Source: a virus. From it: a stretch of DNA of 36,946 nucleotides. Below are positions 1 to 36,946 of this stretch, in pieces; position 1 is the stretch's first letter, and every line of letters begins with the position of its first letter. Made by a program: the position numbers and the translations under genes. The notes under the pieces are model-generated. The model saw nothing but the letters and a program-made list of their open reading frames with translations. It did not search any database and had not been told where the DNA came from. The DNA lies in the IMG/VR virus record IMGVR_UViG_3300045988_047290, positions 1 to 36,946 of that record. One strand, given 5' to 3'.

Positions 1-99
1 ATTTTTTTTTTTCGCGATCCCGCTCGGTGCGGTGTGCGGCGCCCCGTTCACCACGGGCATAGGTTTGGGTATGGAGATAAAGGATCATTTGTACGGAGG
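1..99. repeat. Terminal direct repeat, copy 1 (identical to 36848..36946)
   Basis: All 99 bases compared by eye are identical, including the T11 run. The repeat reaches both window edges. Confidence 0.97.
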
Positions 100-217
100 T
101 CGGGCCGACTTTGTAGATTTCCTCCTAACCGCGGTCGGCGGGGTGATCGGGCACGGCGTTATGCTGGTGTTTGGACTGGACTATGTGATATCATTATTAA
201 TCAATTTAATATTTTAA
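32..217 (+). CDS. Small membrane protein, C-terminal part of the gene that wraps the junction
   Basis: ORF track gives 61 aa. The frame is open back across the junction to 36837 with no ATG. It has Gly-rich hydrophobic helices (GAVCGAPFTTGIGLG, LLTAVGGVIGHGVMLVFGL). The WKHF...G.E.KD..GG.ADF.D pattern resembles DUF2279/VanZ-like membrane proteins (from memory only). Confidence 0.55.
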   Translation: MCGAPFTTGIGLGMEIKDHLYGGRADFVDFLLTAVGGVIGHGVMLVFGLDYVISLLINLIF

Positions 218-220
218 AGT

Positions 221-391
221 ATGGAAACAGCAATGATAGCCCTTGTTATATTAATGGGATTAAGTTTTATCGGTATGGCAGTGGCAATATTTTTTGATAA
301 GTCGCGCCTAATAGATTTTTTCTATTTGGCGTGTATGGCGCTTGGAGGGGTGACCCTTGTGCTAAGTTTTATAAACCTGTTATTAATTTAA
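221..391 (+). CDS. Mini membrane protein, 56 aa, two predicted TM helices
   Basis: Hand-translated as METAMIALVILMGLSFIGMAVAIFFDKSRLIDFFYLACMALGGVTLVLSFINLLLI*. It starts 4 nt after the previous stop and was below the ORF-track length cut-off. Confidence 0.55.
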   Translation: METAMIALVILMGLSFIGMAVAIFFDKSRLIDFFYLACMALGGVTLVLSFINLLLI

Positions 392-398
392 TAAAGTT

Positions 399-578
399 AT
401 GGAAAGTATGGAATTTCTTAGGATTTGTATTTGGACGGCGGTGATCGGTTTTGTGTGTATGCTGGCGTTCCTGTTATTTTGGAAAAGCGATAAAGGCGCG
501 GCGGATATATTTCAAGTACTGTTCGTATCGTTTTATGTAGTTTCAGTTTTAGCAGGTGTGTTATATTTAATATTTTAA
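399..578 (+). CDS. Mini membrane protein, 59 aa, two predicted TM helices; paralog-like to 221..391
   Basis: Hand-translated as MESMEFLRICIWTAVIGFVCMLAFLLFWKSDKGAADIFQVLFVSFYVVSVLAGVLYLIF*. It has the same architecture and the same junction motif (TTTAA..TATGGAAAG) as its neighbours. Confidence 0.55.
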   Translation: MESMEFLRICIWTAVIGFVCMLAFLLFWKSDKGAADIFQVLFVSFYVVSVLAGVLYLIF

Positions 579-581
579 ATT

Positions 582-887
582 ATGGAAAGCATGGAACATT
601 TATTTAGAGAATATGAGATGAAGGAACAAGAATTAGCGGGCATCAGAACCGGACGTTTCAAGACAGCGCTGTATCGCGCAGAGAAGGCGCAATATAATAT
701 GCGTGTCAAGATAGACAGGGCGGAAGCCGAGCGGGTGATGGTTTATGCCGAGCGAGTGCCGCGTACGGCTAAAGAGATTACAACCATCACGATTTACAGG
801 AAGAGCGAGCCGCAACGCCGGGTGGACCTGTCGAGAGTTGAGGCGTTGCGTTTGATCGGTGAACTTAAGGAGGCGTTGAAGCTATGA
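582..887 (+). CDS. Hypothetical protein, 101 aa, charged and helical
   Basis: ORF track. It begins ATGGAAAGCATGGAA like the preceding gene, is tightly packed, and has no recognisable motif. Confidence 0.6.
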   Translation: MESMEHLFREYEMKEQELAGIRTGRFKTALYRAEKAQYNMRVKIDRAEAERVMVYAERVPRTAKEITTITIYRKSEPQRRVDLSRVEALRLIGELKEALKL

Positions 888-982
888 AGAGAGTAATGGA
901 AATGCTGGGACAAATGGTCCTGGCAATCGCGGCGGGGATCGCGCTTGGTTGTATTTTAGTATGTATCTTAAATAATTTATAG
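884..982 (+). CDS. Possible 32-aa single-TM peptide
   Basis: Hand-translated as MKRVMEMLGQMVLAIAAGIALGCILVCILNNL*. It has an ATGA overlap with the previous stop and ends 1 nt before the next ATG. Confidence 0.35.
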   Translation: MKRVMEMLGQMVLAIAAGIALGCILVCILNNL

Positions 983-983
983 T

Positions 984-1523
984 ATGCCGACACCATATAT
1001 TAAGAAGAAACAAAGAAAAGTGCTGCTTATCGAAGATATGGCACGCGTTTATAATCTTCATGCGTTTTTCATATTCAACTGGCTTGAGGCGAACGGTGTG
1101 AAGTATGCCAAAGTGAAGGGCAAACCGTTTCACATGGTAAACGCCGAGATATTCTGCGAAGCTATCCGGGACATAATGTACGCGGCCAGTAAAGTACGGG
1201 ACGACCGGAACACACGGACCGAACCGGAGCGCATACCGACAGTGGAGAACATGTTATACCGTGACAAGGACAAGAAGCGCATAGGGCCTTACGAGAACGA
1301 CGATATAGAACGCCCGATCTATGCGAGCAAGGACACCGAGACGAACAAATACGGCATAGAGGTCTCGATGCTGTACCGGGTCAATATGTACTGCGATGGC
1401 AGCAGGACACTGGACAAGTTGAACCACCGTACTTTGCGATGGGAAAACATAGAAAGGGCGGAGAAACGGAAATGTAAAGAAATTTTGGACGACTGGAAAG
1501 TTTTATACGGGTTGGTTATATAG
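984..1523 (+). CDS. Hypothetical protein, 179 aa, with an N-terminal excisionase/MerR-like HTH; last gene before the late control region
   Basis: ORF track. LLIEDMARVYNLHAFFIFNWLEANGVKYAKVKGK fits the HTH_17-like pattern (from memory). A strong hairpin terminator follows. Confidence 0.6.
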   Translation: MPTPYIKKKQRKVLLIEDMARVYNLHAFFIFNWLEANGVKYAKVKGKPFHMVNAEIFCEAIRDIMYAASKVRDDRNTRTEPERIPTVENMLYRDKDKKRIGPYENDDIERPIYASKDTETNKYGIEVSMLYRVNMYCDGSRTLDKLNHRTLRWENIERAEKRKCKEILDDWKVLYGLVI

Positions 1524-1528
1524 GAATT

Positions 1529-1566
1529 AAGGGGTTAATGTATAAAAACGTTAACCCCTTTTTGTG
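1529..1566 (+). terminator. Rho-independent terminator-like hairpin at the end of the early arc
   Basis: AAGGGGTTAA (1529-1538), a 12-nt loop, then TTAACCCCTT (1551-1560) followed by TTTGTG. A second 7-bp hairpin GTGTTAA/TTAACAC lies at 1564-1582. Confidence 0.7.
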
Positions 1567-1707
1567 TTAACGTTTTTAACACACTTCGCAAAAAACTTTG
1601 TGAGAGAAAACTTTTTATAGAGAAAACTTGATTTTAACGGTATTTTAACTAAAAAGCCTGTTTTTGACAAAAAAGTAGCCAAAATCATCTTTTACCCTGT
1701 CATTTCA

Positions 1708-1720
1708 TCGTTGACACCCG
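1708..1720 (+). promoter_or_regulatory. TCGTTGACACCCG site, left arm of a 13-bp inverted repeat
   Basis: Its exact reverse complement is at 2028-2040. Confidence 0.6.
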
Positions 1721-1761
1721 ACCGGGCTCACAGGACGCAGAACGCACTTTTCAAGTTTTTG

Positions 1762-1856
1762 ATGTGAATGATTAAAATTTGTATCTTTTACACCTAATTC
1801 GCTTATTTATAGTACTTTATAATGTAATATAGTGTATTTGTCATAGATAGAAAGAT
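1762..1856 (+). repeat. Conserved 95-bp noncoding element, copy 1
   Basis: 88/95 identical, ungapped, to 21848-21942 in the same orientation. The flanks are unrelated. Confidence 0.9.
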
Positions 1857-1978
1857 ATATACTAGTTAGTAACTATTAAAAGAAGAATATATAGTTAACT
1901 ATATTATACTATTGTTATTAAAGTATAATGAATTTATGGTATTTTTTAAATATATTCTATAGGGAAACTATGTTTTTA

Positions 1979-1996
1979 TCGTTGACATCGTTGACA
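1979..1996 (+). promoter_or_regulatory. Two tandem TCGTTGACA sites
   Basis: TCGTTGACA at 1979-1987 and 1988-1996, read directly. Confidence 0.6.
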
Positions 1997-2027
1997 TCGG
2001 GCTGAAACGCCCTGTTCATCGGGGTTT

Positions 2028-2040
2028 CGGGTGTCAACGA
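2028..2040 (-). promoter_or_regulatory. TCGTTGACACCCG site, right (inverted) arm
   Basis: CGGGTGTCAACGA is the reverse complement of 1708-1720. Confidence 0.6.
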
Positions 2041-2084
2041 CAGTTTTGGTAGGTGGAAAGATGCCGATTTGGGCGAAAAAAGCG

Positions 2085-2092
2085 TATTTTTG
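2085..2092 (+). promoter_or_regulatory. Candidate late promoter -7 box TATTTTTG (no well-spaced -33 TTTG)
   Basis: Matches the Bacteroidota TAnnTTTG -7 consensus and lies 23 nt upstream of the terS ATG at 2115. The nearest TTTG (2068-2071) is only 13 nt upstream. Confidence 0.4.
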
Positions 2093-2114
2093 TAGAGTTG
2101 TAAATAAATATTAT

Positions 2115-2804
2115 ATGGCTATAAAGAAGAAAGAAATTATAGAAACTAAGGAGGCGGTGCAGTTGCCGAAAGCCGAGAGGGTCAGGCCGGATTACGCGCA
2201 CTTGAAAGTGTCTCCCACATACGCGACTACCAAGTATTTGGCTGATTCGTTCAACTACGCCAAGTGCTACCAGCTTGCTACGGCGCACTTCGGCAAAACG
2301 CCGGTATGGCAGGAGCCGGAAGAACTATGGGAGGCGTACGCAATTTACTCGGCGTGGTGCGAAGCAACGCCCGTTATAACGCAAGAGGCTGTCAAGTCCG
2401 GAAACATGGCCGGGACGCTCTATGAAGTGCCGAAGAAGCATCTTCAATCAGAAGGCGAGTTCTGCATGTTCCTCGGGGCGAGCATCAACTATTTGCGCAA
2501 CCGCCGCGCCGCATACGCCGAGAACCTCAAGGAGTTCGAGCTAACTGTATGCGCGGACTTCATCGAGGTGATCGACAGGATACGCGATGCCATCGCACAG
2601 GACCTCGATCAGGGCGCGACGGTGGGACAGTTCGACGCCAACTACGTCCGGGCGCTACGCGGCATCAAGACGCAGATGGACTACACGTCTAACGGCGAAG
2701 CCATCAAGGGCGGCCTGACGGTCAACGTGACCGATCCGAAAGTGCGGGCGAAGGTTAGCTCAATCAAGAATTTCAAGAAGGATCATAAGGAGGACGAGAA
2801 GTAA
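2115..2804 (+). CDS. terS: Terminase small subunit (gp3-type DNA-packaging protein)
   Basis: Lies immediately upstream of terL with a TAATG overlap. PEELWEAYAIYSAWCEATP...SEGEFCMFLGASINYLRNRR fits the small-terminase pattern (from memory). Start moved to ATG 2115 because the 2031/2061 starts lie in the regulatory repeats upstream of the -7 box. Confidence 0.7.
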   Translation: MAIKKKEIIETKEAVQLPKAERVRPDYAHLKVSPTYATTKYLADSFNYAKCYQLATAHFGKTPVWQEPEELWEAYAIYSAWCEATPVITQEAVKSGNMAGTLYEVPKKHLQSEGEFCMFLGASINYLRNRRAAYAENLKEFELTVCADFIEVIDRIRDAIAQDLDQGATVGQFDANYVRALRGIKTQMDYTSNGEAIKGGLTVNVTDPKVRAKVSSIKNFKKDHKEDEK

Positions 2805-3976
2805 TGAATTGCACCTATGTATTTAATAAGATGATAGGGCCGTTTTGCGACCCCTATATAAGAGGTATAGCGAGTAAAGGTGGTACGCGTTCATCAAAGA
2901 CTTGGAGCGTATTACAGCTCCTCTATTTGGTTGCTAACGAAAGCACCGAGCCTCTGATGATCTCATGCGTCACCGACACGCTCCCGGCCGTCAAGCGCGG
3001 TATGTTCCGTGACTTCCAAAACATGCTGCTGGACGAGGGGGTGTGGGACGACAACGCGCTCAACAAGTCTGACTTGATCTACACAGTGAAGCCCGGCGTT
3101 TGCATTGAGTTCTTCGGGTGTGACAACGCGTCGAAGGTTCACGGTCCGGCGCGTGACATTCTTTTCATCAACGAGGCGCAGCGTGTGCCCCGCGAGATAT
3201 TCAGGCAGCTGGACGTACGTACTACGCTTAAGGTTATTATCGACTTTAACCCGGTGCGGCGCTTCTGGGGTGAGACGGACTTCACAGGCGACAAGTACGT
3301 AACGATCCACTCGACATACAAGGACAACCCGTACTTGTCGAAACAGCAGGTAGAGGCGATCGAGCGAAACGCCAAGGACGCTAATTGGTGGCGCGTCTAC
3401 GGTGAAGGACTGACGGGAGGGCTGGAAGGGCTTGTATATCCCCAAATTGAGACAATCGACGCTTTGCCAGAGGATTTAACGGGTGAGGACGTGAAGTTCG
3501 TCACAGGGCTTGATTTTGGCTTTCAGAACGACCCGACCGCTATTGTCAAAATCTACATGCGGGGCATGAACCTGTACATAGATGAGGTGTGCTACGAGAC
3601 GAAGATGTTAAACCGCACGATCGCCGAACGGCTTAAGGCGGAAAGACTGGACCGTACCATTACAGTATGCGACAACGCAGAGCAGAAGTCTATTATAGAG
3701 CTACGCGGCCTAGGCTGCAACACGATCCCCTGCATCAAGGGGAAAGGATCAATAAGGGCGGGCATCCAGCAGGTGAAGCAGTTCAACCTGTTCGTAACGA
3801 AGCAGAGTACGAACGTACTGGACGAGGCTGACAATTATACCTACGTCAAGGACAACCTGACCGACACGTACACCAACGAGCCGGTAGACGCTTACAACCA
3901 CGCATTGGACGCAGTACGTTACGGCGTTGATTATCTTATACGTAAATACCGCCCGAGATACGCGAATAATGATTAG
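2804..3976 (+). CDS. terL: Terminase large subunit (PBSX/Terminase_3-like)
   Basis: 390 aa. Walker A-like ASKGGTRSSKTWS, Walker B-like ILFINEA and nuclease-half GLDFGFQNDPTAIV. Confidence 0.9.
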   Translation: MNCTYVFNKMIGPFCDPYIRGIASKGGTRSSKTWSVLQLLYLVANESTEPLMISCVTDTLPAVKRGMFRDFQNMLLDEGVWDDNALNKSDLIYTVKPGVCIEFFGCDNASKVHGPARDILFINEAQRVPREIFRQLDVRTTLKVIIDFNPVRRFWGETDFTGDKYVTIHSTYKDNPYLSKQQVEAIERNAKDANWWRVYGEGLTGGLEGLVYPQIETIDALPEDLTGEDVKFVTGLDFGFQNDPTAIVKIYMRGMNLYIDEVCYETKMLNRTIAERLKAERLDRTITVCDNAEQKSIIELRGLGCNTIPCIKGKGSIRAGIQQVKQFNLFVTKQSTNVLDEADNYTYVKDNLTDTYTNEPVDAYNHALDAVRYGVDYLIRKYRPRYANND

Positions 3977-3985
3977 ATTTGCAGC

Positions 3986-4144
3986 ATGAGAGTAGACGAC
4001 CGAGTACGCATTAAATACGATTACGCCGGGGACACCGGGACGGTTACAGAGACCGACGTGTTAGGCGTGGTCGTACAGTGGGACGGATCGAACGTTGAAG
4101 AGTGGTATTATTACGAAGAACTAGAACTGATTGAATATGAGTAA
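3986..4144 (+). CDS. Hypothetical small protein, 52 aa
   Basis: Hand-translated as MRVDDRVRIKYDYAGDTGTVTETDVLGVVVQWDGSNVEEWYYYEELELIEYE*. It fills the gap after terL and overlaps the next start by 8 nt. Confidence 0.45.
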   Translation: MRVDDRVRIKYDYAGDTGTVTETDVLGVVVQWDGSNVEEWYYYEELELIEYE

Positions 4145-4817
4145 AATAAAGTTTTACGGCGTGGAGTGGCTTATGCTCCAAGCGCCTACCGGATGGAGAG
4201 GAAAGATTAAAAACGTATTCCGTCGCTTATGGTGGAAAATTTGTGGGTATTACAACCGCAAACAATTAGAATATATTTGTAACTTGCATCCGAATTACAA
4301 GGGCAGCCTAACTTCTGACCAAGCAGCGACATTAAACGCGGTGGCAGAGTACGCAAAGGCCGACCCTTTTATTATAAAAGATAGAAAGCTCGTGTACCGT
4401 ATACCCCGTATCGAGGATGTAACGTTGTGGCAGGTTATCGAGGCAAGAAGAAGCGAGACAGCAACGGAGAAGGTTACGAAGTGGTGTACGCCTATCGAGC
4501 ACAAGCCGGCCGAATACGCGCCGGATAACGTCTACCATTTGCTTTGCGCTACAAAATATATCAAGGAACAGATCGAAACGGCGGACGGACTAGAGAAACG
4601 GCTATTTCCTTTCGATGCAGGAAGCACGCCGGAAGACGATCCGATCAAGGAGGCGAAGAACGTGCTGACACTCGTACAGGCTACGGCGGAGCTATTCGCT
4701 TGTTCGTTCGAGGACGCGAAGCGGATCAACTATCTGGACGCGATGCTGGCGTTGTCAAAGCGGCACGAGGAGAACGAGAAACAAAAGGCAGAGATGAAGA
4801 AACATTATAAATCATAA
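4137..4817 (+). CDS. Hypothetical protein, 226 aa
   Basis: ORF track 4131..4817. The first ATG is at 4137. No motif recognised. Confidence 0.6.
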   Translation: MSKIKFYGVEWLMLQAPTGWRGKIKNVFRRLWWKICGYYNRKQLEYICNLHPNYKGSLTSDQAATLNAVAEYAKADPFIIKDRKLVYRIPRIEDVTLWQVIEARRSETATEKVTKWCTPIEHKPAEYAPDNVYHLLCATKYIKEQIETADGLEKRLFPFDAGSTPEDDPIKEAKNVLTLVQATAELFACSFEDAKRINYLDAMLALSKRHEENEKQKAEMKKHYKS

Positions 4818-4821
4818 CGTT

Positions 4822-7182
4822 ATGGGTTTAAAAAAGTATGAGATTATCACAGTAGGGAGCGACAAGAGAGTACGCGCCCTTCGTTCGTGGGCGGTAGGCG
4901 ACCGTTACGTCAATATTGGCGACGTGGGCGGCATCGTGTACGACGAAAAGACATTATCACAGGACGGGCTTTGCTGGCTGTTTAGGGGCAACTTCGGTTT
5001 TTCCGGTGCACGCATCGGAGGGGATTCGATCGTAGACGTAGCCGAAGCGACATTGCCCGTTAAGGGCACGCCTAACGTAGACATTCTAGGGGCTAGCGTC
5101 GTAGTTGGTAGTAAACTAGTTTTCGAAGCAGAAAAAACAGCGGCGGACGCGGTGGTACTGACAGCGGACGATTTCGAACAAGGCGGCTTCAATGCACCGA
5201 TTGCGGGCAACCCGTTAACAGGTTCAGACAGCCCTACCTATATAAGGACTAAAAACCCTATATTTGCAGGCGGTAAAACCGTGACGCTTAAATGCGAAGT
5301 TCCGGGGTACTCGGTTCAAGCGTTTGCATTGGATCGTGACGGACTTGTTATAACAAGCACACAGGCCACCGCAACGGGGGTAGGGGTCACAATGGCCGTC
5401 CCGGCAGGGCAATACTTTGTGTTGGCTCTGCGCAAAGATCCAGTAGCAGCAACCGTCCCAGCAGACGCAGCAGACGTACAAATCACGTTTACAGGCACTT
5501 ATGAAACTAGTCTATCTATAATAGATTCACGGTTGGAGATCAACCCGGCGACTAGCACAGGGACAACCCTTTTCAAGGCAGGGGGTACGTATTCGTTCAG
5601 TTCCGGCGCAAAGTACCCGGAAACGATCATAAGAAATTCTAAGGTGTCTGTGAACGTTCCGGCGGTTGTAAGTAGGGAATTTAGGTTAATGGGTCAGATA
5701 ATCGGGTCGACTGCAGTATTAGACGCCACAGCAGGACCCGTTACAATAGCCGGGATATATAGCAACATTAAGAACCTAACGGCTCTGGGCATAGCATTTG
5801 CCAGTGTAGACGTAGCCGCATATAACATTATACAGGCTCACGACTGTGATAACTTCGTAGTATCACCTACGGTCTTTCCGGGACTGGCAGATGCCCAAAC
5901 GGCTAAAGTGCCTTTCATCTTCCAAGGTTGTAACGTTCCAAACGGTAGGTTCTATCATCACGTACAAATAGCTAATACTTACAAGAACATTGATTTTGCG
6001 AAGGCCCAAGCTGATTTGGGCAAGTCTATAGCAGGGGGAAGGATACTTGCCAGTGCAGAAGTTGAGGGTATGTATAGATTATCTACGGGAACAGGTGGAC
6101 TTATGGGTAGCCTAGTAGAAAGTCACGATAGTGTAGCAAAATTAGTCTTTAGTAACTTTGCAACTATATACGGCACAACCATTTACAAGGATGCCTACAT
6201 TAGCGGGAAATTTGACATAGCAGGTACAAACGTATTTGGCAACAAAGTACGTAGCCATCCATTGGCACAGGTTCTGAACGTTCAACCGCGTGCGGTTCAA
6301 GGGAATTTAGCACTAACGGTAGGGCAACGACCCGCGCTTGTTCCTGGCAGTTTAGCACGCGTTGTTATAGACAGACCGATCCGTATTAATACCGCAAAAG
6401 GGATTACAGTAAGTAACATCCCTGCAGGAATTCAAGCGGCGTTTGCGTGTGTGGATGGACAAGGGAATTTTGTAATACTTAGTTCGTGGCAAGAAGGCAC
6501 GGCCACCGTAATAAATCTAGTACAATTAGACCTTCCAGCGGCATATGTCATGTTTAAGAAAGCCAATGATACCACAATCACAACGGAAGAGCTTGCAGGC
6601 GTAACCGTAACGGTGTACAACGGTTGTAAGATCGTGAACACAGGCGCGACAGCGGTTAACATGAAGGGCAATATCCGTGTAGAGGATAACGCTACACTCG
6701 TCAATGCTGACATTACCGGAACGGGCTACTTCGGCGGAAACGCAGTTATGTCGGGAGTGACTATTAACGGTTGCGTCTACATGAGGGACAACGCTTCCAT
6801 TATAAAAACCGCGGGATCTGGTATCATCAGAAACTTGAAGATGACTGAAAACACGTACGCCGTTCTGGGAGATTTTGCTTTGAGCAGGCGTATACACTTG
6901 TCCGACAATGCTAAGTTTACCCCTACAGGCGCAGGGCTATCCGAGGGTGACCTAGTTATGGAGGATAACGCGGTTATATCCGGCGCGATAATTGTAGGCG
7001 GGATGCTTACAATGAAGGACAACGCTAAGGTAAGCGCGGGCACATTAAGCGCATACGGAGATATAACTCTACGCGGGGGCTATGTGTCTACGGTTAACAA
7101 GACGTTTACGGGTAAACGCGTGATAGACAACGATAGCGCGCCGGCGTACAGTAATAACGTAAAAACTCAATATGACTTTTAA
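4822..7182 (+). CDS. Tail fibre/spike-like protein, 786 aa, with a C-terminal beta-helix-type repeat
   Basis: Large Gly/Thr/Val-rich protein. It has [DE]NAxx repeats every 18-20 residues over aa ~600-755 and shares a ~110-aa module with the 742-aa BACON protein. Confidence 0.6.
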   Translation: MGLKKYEIITVGSDKRVRALRSWAVGDRYVNIGDVGGIVYDEKTLSQDGLCWLFRGNFGFSGARIGGDSIVDVAEATLPVKGTPNVDILGASVVVGSKLVFEAEKTAADAVVLTADDFEQGGFNAPIAGNPLTGSDSPTYIRTKNPIFAGGKTVTLKCEVPGYSVQAFALDRDGLVITSTQATATGVGVTMAVPAGQYFVLALRKDPVAATVPADAADVQITFTGTYETSLSIIDSRLEINPATSTGTTLFKAGGTYSFSSGAKYPETIIRNSKVSVNVPAVVSREFRLMGQIIGSTAVLDATAGPVTIAGIYSNIKNLTALGIAFASVDVAAYNIIQAHDCDNFVVSPTVFPGLADAQTAKVPFIFQGCNVPNGRFYHHVQIANTYKNIDFAKAQADLGKSIAGGRILASAEVEGMYRLSTGTGGLMGSLVESHDSVAKLVFSNFATIYGTTIYKDAYISGKFDIAGTNVFGNKVRSHPLAQVLNVQPRAVQGNLALTVGQRPALVPGSLARVVIDRPIRINTAKGITVSNIPAGIQAAFACVDGQGNFVILSSWQEGTATVINLVQLDLPAAYVMFKKANDTTITTEELAGVTVTVYNGCKIVNTGATAVNMKGNIRVEDNATLVNADITGTGYFGGNAVMSGVTINGCVYMRDNASIIKTAGSGIIRNLKMTENTYAVLGDFALSRRIHLSDNAKFTPTGAGLSEGDLVMEDNAVISGAIIVGGMLTMKDNAKVSAGTLSAYGDITLRGGYVSTVNKTFTGKRVIDNDSAPAYSNNVKTQYDF

Positions 7183-7570
7183 AGGGATACTAGACCAAAT
7201 AGGGACATGGGGGGCGCAACGCGCGCTTCCCGTATTCTTCGGAGATGAAGCCACACGTAATCGACTGGCAAACGATATAACGGGTGATTTTATCTTTGTT
7301 GACGTGCCCGGAGGAAGGCAGGACTATAATGACTATGCCGCCGAGGCATTCTCGATCTCCGTGCTTATACAGGTGCTGGGGACTTCGCACTACGAAACTG
7401 ACAGCTCGTCCGAGATAGACGTACTGGACCGGACGTTCGCAGTGATAACGGACATAGCGAAGAAGGCGGTTTGCCTCTATGAATCCGAGGGCGCAGCGGT
7501 AACCAAGCGTCAAAACATATACGACAGTCCCAAATCAGGTTGGGAAATAACGCTTAATCTATCTGAATAA
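7172..7570 (+). CDS. Hypothetical virion-module protein, 132 aa
   Basis: ORF track. It overlaps the upstream gene by 11 nt and has a TAATG junction with the next gene. Confidence 0.55.
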   Translation: MTFKGILDQIGTWGAQRALPVFFGDEATRNRLANDITGDFIFVDVPGGRQDYNDYAAEAFSISVLIQVLGTSHYETDSSSEIDVLDRTFAVITDIAKKAVCLYESEGAAVTKRQNIYDSPKSGWEITLNLSE

Positions 7571-8016
7571 TGGCACGTAACGCAATGTTGGAAATAGAGG
7601 TGCTGCTAACCAAGCTACGGGACGACATAGAAGCGTCTTACAAGGCTAAAGGGCTGATGGCATCCGGTAACTTCGCCAAAGAACTAAAGTTGGTTGTAAG
7701 CGGCAATAACGCCCGTATCACCGCACCGCGTTATGTGGGTGCTATGGAAGGCGGACGCGCTGTGGGCAAACGCCCGCCGTTGTGGATCATTCGTAAGTGG
7801 ATCGAGGACAAGAACAAGCAAGGCGCGAACATACCGCTAACCGCGGCTTATCCGATCGCAAAAGCTATCGGAGAGTTCGGGATCAAAGTGCCCAACAAGC
7901 ACAACCCTGGCGGCGTGGTGTCGGACGTTCTCAACCCTGCAAGGGTGTTGAAGTTACAAAACGAGATAGTAACTATAATTAGATACGCTATTATTGACAC
8001 TTTAAATATTAAATAG
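7570..8016 (+). CDS. Hypothetical virion-module protein, 148 aa
   Basis: ORF track. Tightly coupled to both neighbours. Function not determinable from the sequence. Confidence 0.55.
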   Translation: MARNAMLEIEVLLTKLRDDIEASYKAKGLMASGNFAKELKLVVSGNNARITAPRYVGAMEGGRAVGKRPPLWIIRKWIEDKNKQGANIPLTAAYPIAKAIGEFGIKVPNKHNPGGVVSDVLNPARVLKLQNEIVTIIRYAIIDTLNIK

Positions 8017-10245
8017 ATGAATGTACAAATACCGATAGCGGGATTAACGCTAACAGATAATCAGACATACGACGGACAGTTACCCGTGTGGGCTACGCGC
8101 CCCCTGATGATCCGCATAAAGCCGGACTTCATAAGCGGAAACGAATACCCGGTTTATATCCGTGTGTCGAACGGTGGCGCGATCAAGAAGGAAATAGTTT
8201 TTCCTTATCAGGAGGAGTTGAACGTAGACCTGTCATTTGCCGCTCCACTGTTGAGACGTGCAGACCGCAACAAATCCGAAGGCAACCCGGCTTTCCCGCA
8301 GCAAGAAGTGGAAATATGGAGCTCGAACCCTGATAATAAAATCACGCTTCCCGTGTTCCACTGTGATGAGACGTACTGGGACACGCTAGGCGTTGACGGC
8401 GCGCTTCCCCAACCGCCCAAACCACGCATACCGGGTCAGACGCTAGACATATATTTCCCATACCGTATCCACCCGTTGGACGCGCTTTCCGTTGAGGTTG
8501 AACCCGTGACAGGCGCGCCCGGTTCAGCGATATTCCCTACTACCTATGTACTGGGAAACACTATCGATATAACGTATATCAAGAAGTTGACGATTAAAAA
8601 CGTTTGGGGGTCCGGACTGGATCAAGTGATTAACTATGAAGACCGCCTAATGTCCGACGTTGTTTATGATACCGGGCTTCAATGCGCTTTGCGCGCTAGA
8701 TGGAACATGCGCAACGGACAATGGTTCTGGGCTGCGTTTAAGGACTATTTTTGGTCTAATAAGTTCACCCCTATCCGAGGACGTGGAGGCGTGACAGAGC
8801 AGGCCGAGATCACTATAAACCTAGAGTACGGCGAAGAGTATTACAACGTGTATCAAGAATTGTTGGTATCGTCTAATGTCATGTTCGAGTTGAACATACC
8901 GGGTATAAACCAATACCAGTCTAAACGCTTCGGGGCAGAAGTTTCAGGCGACACAGGGGCGCGATGGTCAAACAGTACCAAGACGTACAGGCAGCAGGTG
9001 AGATTCAAGACAACGGAGTTGCAAGATAACTACATATTCCCGCTAGCACCGGACCAACCGCCTACGCCGTCGATCGCGTTTAGCGCGCAGCACAACCCAT
9101 GGACGATCGGAGCGAGCTACAGGACAAGAGTTAACAGCATATACAGTAACGCGGCATGGGATGTACAGAGTACGCCGGCATGGTTATCAGTAGGGGAAAT
9201 GATTACATTAACGGCTAACGACTTCGAGCAAGGCGGGCTAACGGGCACGGTTGGTACATCTTACGAGGACATGAAATTTGCGTCTAACAATTACCTAAGA
9301 TCGAAAAACCCCGTGTCTGTTTATGGTAAGCCCGTATTTATAAGGGCATTTGTCCCCGGATTTAATGTAGTCATGTATGCCTTTGACGCAAATATGATAT
9401 TTATTGCGGGGAGCAATTTAATATCAGGGGAGGATCAAACTAAAACCTTAAACATTGGCGGAGCGGTCTACGCTATTTTTAGGTTGCAGAAAGATCCTTC
9501 AGCAACAAGTATCACGCCCGCCGAAGCCACAGCCGCGCAAATCGGTGTGTCTGTTAATAGGTTCAATGGTAATGCAGGTACGTCTAATCTCACCGCGACG
9601 GTAGCTGCCAACACTGGCGAGGCTAGAACGGGTAACATAGTCCTGAAAAGTTTGGCGGGGTCTACAACGTACAATATAGCCGTAACGCAGGCAGGGATTT
9701 CGGGCAATATATCGGTTGACACACAGACGTTTAACGTAGACTATCTAACACACCCGGTAACCGTGGACGTTACATCGGTTGGCGTGTGGTCTGTGTCGCA
9801 GCGTGATACGTGGATCACACCGAGCGTATCAGAAGGGGCACCCGGCGAAACAACCGTAACGTTAACGATCGGCGATAACACCGAGGGCAGTGCGGCTAGA
9901 ACCGGAACAATTACGTTCTATAACGAACAAACCGAGGAGATAGCGGTAGTTACCGTTAATCAGGATGGCACGCCAACTTCAATTGGTTTATCCCCATTCC
10001 GTATTTCAGGCGGCAAGGCCGGAGGGGAAATAAGACCCGTTATTTGTATATCGGGTGATAGCTGGACCCTAGTAGACGCGCCGAGCTGGGTGGCTGTTTC
10101 ACCTACACAAGGCACAGCCGGATCGGGCACAATAAACGTAACGTTCAATACGGCGAACCCAGGAGCAGCACGTACAGGACAGTTAAGAATCGAGAATACA
10201 GTTACTAGCGAGATCGCAATTTGTTCAATAACGCAGGAGGGATAA
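8017..10245 (+). CDS. Virion (tail/baseplate-associated) protein with three C-terminal BACON-like repeats
   Basis: 742 aa. Three repeats end ...ARTGNIVLKS..YNIAVTQAG, ...AARTGTITFYN..AVVTVNQDG and ...AARTGQLRIEN..AICSITQEG. Each is preceded by W...W(L/I/V). This is the BACON pattern from memory. Confidence 0.7.
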   Translation: MNVQIPIAGLTLTDNQTYDGQLPVWATRPLMIRIKPDFISGNEYPVYIRVSNGGAIKKEIVFPYQEELNVDLSFAAPLLRRADRNKSEGNPAFPQQEVEIWSSNPDNKITLPVFHCDETYWDTLGVDGALPQPPKPRIPGQTLDIYFPYRIHPLDALSVEVEPVTGAPGSAIFPTTYVLGNTIDITYIKKLTIKNVWGSGLDQVINYEDRLMSDVVYDTGLQCALRARWNMRNGQWFWAAFKDYFWSNKFTPIRGRGGVTEQAEITINLEYGEEYYNVYQELLVSSNVMFELNIPGINQYQSKRFGAEVSGDTGARWSNSTKTYRQQVRFKTTELQDNYIFPLAPDQPPTPSIAFSAQHNPWTIGASYRTRVNSIYSNAAWDVQSTPAWLSVGEMITLTANDFEQGGLTGTVGTSYEDMKFASNNYLRSKNPVSVYGKPVFIRAFVPGFNVVMYAFDANMIFIAGSNLISGEDQTKTLNIGGAVYAIFRLQKDPSATSITPAEATAAQIGVSVNRFNGNAGTSNLTATVAANTGEARTGNIVLKSLAGSTTYNIAVTQAGISGNISVDTQTFNVDYLTHPVTVDVTSVGVWSVSQRDTWITPSVSEGAPGETTVTLTIGDNTEGSAARTGTITFYNEQTEEIAVVTVNQDGTPTSIGLSPFRISGGKAGGEIRPVICISGDSWTLVDAPSWVAVSPTQGTAGSGTINVTFNTANPGAARTGQLRIENTVTSEIAICSITQEG

Positions 10246-10246
10246 A

Positions 10247-11983
10247 ATGAAAATAGTATCATTAAGAGTTAACGGTTACGACATTGACGGACTGGATAAC
10301 GCGACGGTCAAGATCACATTAAACAACATTTCCCCGGTTACTATGACCGGGGATAGTGTAGCGTTCAGTGCGTCGATAAAAGTGCCGAGAACGCCTGACA
10401 ATGACCGGACGTTCATAGGGCTGAACAAAGGCTTGCTTAACTGCGAGTATTACGTAGCCGAGGTGCGCGTAGCGTCTATTCCGTTCAAGTATTACGCTTA
10501 TGTGTCCGACGAGCCTACGCAGTTCTACGCAAAAGTGTCAGCGACTGAAACGGAGTACACTATAAACTTGATAGAGAGTACCGATAAGTGGTCAGACGTT
10601 AGTTTACCTATATCCGCGCCGCCCGTTTACAGCGCAGTACAGGATGGGGGGCTAGCCATCAGCGCGGCAAACCTTTCCGAACTAGTAAGACGGTACGTCA
10701 CGTTTCCACAAATCACGTTCCCAGCGATCAACCCAGAGACGAACAACGGAGTACCCGTGCCGGATGCCTCGTCTCAACATGCCTCTATAATAGTGAAACG
10801 GCGTGATCTCACATGGCAAGGAGACGTAGCAACGGGATCGACAAAACTAGTACCGCAGAACTACACGAAGGGACGCGGGGGGTACATATACCCCAAAAAA
10901 GCTACCATTGTGATGGATAATGCTAATATCTACGCAAACGCTAGTTTCTTCGGGGCTAGATCGGGCGGCGCGCCCGCGGGCTTCTTCATCGCATCCGGAG
11001 AGAGTCAAGCGTTCTACTTGATTGTAGAATACACCGGCACGACTATCCCGAGCACTAAACCGGCCACGATCCAGTTACAGGGCAACATATCCGGTATTGG
11101 CCGCTCTGTTTCATTCTATGGTACGTTGACGGATCGTATTTGGATTTACCGCTCGATTGACAATCAGCAAATGACAGTGTACCCCAAACAGGATTCGTAC
11201 ATACAGTTAGCCGCTACTATCGGAGGCGTGAAACGTACGGACTATTTCAAGTTTCCCGACGGATACGCACCGGAAGAAGTGATTAAATGCGGAGAGGGTA
11301 AAGTAATATACGATGCGGCGATCGCACCCGCATCACAAACGGCATTCTCACAACCCGCGGATTTTCCATATACGGACGTGAAAAAATTAGTAGACGATAT
11401 GTGCACGGCATGGCACTGGCGGAAGATTTACCGCAACGGTACGTTACGTATAGAGCCAATAGTAGACGCTGATCTACGGGACGGTACATCGGCGGCGTGG
11501 GCACACGTACACGATTGGAGCGACAAGCTACGTAGCGTCGAGACGGTAGATGTGCCGGACGAATTCGCGGACCAATACGTGTGCACTCTGGACGCTACGC
11601 AATTCAGTTACAACAACGGGCCCGGGACGGTAACACCGGTTAAAGAGGCATACAAGTCCGGCGTTAAATACACGTATGATCGGATGGTGTTTCCGAAGAT
11701 GGGACTTACCAGTATATTCACCACACCATCACCTAGCCCGTACTTCGTCTACATACACACCATTTATTACCCGTATATAAACAGGCATTTCAAGATGTTC
11801 AGATCACGGGTACAGGTGAAAATCAAGGCGCAATTGGAATACAGGGACGTTGAGAACCTGAAATTAGGGGATGCTTATTACTTTTCGCAGCTAAACAGCT
11901 ACTTCTATATCAAATCTCTAGGCGAATATGACGTAGCAACCGGGAATTGTAAGCTATCTTTGTACAAAATGGATTTAAAATAA
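10247..11983 (+). CDS. Tail-tip/baseplate-like structural protein, 578 aa
   Basis: ORF track. The call rests on its position immediately upstream of the tape measure gene. No motif recognised. Confidence 0.45.
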   Translation: MKIVSLRVNGYDIDGLDNATVKITLNNISPVTMTGDSVAFSASIKVPRTPDNDRTFIGLNKGLLNCEYYVAEVRVASIPFKYYAYVSDEPTQFYAKVSATETEYTINLIESTDKWSDVSLPISAPPVYSAVQDGGLAISAANLSELVRRYVTFPQITFPAINPETNNGVPVPDASSQHASIIVKRRDLTWQGDVATGSTKLVPQNYTKGRGGYIYPKKATIVMDNANIYANASFFGARSGGAPAGFFIASGESQAFYLIVEYTGTTIPSTKPATIQLQGNISGIGRSVSFYGTLTDRIWIYRSIDNQQMTVYPKQDSYIQLAATIGGVKRTDYFKFPDGYAPEEVIKCGEGKVIYDAAIAPASQTAFSQPADFPYTDVKKLVDDMCTAWHWRKIYRNGTLRIEPIVDADLRDGTSAAWAHVHDWSDKLRSVETVDVPDEFADQYVCTLDATQFSYNNGPGTVTPVKEAYKSGVKYTYDRMVFPKMGLTSIFTTPSPSPYFVYIHTIYYPYINRHFKMFRSRVQVKIKAQLEYRDVENLKLGDAYYFSQLNSYFYIKSLGEYDVATGNCKLSLYKMDLK

Positions 11984-11990
11984 CGTAAAA

Positions 11991-14504
11991 ATGGCGGATC
12001 AAGTAACATTATTAGACCTAAATTTCGGCACGTCAGAAGCCGAGAAGGGGCTGGACGCGTTAATAGCCAAAAGTATGGCGCTTGCAAAGACCAAGAAGGA
12101 TTTGCAGGCGGCGTACGCCTCCGAGAAAAAGGAGCTAGACACGCTAAACCAGAACTACGCGGACGGGCTTGTGCAGCAGGACAAGTACGACGCGACTGTT
12201 AAGAAGCTGAATAAGTCTCTGATTGAGACGCAAAAAGCGATACTGGACAATACCGAGGCGAACAAAAAGAATAACGCCGAGATCAAGAGTACAAAAACGC
12301 TCCTAGACAACGAAGCTACGAGCGTTAACGCTTTGCGTGCACAGTTGGCGCAGAACACCACGGAGCTTAACAAGATGAGTGAGGCGCAACGGACTACTAG
12401 CAAAGAGGGGCAGGACTTGACCGAGCAGACTAAAGCGTTATCGGACAAGCTTAAGGAGATGGAGAAGGCGGTAGGTGACAACCGCCGTAATGTCGGAAAT
12501 TACGCCGAGAGCGTCAAGGACGGTATACTTCAAACTCAAGGGCTAACCGGGGGCACTGGCGCGCTAGTGGGGCAAATGAAAAGCGGTATTGCCGGGGTGC
12601 AGGCGTTCAACGCGGCATTAAAGGCGAACCCTATTATATTTGTCGTGTCGCTTGTCTTATCGCTTATCGCTATCATCGAGAAGCTGATGAAACGCAACAG
12701 CGAGTTATCGACTAGCCTAAAGGCGGCGTTCGCCCCGTTTAAAGTGATTTTTGGGCGTTTGCTGGACTGGATAACCGGATTGTTTGAAGGTGTGGCGTTC
12801 GTGCTTGAGAACATTGCTAAAGCCGTTACGTGGCTATTGGATAAGCTAGGGCTTATCAGTGAGGAGACGAAGAGGGCAGCGGCGGAAGGCGCACGGTTGG
12901 CTGGCGAAACCCAGAAGATTTACCAAGCTGAAACGGCGGCACTCGTCCCGATGGCACAGATGCGACGCGAGATGGAAGAACTTAAGACCCTTGCAGCCGA
13001 CCAAAACAAGTCAGCGGCGGAGCGTACTAAATTGCTAGAACAAGCTAGGGAAAAATTGCACGCTATCCGTGATATGGAGTTGTCCGTACTGGACGCTAAA
13101 TACAAGCAGATCAAAGCCGAAAACCAGCTAGGCTACACTAGTGACGAGGATTATCGGAAAGAACAAGAAGCCCTTGCAGCACTCGAAGCGGCTAGAGCAA
13201 GTTACGCTACACAAGAAAAAGAAATGACGGGGCAGGTGTCCGGCTTCATCAAACAGGAGCGTGACAAGCAGGCACAATTGGCACAAGCCGCGGCGGCGAA
13301 GTCAGCGAAGGCGGCGGAAGACGCAGCGAAGAGGGAAGCAGACGCGCAAAAGAAAGCGCAGGACGCTATTAAGGCCGCACAGGACGCGCAACTTAAAAGA
13401 TATTCGGAAGCGGTTACCGCAATGCAGCTAGATATAGCACAGCGCGAAATAGAAGGTGCTCAAATCTCATTGCAAGAACTGCAAGCGGTCAACGATCAGA
13501 AGATCGAGATAGAGACGTACAGACGCGCACAGGGTCTTATAGGTGAGCAAGAATACATTAACAACGTCCGCCAACTCGAGCTGGAATACGCCGCAGAAGT
13601 CAAGGCCCGGAAGGACAAGGAAGACCAGCAGGAGCGAGACCGTCAAGCTCTCAACATGGAGAACGACCGCGCATTAGCTGACATGAAACTAGGCAACGAC
13701 CTGGAGAGTCAGTTAGCCCGGTTGGACGCACAGAAGGCTGCCGAGATAGCAAACGCGGAAGCCATCGGAGCGGATACAGCTGCCATAACGGAAAAATACG
13801 AGATCATGAAGGACGAGACGAAGAAGAAATATTATAATGCGCAATTGGAGATGGCAGCGGGCACAGCCGGACAGTTATCCGAATTGTTAGGCAAGGAAAG
13901 CGCAGCGGGCAAAGCATTCGCCACGGCGCAGGCGCTTATCAATACTTATCTAGGCGCTTCTAAAGCACTGGCGCAGGGTGGCTTCTGGGGTATCGCGCAG
14001 GCGGCTATTGTAGTGGCGTCGGGTATGAAACAGGTTATGAACATCAACAAAACCAAAGAGCCGGACACTAAGGTCAATACAAGCGTTCGCAAATTTGCGA
14101 AGGGTGGGCAGATTTACGGAGCTAGCCATGCGGCGGGCGGCGTGACGTTCACCGGGTCAAATGGTCAACAGTTCGAGGCCGAAGGGGGTGAGAACATGTA
14201 CATTTTGAACCGGAAAGCATCCAGCGCGATCAACGCGTTATCAGCTCTTAACATGGAGTACGGCGGGCGTTCGTTCGGTTCGTCTGGCGTGTATCGGTAT
14301 GCCAACGGTGGCAAAATCGACGTAGGCGGCGGATCAACCATGCAGTTACCTAGTAATTTTAGCCTGTCAAACGACAGTTTGCGGAAATTAGCGGCAATTA
14401 TGTACGATTCAGTGGCTAGCGTTCCCGCTCCACGGGTGGCAGTTACCGACATAGACGAGGGTCAACAACAATATAATAGTGTACAGGTAGCAGCTAGCCT
14501 ATAA
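11991..14504 (+). CDS. Tail tape measure protein
   Basis: 837 aa. Long Ala/Lys/Glu/Gln coiled-coil stretches, an internal hydrophobic segment (NPIIFVVSLVLSLIAIIEKL) and a Gly-rich C-terminus. Confidence 0.8.
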   Translation: MADQVTLLDLNFGTSEAEKGLDALIAKSMALAKTKKDLQAAYASEKKELDTLNQNYADGLVQQDKYDATVKKLNKSLIETQKAILDNTEANKKNNAEIKSTKTLLDNEATSVNALRAQLAQNTTELNKMSEAQRTTSKEGQDLTEQTKALSDKLKEMEKAVGDNRRNVGNYAESVKDGILQTQGLTGGTGALVGQMKSGIAGVQAFNAALKANPIIFVVSLVLSLIAIIEKLMKRNSELSTSLKAAFAPFKVIFGRLLDWITGLFEGVAFVLENIAKAVTWLLDKLGLISEETKRAAAEGARLAGETQKIYQAETAALVPMAQMRREMEELKTLAADQNKSAAERTKLLEQAREKLHAIRDMELSVLDAKYKQIKAENQLGYTSDEDYRKEQEALAALEAARASYATQEKEMTGQVSGFIKQERDKQAQLAQAAAAKSAKAAEDAAKREADAQKKAQDAIKAAQDAQLKRYSEAVTAMQLDIAQREIEGAQISLQELQAVNDQKIEIETYRRAQGLIGEQEYINNVRQLELEYAAEVKARKDKEDQQERDRQALNMENDRALADMKLGNDLESQLARLDAQKAAEIANAEAIGADTAAITEKYEIMKDETKKKYYNAQLEMAAGTAGQLSELLGKESAAGKAFATAQALINTYLGASKALAQGGFWGIAQAAIVVASGMKQVMNINKTKEPDTKVNTSVRKFAKGGQIYGASHAAGGVTFTGSNGQQFEAEGGENMYILNRKASSAINALSALNMEYGGRSFGSSGVYRYANGGKIDVGGGSTMQLPSNFSLSNDSLRKLAAIMYDSVASVPAPRVAVTDIDEGQQQYNSVQVAASL

Positions 14505-14513
14505 ATCATAGGT

Positions 14514-14527
14514 AAAGCCGCGGCTTT
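14514..14527 (+). terminator. Short palindromic hairpin AAAGCCGCGGCTTT after the tape measure gene (weak terminator or attenuator)
   Basis: Perfect 14-bp palindrome 10 nt after the stop codon. No long T run follows. Confidence 0.3.
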
Positions 14528-14551
14528 GTGCCGTTAAATAATATATCTTTG
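14525..14551 (+). promoter_or_regulatory. Possible internal promoter for the head genes
   Basis: -7 box TATCTTTG at 14544-14551, 20 nt before ATG 14572. The TTTG at 14525-14528 is only 15 nt upstream, which is shorter than usual. Confidence 0.4.
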
Positions 14552-14571
14552 TACCAATAATACAGTAATAT

Positions 14572-15600
14572 ATGAAAATATTTGAAAAATTACGCATTAT
14601 AGAAGCCGGGGAAACCGCAAACTACTATGAAGAAGGGGGAAAGGCTTATAAATTAGTCATCTCTGCTAGTGCTTTCCCGTCTCTAGTGGCTTTAGGTAAT
14701 TCCCGGCCTATTCATGCACGCCGCACTCATAACGGTACGGACTTGCTAGACGGGTATATAGGGCATTTCGCCAACTTCACGCACGACGAAAATGCCGTTT
14801 ACGCTGACCTAGTTATGTCGGAAGCCCTGGAAAGTGCGTATCCTAGCGAATATAATTTTATGGTTGCTATGATCGAGAAGGAGCCAGAATTATTAGGCGT
14901 ATCGGTTAATCAGTCTGACGTTAAACAGTTGGACGAAGAAGCACAAACCGCAACCGTAACAGAAGTAAGAGAATTATTTAGTGCCGATTTGGTGGGACTT
15001 CCCGCGGCTACTAGTTCTTTATTTAATAATAATTTAAACAATTTATCAATGAGTAAATTTTGGACAAAATTAGCCGAGCTAGTTAAATCAACTAAGCTGG
15101 CTAGGGAAACAGTCACGACCAAAGAAGGGAAAGAGCTTGTTATTATCGCTCAAGGCGAGCAGGCGGCTCTAGGTGACGAGGTACAGGACGCCGAGGGTAA
15201 ACCCGTAGAGGATGGTGATTATTACATTTCGATTGGCGAAGGTGAGGATATGATTATATCAGTCGTAGCCGGAAAGATTTCTGACGTTAAAGAAGTGGAA
15301 AGCGAAGCTAAACGCGAAGAAGAGGGTCAAGAAGAACTTGCAACCGAGGAAGAAAAGCCGGAAGAAGATGATGAGGACAAAAAGAAAACCCCTACACCGG
15401 AAGAGCTTGCAGCGATTCGCAAAGAGGTTACCGAGCTGAAGACAATTGTCGCAGGTCTTAAGACGCAACTAAACAAGCGTACGGGCGCACCAGCAGCAGC
15501 GAAGACCGAATTGAAGACCGAGGTAAAGGCCGGAACAAAATTGAGCCGTGAAGAGGTTCAGAAGGCCGCGGCAGAAATGCGTAAAAAATTCAAATATTAA
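14572..15600 (+). CDS. Scaffold-like protein, possibly a prohead protease-scaffold fusion
   Basis: 342 aa, directly upstream of the capsid gene. The C-terminal half is acidic and coiled-coil (EEEGQEELATEEEKPEEDDEDKKK). The N-terminal RPIHARRTHNG...YIGHF...AVYADL...LLGVSV loosely resembles S78 proteases (from memory). Confidence 0.45.
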   Translation: MKIFEKLRIIEAGETANYYEEGGKAYKLVISASAFPSLVALGNSRPIHARRTHNGTDLLDGYIGHFANFTHDENAVYADLVMSEALESAYPSEYNFMVAMIEKEPELLGVSVNQSDVKQLDEEAQTATVTEVRELFSADLVGLPAATSSLFNNNLNNLSMSKFWTKLAELVKSTKLARETVTTKEGKELVIIAQGEQAALGDEVQDAEGKPVEDGDYYISIGEGEDMIISVVAGKISDVKEVESEAKREEEGQEELATEEEKPEEDDEDKKKTPTPEELAAIRKEVTELKTIVAGLKTQLNKRTGAPAAAKTELKTEVKAGTKLSREEVQKAAAEMRKKFKY

Positions 15601-15620
15601 TCTACTAAAACATTAAAATT

Positions 15621-16577
15621 ATGGCATTTACATTTAGCGATTTAAACAAATTGAATATCGACAGCCTAGCCGATGTTATCTCATTGACTCTGGGTTTGGA
15701 GGGCGAATTGTCCAACGGAGTAACCGTGTTAGCAGGCATTGAAAAGGGCAAACCTGTTTTGACCTTCACGGCAACAGACAAAGCGGTAAGACGTTCCGCG
15801 GGTTGCGATAGCGAATACAAGTACAGTGCTTTGCAAGACAAGGTTAAATACTACGATCACGCACAGATTGAGTTGCCCATCGTGGTTTGTCTGCAAGACT
15901 TGTGGGGTAAAATGGTTGCGAAGGGCGTTCACCTTTCAGCTGATTTCGATCAAACCCAGTTGGCAGCGTTCATGCAGAATGAAATTTTGAAAGTGCTGGA
16001 GGCTGACATGTTACGTCTCGTATGGCTGGACGGTCTGAAAACAACCGATACAGCAGGTGAATACACAGTATTCAAAAACGGCGGTATCATCAAGCAGATG
16101 CAGGCATCAACCGAATCTATTAAGGCCCTCGTTCCTTCTGGAGCCGGTGCTAACGTTTTGGAGTGTCTGAAATGGTGTATCGACAACCAGCGTGCCGATC
16201 AACTTGACGAATCAGAATTCTATGTATCTAGTAACATTATGCGTGCTTACAAGGACTTGGTAGAAGCAAAAGATAACCATTTGGCACAAGCTAACCTGGA
16301 GAACGGCAAACCCGCGTACTACTTCGAAGGTTACAAGTTGAACGAATTGCGCCACGTGTCTAACAGCGCTAAGGGCGACGCTTTAACTGTTCAGTCATTC
16401 ATCGCATTCTCACCGAAAACTAACATTCAGTTGGCTTTGGAAGACTCAAATCTGACTATTGATCCGTTCATCCGCGATGCTAAGGACCGTAAATATTACA
16501 GTACAACTGTATTTGCAGCTGATGCTATGCTTGCAGTTCCGGAGTATATGAAATTGTGCACCGCAGCAGGTGTTTAA
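15621..16577 (+). CDS. Major capsid protein (putative, HK97-fold size class)
   Basis: 318 aa. The call rests on position after the scaffold-like gene and on size. No diagnostic motif could be read by eye. Confidence 0.55.
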   Translation: MAFTFSDLNKLNIDSLADVISLTLGLEGELSNGVTVLAGIEKGKPVLTFTATDKAVRRSAGCDSEYKYSALQDKVKYYDHAQIELPIVVCLQDLWGKMVAKGVHLSADFDQTQLAAFMQNEILKVLEADMLRLVWLDGLKTTDTAGEYTVFKNGGIIKQMQASTESIKALVPSGAGANVLECLKWCIDNQRADQLDESEFYVSSNIMRAYKDLVEAKDNHLAQANLENGKPAYYFEGYKLNELRHVSNSAKGDALTVQSFIAFSPKTNIQLALEDSNLTIDPFIRDAKDRKYYSTTVFAADAMLAVPEYMKLCTAAGV

Positions 16578-16596
16578 TAATTAAAACAAAGTTTAA

Positions 16597-17133
16597 ATGG
16601 CTTGTATAAAGACATTAAATAAAGCAATTACCTACGACTGCCAACCCGGTAGCGTAGGTATCGCTGAAATGTATCTGATTAACTTTGACGACGTAACCGC
16701 CACAACAGTAGAGGGGGTTAATCACATAATGGCTATAACGCTAAGACCGGGCGCAAAAACCGTTCCGGTTGAATGCTATAAGAATGGCGCGAAGTTGACG
16801 GAAGCGTTGAAGTTATCAGATGTTTCGGCAGGATTGGATCAGTCTGTTATGTTCACAGTGTATAATAAATCCGTTCCAGATGCTAACACTATTTTAGCGG
16901 CATTACTATTGGGGCGTTTCATGGCAGCGATCAAATTGAACGATATTAACTCAACGCCGATAATGGCGGGGTATAAATGTGGGCTTGAGATTTCACAAGC
17001 TGATACGGACTCTAGTGCGGCAGGTGGTTTTACTACAATAACGATTAAAACGCCGGACGATGCTAGAGGAGAAAATAGAACAACAATTGCTTCGGCAGCG
17101 TGGACAACGATCAAAGCCGCAAAACTTGTATAA
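16597..17133 (+). CDS. Structural paralog 1 of 3 (candidate major tail/tube protein)
   Basis: 178 aa. MACIKTLNKAITYDC...GGFTTITIKTPDD is shared with the next two genes. Confidence 0.6.
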   Translation: MACIKTLNKAITYDCQPGSVGIAEMYLINFDDVTATTVEGVNHIMAITLRPGAKTVPVECYKNGAKLTEALKLSDVSAGLDQSVMFTVYNKSVPDANTILAALLLGRFMAAIKLNDINSTPIMAGYKCGLEISQADTDSSAAGGFTTITIKTPDDARGENRTTIASAAWTTIKAAKLV

Positions 17134-17134
17134 T

Positions 17135-17668
17135 ATGGGATGTTTAAGTAAATTAAATAAAGCGATCTTAGTTGATTGCGATGGAGGGGCAACAGGCGTA
17201 GCCGAGATGCTTCTTATCAACATGGCGGATATTGCTACGAAGAGCGTAGCGGATGGCATTGCCACTATAACGCTAGCCGCTGACGCTAAGGCCGTGCTGG
17301 TTGAAAGTAACAAGAAGGGCGTAAACGCTACGGAGGAAATAAAGCAGAACGATAACGCGCCAACGGCGTTAACACAGGCGGTTACGTTCACGCTGTATGC
17401 AAAGCATGTAGGTGGAACGTGGATAGTAAATCAAATTCTGAACGGGTCATTTTTGGCGCTTGTAAATTATAAGACCAGGGAAAAACGCGTATTCGGGTAT
17501 AATTACGGAATGGTTCTTTCCTCACTAAGTGAGGACGCAAACGCAAACGGTGGTTTTACTACTATCACGCTATCAACACCGGAAAACGTTATAGGGGAGA
17601 TGAGATTGACTTTTAATGGGGCGAGCTACGACAGTCTAAGAGCCGCGGCGATCGTAACAGAATCATAA
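17135..17668 (+). CDS. Structural paralog 2 of 3
   Basis: The in-frame ATG at 17135 lies 1 nt after the paralog 1 stop, and the ORF-track start at 17060 overlaps paralog 1. MGCLSKLNKAILVDC...GGFTTITLSTPEN. Confidence 0.6.
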   Translation: MGCLSKLNKAILVDCDGGATGVAEMLLINMADIATKSVADGIATITLAADAKAVLVESNKKGVNATEEIKQNDNAPTALTQAVTFTLYAKHVGGTWIVNQILNGSFLALVNYKTREKRVFGYNYGMVLSSLSEDANANGGFTTITLSTPENVIGEMRLTFNGASYDSLRAAAIVTES

Positions 17669-17681
17669 TGGAGGATATTAT

Positions 17682-18221
17682 ATGGCATGTTTAAAAAAAC
17701 TAGATCAGGATATAGCGTATGATTGCGCTAATTTTACGCTGACTGGCGGAACGGGCGAAATAGATGAGGCAATCGTTATCAATTCATCTGACATCTCCAC
17801 TATATCAGAAACAGGAGGGGTGGGGACAATCACGATGATAACCGGGAAAAAGGGATACGTGGTTAACTCTGTTAACAATTCCGTGATGTATCAGGAGGCA
17901 ATTAAAGCAAACGATATAGTACCCGCAGCAGAGGATCAGAGCGTCGTTATTAAGGTTATGTCGTCTGCTGATAGCACGGCTTATCGTTTGGCATTAACGA
18001 GCCTTCTAAAGGGTAATTTCCGGGTGGCGTTGAAGTCTAAATCAGGTAACTATTATTTGGCAGGCGCATTTTGCGGCTTGGAAGCTTCGGACTTTGCAAC
18101 CGATTCTAGCAACGGTGGTATATCAACCATCACACTTAAAACACCGGAAGCGTCAACGGGTGATATGTTGGTAACGCTCACCAAAGCGGCGTACGACGGT
18201 CTAAAGATACCGAAAGTTTAA
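17682..18221 (+). CDS. Structural paralog 3 of 3
   Basis: 179 aa. MACLKKLDQDIAYDC...GGISTITLKTPEA. Confidence 0.6.
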   Translation: MACLKKLDQDIAYDCANFTLTGGTGEIDEAIVINSSDISTISETGGVGTITMITGKKGYVVNSVNNSVMYQEAIKANDIVPAAEDQSVVIKVMSSADSTAYRLALTSLLKGNFRVALKSKSGNYYLAGAFCGLEASDFATDSSNGGISTITLKTPEASTGDMLVTLTKAAYDGLKIPKV

Positions 18222-18242
18222 TAAATTAAAACAGTTTAAAAG

Positions 18243-18758
18243 ATGGAAAAAATTACAGATATAGGGCAGATCGTGGCATTGTGTCAAACAATGACTAATC
18301 TAAAATTGGATATTGTGTGCGGTGCGGATCGCCTGTTTGCGCAACGCTGGTATGAAGAACGTTATTTGACAGGACAGCACACCCGTTACGTAATGAAGCC
18401 GGGGTTGTTCATCAACTCGATCGAGGACGGAAGAGTATACCGTGCATTCAACACAAGCGACGAGAAGGCAGTAGCCTTCATGGAATCAAACGAGAATTAC
18501 AAGGACTATTTTATAGACTTGCAGTCCGAAGCCGTTACAATTCCGGAAACAGGCGACGACCCGTTCGCACCGGAAGCCCCGGCGGAAGAACCAGAAGCCC
18601 CGGCAGAAGAACCGGAAGCAGAACCGGAACTATCGGAGGAAGAGATCGCAGCGGCTAAACGCAGTGAGGCGGCTAAAAAGGCAGCGGCTACTAGAGCAGC
18701 AAACAAGGCAGCGGCGGAAGCAGAAGCCGCCGAGGGTCTTAAGGAGTTCGAAGAATAA
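18243..18758 (+). CDS. Hypothetical virion-module protein with an acidic PEAPAEE repeat and an Ala/Lys-rich tail
   Basis: 171 aa. A 21-bp repeat lies at 18570-18629. Confidence 0.55.
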   Translation: MEKITDIGQIVALCQTMTNLKLDIVCGADRLFAQRWYEERYLTGQHTRYVMKPGLFINSIEDGRVYRAFNTSDEKAVAFMESNENYKDYFIDLQSEAVTIPETGDDPFAPEAPAEEPEAPAEEPEAEPELSEEEIAAAKRSEAAKKAAATRAANKAAAEAEAAEGLKEFEE

Positions 18759-18775
18759 TATAAAAATGTAAATCA

Positions 18776-19924
18776 ATGATCGCAGCAAAGAAAATAGAGT
18801 TAATAGTACGCAGGGCACTGAATTTAGTGCCCCGTACTTCTGAAGGGGTGGTTAGTTACGATGTAGATAATCTATACCCACAACGTATCGCAAATCTTAT
18901 CGACGCTAGCAAAACCGCTACGGCGTGTTGCGACAAAGCGAAGGAAAATATAATTTGCGAAGGGTTCGTTAACGAAGAATTTGCAGCGAGAACCAACGAG
19001 CACGGCCAAGATATGAACGATGTTTTAGAGTTCGTAGCGGACGAGATACCGAGATATAGAGGTTACGCGTTAATAGTACAATATGGCGGCGATGGTCGCC
19101 CTTTGTACTGTTATCCCGTGCCGTTCGGCTACGTTCGTGCCGTTCTTAACGAGGACTACAAGCGCGATTCGATCGTGCGGAAATGGCGAGTATTTGACAA
19201 CTGGGAACGCGAGATGCTGAAGGATACGAACGTTAAAACAGGCGTAGTTTATCCGAATTTCAATCCGAAAAACTTTTGGAAAGAGTGTGAAGAGTACGGA
19301 GGTATTGAAAACCATCCGGGGCAACTCTATTATGCTAATTTCTCAAATCGTCGGCCCTATCCTATCAGCCCGTTTCACGCAGTACAGCCGGAAATGGGAG
19401 CAGAACACGGGAACGCCTTGTATGTCGAGAACGTACTGGCACGCGGATTCCACGCTTGCAGCGTCGTATCGCACGGGATGTTTCAGAGCGACCAGGAGCA
19501 GAACGAGTTCCGTGAAGCCATTACCGAAATGATGGGTGTTGAAGGAACTGGTGCGGTACTCACGGTAAGAGACGATAATGTAGGCATTACAGAGAAGCCC
19601 TTTATCCGGGTGGATCAAATAGGTACGCCTATCGATTCCGACCTGTATAAGTCGTATTGCGAGCCGCTTCGGAAAGACATTGCGATTTCTTGTTTCACCA
19701 TTCCGATCCCGCTTATCGATTCATCGTTGATTAGCTTCTCGAATGCGTCGGGCGAAGTGGTTAAGGAAATGCAGCGCGTTTACCGCCGTTCATTGACACG
19801 TGTCCGCGATAAGATTTCCCGTGACCTGGCGTATATATTCGACATAGACCCGGAAATAACTAAGATTAAAAACGATTTGGAAGGCGATGTGGTTACACCC
19901 GCCGACCAAGTAATAACGGATTAA
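18776..19924 (+). CDS. Portal protein (putative)
   Basis: 382 aa. N-terminal YDVDNLYPQRIANLIDASKT...ICEGF and FREAITEMMGVEGTGAVLTV resemble Phage_portal-type proteins (from memory). Confidence 0.6.
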   Translation: MIAAKKIELIVRRALNLVPRTSEGVVSYDVDNLYPQRIANLIDASKTATACCDKAKENIICEGFVNEEFAARTNEHGQDMNDVLEFVADEIPRYRGYALIVQYGGDGRPLYCYPVPFGYVRAVLNEDYKRDSIVRKWRVFDNWEREMLKDTNVKTGVVYPNFNPKNFWKECEEYGGIENHPGQLYYANFSNRRPYPISPFHAVQPEMGAEHGNALYVENVLARGFHACSVVSHGMFQSDQEQNEFREAITEMMGVEGTGAVLTVRDDNVGITEKPFIRVDQIGTPIDSDLYKSYCEPLRKDIAISCFTIPIPLIDSSLISFSNASGEVVKEMQRVYRRSLTRVRDKISRDLAYIFDIDPEITKIKNDLEGDVVTPADQVITD

Positions 19925-19925
19925 T

Positions 19926-20363
19926 ATGGCATACCCGATCCAATTACTACGAGATTTGTTTACGATCGCGAAGGACGTTAAGGATAGCGACATCGAAAAA
20001 GCTTTTTACGAGGCCGATATGCTTGACATGTCGCCGCAACTTCACCGATCGTATGAAGAGATACCGCCGGAATACCTAGGTGACACACCGGCGCGTACAG
20101 GAGCTAATAAGGTATTGTGCTACTATGCCTTTGCGCGCTACTTGCAGACAAGCGAACAGCAGAGCACGGCGAGCGGCCTAAAAATACAAAACTATGGGGG
20201 CAGCTACGTTTTAGCAGATGACAACAAGGCAAGGCGGTTTGAGGCGGAACGTGGAAAAGCTGATTTATTTATAGTCCCGCTAATCAAGGTGTTTAAAACC
20301 GCCGGACTGATTAAAGAGGAATGTTCACACAGGGTACAATCACGGATATGTTTGATAAAATAA
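19926..20363 (+). CDS. Hypothetical protein, 145 aa (possible head-tail connector)
   Basis: ORF track. The call rests only on adjacency to the portal gene. Confidence 0.45.
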   Translation: MAYPIQLLRDLFTIAKDVKDSDIEKAFYEADMLDMSPQLHRSYEEIPPEYLGDTPARTGANKVLCYYAFARYLQTSEQQSTASGLKIQNYGGSYVLADDNKARRFEAERGKADLFIVPLIKVFKTAGLIKEECSHRVQSRICLIK

Positions 20364-20890
20364 TGGATGGAGTTTTTGATACGGCGCGCGTCGCGTCTTT
20401 AGCTTTCCTACTAACCGTTACTAATGATGTGATGACTTTCTTTGTTCTGATAATCTTATTTGGCGCGTTAAATTTTATAGTGGGACTTATTGCAGGTTTA
20501 AGGGCCGGCGAAAAATACAGCCATAAAAAGGCTTTCCACGCCTTCTTTGAGTACGCGATCGCGGCGATCGTGATTCTATTCACAGCAGCAGGCGCGCGGC
20601 TTATCGAGCCGACAGGGAACTATACGGACTTATTACGATTACTTACAACGCTTTTTGCGTTGGTGTATTCCAAGAATATTATCCGTAACTTTAAAAAGAT
20701 CCAACCGGATAACGAGTTTATCGCGGTACTGGATATACTGATTAATACTAAATATTTGGACTTTATAAAACATTTGAAAAATGCGAAACTTCACAATTCA
20801 AGAGCTAACCGCGTCAACGACAGCGGCGGCGAAGAGGATCAACAACGATCCGACGCCGGAAGCAGCGGAGAATCTGAAACTGTTAGTTGA
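20363..20890 (+). CDS. Holin-like multi-TM protein
   Basis: Three to four hydrophobic helices (LAFLLTVTNDVMTFFVLIILFGALNFIVGLIAGL, AIAAIVILFTAAG, LLRLLTTLFALVY) directly upstream of the endolysin. The ATG at 20363 gives a TAATG junction; ATGs at 20321 and 20348 are alternatives. Confidence 0.55.
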   Translation: MDGVFDTARVASLAFLLTVTNDVMTFFVLIILFGALNFIVGLIAGLRAGEKYSHKKAFHAFFEYAIAAIVILFTAAGARLIEPTGNYTDLLRLLTTLFALVYSKNIIRNFKKIQPDNEFIAVLDILINTKYLDFIKHLKNAKLHNSRANRVNDSGGEEDQQRSDAGSSGESETVS

Positions 20891-21179
20891 TAGGGTACTA
20901 GACCCTCTTAGGGACGCGTACGGCAAGCCGATCCGGGTTAATAGTGGATATAGATCGCCAGCCCTAAACGCGGCGGTGAAAGGCTCTAAAACGTCGCAGC
21001 ACATGAAGGGACAAGCGGCGGACATAACAGGAGGTAACAAACAGGAGAATAAAAAACTCTTTGAACTGGCACAGGAACTCAATTTGCCCTATTGCCAGCT
21101 TATCGACGAGAAGAATTTTTCATGGGTGCATATCTCATACGATCCGAACAACGTGAAACGTCAAATACTTCACCTATGA
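20781..21179 (+). CDS. Endolysin, peptidase M15 (VanY / L-Ala-D-Glu peptidase type)
   Basis: SGYRSPALNAAVKGSKTSQHMKGQAADI plus WVHISY fit the H-x6-D...H zinc-ligand arrangement of the M15 family. Confidence 0.85.
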   Translation: MRNFTIQELTASTTAAAKRINNDPTPEAAENLKLLVDRVLDPLRDAYGKPIRVNSGYRSPALNAAVKGSKTSQHMKGQAADITGGNKQENKKLFELAQELNLPYCQLIDEKNFSWVHISYDPNNVKRQILHL

Positions 21180-21763
21180 AAATAACATTGAATAAGATAT
21201 TAGTGTGTTTAGCGGTCCTTCTAGCCATTTTATTGTACGCGTCGTACAAGACTATAAAAAGGCAGCATAAAGAGCTAGAACGGCAGGAAAACAACCTCAC
21301 CGCGCTTAACTCCGAGGCTGTATCGTTCAAAACTACGGCAGGCGATTATGCGGAACAAGCCAGGCAGCTAAAACTAGAGAAGGACGAACTGGAATTGTAT
21401 AACACCGACCTATATAATAAGGTACGCGCGGCGGGAATAAAGATAAGGGAGCTTAAGAACGCTACAAGGGCCGAGACAGTTACCAAGGTGGACACTGTGG
21501 TTAAGACAGAATACCGGGACGGAAACGAAGAAAACCGATTTGCCCACTATTTTGACGGATGGAACGATATACAAGTTGAAGCCAGACCGGACACGACAAT
21601 TATAAAATCTAGCAGTGTTGACACGATCGACGTGATCGGATCAGTCAAACAAAAGCGGTTTTTATTCTTCCGGATCGGAAAACCGAAACAAACCATAACC
21701 GTATCGAATAAAAACCCAAAATCTAAAATACACGTAGAATTCTCGGCAGAATTCGACAAATAA
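21176..21763 (+). CDS. Spanin-like protein: N-terminal TM anchor plus coiled coil
   Basis: The ATG at 21176 overlaps the endolysin stop (ATGA). MKITLNKILVCLAVLLAILLYASY is followed by KELERQENNL...LKLEKDELELYNTDLYNKV. Confidence 0.5.
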   Translation: MKITLNKILVCLAVLLAILLYASYKTIKRQHKELERQENNLTALNSEAVSFKTTAGDYAEQARQLKLEKDELELYNTDLYNKVRAAGIKIRELKNATRAETVTKVDTVVKTEYRDGNEENRFAHYFDGWNDIQVEARPDTTIIKSSSVDTIDVIGSVKQKRFLFFRIGKPKQTITVSNKNPKSKIHVEFSAEFDK

Positions 21764-21765
21764 CG

Positions 21766-21777
21766 CTTTCCATCTTT
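21766..21777 (+). repeat. 12-bp inverted repeat, left arm CTTTCCATCTTT
   Basis: Its exact reverse complement is at 21929-21940. Confidence 0.7.
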
Positions 21778-21813
21778 CACAAACGCCTTTTCATCTTTTA
21801 CACTTGAAAACTT

Positions 21814-21846
21814 AAAACGCTGATTCGTAACGAGTTGGCGTTTTTG
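21814..21846 (+). terminator. Terminator-like hairpin at the end of the late arc
   Basis: AAAACGC (21814-21820) pairs with GCGTTTT (21838-21844). An inner TCGT/ACGA pairing is also possible, and a T run follows. Confidence 0.5.
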
Positions 21847-21847
21847 C

Positions 21848-21942
21848 ATGTAAATGATTAAAATTTGTATCTTTTACACTTAACTAGCTTATTTATAGTA
21901 CTTTATACTGTAATATAGTGTATTTGTCAAAGATGGAAAGAT
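21848..21942 (+). repeat. Conserved 95-bp noncoding element, copy 2
   Basis: 88/95 identical to 1762-1856. Confidence 0.9.
21929..21940 (-). repeat. 12-bp inverted repeat, right arm AAAGATGGAAAG
   Basis: Reverse complement of 21766-21777. Confidence 0.7.
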
Positions 21943-22223
21943 GATATATAGAGATAAGAATGAAATAGTAATATAATATATAAAATATGTAAATATATGA
22001 ATTAATATGTGAATGAATTTATAGAAATATTTAAATATAAACTATATAGAAAACTATCATACATCTTAGACACTTCACCTGTTTTTGCCACATAACTAGC
22101 TGATACGCACGCAGTTAAGGCATGAAAGATACGTTGAAAAAGGGCTATTCTTCATTGACACCGTTATCAAACCTACAAAACCGTTAATCAGAGTTAAATT
22201 ACTAAAGTTTTTTGGGAGATAGT

Positions 22224-22253
22224 TTTGTAGTTCGAAATAAAGCTGTACCTTTG
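22224..22253 (+). promoter_or_regulatory. Early promoter P-E1 (Bacteroidota type)
   Basis: TTTG at 22224-22227, an 18-nt spacer, then TACCTTTG at 22246-22253. The upstream 14-mer ACTAAAGTTTTTTG is shared with the promoter at 29814. Confidence 0.7.
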
Positions 22254-22329
22254 TCATATCGAAATGAGAAACCAACTAAATTTGTTGAACTATTCCGATA
22301 CCGGAGAATCGTTTTAAACATTACTAGAT

Positions 22330-22659
22330 ATGGCAGCAATAGACATTTATAAGTTAGAAGCGTTCTTTTATAAGATTATACGGGAGAGGATTACGGCGTG
22401 CAAAACGATAGGCGAGGCTACAATGCTATACGGCTATCCGGGCAACTCGAAAATGGTGTTCGATGATTTGCAACGAGAAGAAGAGGCTGGAAAAAAGTTT
22501 AAGTATAAAATCCGGGGCTTTATAATTCCACATGCCAAACGTTACGAAACTATTTTCGAGCAGGCCCGGCGCGCCGCGTACTCCGATCACGTACAAACTT
22601 ATCGAACGTCTGACAAATTGAATTTTAAATTTAACGAAAAGATGAAATGGAAAAAGTAG
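22330..22659 (+). CDS. Hypothetical early protein, 109 aa (first gene after P-E1)
   Basis: ORF track. No motif recognised. Confidence 0.6.
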   Translation: MAAIDIYKLEAFFYKIIRERITACKTIGEATMLYGYPGNSKMVFDDLQREEEAGKKFKYKIRGFIIPHAKRYETIFEQARRAAYSDHVQTYRTSDKLNFKFNEKMKWKK

Positions 22660-22826
22660 AACTTATCACAGTGGCGGAAGCCGCCAGGTTAGCGGAGTGC
22701 ACCGAAAACGCCGTACGCTACCAACTCAACGCCGGAAAGCTCACACGGTACGAGAATGGGACTGGAAAAATCAGAGTGAACAAAAATGAACTATTAGAAA
22801 CAATTTTTAATTTTAAGAAGATATGA
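22647..22826 (+). CDS. HTH DNA-binding protein, excisionase/MerR-like, 59 aa
   Basis: Hand-translated as MEKVELITVAEAARLAECTENAVRYQLNAGKLTRYENGTGKIRVNKNELLETIFNFKKI*. It overlaps both neighbours and was below the ORF-track cut-off. Confidence 0.6.
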   Translation: MEKVELITVAEAARLAECTENAVRYQLNAGKLTRYENGTGKIRVNKNELLETIFNFKKI

Positions 22827-23341
22827 AAGTAGTAATTGAATTAACTGGAAATGAGAGTGTGAAGGAATTGTTAGCGGCATCTAACTATTTACGTGAATTG
22901 GCTGGCGGAACTGCTCCGGATGTGGTAGAGAAAAAAACTGATCTTGACAAGTTAGCAGACGAAGTTGTAGAAGCAACGAAGGTGAAGGGCGAAGAAGCAC
23001 CTAAAACGGTGTCCGAGATCGTAGAATCAGAACGTGCAAAGACCCGTGCTAAACGTGCCGCGAAGCCTGCACCAGTTGAAGAGCCCGCACCAGTTGAAGA
23101 GCCCGCACCAGTTGAAGAGCCCGCACCAGTTGAAGAGCCCGCACCAGTTGAAGAAGCGCCTAGACGTGATGTCATAAAATATTCGATCGACGATTGTAAA
23201 GCTTGGGCTATGAAGGCGCTAAACGCGAAGAAACGCCCAATTGTACAGGAAGCATTTGAACATGTAGGCGCATCCAGTTTCCCAACACTTAAACCGGAGA
23301 TGTATTTTGATTTTGTTGATTACATAGCAAGCCGTCTATAA
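22823..23341 (+). CDS. Hypothetical early protein with a (PAPVEE)5 linker
   Basis: 172 aa. It contains the 18-bp tandem repeat at 23069-23158. Confidence 0.6.
   Translation: MKVVIELTGNESVKELLAASNYLRELAGGTAPDVVEKKTDLDKLADEVVEATKVKGEEAPKTVSEIVESERAKTRAKRAAKPAPVEEPAPVEEPAPVEEPAPVEEPAPVEEAPRRDVIKYSIDDCKAWAMKALNAKKRPIVQEAFEHVGASSFPTLKPEMYFDFVDYIASRL
23069..23158 (+). repeat. 18-bp tandem repeat GCACCAGTTGAAGAGCCC, four perfect units plus one 16/18 unit
   Basis: Units at 23069, 23087, 23105, 23123 and 23141, read directly. In frame they encode PAPVEE. Confidence 0.95.
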
Positions 23342-24504
23342 TGGGACACGCAGATAGAGACCACGCGATTTTATCGCCGAGTAGCGCGAAACAATGGATA
23401 CATTGTACTCCATCGGCGCTACTAGCAGAAGAAGCAGGCAGCAAGTCAAGCGTTTACGCAGAAGAGGGCACACTAGCCCACGAAATAGCCGAATACGCGT
23501 TGGCACAGTATCTGAACGGCTTATATGATCCGATCATGGACGAAGCCCTGCCAATCAAGGATGAGCACCTTAAAAACCCACTGCTTAGTATCGACATGGC
23601 GAATTACATTCGCAAATACTGCGAGTTTGTCATCGGAGAAGGTTACGAGATGCAGAAGGCGGACGGGTTGAGTAAAATGTATCTAGAGCGTCGAGTAAAC
23701 ATTACAGATTTTGCGCCGGATTCGTTCGGATCGGTAGACGTAACACTAGTATCTGACAAGACGATACACATTATAGATCTGAAGTACGGTGCCGGCGTCA
23801 AGGTGTTTGCAGATCATAATGAGCAAATGATGATGTATGCTTTAGGAGCTTTGAAGGCGGCAGCGTCGAGGGACATAACCAATATTCGAATGACGATAGC
23901 ACAAGTCAGATTAGACCATTACGACACGTTCGAGATGTCGAAGGGTGAATTACTCGACTGGGCGGAAAAAGTGCTGAAACCAGCCGCAAAAGCAGCAATA
24001 CAGGGCAAAGGAAAGCAGGTTATCGGAAGTTGGTGCGGATTCTGTCCGGTTAAGGCCCAATGCAGGGCGCAACGTGACGCAATACTTGCAGACTTCGACG
24101 AAAAGCCCGAGCCTCTTCTATTGTCTGACGAGGAAATAGTAGACCTAATCGGTAAGATCGACACTTACAAGAGCTGGATCGAATCAGTTAATAAGTACGT
24201 TTACGATAGAGCGATACAGGGGTACAAATGGGAGGGCTACAAGTTAGTAGCCGGACGGTCAAGACGAGTTATCAAGGACGAGGCAAAGATACGGCAGGCG
24301 TTGTTAGGCGAGTTCCTGGAGGACGAGGTTTTAAACATCAAGCTAAAGGGTATTGGCGACCTTGAAAAGCTGGTAGGCAAAAAGGTATTTAGTGCAAGGT
24401 TTGGAGACGCGATCGAATCGCTACCCGGTGCGCCAAAGCTAGTACCGGAATCCGCTAAGGGAGTAGAATACAGCCCGCTTTGCGACTTCGATGTAGAAGG
24501 CTAA
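23341..24504 (+). CDS. PD-(D/E)XK exonuclease, DUF2800/Cas4-like
   Basis: HAILSPSSAKQWIHCTPS, YAEEGTLAHE, GSVDV...IIDLKYG and the C-terminal Cys cluster WCGFCPVKAQC. Confidence 0.8.
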   Translation: MGHADRDHAILSPSSAKQWIHCTPSALLAEEAGSKSSVYAEEGTLAHEIAEYALAQYLNGLYDPIMDEALPIKDEHLKNPLLSIDMANYIRKYCEFVIGEGYEMQKADGLSKMYLERRVNITDFAPDSFGSVDVTLVSDKTIHIIDLKYGAGVKVFADHNEQMMMYALGALKAAASRDITNIRMTIAQVRLDHYDTFEMSKGELLDWAEKVLKPAAKAAIQGKGKQVIGSWCGFCPVKAQCRAQRDAILADFDEKPEPLLLSDEEIVDLIGKIDTYKSWIESVNKYVYDRAIQGYKWEGYKLVAGRSRRVIKDEAKIRQALLGEFLEDEVLNIKLKGIGDLEKLVGKKVFSARFGDAIESLPGAPKLVPESAKGVEYSPLCDFDVEG

Positions 24505-24540
24505 CAGAAGTTAAAAAACAATTAAAGAATGTATAAACGG

Positions 24541-24570
24541 TTTGAAGTCTAAAATAAAGCAATATCTTTG
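24541..24570 (+). promoter_or_regulatory. Promoter (Bacteroidota type) upstream of the SSB-like gene
   Basis: TTTG at 24541-24544, an 18-nt spacer, TATCTTTG at 24563-24570, then the ATG at 24600. Confidence 0.6.
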
Positions 24571-24599
24571 AACCGTGAAACAAATTAAACTTAAAAATT

Positions 24600-25175
24600 A
24601 TGAGTAGAAAATTGATCTTAAAAAACGTACGTTTCTCTTATGTAAGAGTTTTTGAACCGGAACAATTTAACGGTGTAGGTGACTTCCATTATAGCGTAGT
24701 ACTCCTGATCCCCAAAACAGACACCGCTCTAGTTAAGCAAATTAACGACGCGGTCAAAGCAGAAGCGCAGGAATATTTTGCAAAAGACCCGAAATTTAAG
24801 GGACGCGTGCCAGAAAATTATAAAAGCCCGTTGAAGGATGGCGACGCGCCGGAGAAAGAAGGACAAGCCGGATTTGAAGGTATGTACTATATTACGGCGA
24901 AAAGAAAAGAGGAACACGGGCAACCGATCGTTATTGATAAGAGCAAACGCCCAATCACAGTGAAGGAGGATATGTATTCTGGCTCTTGGGGCGTGGCTTC
25001 CATCTCAATCTACGGTTACAACATGAGTAGCGACAACCGCGGTATAACAGCCGGATTGAACGGAATTCAGAAGGTAACCGACGATGACAGACTAGACGGC
25101 GGATCAAGCGTCAACGACTTCGAAGATTTAAGCGATGAAAACGACGACCCGTTTGGAATGAACGTTCCATTTTAA
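24600..25175 (+). CDS. ssDNA-binding protein, DUF2815-type
   Basis: ILKNVRFSYVRVFEP, YSVVLLIPKTD and an acidic C-terminal tip DFEDLSDENDDPF. Confidence 0.75.
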   Translation: MSRKLILKNVRFSYVRVFEPEQFNGVGDFHYSVVLLIPKTDTALVKQINDAVKAEAQEYFAKDPKFKGRVPENYKSPLKDGDAPEKEGQAGFEGMYYITAKRKEEHGQPIVIDKSKRPITVKEDMYSGSWGVASISIYGYNMSSDNRGITAGLNGIQKVTDDDRLDGGSSVNDFEDLSDENDDPFGMNVPF

Positions 25176-25249
25176 ACAATTATCTCTATTATAAACAATT
25201 AAATTAATTATTAATCAATCTCGTTAAAACAGGTGTAAAATGATTTTCA

Positions 25250-25287
25250 AAAGCCGTGCCGAGTAGAAGCGGCGCGGCTTTAATTTT
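25250..25287 (+). terminator. Terminator-like hairpin
   Basis: AAAGCCGTGCC (25250-25260) pairs with GGCGCGGCTTT (25271-25281), giving one G-U pair and a 10-nt loop, followed by AATTTT. Confidence 0.5.
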
Positions 25288-25305
25288 AAAAACCCCTAAA
25301 AAGAC

Positions 25306-27306
25306 ATGAAACCAATTTATATAGATTTTGAAACTTATTCAAGCGAGGACATTAAGAGCGGCGGCGCGTACAGATATACGCAATCGCCCGACTTTGAAAT
25401 ACTTTTGATAGGTTATGCGATCGAAGATGGAGACGTTAATATTATAGATATGACACAGCCCGGATCGATCATAAAATTTGCCGCGTTTGTCCGTCTCATC
25501 TCTTCACCCCAATATACGATTGTGGCACACAACGCCCAATTTGAACGCCTATGTTTGGCGGCGTATAAGGTAGACATTCCCGCGGAACGTTTCCTATGTA
25601 CCGCAACTATGGCGTTATACGCCGGATTCCCGGAGAGCCTGGGAAACCTTTCTAAAGCATTGGATTTGAAAGAAGGCAAGAAGGGTACAGGGCTAGCCCT
25701 TATAAAATTCTTCTGCCAACCACAGAAGCCAACTAGAGCGAAACCGGAAGAGTACCGGAACTTGTCAAAAGATTATCCGGAAAAATGGGAGGAATTTATA
25801 GACTACCTACGTTATGATATTCTTTCAGAACGTGAAGCCCTGGGGCGCCTTGATTACTGTAAGTTCCCGCAGTCGGAAATAGACCTGTACCGGCTGGATC
25901 AGGACATAAACGACAACGGCATAGCCGTGGATATGGAGCTGGTAGAACGCGCGGACGCTCTCAATGAGGAGTTTTGCGGGGAGCTAAAGAACCGGATTAA
26001 GACGAAATACGGCATGTCATCTTTAAAGTCCACAATGCAACTTAAGGACTTTGTAATGATCCAAACCGGAAAGACCTTTGATTCATTCCGCAAAGAGGAC
26101 ATAGAGGAGATTATGCAGGAGTGCGACAATGAACGAGTAGACGAAGTACTAAACGCCCGAAAGATAATAAACAAAACTAGCAACGCCAAATATACAGCCA
26201 TGCGCAATTGCGTGTGCTTCGACGGACGCGTACATGGTTTGTACCGTTTCTATGGGGCGGGCCGTACTGGACGATGGGCGGGTAGACTGGTCCAAATGCA
26301 GAACCTACCGCGTAACTATATACATGACCTTGACGGCGCACGTGATAACGTTAAACACATGGGTTTGCAGGACTTCGAAACGTTTTGGGGAAATGTGCCT
26401 GACACGTTATCGCAGCTTATCAGAACAGCATTTGTAGCCCCCGAGGGAACTACATTCCATGTCGCCGACTATTCAGCCATCGAAGCCCGCGTACTGGCGT
26501 GCCTGTGCCGCGAGGAATGGCGTATTGAAGCGTTCCGCAACGGGAAAGACATCTACGTAGTATCTGCAAGTATGACATTTAGTTTGCCCGAAGATCAATG
26601 CGGAAAAGGCACTCATTACCGCCAACAGGGTAAAGTAACCGAGCTTGCATTAGGTTATGGCGGCTGGGTGGGCGCTATGTCTACGATGGACGATGAGAAC
26701 GCGATTGACCCGGCATTGTACAAGGATATTATATTGAGATGGCGCGACGCTTCTCCACGAATAGTTGAATTTTGGGAAGCCCTAGACAGCCGTGCTAAAC
26801 TCTGTATTCGTAACAAGAGGGACGTGGAGGTTATCCGGTACGGCGTACACGTTTGTACATTTCAATGGTTTAAAGAAAACAATTCTCTGGCAATTTTATT
26901 ACCTTCGGGCCGTCGTTTGTTTTACCCGTTTTGCCGGATCGCTACGAAAAGCGTACACGGACGAGACCGGGAGGTTATAACATACAAGGGTCAGGACTTA
27001 ACCGGAAAATGGGCGGACCTAGACACCTACGGCGGAAAGCTAACCGAAAATATAACGCAGGCAGTCAGCCGTGACCTATTGGCGTACGGCATGCAAGAGA
27101 TTGTAAAACGTTATCCTATGGTTAAAATCGTGGGGCATATCCACGACGAGACGGTAAACGAGGTACCCCTAGGTGATTTTGGAGAACCGGTTGTTTCGCT
27201 CGAAGAGATTTGCGAAGCTATGGCAGTTACACCAAAATGGGCGGACGCTTTCGGTATTCCGTTGAAGGCAGAAGGATTCACTAGTAACTATTATAAGAAA
27301 GATTAA
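25306..27306 (+). CDS. DNA polymerase, family A, with a 3'-5' exonuclease domain
   Basis: ExoI IYIDFETYS, motif A VADYSAIEARVLA, motif B RQQGKVTELALGYGG, motif C GHIHDE. Confidence 0.9.
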   Translation: MKPIYIDFETYSSEDIKSGGAYRYTQSPDFEILLIGYAIEDGDVNIIDMTQPGSIIKFAAFVRLISSPQYTIVAHNAQFERLCLAAYKVDIPAERFLCTATMALYAGFPESLGNLSKALDLKEGKKGTGLALIKFFCQPQKPTRAKPEEYRNLSKDYPEKWEEFIDYLRYDILSEREALGRLDYCKFPQSEIDLYRLDQDINDNGIAVDMELVERADALNEEFCGELKNRIKTKYGMSSLKSTMQLKDFVMIQTGKTFDSFRKEDIEEIMQECDNERVDEVLNARKIINKTSNAKYTAMRNCVCFDGRVHGLYRFYGAGRTGRWAGRLVQMQNLPRNYIHDLDGARDNVKHMGLQDFETFWGNVPDTLSQLIRTAFVAPEGTTFHVADYSAIEARVLACLCREEWRIEAFRNGKDIYVVSASMTFSLPEDQCGKGTHYRQQGKVTELALGYGGWVGAMSTMDDENAIDPALYKDIILRWRDASPRIVEFWEALDSRAKLCIRNKRDVEVIRYGVHVCTFQWFKENNSLAILLPSGRRLFYPFCRIATKSVHGRDREVITYKGQDLTGKWADLDTYGGKLTENITQAVSRDLLAYGMQEIVKRYPMVKIVGHIHDETVNEVPLGDFGEPVVSLEEICEAMAVTPKWADAFGIPLKAEGFTSNYYKKD

Positions 27307-27307
27307 C

Positions 27308-29698
27308 ATGGAAAAATACACCTTATCGCTTGCAGGTTCTTCGGCTTCATTGAAGTGGAAAGCCGTACGTATGACTTGGGAAGCATTTTTGGAAAGACTG
27401 GGAACGCCCGTTATCACTAACGAAACGGTACGCGAGTTCGATAGACTGGACAAGCCCGCTAAATCGTCCTTGAAGGACGTTGGCGGATTCATGGCGGGCG
27501 AGCTTTCCGGCGCGCAACGCCTTAAGAAAGCGGTTATGTCCCGATCTATGATTACATTAGACGTAGACTTTGGGGACGATCTATTCCCGTTCGATTTTGC
27601 GGATCGCTTTCCGGGCGTATCCGCTGCTATCTACACCACTAGATCAGACCGTCCCGGATCACGCCGTTATCGTCTTATTATGCCGTTTAAGGAAGAGGTT
27701 ACAGACGTTACGATGTACGAGGCAGCGGCACGTAAAGTAGCCGAGTTGTTAGGCATCGATCTATTTGATAAAACAACGTTTCAGCCGGAACGTATGATGT
27801 ACTGGCAATCTCTTTCCAAAGACCAAACCGGACTATTCGAAGTATTTGAAGGTGAGCCGATCAGCGCGGGGTATCTCTTAGGTTTGTACGGAGACAACGA
27901 AGAATGGCGCGACGTGCGCAAATGGGCGTTCCACTCTGAAACGGAACGCGATACCCGTTCTATCATTAGTAAGGAGATGGCGAAAGACCCGCGCGATAAG
28001 GAGGGCTTGGTAGGTGCTTTTTGCCGCTCGTACACCATCCCGGAAGCCATAGAGAAATACTTGTCAGACGTTTACACAGAGGTAGACAACGGACGCTATA
28101 CATACGCACTTGGATCAGGCGCTGCCGGCCTAGTTGTGTATGACGACGTGCTTTGCTTTTCCCACCACTCAACCGACCCTATCGGAGACGGACACGCATA
28201 CAACGCCTATGATTTGGTACGGGTGCACAAGTTCGGGCACCTAGGTAAGGAAGACAGTACCCGCGAGATGAACAAGCTAATTTGCGCTGATAAAGAGTGC
28301 GTTAAGGATATGGTAGCCGTGGACGATGATCTAGCCGACTTTGAGGAGTACACAGACGATGTTAAGAGCGACGCGCAGACCGCCGAGGAACTGGTCTGGG
28401 ACTTGGACAGAAAGGGCGATAAAATGTGTACCGTTCGAAACTTCGTTAATGCTTTCAAATGCGATCCGCTATTGAATGATCTACTAGCTTATGACTTGTT
28501 TCTTGATACGATTGTGTACACCCGTACGCCGTTCTTCTCGAAAGACATCAAGAAGGGTGATATGCTGGACGATACCGCCGTAGCGATTATCCGCGGACGT
28601 ATAGAGGATTTGCACGGTATTTATAATGACAGCAAATTAAACGACGCGATGGAAAAGGTTTGCAGCGAAAATGCTTTCCATCCTATCAAGAAGTACCTGG
28701 AGGCGCAAAGATGGGACGGCGTGAAACGTATTGATAATTTCCTAGTTGATTATATGGGAGCAGAGCCTAGCATCTATGTGTCCGAGGCGTTCCGCAAAAT
28801 GTTAGTTGCCGCCGTTACTAGAATTTATGAGCCAGGCCGCAAATTTGATACGGCGCTTGTTATGTATTCAGGACAGGGTGCGGGAAAGTCCACGCTTATA
28901 CAGGCGCTTTCAAAAGGTTGGTTCAACGACTCATTAACGGACGTGTCCGGGCAAAAGGCATACGAGGCGATACAACACGCCTGGATAGTGGAGCTAGCCG
29001 AGTTGTCAGCCCTTCGCCGTTCGGACGTGGAAGCCACGAAGAACTTCATAAGCAAGCGTGAAGATACATATCGTAGTGCATACGCCCGCCGAGTAAAAAC
29101 ACACAGACGGCAATGCGTATTTTTCGGGTCTACAAACGACGATGAGTTTTTGAAGGACAAGACCGGAAACCGCCGTTTCTTCCCGATCAAGGTATGCGTT
29201 AATAAGAACACGCACAAGCTGTTTGAAAAGTCTTTCGAGGCAGTGGTAGACCTACTTTGGGCCGAGGCTATGGAGTTGTACATGTTGGGTGAAAGCCTTG
29301 TTTTGTCTGACGAAGCCGAAGCGATCGCAAACGAAGGCCGCGAGGAATTTACAGAAGAAAGCCCGCTAGTAGGTATTATAGAAAACTATGTAGATAAGCT
29401 TTTCCCGGCTGACTATGAAGACCGCACAGAACAACAACGCGCCGACTTCCTGGCCGGATCGCTGGAAGAGGTTGGGACTGTTCAAAAAAACGAGTTCTGT
29501 TTAATGGAGCTTTGGGTGGATGCATTGGGTCGCCGGAAAGAAGATTATACAAGCGCGAAGGGCCGCGAACTGGCAACAGCTATGAGACAGTTAGGAGGAT
29601 GGTATAAAGGAAAGTTAAAAAGAACCAAATTATACGGCCGACAAGTAGTTTATATCCGTAAAGGTAGCGAGGAAAGCAAAAAATTACTATCTTTGTGA
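27308..29698 (+). CDS. Primase-helicase (N-terminal prim-pol-like domain plus VirE/D5-type NTPase)
   Basis: 796 aa. ITLDVDFGDD in the N-terminal domain, Walker A YSGQGAGKST, VFFGSTND and TGNRRFFPI. Confidence 0.8.
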   Translation: MEKYTLSLAGSSASLKWKAVRMTWEAFLERLGTPVITNETVREFDRLDKPAKSSLKDVGGFMAGELSGAQRLKKAVMSRSMITLDVDFGDDLFPFDFADRFPGVSAAIYTTRSDRPGSRRYRLIMPFKEEVTDVTMYEAAARKVAELLGIDLFDKTTFQPERMMYWQSLSKDQTGLFEVFEGEPISAGYLLGLYGDNEEWRDVRKWAFHSETERDTRSIISKEMAKDPRDKEGLVGAFCRSYTIPEAIEKYLSDVYTEVDNGRYTYALGSGAAGLVVYDDVLCFSHHSTDPIGDGHAYNAYDLVRVHKFGHLGKEDSTREMNKLICADKECVKDMVAVDDDLADFEEYTDDVKSDAQTAEELVWDLDRKGDKMCTVRNFVNAFKCDPLLNDLLAYDLFLDTIVYTRTPFFSKDIKKGDMLDDTAVAIIRGRIEDLHGIYNDSKLNDAMEKVCSENAFHPIKKYLEAQRWDGVKRIDNFLVDYMGAEPSIYVSEAFRKMLVAAVTRIYEPGRKFDTALVMYSGQGAGKSTLIQALSKGWFNDSLTDVSGQKAYEAIQHAWIVELAELSALRRSDVEATKNFISKREDTYRSAYARRVKTHRRQCVFFGSTNDDEFLKDKTGNRRFFPIKVCVNKNTHKLFEKSFEAVVDLLWAEAMELYMLGESLVLSDEAEAIANEGREEFTEESPLVGIIENYVDKLFPADYEDRTEQQRADFLAGSLEEVGTVQKNEFCLMELWVDALGRRKEDYTSAKGRELATAMRQLGGWYKGKLKRTKLYGRQVVYIRKGSEESKKLLSL

Positions 29699-29769
29699 TA
29701 CCGAATTAAAACAATACTTTCTTTTCTAATTTTTAAGGTTAATACTTTTAGGGTGGTTTTTTCAGTTAA

Positions 29770-29806
29770 AAAGTCTTTCGTAGTGATACGCGAGACTTTA
29801 TTTTTG
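29770..29806 (+). terminator. Terminator-like hairpin after the primase-helicase gene
   Basis: AAAGTCT (29770-29776) pairs with AGACTTT (29793-29799), followed by ATTTTTG. Confidence 0.45.
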
Positions 29807-29835
29807 TTAATATACTAAAGTTTTTTGAGAAAAGA

Positions 29836-29866
29836 TTTGCAGGTATCAAAATAAACCGTACCTTTG
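29836..29866 (+). promoter_or_regulatory. Early promoter P-E2 (Bacteroidota type), paralogous to P-E1
   Basis: TTTG at 29836-29839, a 19-nt spacer, then TACCTTTG at 29859-29866. The 14-mer ACTAAAGTTTTTTG at 29814-29827 is identical to 22201-22214. Confidence 0.7.
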
Positions 29867-29898
29867 CTTTCACAATAACCAATTAAAATATTACAATC

Positions 29899-30183
29899 AT
29901 GGATTTAGTAAGAAAAAGAATCGACGAGGAATTCGCTAACAGCGAATACTGGGTAACAAAACACATTATATGTGATTTGGAAATGAAAGCAACCAGAGTT
30001 AAGTGCACCGCTGATGAAATTTGTAAGGACGGAAAATACTATTGGAGCTTAAACTACTCCGTTAATGGTTACGCGGAAACTACCTATAATGAATACGTAG
30101 AATTTATGTATCGGCAAGCCGTAGAAACCGCAAAGCAGGTGGAAAAATTTTTGGGAGTTAAAATTAATATTTGGAGGTACTGA
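29899..30183 (+). CDS. Hypothetical early protein, 94 aa (first gene after P-E2)
   Basis: ORF track. Confidence 0.6.
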   Translation: MDLVRKRIDEEFANSEYWVTKHIICDLEMKATRVKCTADEICKDGKYYWSLNYSVNGYAETTYNEYVEFMYRQAVETAKQVEKFLGVKINIWRY

Positions 30184-30184
30184 T

Positions 30185-30271
30185 ATGAAACAGTTTATAA
30201 TTTACACGTTTTGGGCGATCCTGTTTGTATTATTCATTTTGTTGTGCTGCGAGCCAACAACTAATATTTAA
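30185..30271 (+). CDS. Possible 28-aa TM peptide
   Basis: Hand-translated as MKQFIIYTFWAILFVLFILLCCEPTTNI*. It fills the gap between neighbouring genes. Confidence 0.3.
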   Translation: MKQFIIYTFWAILFVLFILLCCEPTTNI

Positions 30272-30275
30272 ATCT

Positions 30276-30470
30276 ATGGTACAGATACTAAGAGCCAATA
30301 TAGTAACCACAACGGGAACTATTGTAAGAGACTACACAGAAGTAGCGGACGAACTAGGGGTCTACGTGGTAGAAGATCTAGAAGCGGAACGGCGGTATAT
30401 TGCCGAGTGTCAGACCCGAATGGGATTTACGGTTAAGCGGGTTAATCTAACTTATGTAACGGAGGGATGA
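30276..30470 (+). CDS. Hypothetical protein, 64 aa
   Basis: ORF track 30225..30470 has a non-ATG start. The first ATG is at 30276. Confidence 0.5.
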   Translation: MVQILRANIVTTTGTIVRDYTEVADELGVYVVEDLEAERRYIAECQTRMGFTVKRVNLTYVTEG

Positions 30471-30688
30471 CATATATTATTTTAGCGGCGGTACTTATCG
30501 CGATCGCCGCGTACTATCCAATTAAACTTATAAAATTTTATTGTATGGAAAGTAAAGAACAAGGCTTGAAGGCCAAAATTACACAGGACTTAAGAGAAGG
30601 AAGAGTTTCCCGTAGCCTTATTTTGTTGGTGCTGGGAGAAGGTGGTTTGCGTCTCACACGTAACCAATTAGATGTTATTTTCGAGTGA
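30467..30688 (+). CDS. Hypothetical protein, 73 aa, with an N-terminal TM helix
   Basis: MTYIILAAVLIAIAAYYPI. ATGA overlap with the upstream gene. Confidence 0.55.
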   Translation: MTYIILAAVLIAIAAYYPIKLIKFYCMESKEQGLKAKITQDLREGRVSRSLILLVLGEGGLRLTRNQLDVIFE

Positions 30689-31150
30689 ATGGTTCAGAAT
30701 ACGAACGCGTGGCGCGTAGTCGCGACGCCTGACGATAGACGGTTTGTAGTAGTGTTTGCGCATTCTCCATTCCACCCGGAAGAGTGGGACAATTTCGAGG
30801 ACTACACACACGTTATGCGCCAAATGTCCGGAGCGTACAAAGCAGAGGATTTTTTCACGTCTCGAACCACGGAGACAGAATCGGACCGTATTTTCCGAGA
30901 TTTTATCGACATCGGCCGTCAGATAAAATCGTACGACTATGTTACGTTTGACTTCGACGGGGTACGTACGCTAGGAATGGTAATAGACGGTGGTATATTA
31001 AACGAGATACATACTGTTAAAATATTATCCGGGGGATCATGCGGGCGATATTGCACCGTCGGAGAAGGAGACAATGTATCTAGAATAGAACCGGGTGAAG
31101 CGATGAAGGAACTAGCCCGACAAAAGGAGGAATGGAAGAACAAGAAGTAG
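30689..31150 (+). CDS. Hypothetical protein, 153 aa
   Basis: ORF track. It starts directly after the previous stop. Confidence 0.6.
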   Translation: MVQNTNAWRVVATPDDRRFVVVFAHSPFHPEEWDNFEDYTHVMRQMSGAYKAEDFFTSRTTETESDRIFRDFIDIGRQIKSYDYVTFDFDGVRTLGMVIDGGILNEIHTVKILSGGSCGRYCTVGEGDNVSRIEPGEAMKELARQKEEWKNKK

Positions 31151-31177
31151 CAGAATTTTTATTAAAAGAATACAGCA

Positions 31178-31450
31178 ATGAGTAACAAGAAAAAATTAAA
31201 GTCTCGTGATGGAGCAACCCGGATAACGCCGGATAAGTCTTTTAACGGTAAATTCATGGGGGTATACAAGCTCCAAGTATATAATGCGGACACGCTATCA
31301 TGGAGCGATTTAGAAGGGTGTACCAACATTACCTGGGGCAAAGCCGTAATGGCCCGGAAAAATTTCGTAGCACTACGGAATGCGTGCAAAGTGGCAAACG
31401 GCGCAAGCCTACATATTAACGTACCGACGGATGAAGTCTACGGAAACTAG
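31178..31450 (+). CDS. Hypothetical protein, 90 aa
   Basis: ORF track. Confidence 0.55.
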   Translation: MSNKKKLKSRDGATRITPDKSFNGKFMGVYKLQVYNADTLSWSDLEGCTNITWGKAVMARKNFVALRNACKVANGASLHINVPTDEVYGN

Positions 31451-31739
31451 CGAAAAGGTATTCGAGCGTACTATGTCTAAGTACGTAGAGAGTAAAGGAG
31501 GGATGGCGGTTAAGCTGCTGTCCCAATTTATTAACGGGCTTCCGGATCGGATGTACCTGTTACCAGGTGGGACGGTTATATTTGTCGAGTTCAAATCAGC
31601 CGGATGCAAACCAAGGCCGATACAGCGCGTTATACTCGATCGGATCGCCGCGCTTGACTTCAATGTACGTGTAGTGTCGAACCCTGACGAGTACAATGAT
31701 TTGAAGGAATTAATAGACTTCTATGTTAACGTACGTTAA
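31431..31739 (+). CDS. VRR-NUC domain nuclease
   Basis: GLPDRMYLLPGGTVIFVEFKSAGCKPRPIQ contains the PD...(E)xK core. The in-frame ATG at 31431 is preferred over the ORF-track start at 31380. Confidence 0.75.
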   Translation: MKSTETSEKVFERTMSKYVESKGGMAVKLLSQFINGLPDRMYLLPGGTVIFVEFKSAGCKPRPIQRVILDRIAALDFNVRVVSNPDEYNDLKELIDFYVNVR

Positions 31740-31784
31740 CTAAGAACGTTTAATGCAAATCAAAGTTAAGAGTTTACCCTATAT

Positions 31785-31815
31785 TTTGGTAGTCCGAAAA
31801 GAACCCGTATCTTTG
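31785..31815 (+). promoter_or_regulatory. Promoter (Bacteroidota type)
   Basis: TTTG at 31785-31788, a 19-nt spacer, then TATCTTTG at 31808-31815. Confidence 0.6.
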
Positions 31816-31853
31816 AAATGTCAAAAGGAAATAACCACTTAAAAATTAAAGAT

Positions 31854-32135
31854 ATGAAAAAGTTTAGCAAATCAGAAGTAATTGAATTAGGCAATATGTT
31901 AGCGCAACAAGGTTTAGTAGTACGTTACGAACCTAGAAGCCATTCACATAATACCCGCACATTGTTTCCGCAAACTAGCGCGCAATACGATTGGTTGAAG
32001 AGAACAGCGGGAACTACTGACAATGTGATTATACTTTCCACTGTCGAGGATATAGTATCCAGATTCCCCGAATTATCTGGGCATGTGACTAGCACCAAAT
32101 CAGGTAGTAATTGTAGAATAGACATCTCTTTATAA
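31854..32135 (+). CDS. Hypothetical protein, 93 aa (alternative start 31818)
   Basis: ORF track 31818..32135. The ATG at 31818 lies only 2 nt after the -7 box, so it is probably upstream of or at the transcription start. The next in-frame ATG is at 31854. Confidence 0.5.
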   Translation: MKKFSKSEVIELGNMLAQQGLVVRYEPRSHSHNTRTLFPQTSAQYDWLKRTAGTTDNVIILSTVEDIVSRFPELSGHVTSTKSGSNCRIDISL

Positions 32136-32180
32136 AAATAAACCCGGCGGGGTAACACCCGCCACAACACCCAAAAAGAT

Positions 32181-32408
32181 ATGAAAGAAAAAATTTTGAT
32201 TATTGGCGGACCTGGAACAGGAAAAACCGATTTAGGAAACGTACTGGCCGAGTTAATGAATTACAATTTAGTGGATGAAGTTCCTTCTACGTTGTGGTTA
32301 TCCTTAAACGACAAACCGAGAACGGTGTATGTGTCAAACAGTATCACAGGTGCGGAAGCCGCTATGTATTTAGAAGATTTTACAGTAATCGCAGTATCAA
32401 ACTTATAA
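32181..32408 (+). CDS. Mini P-loop protein, 75 aa
   Basis: Walker A IIGGPGTGKTD at the N-terminus. The protein is too short for a complete NTPase fold. Confidence 0.5.
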   Translation: MKEKILIIGGPGTGKTDLGNVLAELMNYNLVDEVPSTLWLSLNDKPRTVYVSNSITGAEAAMYLEDFTVIAVSNL

Positions 32409-32419
32409 AAATTAGAATC

Positions 32420-32851
32420 ATGAAAAAGTTAATCAGTATTTTAGCAGTAGTTTTGTTATCAGTTAGCGCAATGGCGCAAGTATCAACCGCATCAGGCAGT
32501 TTAAAAACGCTTAAGTCTTTCCGTCTGGGGACATGTAAGATCGTGGAAGTCACGAAGGGCGACGCGGTAACGTATCAGATCACCGGACAGATAGCCGGAA
32601 CAACCTCAAGAGAAATGGATATACGGTTAGGAGACGCGGACGCGGCGGTTAAGACGCTCTTAAGTCTGGCAGAGTACAAACCGTCAAGTAGCGACGAGAT
32701 CGTTCATCTCAACAACCCCGGAGATCACACCGCGCAATATTCCAAATTTAATGCGGTTTGGATGATCCACAGTCCGGGAAAGCAATTCACCGTTAACATC
32801 TCGCGTAAAGAGCTTAAGAAAATGTCGGAAGCAATAACCAATAATAAATAA
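32420..32851 (+). CDS. Secreted protein, 143 aa, with a signal peptide
   Basis: The ATG at 32420 gives MKKLISILAVVLLSVSAMA/QV, a typical SPase I signal. The ORF-track start at 32294 overlaps the previous gene. Confidence 0.6.
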   Translation: MKKLISILAVVLLSVSAMAQVSTASGSLKTLKSFRLGTCKIVEVTKGDAVTYQITGQIAGTTSREMDIRLGDADAAVKTLLSLAEYKPSSSDEIVHLNNPGDHTAQYSKFNAVWMIHSPGKQFTVNISRKELKKMSEAITNNK

Positions 32852-32855
32852 GATC

Positions 32856-33269
32856 ATGGAAATATATAGAAACAACAACGGGCAATTACTCAAAGTAACA
32901 AAAGCCCAAAACGGGCGAATCGTAGCAAAGTGTGGAAATGAAACGAAGAGTTTCGAGAATTACAAACAATTCGCAGTACACCTGTACAACAAAGGTTTTC
33001 ACCTGGCAATGACAGACCGAGCCACACTGTTTGCGCGTCGATACGAAGAAGCCGAGGACTTTTTAACGCTTATCGATCTGATCCTAGACAATGAACTAGC
33101 TTTTCAGAAAGATGGATCAATTTACACATGTTGGTTCTTGGGATTCAAGTCTAACGGAGTGGTAGAAGTTAAGGCTAATACAGATTTCTCGTACACGGAC
33201 GAGCTGGGATATAAGGCCGTAACGTTGAACATGTCAGATTTAATTGTAATTCAAGGGGGGATCGAATAA
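32856..33269 (+). CDS. Hypothetical protein, 137 aa
   Basis: ORF track. Confidence 0.6.
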   Translation: MEIYRNNNGQLLKVTKAQNGRIVAKCGNETKSFENYKQFAVHLYNKGFHLAMTDRATLFARRYEEAEDFLTLIDLILDNELAFQKDGSIYTCWFLGFKSNGVVEVKANTDFSYTDELGYKAVTLNMSDLIVIQGGIE

Positions 33270-33697
33270 TGGTAGACTTCAACAAGAAACTAAAGGTAGA
33301 CCGCATCAATCTATTTTGTGATGTGGTTACAAAGATGGCGCACGGCACGCCCGCCGAGGGCTACACGATCGGAGACGCTATCAAACAGTTACCCGAGAAC
33401 CTGCAACAATATTTAATATCAGAAGTACCGGACAGCATACTAAGAAGAGAGTACAGCCGCCGGGAACTGTACAAGGGCGAGGGCGCGGTATTCGAAGGGG
33501 CTGATACAGTGGCCGAGGTTTACAAGGACGAAGTGTTTAACGCTAATAAGGCAGAAGCCTTGAAGGACTTGTTAGGCATCGAATCAAAATTTCCTGATGT
33601 GCTGGACGTTATCGCCGAGGTCCTTAAGTGTTTCCCGGAGCGGTACACGGTAGAAGATATTTACGATATGTTGTACAAAAAGGATTTAGGATTATGA
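33269..33697 (+). CDS. Hypothetical protein, 142 aa
   Basis: ORF track. TAATG junction with the upstream gene. Confidence 0.6.
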   Translation: MVDFNKKLKVDRINLFCDVVTKMAHGTPAEGYTIGDAIKQLPENLQQYLISEVPDSILRREYSRRELYKGEGAVFEGADTVAEVYKDEVFNANKAEALKDLLGIESKFPDVLDVIAEVLKCFPERYTVEDIYDMLYKKDLGL

Positions 33698-33912
33698 AAA
33701 CAATAAGAGTAGACGGACGTACATACGCCGCGGTGGAAGTAGACGAGAACGTAGCGTGCAAAGGCTGCATATTTTATACCGTTGGCTGGGACATGAATAC
33801 ACCACGATGCACCGCGGCTAACATTCCGGAGTTTCAATGTGTTTCGGTAGTGGGGGATGAGGAGAAGAATGTGATATTTAAATTAATGGCTAACAATGTT
33901 ACAGAAGAGTAA
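33694..33912 (+). CDS. Cys-rich mini protein, 72 aa (CxGCxF...C...C)
   Basis: The in-frame ATG at 33694 gives an ATGA overlap. GRTYAAVE...CKGCIF...C...C...NVIFKL is paralog-like to 36593..36796. Confidence 0.55.
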   Translation: MKTIRVDGRTYAAVEVDENVACKGCIFYTVGWDMNTPRCTAANIPEFQCVSVVGDEEKNVIFKLMANNVTEE

Positions 33913-35269
33913 TTTACACGGCTATCAGCGTACCGCCGTTCAACATATCAAGGATCACCCGGATGCGGCCCTGTTTCTCGATATGGGACTAGGAAAGACG
34001 GTGAGCACGCTAACAGCCGTAGCCGATCTTATCAACGAGTTCGAAGTTACTAAGGTTCTGATCGTAGCGCCAAAGCGTGTCGCCGAAATGACTTGGGGCG
34101 ATGAGATCGAGAACTGGGCGCATATCCGCCACCTTCGTTTGTCAGTGATAAAGGGTACGGCGAAGCAACGCGAGATAGCTGCACGGGCTGACGCGGACGT
34201 TTACACAGTGAGCCGTGACAATCTCGTATGGCTTCTGCAAATGTGGGGCGGGTCTAAAGTACCGTACGATATGTTGGTACTGGACGAACTATCCTCTTTC
34301 AAGAACCACCAATCTAAACGCTTCAAGGCGGCGAAGATCATACGCCGGAGTGTTAGCCGGGTGGTGGGTCTGACGGGAACGCCCGCGCCAAACGGACTTA
34401 TAGACCTATGGGCGCAAATGTATTTAGTCGATGGTGGGCAGCGGTTGGGAAAGACGATCACCGATTACAGGGCCAACTATTTCAGACCTGGAGCACAGAA
34501 CGGAGGTATAGTTTACGAGTACAAACCGCTTGCAACAACCGAGGCGGTATTAGGCGAGAAGATAGCCGACATCACATTATCAATGAAAGCGCTTGACTTC
34601 CTGGACATGCCGGAACTTACATACCTCAACAACTACGTAGAGTTATCGCCGAAGGTGAAGAAGCAGTACGATAAGTTCGAGGAGGATCAAGTACTCCAGC
34701 TTATGCAGGAAGAAGAGATCACCGCACTAAGCGCCGCGGCCCTATCGAACAAACTCTTACAGTTCGCAGGCGGTGCGATCTACGACGCAGACCGGAACGT
34801 ACATACCGTGCACGACGAGAAGCTGGAAACACTGGTAGAGATGGTAGAGGCCGCGAACGGATCGCCCGTACTGGTGGCGTACAACTTCCAACACGAGAAA
34901 GCGCGAATACTGGAAGCCCTAAAGAGTTTCGGAGCGGAAGCGCTGGAAGGCGTGGATAGCGTACGCAGGTGGAACGAGGGAAAGATACCCGTCCTAGTGA
35001 CGCATCCGGCAAGCGCGGGACACGGGCTGAATATGCAGAAGGGCGGCAACCGTATAATATGGTACGGCACTACCTGGAGCCTGGAGTTATACCAACAGTT
35101 CAACGCGCGGTTATGGAGACAGGGACAAAAGAATAGCGTATTTGTCCATCACATTATTACGCGGGGTACGATTGACGAAAGGGTTATAGCGGCTCTAAGC
35201 GGAAAGGCTGATACGCAGAACGGCTTGATGGATATGGTAAAAGAACTAATTAAAAAATATAGAATATGA
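33896..35269 (+). CDS. SNF2-family helicase
   Basis: Motif I LDMGLGKT, motif II LVLDELSSF, motif III LTGTPAPN, motif V HPASAGHGLNMQ, motif VI QQFNARLWRQGQ. Confidence 0.9.
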   Translation: MLQKSNLHGYQRTAVQHIKDHPDAALFLDMGLGKTVSTLTAVADLINEFEVTKVLIVAPKRVAEMTWGDEIENWAHIRHLRLSVIKGTAKQREIAARADADVYTVSRDNLVWLLQMWGGSKVPYDMLVLDELSSFKNHQSKRFKAAKIIRRSVSRVVGLTGTPAPNGLIDLWAQMYLVDGGQRLGKTITDYRANYFRPGAQNGGIVYEYKPLATTEAVLGEKIADITLSMKALDFLDMPELTYLNNYVELSPKVKKQYDKFEEDQVLQLMQEEEITALSAAALSNKLLQFAGGAIYDADRNVHTVHDEKLETLVEMVEAANGSPVLVAYNFQHEKARILEALKSFGAEALEGVDSVRRWNEGKIPVLVTHPASAGHGLNMQKGGNRIIWYGTTWSLELYQQFNARLWRQGQKNSVFVHHIITRGTIDERVIAALSGKADTQNGLMDMVKELIKKYRI

Positions 35270-36366
35270 ATGTATTGAGTTTATTTGACGGTATGAGTTG
35301 CGGGCAGATAGCCCTGACTAATCTAGGGTGTTTCCCGGATAAATACTACGCTTCCGAGGTGGACAAGTTCGCCATACAGCAGACGCGCCACGTGTTCCCC
35401 GACACGATACACATAGGGGACGTTACAAAGGTGGACGTGTCGAAACTGGATAAGATCGATTTGATTATAGGCGGGAGCCCGTGCCAATCGTTTTCCTTTG
35501 CAGGGAAACAGGCGGGGATGGCTACGACGGAAAACATAGAGATAACAGACCTGGATCAATATCTCGATCTTAAAATAATGGGGTTCGAGTTTACTGGGCA
35601 GTCGTACCTGTTTTGGGAGTACATGCGGATATTGACGGAAGTACGGAAGTACAACCCAAACGTTAAGTTCCTGTTAGAGAATGTTGTCATGTCGAAGAAG
35701 TGGGAAGCCGTTCTAACCAAAGCGATCGGAGTTGATCCCGTTAAGATTAACAGCAACCTCGTATCAGCGCAGAACCGCAAGCGGCTGTACTGGACGAACA
35801 TCGCGGAGATAACGCAGCCGGAAGATGAAGGGATATTCATCCGCGATATTCTCGAGGACAGCGTAGACGAAAAATATTATGTATCAGATAAAGCCCTTGA
35901 GGGTTTGGCTAACCATGCCAGGGTAAATGCGGAGAGAGGAAACGGTTTCGGTGCGCGCATAGTTTCCCCCGACGGGAAATCAAACACGCTGTGCGTCAGT
36001 CCCTCTGGTTTGGAACGTAATCTAATAGCCGTACTTAAAGATATAAGCCCGCGTGTGGCCGGTGTGTCAATAAGCGAGAACGGAATAAGACCCCACAGGG
36101 GGGACGCGCGGAAGTCCGGTATCGGAGAACTGGGAACCATCCGGTTTGAGTCTTCTAAAGCGGACACGCTCCTGACAAGTTCCAAGCCTATTATACTTGA
36201 TAGGGAATGGGCGCTAAGACGGTTAACGCCTGTGGAGTGCGCGCGCTTGCAGACCGTACCGAGTTGGTATGAGTGGGTAGTGTCGGATACGCAGATATAC
36301 CGCATGTGCGGGAACGGTTGGACAGTTAGAGTTATTGAACATATATTAAAAAATTTATTTGTATGA
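35266..36366 (+). CDS. DNA (cytosine-5)-methyltransferase
   Basis: Motif I LSLFDGMSCG, motif IV GGSPCQSFSFAGK, motif VI LLENV, motif VIII QNRKRLYW, motif X CGNGWTV. Confidence 0.9.
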   Translation: MNVLSLFDGMSCGQIALTNLGCFPDKYYASEVDKFAIQQTRHVFPDTIHIGDVTKVDVSKLDKIDLIIGGSPCQSFSFAGKQAGMATTENIEITDLDQYLDLKIMGFEFTGQSYLFWEYMRILTEVRKYNPNVKFLLENVVMSKKWEAVLTKAIGVDPVKINSNLVSAQNRKRLYWTNIAEITQPEDEGIFIRDILEDSVDEKYYVSDKALEGLANHARVNAERGNGFGARIVSPDGKSNTLCVSPSGLERNLIAVLKDISPRVAGVSISENGIRPHRGDARKSGIGELGTIRFESSKADTLLTSSKPIILDREWALRRLTPVECARLQTVPSWYEWVVSDTQIYRMCGNGWTVRVIEHILKNLFV

Positions 36367-36605
36367 AAAAAGTAAGTTACAAAGTGGGTGATATCGTAGA
36401 ACTGGTAGACGGTGTGCAATATGTGTATCGCGGACAGAATAGGAAACTAAGAAGTTATGTGTATGATCCGGTACTTCCGAACAGGTTATCAACATTTTAC
36501 ACCTTGACGGAAGAAGAGTGTGTAAAGTATGGTTATAGTATAGGTGCAGTTCCGTTTGCTTGGAAGATGGACGTAAAATTGATAAAACAGGTATGCAAAA
36601 AGTAA
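36363..36605 (+). CDS. Hypothetical protein, 80 aa
   Basis: ORF track. ATGA overlap with the methyltransferase stop. Confidence 0.55.
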   Translation: MKKVSYKVGDIVELVDGVQYVYRGQNRKLRSYVYDPVLPNRLSTFYTLTEEECVKYGYSIGAVPFAWKMDVKLIKQVCKK

Positions 36606-36796
36606 AACTTATCTTCTTTGAGCCGGGACAGAAGGCCGAGCACGAAGGCGTGACGTACATAGCGGAGTCACAAACGAAAGGCGGGTTATGCTCCGGGTGC
36701 GCGTTCAACAAGCGCGGCGAGCCGTGCGAGTGCCCTAGGGGCTGGGTGTGTATAGGTTTGACAGATAGTAGTAATATAATATTTAACAAGGTATGA
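36593..36796 (+). CDS. Cys-rich mini protein, 67 aa; paralog-like to 33694..33912
   Basis: In-frame ATG at 36593. GVTYIAES...CSGCAF...CEC...C...NIIFNKV. Confidence 0.5.
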   Translation: MQKVKLIFFEPGQKAEHEGVTYIAESQTKGGLCSGCAFNKRGEPCECPRGWVCIGLTDSSNIIFNKV

Positions 36797-36909
36797 AAAT
36801 TTTAAAAAGTATTATTGGTTGGTGGAAAGCGTCTAACCGCTGGAAGCATTTTTTTTTTTCGCGATCCCGCTCGGTGCGGTGTGCGGCGCCCCGTTCACCA
36901 CGGGCATAG
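36793..36909 (+). CDS. Small membrane protein, N-terminal part (0-frame product 38 aa). It joins the 32..217 ORF only after a -1 shift, or one extra T, in the T11 run at 36849-36859
   Basis: The ATG at 36793 overlaps the preceding stop (ATGA). It reads MKILKSIIGWWKASNRWKH, then Phe codons in the T run. The 0 frame then gives an Arg/Ser/Pro-rich tail and TAG at 36907-36909. Confidence 0.5.
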   Translation: MKILKSIIGWWKASNRWKHFFFSRSRSVRCAAPRSPRA

Positions 36910-36946
36910 GTTTGGGTATGGAGATAAAGGATCATTTGTACGGAGG
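36848..36946. repeat. Terminal direct repeat, copy 2 (identical to 1..99); a circular-assembly overlap or a true DTR
   Basis: Exact match to 1..99. Genes read through the junction. Confidence 0.97.

Follow-up and report, generated by a model that had tools for sequence, protein, structure and literature searches.

Two long noncoding gaps in the genome of a Bacteroides siphovirus probably hold replication origins of the SaPI/P4 type, which would be read by the phage's own VapE-family primase-helicase. The window, by which we mean the whole stretch of DNA analyzed (IMG/VR record IMGVR_UViG_3300045988_047290, 36,946 nt), is a circular assembly in which positions 1-99 repeat positions 36848-36946; this 99-nt overlap gives a genome size of 36,847 bp, and the phage belongs to a group of ~36-38-kb Bacteroides siphoviruses. 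An earlier note on this DNA described a 95-bp noncoding element that occurs twice, and offered five functions for it: a shared operator, an antitermination site, a small RNA, a pair of replication origins, or a recombination site. Of these five, sequence comparison favors the pair of origins. Four observations underlie this reading: the layout of the elements, the fact that genomes of three clades each carry two of them, the homology of the primase-helicase to known initiators, and the way in which a single residue of this enzyme covaries with a single base pair of the sites.

The two copies sit at borders between gene arcs. Genome-wide G+C is 46.6%, all plausible genes lie on the + strand, and only two noncoding gaps exceed 300 nt, as had been claimed: gap 1 (1524-2114), which adjoins the small terminase gene on its upstream side, and gap 2 (21764-22329), which is likewise upstream of the early operon. 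The terminator hairpins that close the arcs had also been placed about right (Table 1). The early operon has a canonical Bacteroides promoter, conserved among relatives (identity 0.94) and occurring a second time at 29836-29866. The −7 box of Bacteroides promoters is defined as TAnnTTTG, and the box of this form upstream of the small terminase gene is likely the late promoter; upstream of it, the nearest TTTG (2068-2071) is just 13 nt away, compared with 18 nt at the early promoter, and the late box is thus without a well-spaced −33 element. A scan with the sigma-70 consensus, which is uninformative for Bacteroides, returned A+T-driven matches only. GC skew is positive over the whole genome and gives no origin signal, which is uninformative either way.

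The repeat is real, and longer than first described. Ungapped alignment of 1762-1856 with 21848-21942 gives 88 identical bases of 95, with mismatches at 1766, 1794, 1798, 1800, 1822, 1844 and 1849, exactly those listed before; the best 95-nt match between the gaps in 300 shuffles that preserved local composition averaged 49.7 identities and never exceeded 56. The G+C counts given for the tracts that follow each copy were reproduced as well (Table 1). Identity extends over 1756-1856 and 21842-21942 (92 of 101 bases), and self-BLAST pairs 1755-1971 with 21840-22057 in a 217-nt alignment (79% identity, E=2.7e-40). That the flanks do not align was only partly right: a second block, 1927-1967, is 80% identical to 22012-22052 at an offset of 20,085, and upstream both gaps carry two copies of the same short site with their spacing kept, 20-21 nt apart and, after 76 nt more, followed by the site within the 95-mer. 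The differences between the copies (G/A, C/T, T/C, C/A, A/C, T/A and A/G) are not adenine-specific and both copies are intergenic, for which reasons we rejected the template/variable repeat pair of a diversity-generating retroelement.

The 95-mer is not a functional unit in itself but serves as the left iteron arm of a larger, composite element (~360-400 bp). The A+T-rich tract, which had been treated as a neighbor of the repeat, is the core of that element. There is one composite element per long gap, at about 1686-2043 and 21771-22161, each with short oriented sites of the form ATC[T/G]TT[T/G/C]AC. Read from left to right, both gaps have the same map: two direct sites, a third direct site, an inverted tandem pair, an A+T-rich tract of ~120 nt, and direct sites again. 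Matches to CATCTTTKACAC with two mismatches or fewer number 15, where 5.4 are expected and where none of 100 shuffles reached 15; 10 of these matches fall within the 3% of the genome that the two gaps occupy. On the right of element 1, the 1999-2043 region together with 1986-1996 is able to form a long stem. The fold of 1974-2052 has an energy of −29.5 kcal/mol (z=−3.65), the outer arms of its stem change together among relatives, and identity over 2000-2027 among relatives is 0.94.

Table 1. Coordinates of the features discussed, in window positions.
Positions	Strand	Feature	Remarks
1529..1564	+	Intrinsic terminator closing the early/replication gene arc	Upstream limit of gap 1; 13-bp stem, then T run
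1686..1717	+	Two direct iteron-like sites, CATCTTTTACCC (1686-1697) and CATCGTTGACAC (1706-1717)	From motif scan and site map; equally spaced pair in gap 2
1756..1856	+	Conserved 101-mer copy 1, left arm of element 1	Contains the 95-mer
1782-1793	+	Direct site TATCTTTTACAC in copy 1	Followed by conserved A+T-rich spacer
1838-1856		Tandem inverted double site TTGTCATAGATAGAAAGAT	3' end of copy 1
1857..1976	.	A+T-rich core of element 1, putative DNA-unwinding region	20/120 G+C; right part, 1927-1967, common to copy 2
1977..1997	+	Tandem direct double site TATCGTTGACATCGTTGACAT, right arm of element 1	Inverted relative to 1838-1856
1999..2043	.	Conserved G+C-rich hairpin (1999-2031), then inverted site GGTGTCAACGACAG (2030-2043)	
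2085..2092	+	Candidate late-promoter −7 box TATTTTTG (TAnnTTTG)	23 nt before the terS start codon; read from sequence
2115-2804		terS (small terminase)	Directly after copy 1; start codon at 2115
21771..21803	+	Two direct sites, CATCTTTCACAA (21771-21782) and CATCTTTTACAC (21792-21803)	
21814..21846	+	Late-arc terminator hairpin	Within the site array of gap 2; −15.2 kcal/mol, z=−3.64, then TTTTTG
21842..21942	+	101-mer copy 2	With direct site 21868-21879
21924-21942		Tandem inverted double site TTGTCAAAGATGGAAAGAT	3' end of copy 2
21943..22060	.	A+T-rich core of element 2	16/118 G+C; includes block 22012-22052 and three ~10-nt ATATG-type repeats
22062..22161	+	Right-arm sites of element 2: CATCTTAGACAC (22062-22073) and CTTCATTGACAC (22150-22161)	Weaker inverted match at 22123-22131
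22224..22253	+	Canonical Bacteroides promoter of the early operon (TTTG, 18 nt, TACCTTTG)	Downstream of element 2, outside it
27308..29698	+	VapE-like primase-helicase, 796 aa	Putative initiator
29639-29641		Codon 778 of the primase-helicase (CGA, Arg)	

Every relative examined has the element in each of its two gaps. The copy-1 region finds matches of 82-91% in 19 cultured phages of B. ovatus, B. kribbi and B. koreensis, at two places in 18 of them; one record shows three. By self-comparison the paired repeat lies in the equivalent two gaps of all six ovatus-type genomes and both caccae-type genomes examined, and more weakly in those of the B. thetaiotaomicron phage SJC01. The 101-mer has a mean pairwise identity of 0.90 for copy 1 (25 relatives) and 0.83 for copy 2 (27 relatives), compared with 0.65-0.72 at 4-fold degenerate sites of six conserved genes in those genomes; identity of 83-90% among some 25 close relatives, against 65-72% at such sites, bears out the proposal of a selected cis element. 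Most of both gaps is under selection too. Copy 1 and copy 2 have different A+T-rich cores, yet each core is kept among its orthologs (identity 0.72-0.80 for core 1 and 0.85-0.87 for core 2), a hint that the two copies are not fully equivalent.

Across clades the layout persists while the sites diverge. The caccae-type element is barely alignable to that of the window by BLAST, although the caccae-type copies are mutually 79-81% identical; copies within a genome thus evolve together. Sites read ATCnnTGAC in caccae-type phages and ATCTATCC in thetaiotaomicron-type phages (ARB25 and SJC01), and in SJC01 this last 8-mer is found 10 times within the two gaps, against two occurrences in the remaining 36 kb. 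Direct sites, inverted tandem pair, A+T-rich tract and direct tandem pair are kept in this order in both gaps in all three clades, and the primase-helicases of the caccae- and thetaiotaomicron-type clades are 68% and 57% identical to that of the window. Architecture and copy number that are kept while site sequence drifts are the signature of an array co-evolving with its binding protein. Two distant VapE loci have a single array directly after the helicase gene, with GTACCA sites in one (L089) and GGTTTACGG sites in another (L090).

Which protein the sites have changed with can be read from metagenomic diversity. We collected the surroundings of the primase-helicase gene from 76 metagenomic loci, many of which span one or both gaps, and used 37 non-duplicate ovatus-type loci for site typing. 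The site that adjoins the A+T-rich tract has two forms, which differ at one variable position: a G:C form with TGTCA (ATCTTTGACA and ATCTTTCC) and an A:T form with TGTAA (ATCTTTTACA and ATCTTTAC); despite a separation of 17-20 kb, both copies are of the same type in 13 of 14 genomes. We then scanned 760 variable amino-acid columns from 32 phage proteins for association with site type. Residue 778 of the primase-helicase was the top column by three orders of magnitude, with p=3.7e-8, although most test loci come from one metagenome (3300045988) and are mutually related, so that this and the other Fisher p-values overstate independence. The runner-up, residue 481 (p=5e-5), is also in the primase-helicase, and every other column had p≥2e-3. 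Arg at 778 accompanies the G:C form in 12 loci and the A:T form in one, whereas Ala, Gln, Val or Ser accompany the G:C form in none and the A:T form in 20. With sites of both gaps pooled, Arg genomes have 92 G:C and 24 A:T sites, and non-Arg genomes have 8 and 107.

Mapped onto a tree of the remainder of the gene, residue 778 changes at least nine times and site type at least eight, in step; such repeated parallel changes mean that the association does not stem from one old ancestral split. The pattern recurs in caccae-type loci, where Arg or Lys goes with TGTCATAGATGTCATAGAT (GTCA) in six of six cases and Pro or Ser with TGTAATAGATGTAATAGAT (GTAA) in 14 of 14. Two lineages that a later protein search turned up carry Thr and Ser at 778 and have TTAC sites only, as predicted. 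In the thetaiotaomicron-type clade the key residue is Lys throughout and the corresponding site position is C:G, a match within a clade without variation to test. About 20% of sites in Arg genomes are nevertheless A:T, and two loci (L020 and L082) break the rule in one copy, so residue 778 cannot be the sole determinant of specificity. The covariation shows functional coupling of the primase-helicase and the sites, and is strong but indirect evidence that this protein is their binding partner; the outcome of binding could be, for example, transcriptional control rather than replication.

The protein itself resembles known initiators. Its N-terminus matches PHROG 9765, a family named “DNA primase” by annotation (E=1e-77), its ATPase core matches the Pfam VapE-like domain (E=6e-75), and residues 385-711 match PDB 7PDS_A, SaPI1 Rep1 (E=1.8e-72); according to the source paper of the entry, 7PDS is the Rep1-DNA complex of the S. 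aureus pathogenicity island SaPI1. No part of the primase-helicase varies more than its C-terminal ~100 residues, and we infer that the C-terminal domain (about residues 700-796) reads the sites. A winged-helix fold is probable for this domain. In a model that covers the C-terminal 133 residues (mean pLDDT 70; 72-85 in the core), the topology is beta-alpha-alpha-alpha-beta-beta and residue 778 falls in the “wing,” the loop that joins the final two strands. Foldseek with this model ranked the Rep1 chain of 7PDS first (probability 0.96, E=0.06), ahead of a large number of winged-helix DNA-binding domains. No match reached E<0.001, and with no significant structural match the winged-helix assignment is provisional. 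A homolog search with the C-terminal 160 residues returned 9 fragments only, and an earlier C-terminal model from 8 sequences (pLDDT 53) was too poor for use. Compared with all PDB sequences at E≤10, the C-terminal profile retrieved 7PDS only; 1KA8, the winged helix of P4 alpha, was absent. The stretch directly after the helicase gene, 29699-29898, holds no sites.

We suggest that the primase-helicase binds the iterons through its C-terminal domain and, by analogy with the SaPI Reps, that hexamers assemble on the two arms. The A+T-rich core (105-145 bp) would then melt between the oppositely oriented tandem sites, and the primase-helicase would load itself at the melted core and prime synthesis. 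That replication starts at these sites we infer from homology and architecture; both copies may fire, or one may be an auxiliary like P4 crr.

Coupling does not say what binding achieves, and readings that involve gene expression have to be set against the origin reading. One is a two-site system, with arrays that are not redundant origins, that links replication to gene expression: one copy would fire and the other act in cis like P4 crr, or loading of the primase-helicase at the arc borders would also switch the early promoter off and the late promoter on, in which case late transcription would depend on origin firing. We give this a small but appreciable chance. A purely transcriptional role, with operator or enhancer sites that turn the early promoter off in gap 2 and the late one on in gap 1, or with insulation of the arcs, and with the primase-helicase as possible binder, we think a little less probable still. 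Each element does lie between a terminator and the next promoter, and activator-dependent promoters typically have, like the late one, a −7 box with no −33 element at the proper spacing. However, the innermost right-arm site is ~90 nt from the −7 box in one gap and ~175 nt in the other, the identical type of element precedes genes of opposite timing, and an A+T-rich tract of 14-17% G+C inside inverted tandem sites is origin architecture, just as the coupled protein is a homolog of helicase-initiators. The earlier proposal of an operator for two HTH proteins fares poorly: no association with site type is seen (p≥2e-3) for the HTH_17 protein (22647-22826), for the 984-1523 protein, which has no match in Pfam or PHROG, or for any other small early protein, whereas the primase-helicase does show one.

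Copy 1 is immediately upstream of terS, the classical location of a pac site, and the elements could be recognition regions for the small terminase; ARB25-like relatives are thought to be headful packagers (preprint 10.1101/2020.03.04.977157), and the N-terminal ~50 residues of TerS are not alignable between clades. Every relative, however, has a second full copy 20 kb away beside early genes, the best TerS column in the association scan reached p=0.02 only, and in distant relatives the arrays adjoin the helicase gene instead of terS, all of which makes packaging highly improbable. We hold a recombination feature, whether a small mobile element bounded by terminal inverted repeats or a border sequence kept because it favors module exchange or gene conversion, to be just as improbable. 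It would fit the 18-19-bp inverted repeats that flank the A+T-rich core, the discrete variants of the 95-mer center that are shuffled among copies and genomes, and the breaks at the repeat in assemblies of relatives. But the two positions are fixed over three clades with proteins down to 57% identity, unlike those of a mobile element, no transposase or site-specific recombinase was detected among the window proteins scanned, and the coupling to residue 778 would be left unexplained. Recombination between the copies may still contribute to their similarity, and the hypothetical split of the circle into 20,086 and 16,761 bp calculated earlier is arithmetically correct for a 36,847-bp genome. Least probable of all is a small or structured RNA, or an antitermination site. 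The sequence is conserved, noncoding and placed after terminators, and a short transcript could terminate at the strong hairpin of 1974-2052 and the T run after it; yet the 101-mer folds no better than shuffles on either strand (z 0.0 to −0.81), its center varies as block “alleles” rather than as compensatory pairs, and TAnnTTTG is absent from 1756-1856 and 21842-21942, in agreement with the earlier statement that the copies contain no well-spaced promoter of this kind. Rfam gave no match for the whole window at gathering thresholds or for both gaps at E≤1, save a chance snoRNA match (E=0.92), and no tRNA or tmRNA was found; the small RNA suggested before thus finds no support in fold or family.

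If the elements are origins, they supply a part that has been missing from the description of this phage group. The group includes ARB25 and SJC01, standard models for phage-Bacteroides interactions in the human gut, as well as B. ovatus and B. caccae phages. A replication origin is annotated in none of the 11 GenBank records examined, the ARB25/SJC01 genome paper (10.1101/2020.03.04.977157) mentions neither the element nor an origin, and our literature search returned no paper for the B. ovatus, B. kribbi and B. koreensis phage records. Two candidate origins per genome now have precise coordinates and a named putative binder, and these coordinates could be useful for replicating vectors or engineered phages for Bacteroides. 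The covariation provides a candidate specificity rule of one residue and one base pair, Arg or Lys with G:C and other residues with A:T, and suggests that metagenomic diversity alone suffices to pair an initiator with its sites. The origin reading would also extend the self-loading helicase origin of SaPI/P4 style to virulent Bacteroidota phages, in a conserved two-copy arrangement.

The closest parallel is the SaPI origin. SaPI Reps are SF3 self-loading helicases as well as initiators, with a C-terminal winged helix that recognizes iterons, and their origins have six to twelve short iterons around an A+T-rich center, two or more to either side and with the two sides facing opposite ways (PMC9371898). 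The putative initiator here is homologous to SaPI1 Rep1, and the arrays, in both gaps of the window and of three relatives from two other clades, fit this description of short iterons, A+T-rich center and opposed arms; C-terminal specificity, published for the SaPIs, is here suggested by the covariation. The setting differs. A SaPI has one origin, directly after rep. The window has two, and neither is beside the helicase gene: one lies 5 kb upstream of it and the other 8.7 kb downstream, each at a border of gene arcs. The arrays of the distant loci L089 and L090 do adjoin their helicase gene. The sites are also longer (9-10 nt compared with 5-6 nt in SaPIs), the A+T-rich tract measures 105-145 nt, and the carrier is a virulent Bacteroides siphovirus rather than a satellite island.

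P4 offers a second, functional parallel. In its alpha protein a single polypeptide carries primase, SF3 helicase and, at the C-terminus, a winged helix that binds DNA (PMC2777425). The window protein is predicted to combine primase, SF3 helicase and a C-terminal domain in the same way, without detectable sequence similarity to the alpha winged helix, and the two arrays, 20,086 bp apart, carry matching iterons. P4 alpha reportedly binds identical iterons at ori and crr, which are said to lie several kb apart and both to be needed. P4 crr is reported to be a pair of 120-bp repeats and not a second complete origin, whereas both window copies have the full layout of arms plus core.

Two distant arrays in one genome have a precedent in the virulent Bacillus siphovirus SPP1, whose oriL and oriR are said to be distant initiator-binding arrays beside A+T-rich regions. 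As so described, SPP1 resembles the window in having two distant arrays, each by an A+T-rich region, in one virulent siphovirus genome. The SPP1 initiator, G38P, differs from a self-loading SF3 primase-helicase: it binds the origin as a protein of its own and brings in a helicase loader together with a helicase of the DnaB type. Origins of iteron plasmids and of the lambda type share with the window elements the repeated initiator sites beside an A+T-rich unwinding element; there, however, the repeats are usually direct and on one side, and the host DnaB is loaded. The window elements have inverted tandem pairs on both sides instead, as expected for the head-to-head loading of two hexamers.

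The window carries a conserved, strong hairpin at 1974-2052 (-29.5 kcal/mol, z=-3.65), after which comes a T run. The right-arm site of the putative origin element and an inverted site make up the outer arms of the hairpin, and these arms covary among the relatives (CGTTGACA/TGTCAACG, CATCATTAC/GTAATGATG and CTTTTACA/TGTAAAG). No counterpart of this hairpin was found at copy 2 of the 95-mer repeat (fold of 22056-22130: z=-0.79). Possible roles of the hairpin inside the putative origin are termination, cruciform formation or priming.

A further repeat, of 61 nt, occurs at 22193-22253 and 29806-29866, with 70% identity between its copies and a canonical Bacteroides promoter (TTTG, 18-19 nt, TACCTTTG) inside it. 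Because the copy at 22193-22253 precedes the early operon and the one at 29806-29866 follows the primase-helicase gene, we consider these to be probably the early and middle promoters. In gap 2, the long noncoding gap (21764-22329 in the window), some relatives have ~130 nt inserted downstream of the early promoter and ahead of the first early gene; this insertion, which the window lacks, holds a small annotated ORF. Within the primase-helicase itself (27308-29698, +), residue 481, where the VapE-like domain begins, was the runner-up of the association scan, with p=5e-5 for Asp against other residues; this signal may reflect linkage to residue 778, the top-ranked column, or a second DNA contact.

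The first and last 99 nt of the window (1-99 and 36848-36946) repeat each other exactly and in the same orientation. The assembly of a circular or circularly permuted genome overlaps itself here; the repeat is not a biological terminal one, and the true genome length is the window minus the overlap, 36,847 bp. A relative's 35-kb IMG/VR contig, 3300045988_051890, starts as well as stops within copy 2 of the 95-mer (end of locus L005, start of locus L037), with one end continuing into Illumina adapter (AGATCGGAAGAGCACACGTCTGAACTCCAGTCAC...); contigs L002 and L072 likewise end at the element. The assembly of 3300045988_051890 could have broken at the repeat, or its ends in copy 2 could hint at a physical DNA end there.

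The ORF at 22823-23341 contains six tandem 18-nt units (AGCCCGCACCAGTTGAAG; 23046-23172), four of them near-perfect, which encode a Pro/Glu-rich repeat, and its protein differs in length among relatives. Adjoining the major capsid gene, 16597-18221 holds three tandem paralogous genes of ~178 aa each, whose relatives are labelled inconsistently in GenBank, as 'holin' or 'head-tail adaptor'.

Coordinates of arrays, insertions and paralogous genes in the window and its relatives
Feature	Locus	Position	Sites
Inverted short-site array	L089	10100-10450	GTACCA
Inverted short-site array	L090	12340-12600	GGTTTACGG/GTAAACC
~130-nt gap-2 insertion	L010	36431-36601	
~130-nt gap-2 insertion	L013	20672-20857	
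~130-nt gap-2 insertion	L014		
~178-aa paralogue	window	16597-17133	
~178-aa paralogue	window	17135-17668	
~178-aa paralogue	window	17682-18221	

In both gaps of the thetaiotaomicron-type phages ARB25 and SJC01, some sites (CTATCCAC) match the bacterial DnaA box TTATCCACA at 7/9 positions, and because of this resemblance host DnaA may possibly be involved in that clade. Two distant phage-like contigs, L089 and L090, encode VapE helicases 36-38% identical to that of the window, and each has one inverted short-site array around an A+T-rich tract. Both arrays lie directly 3' of the helicase gene, as in the SaPI-like arrangement.
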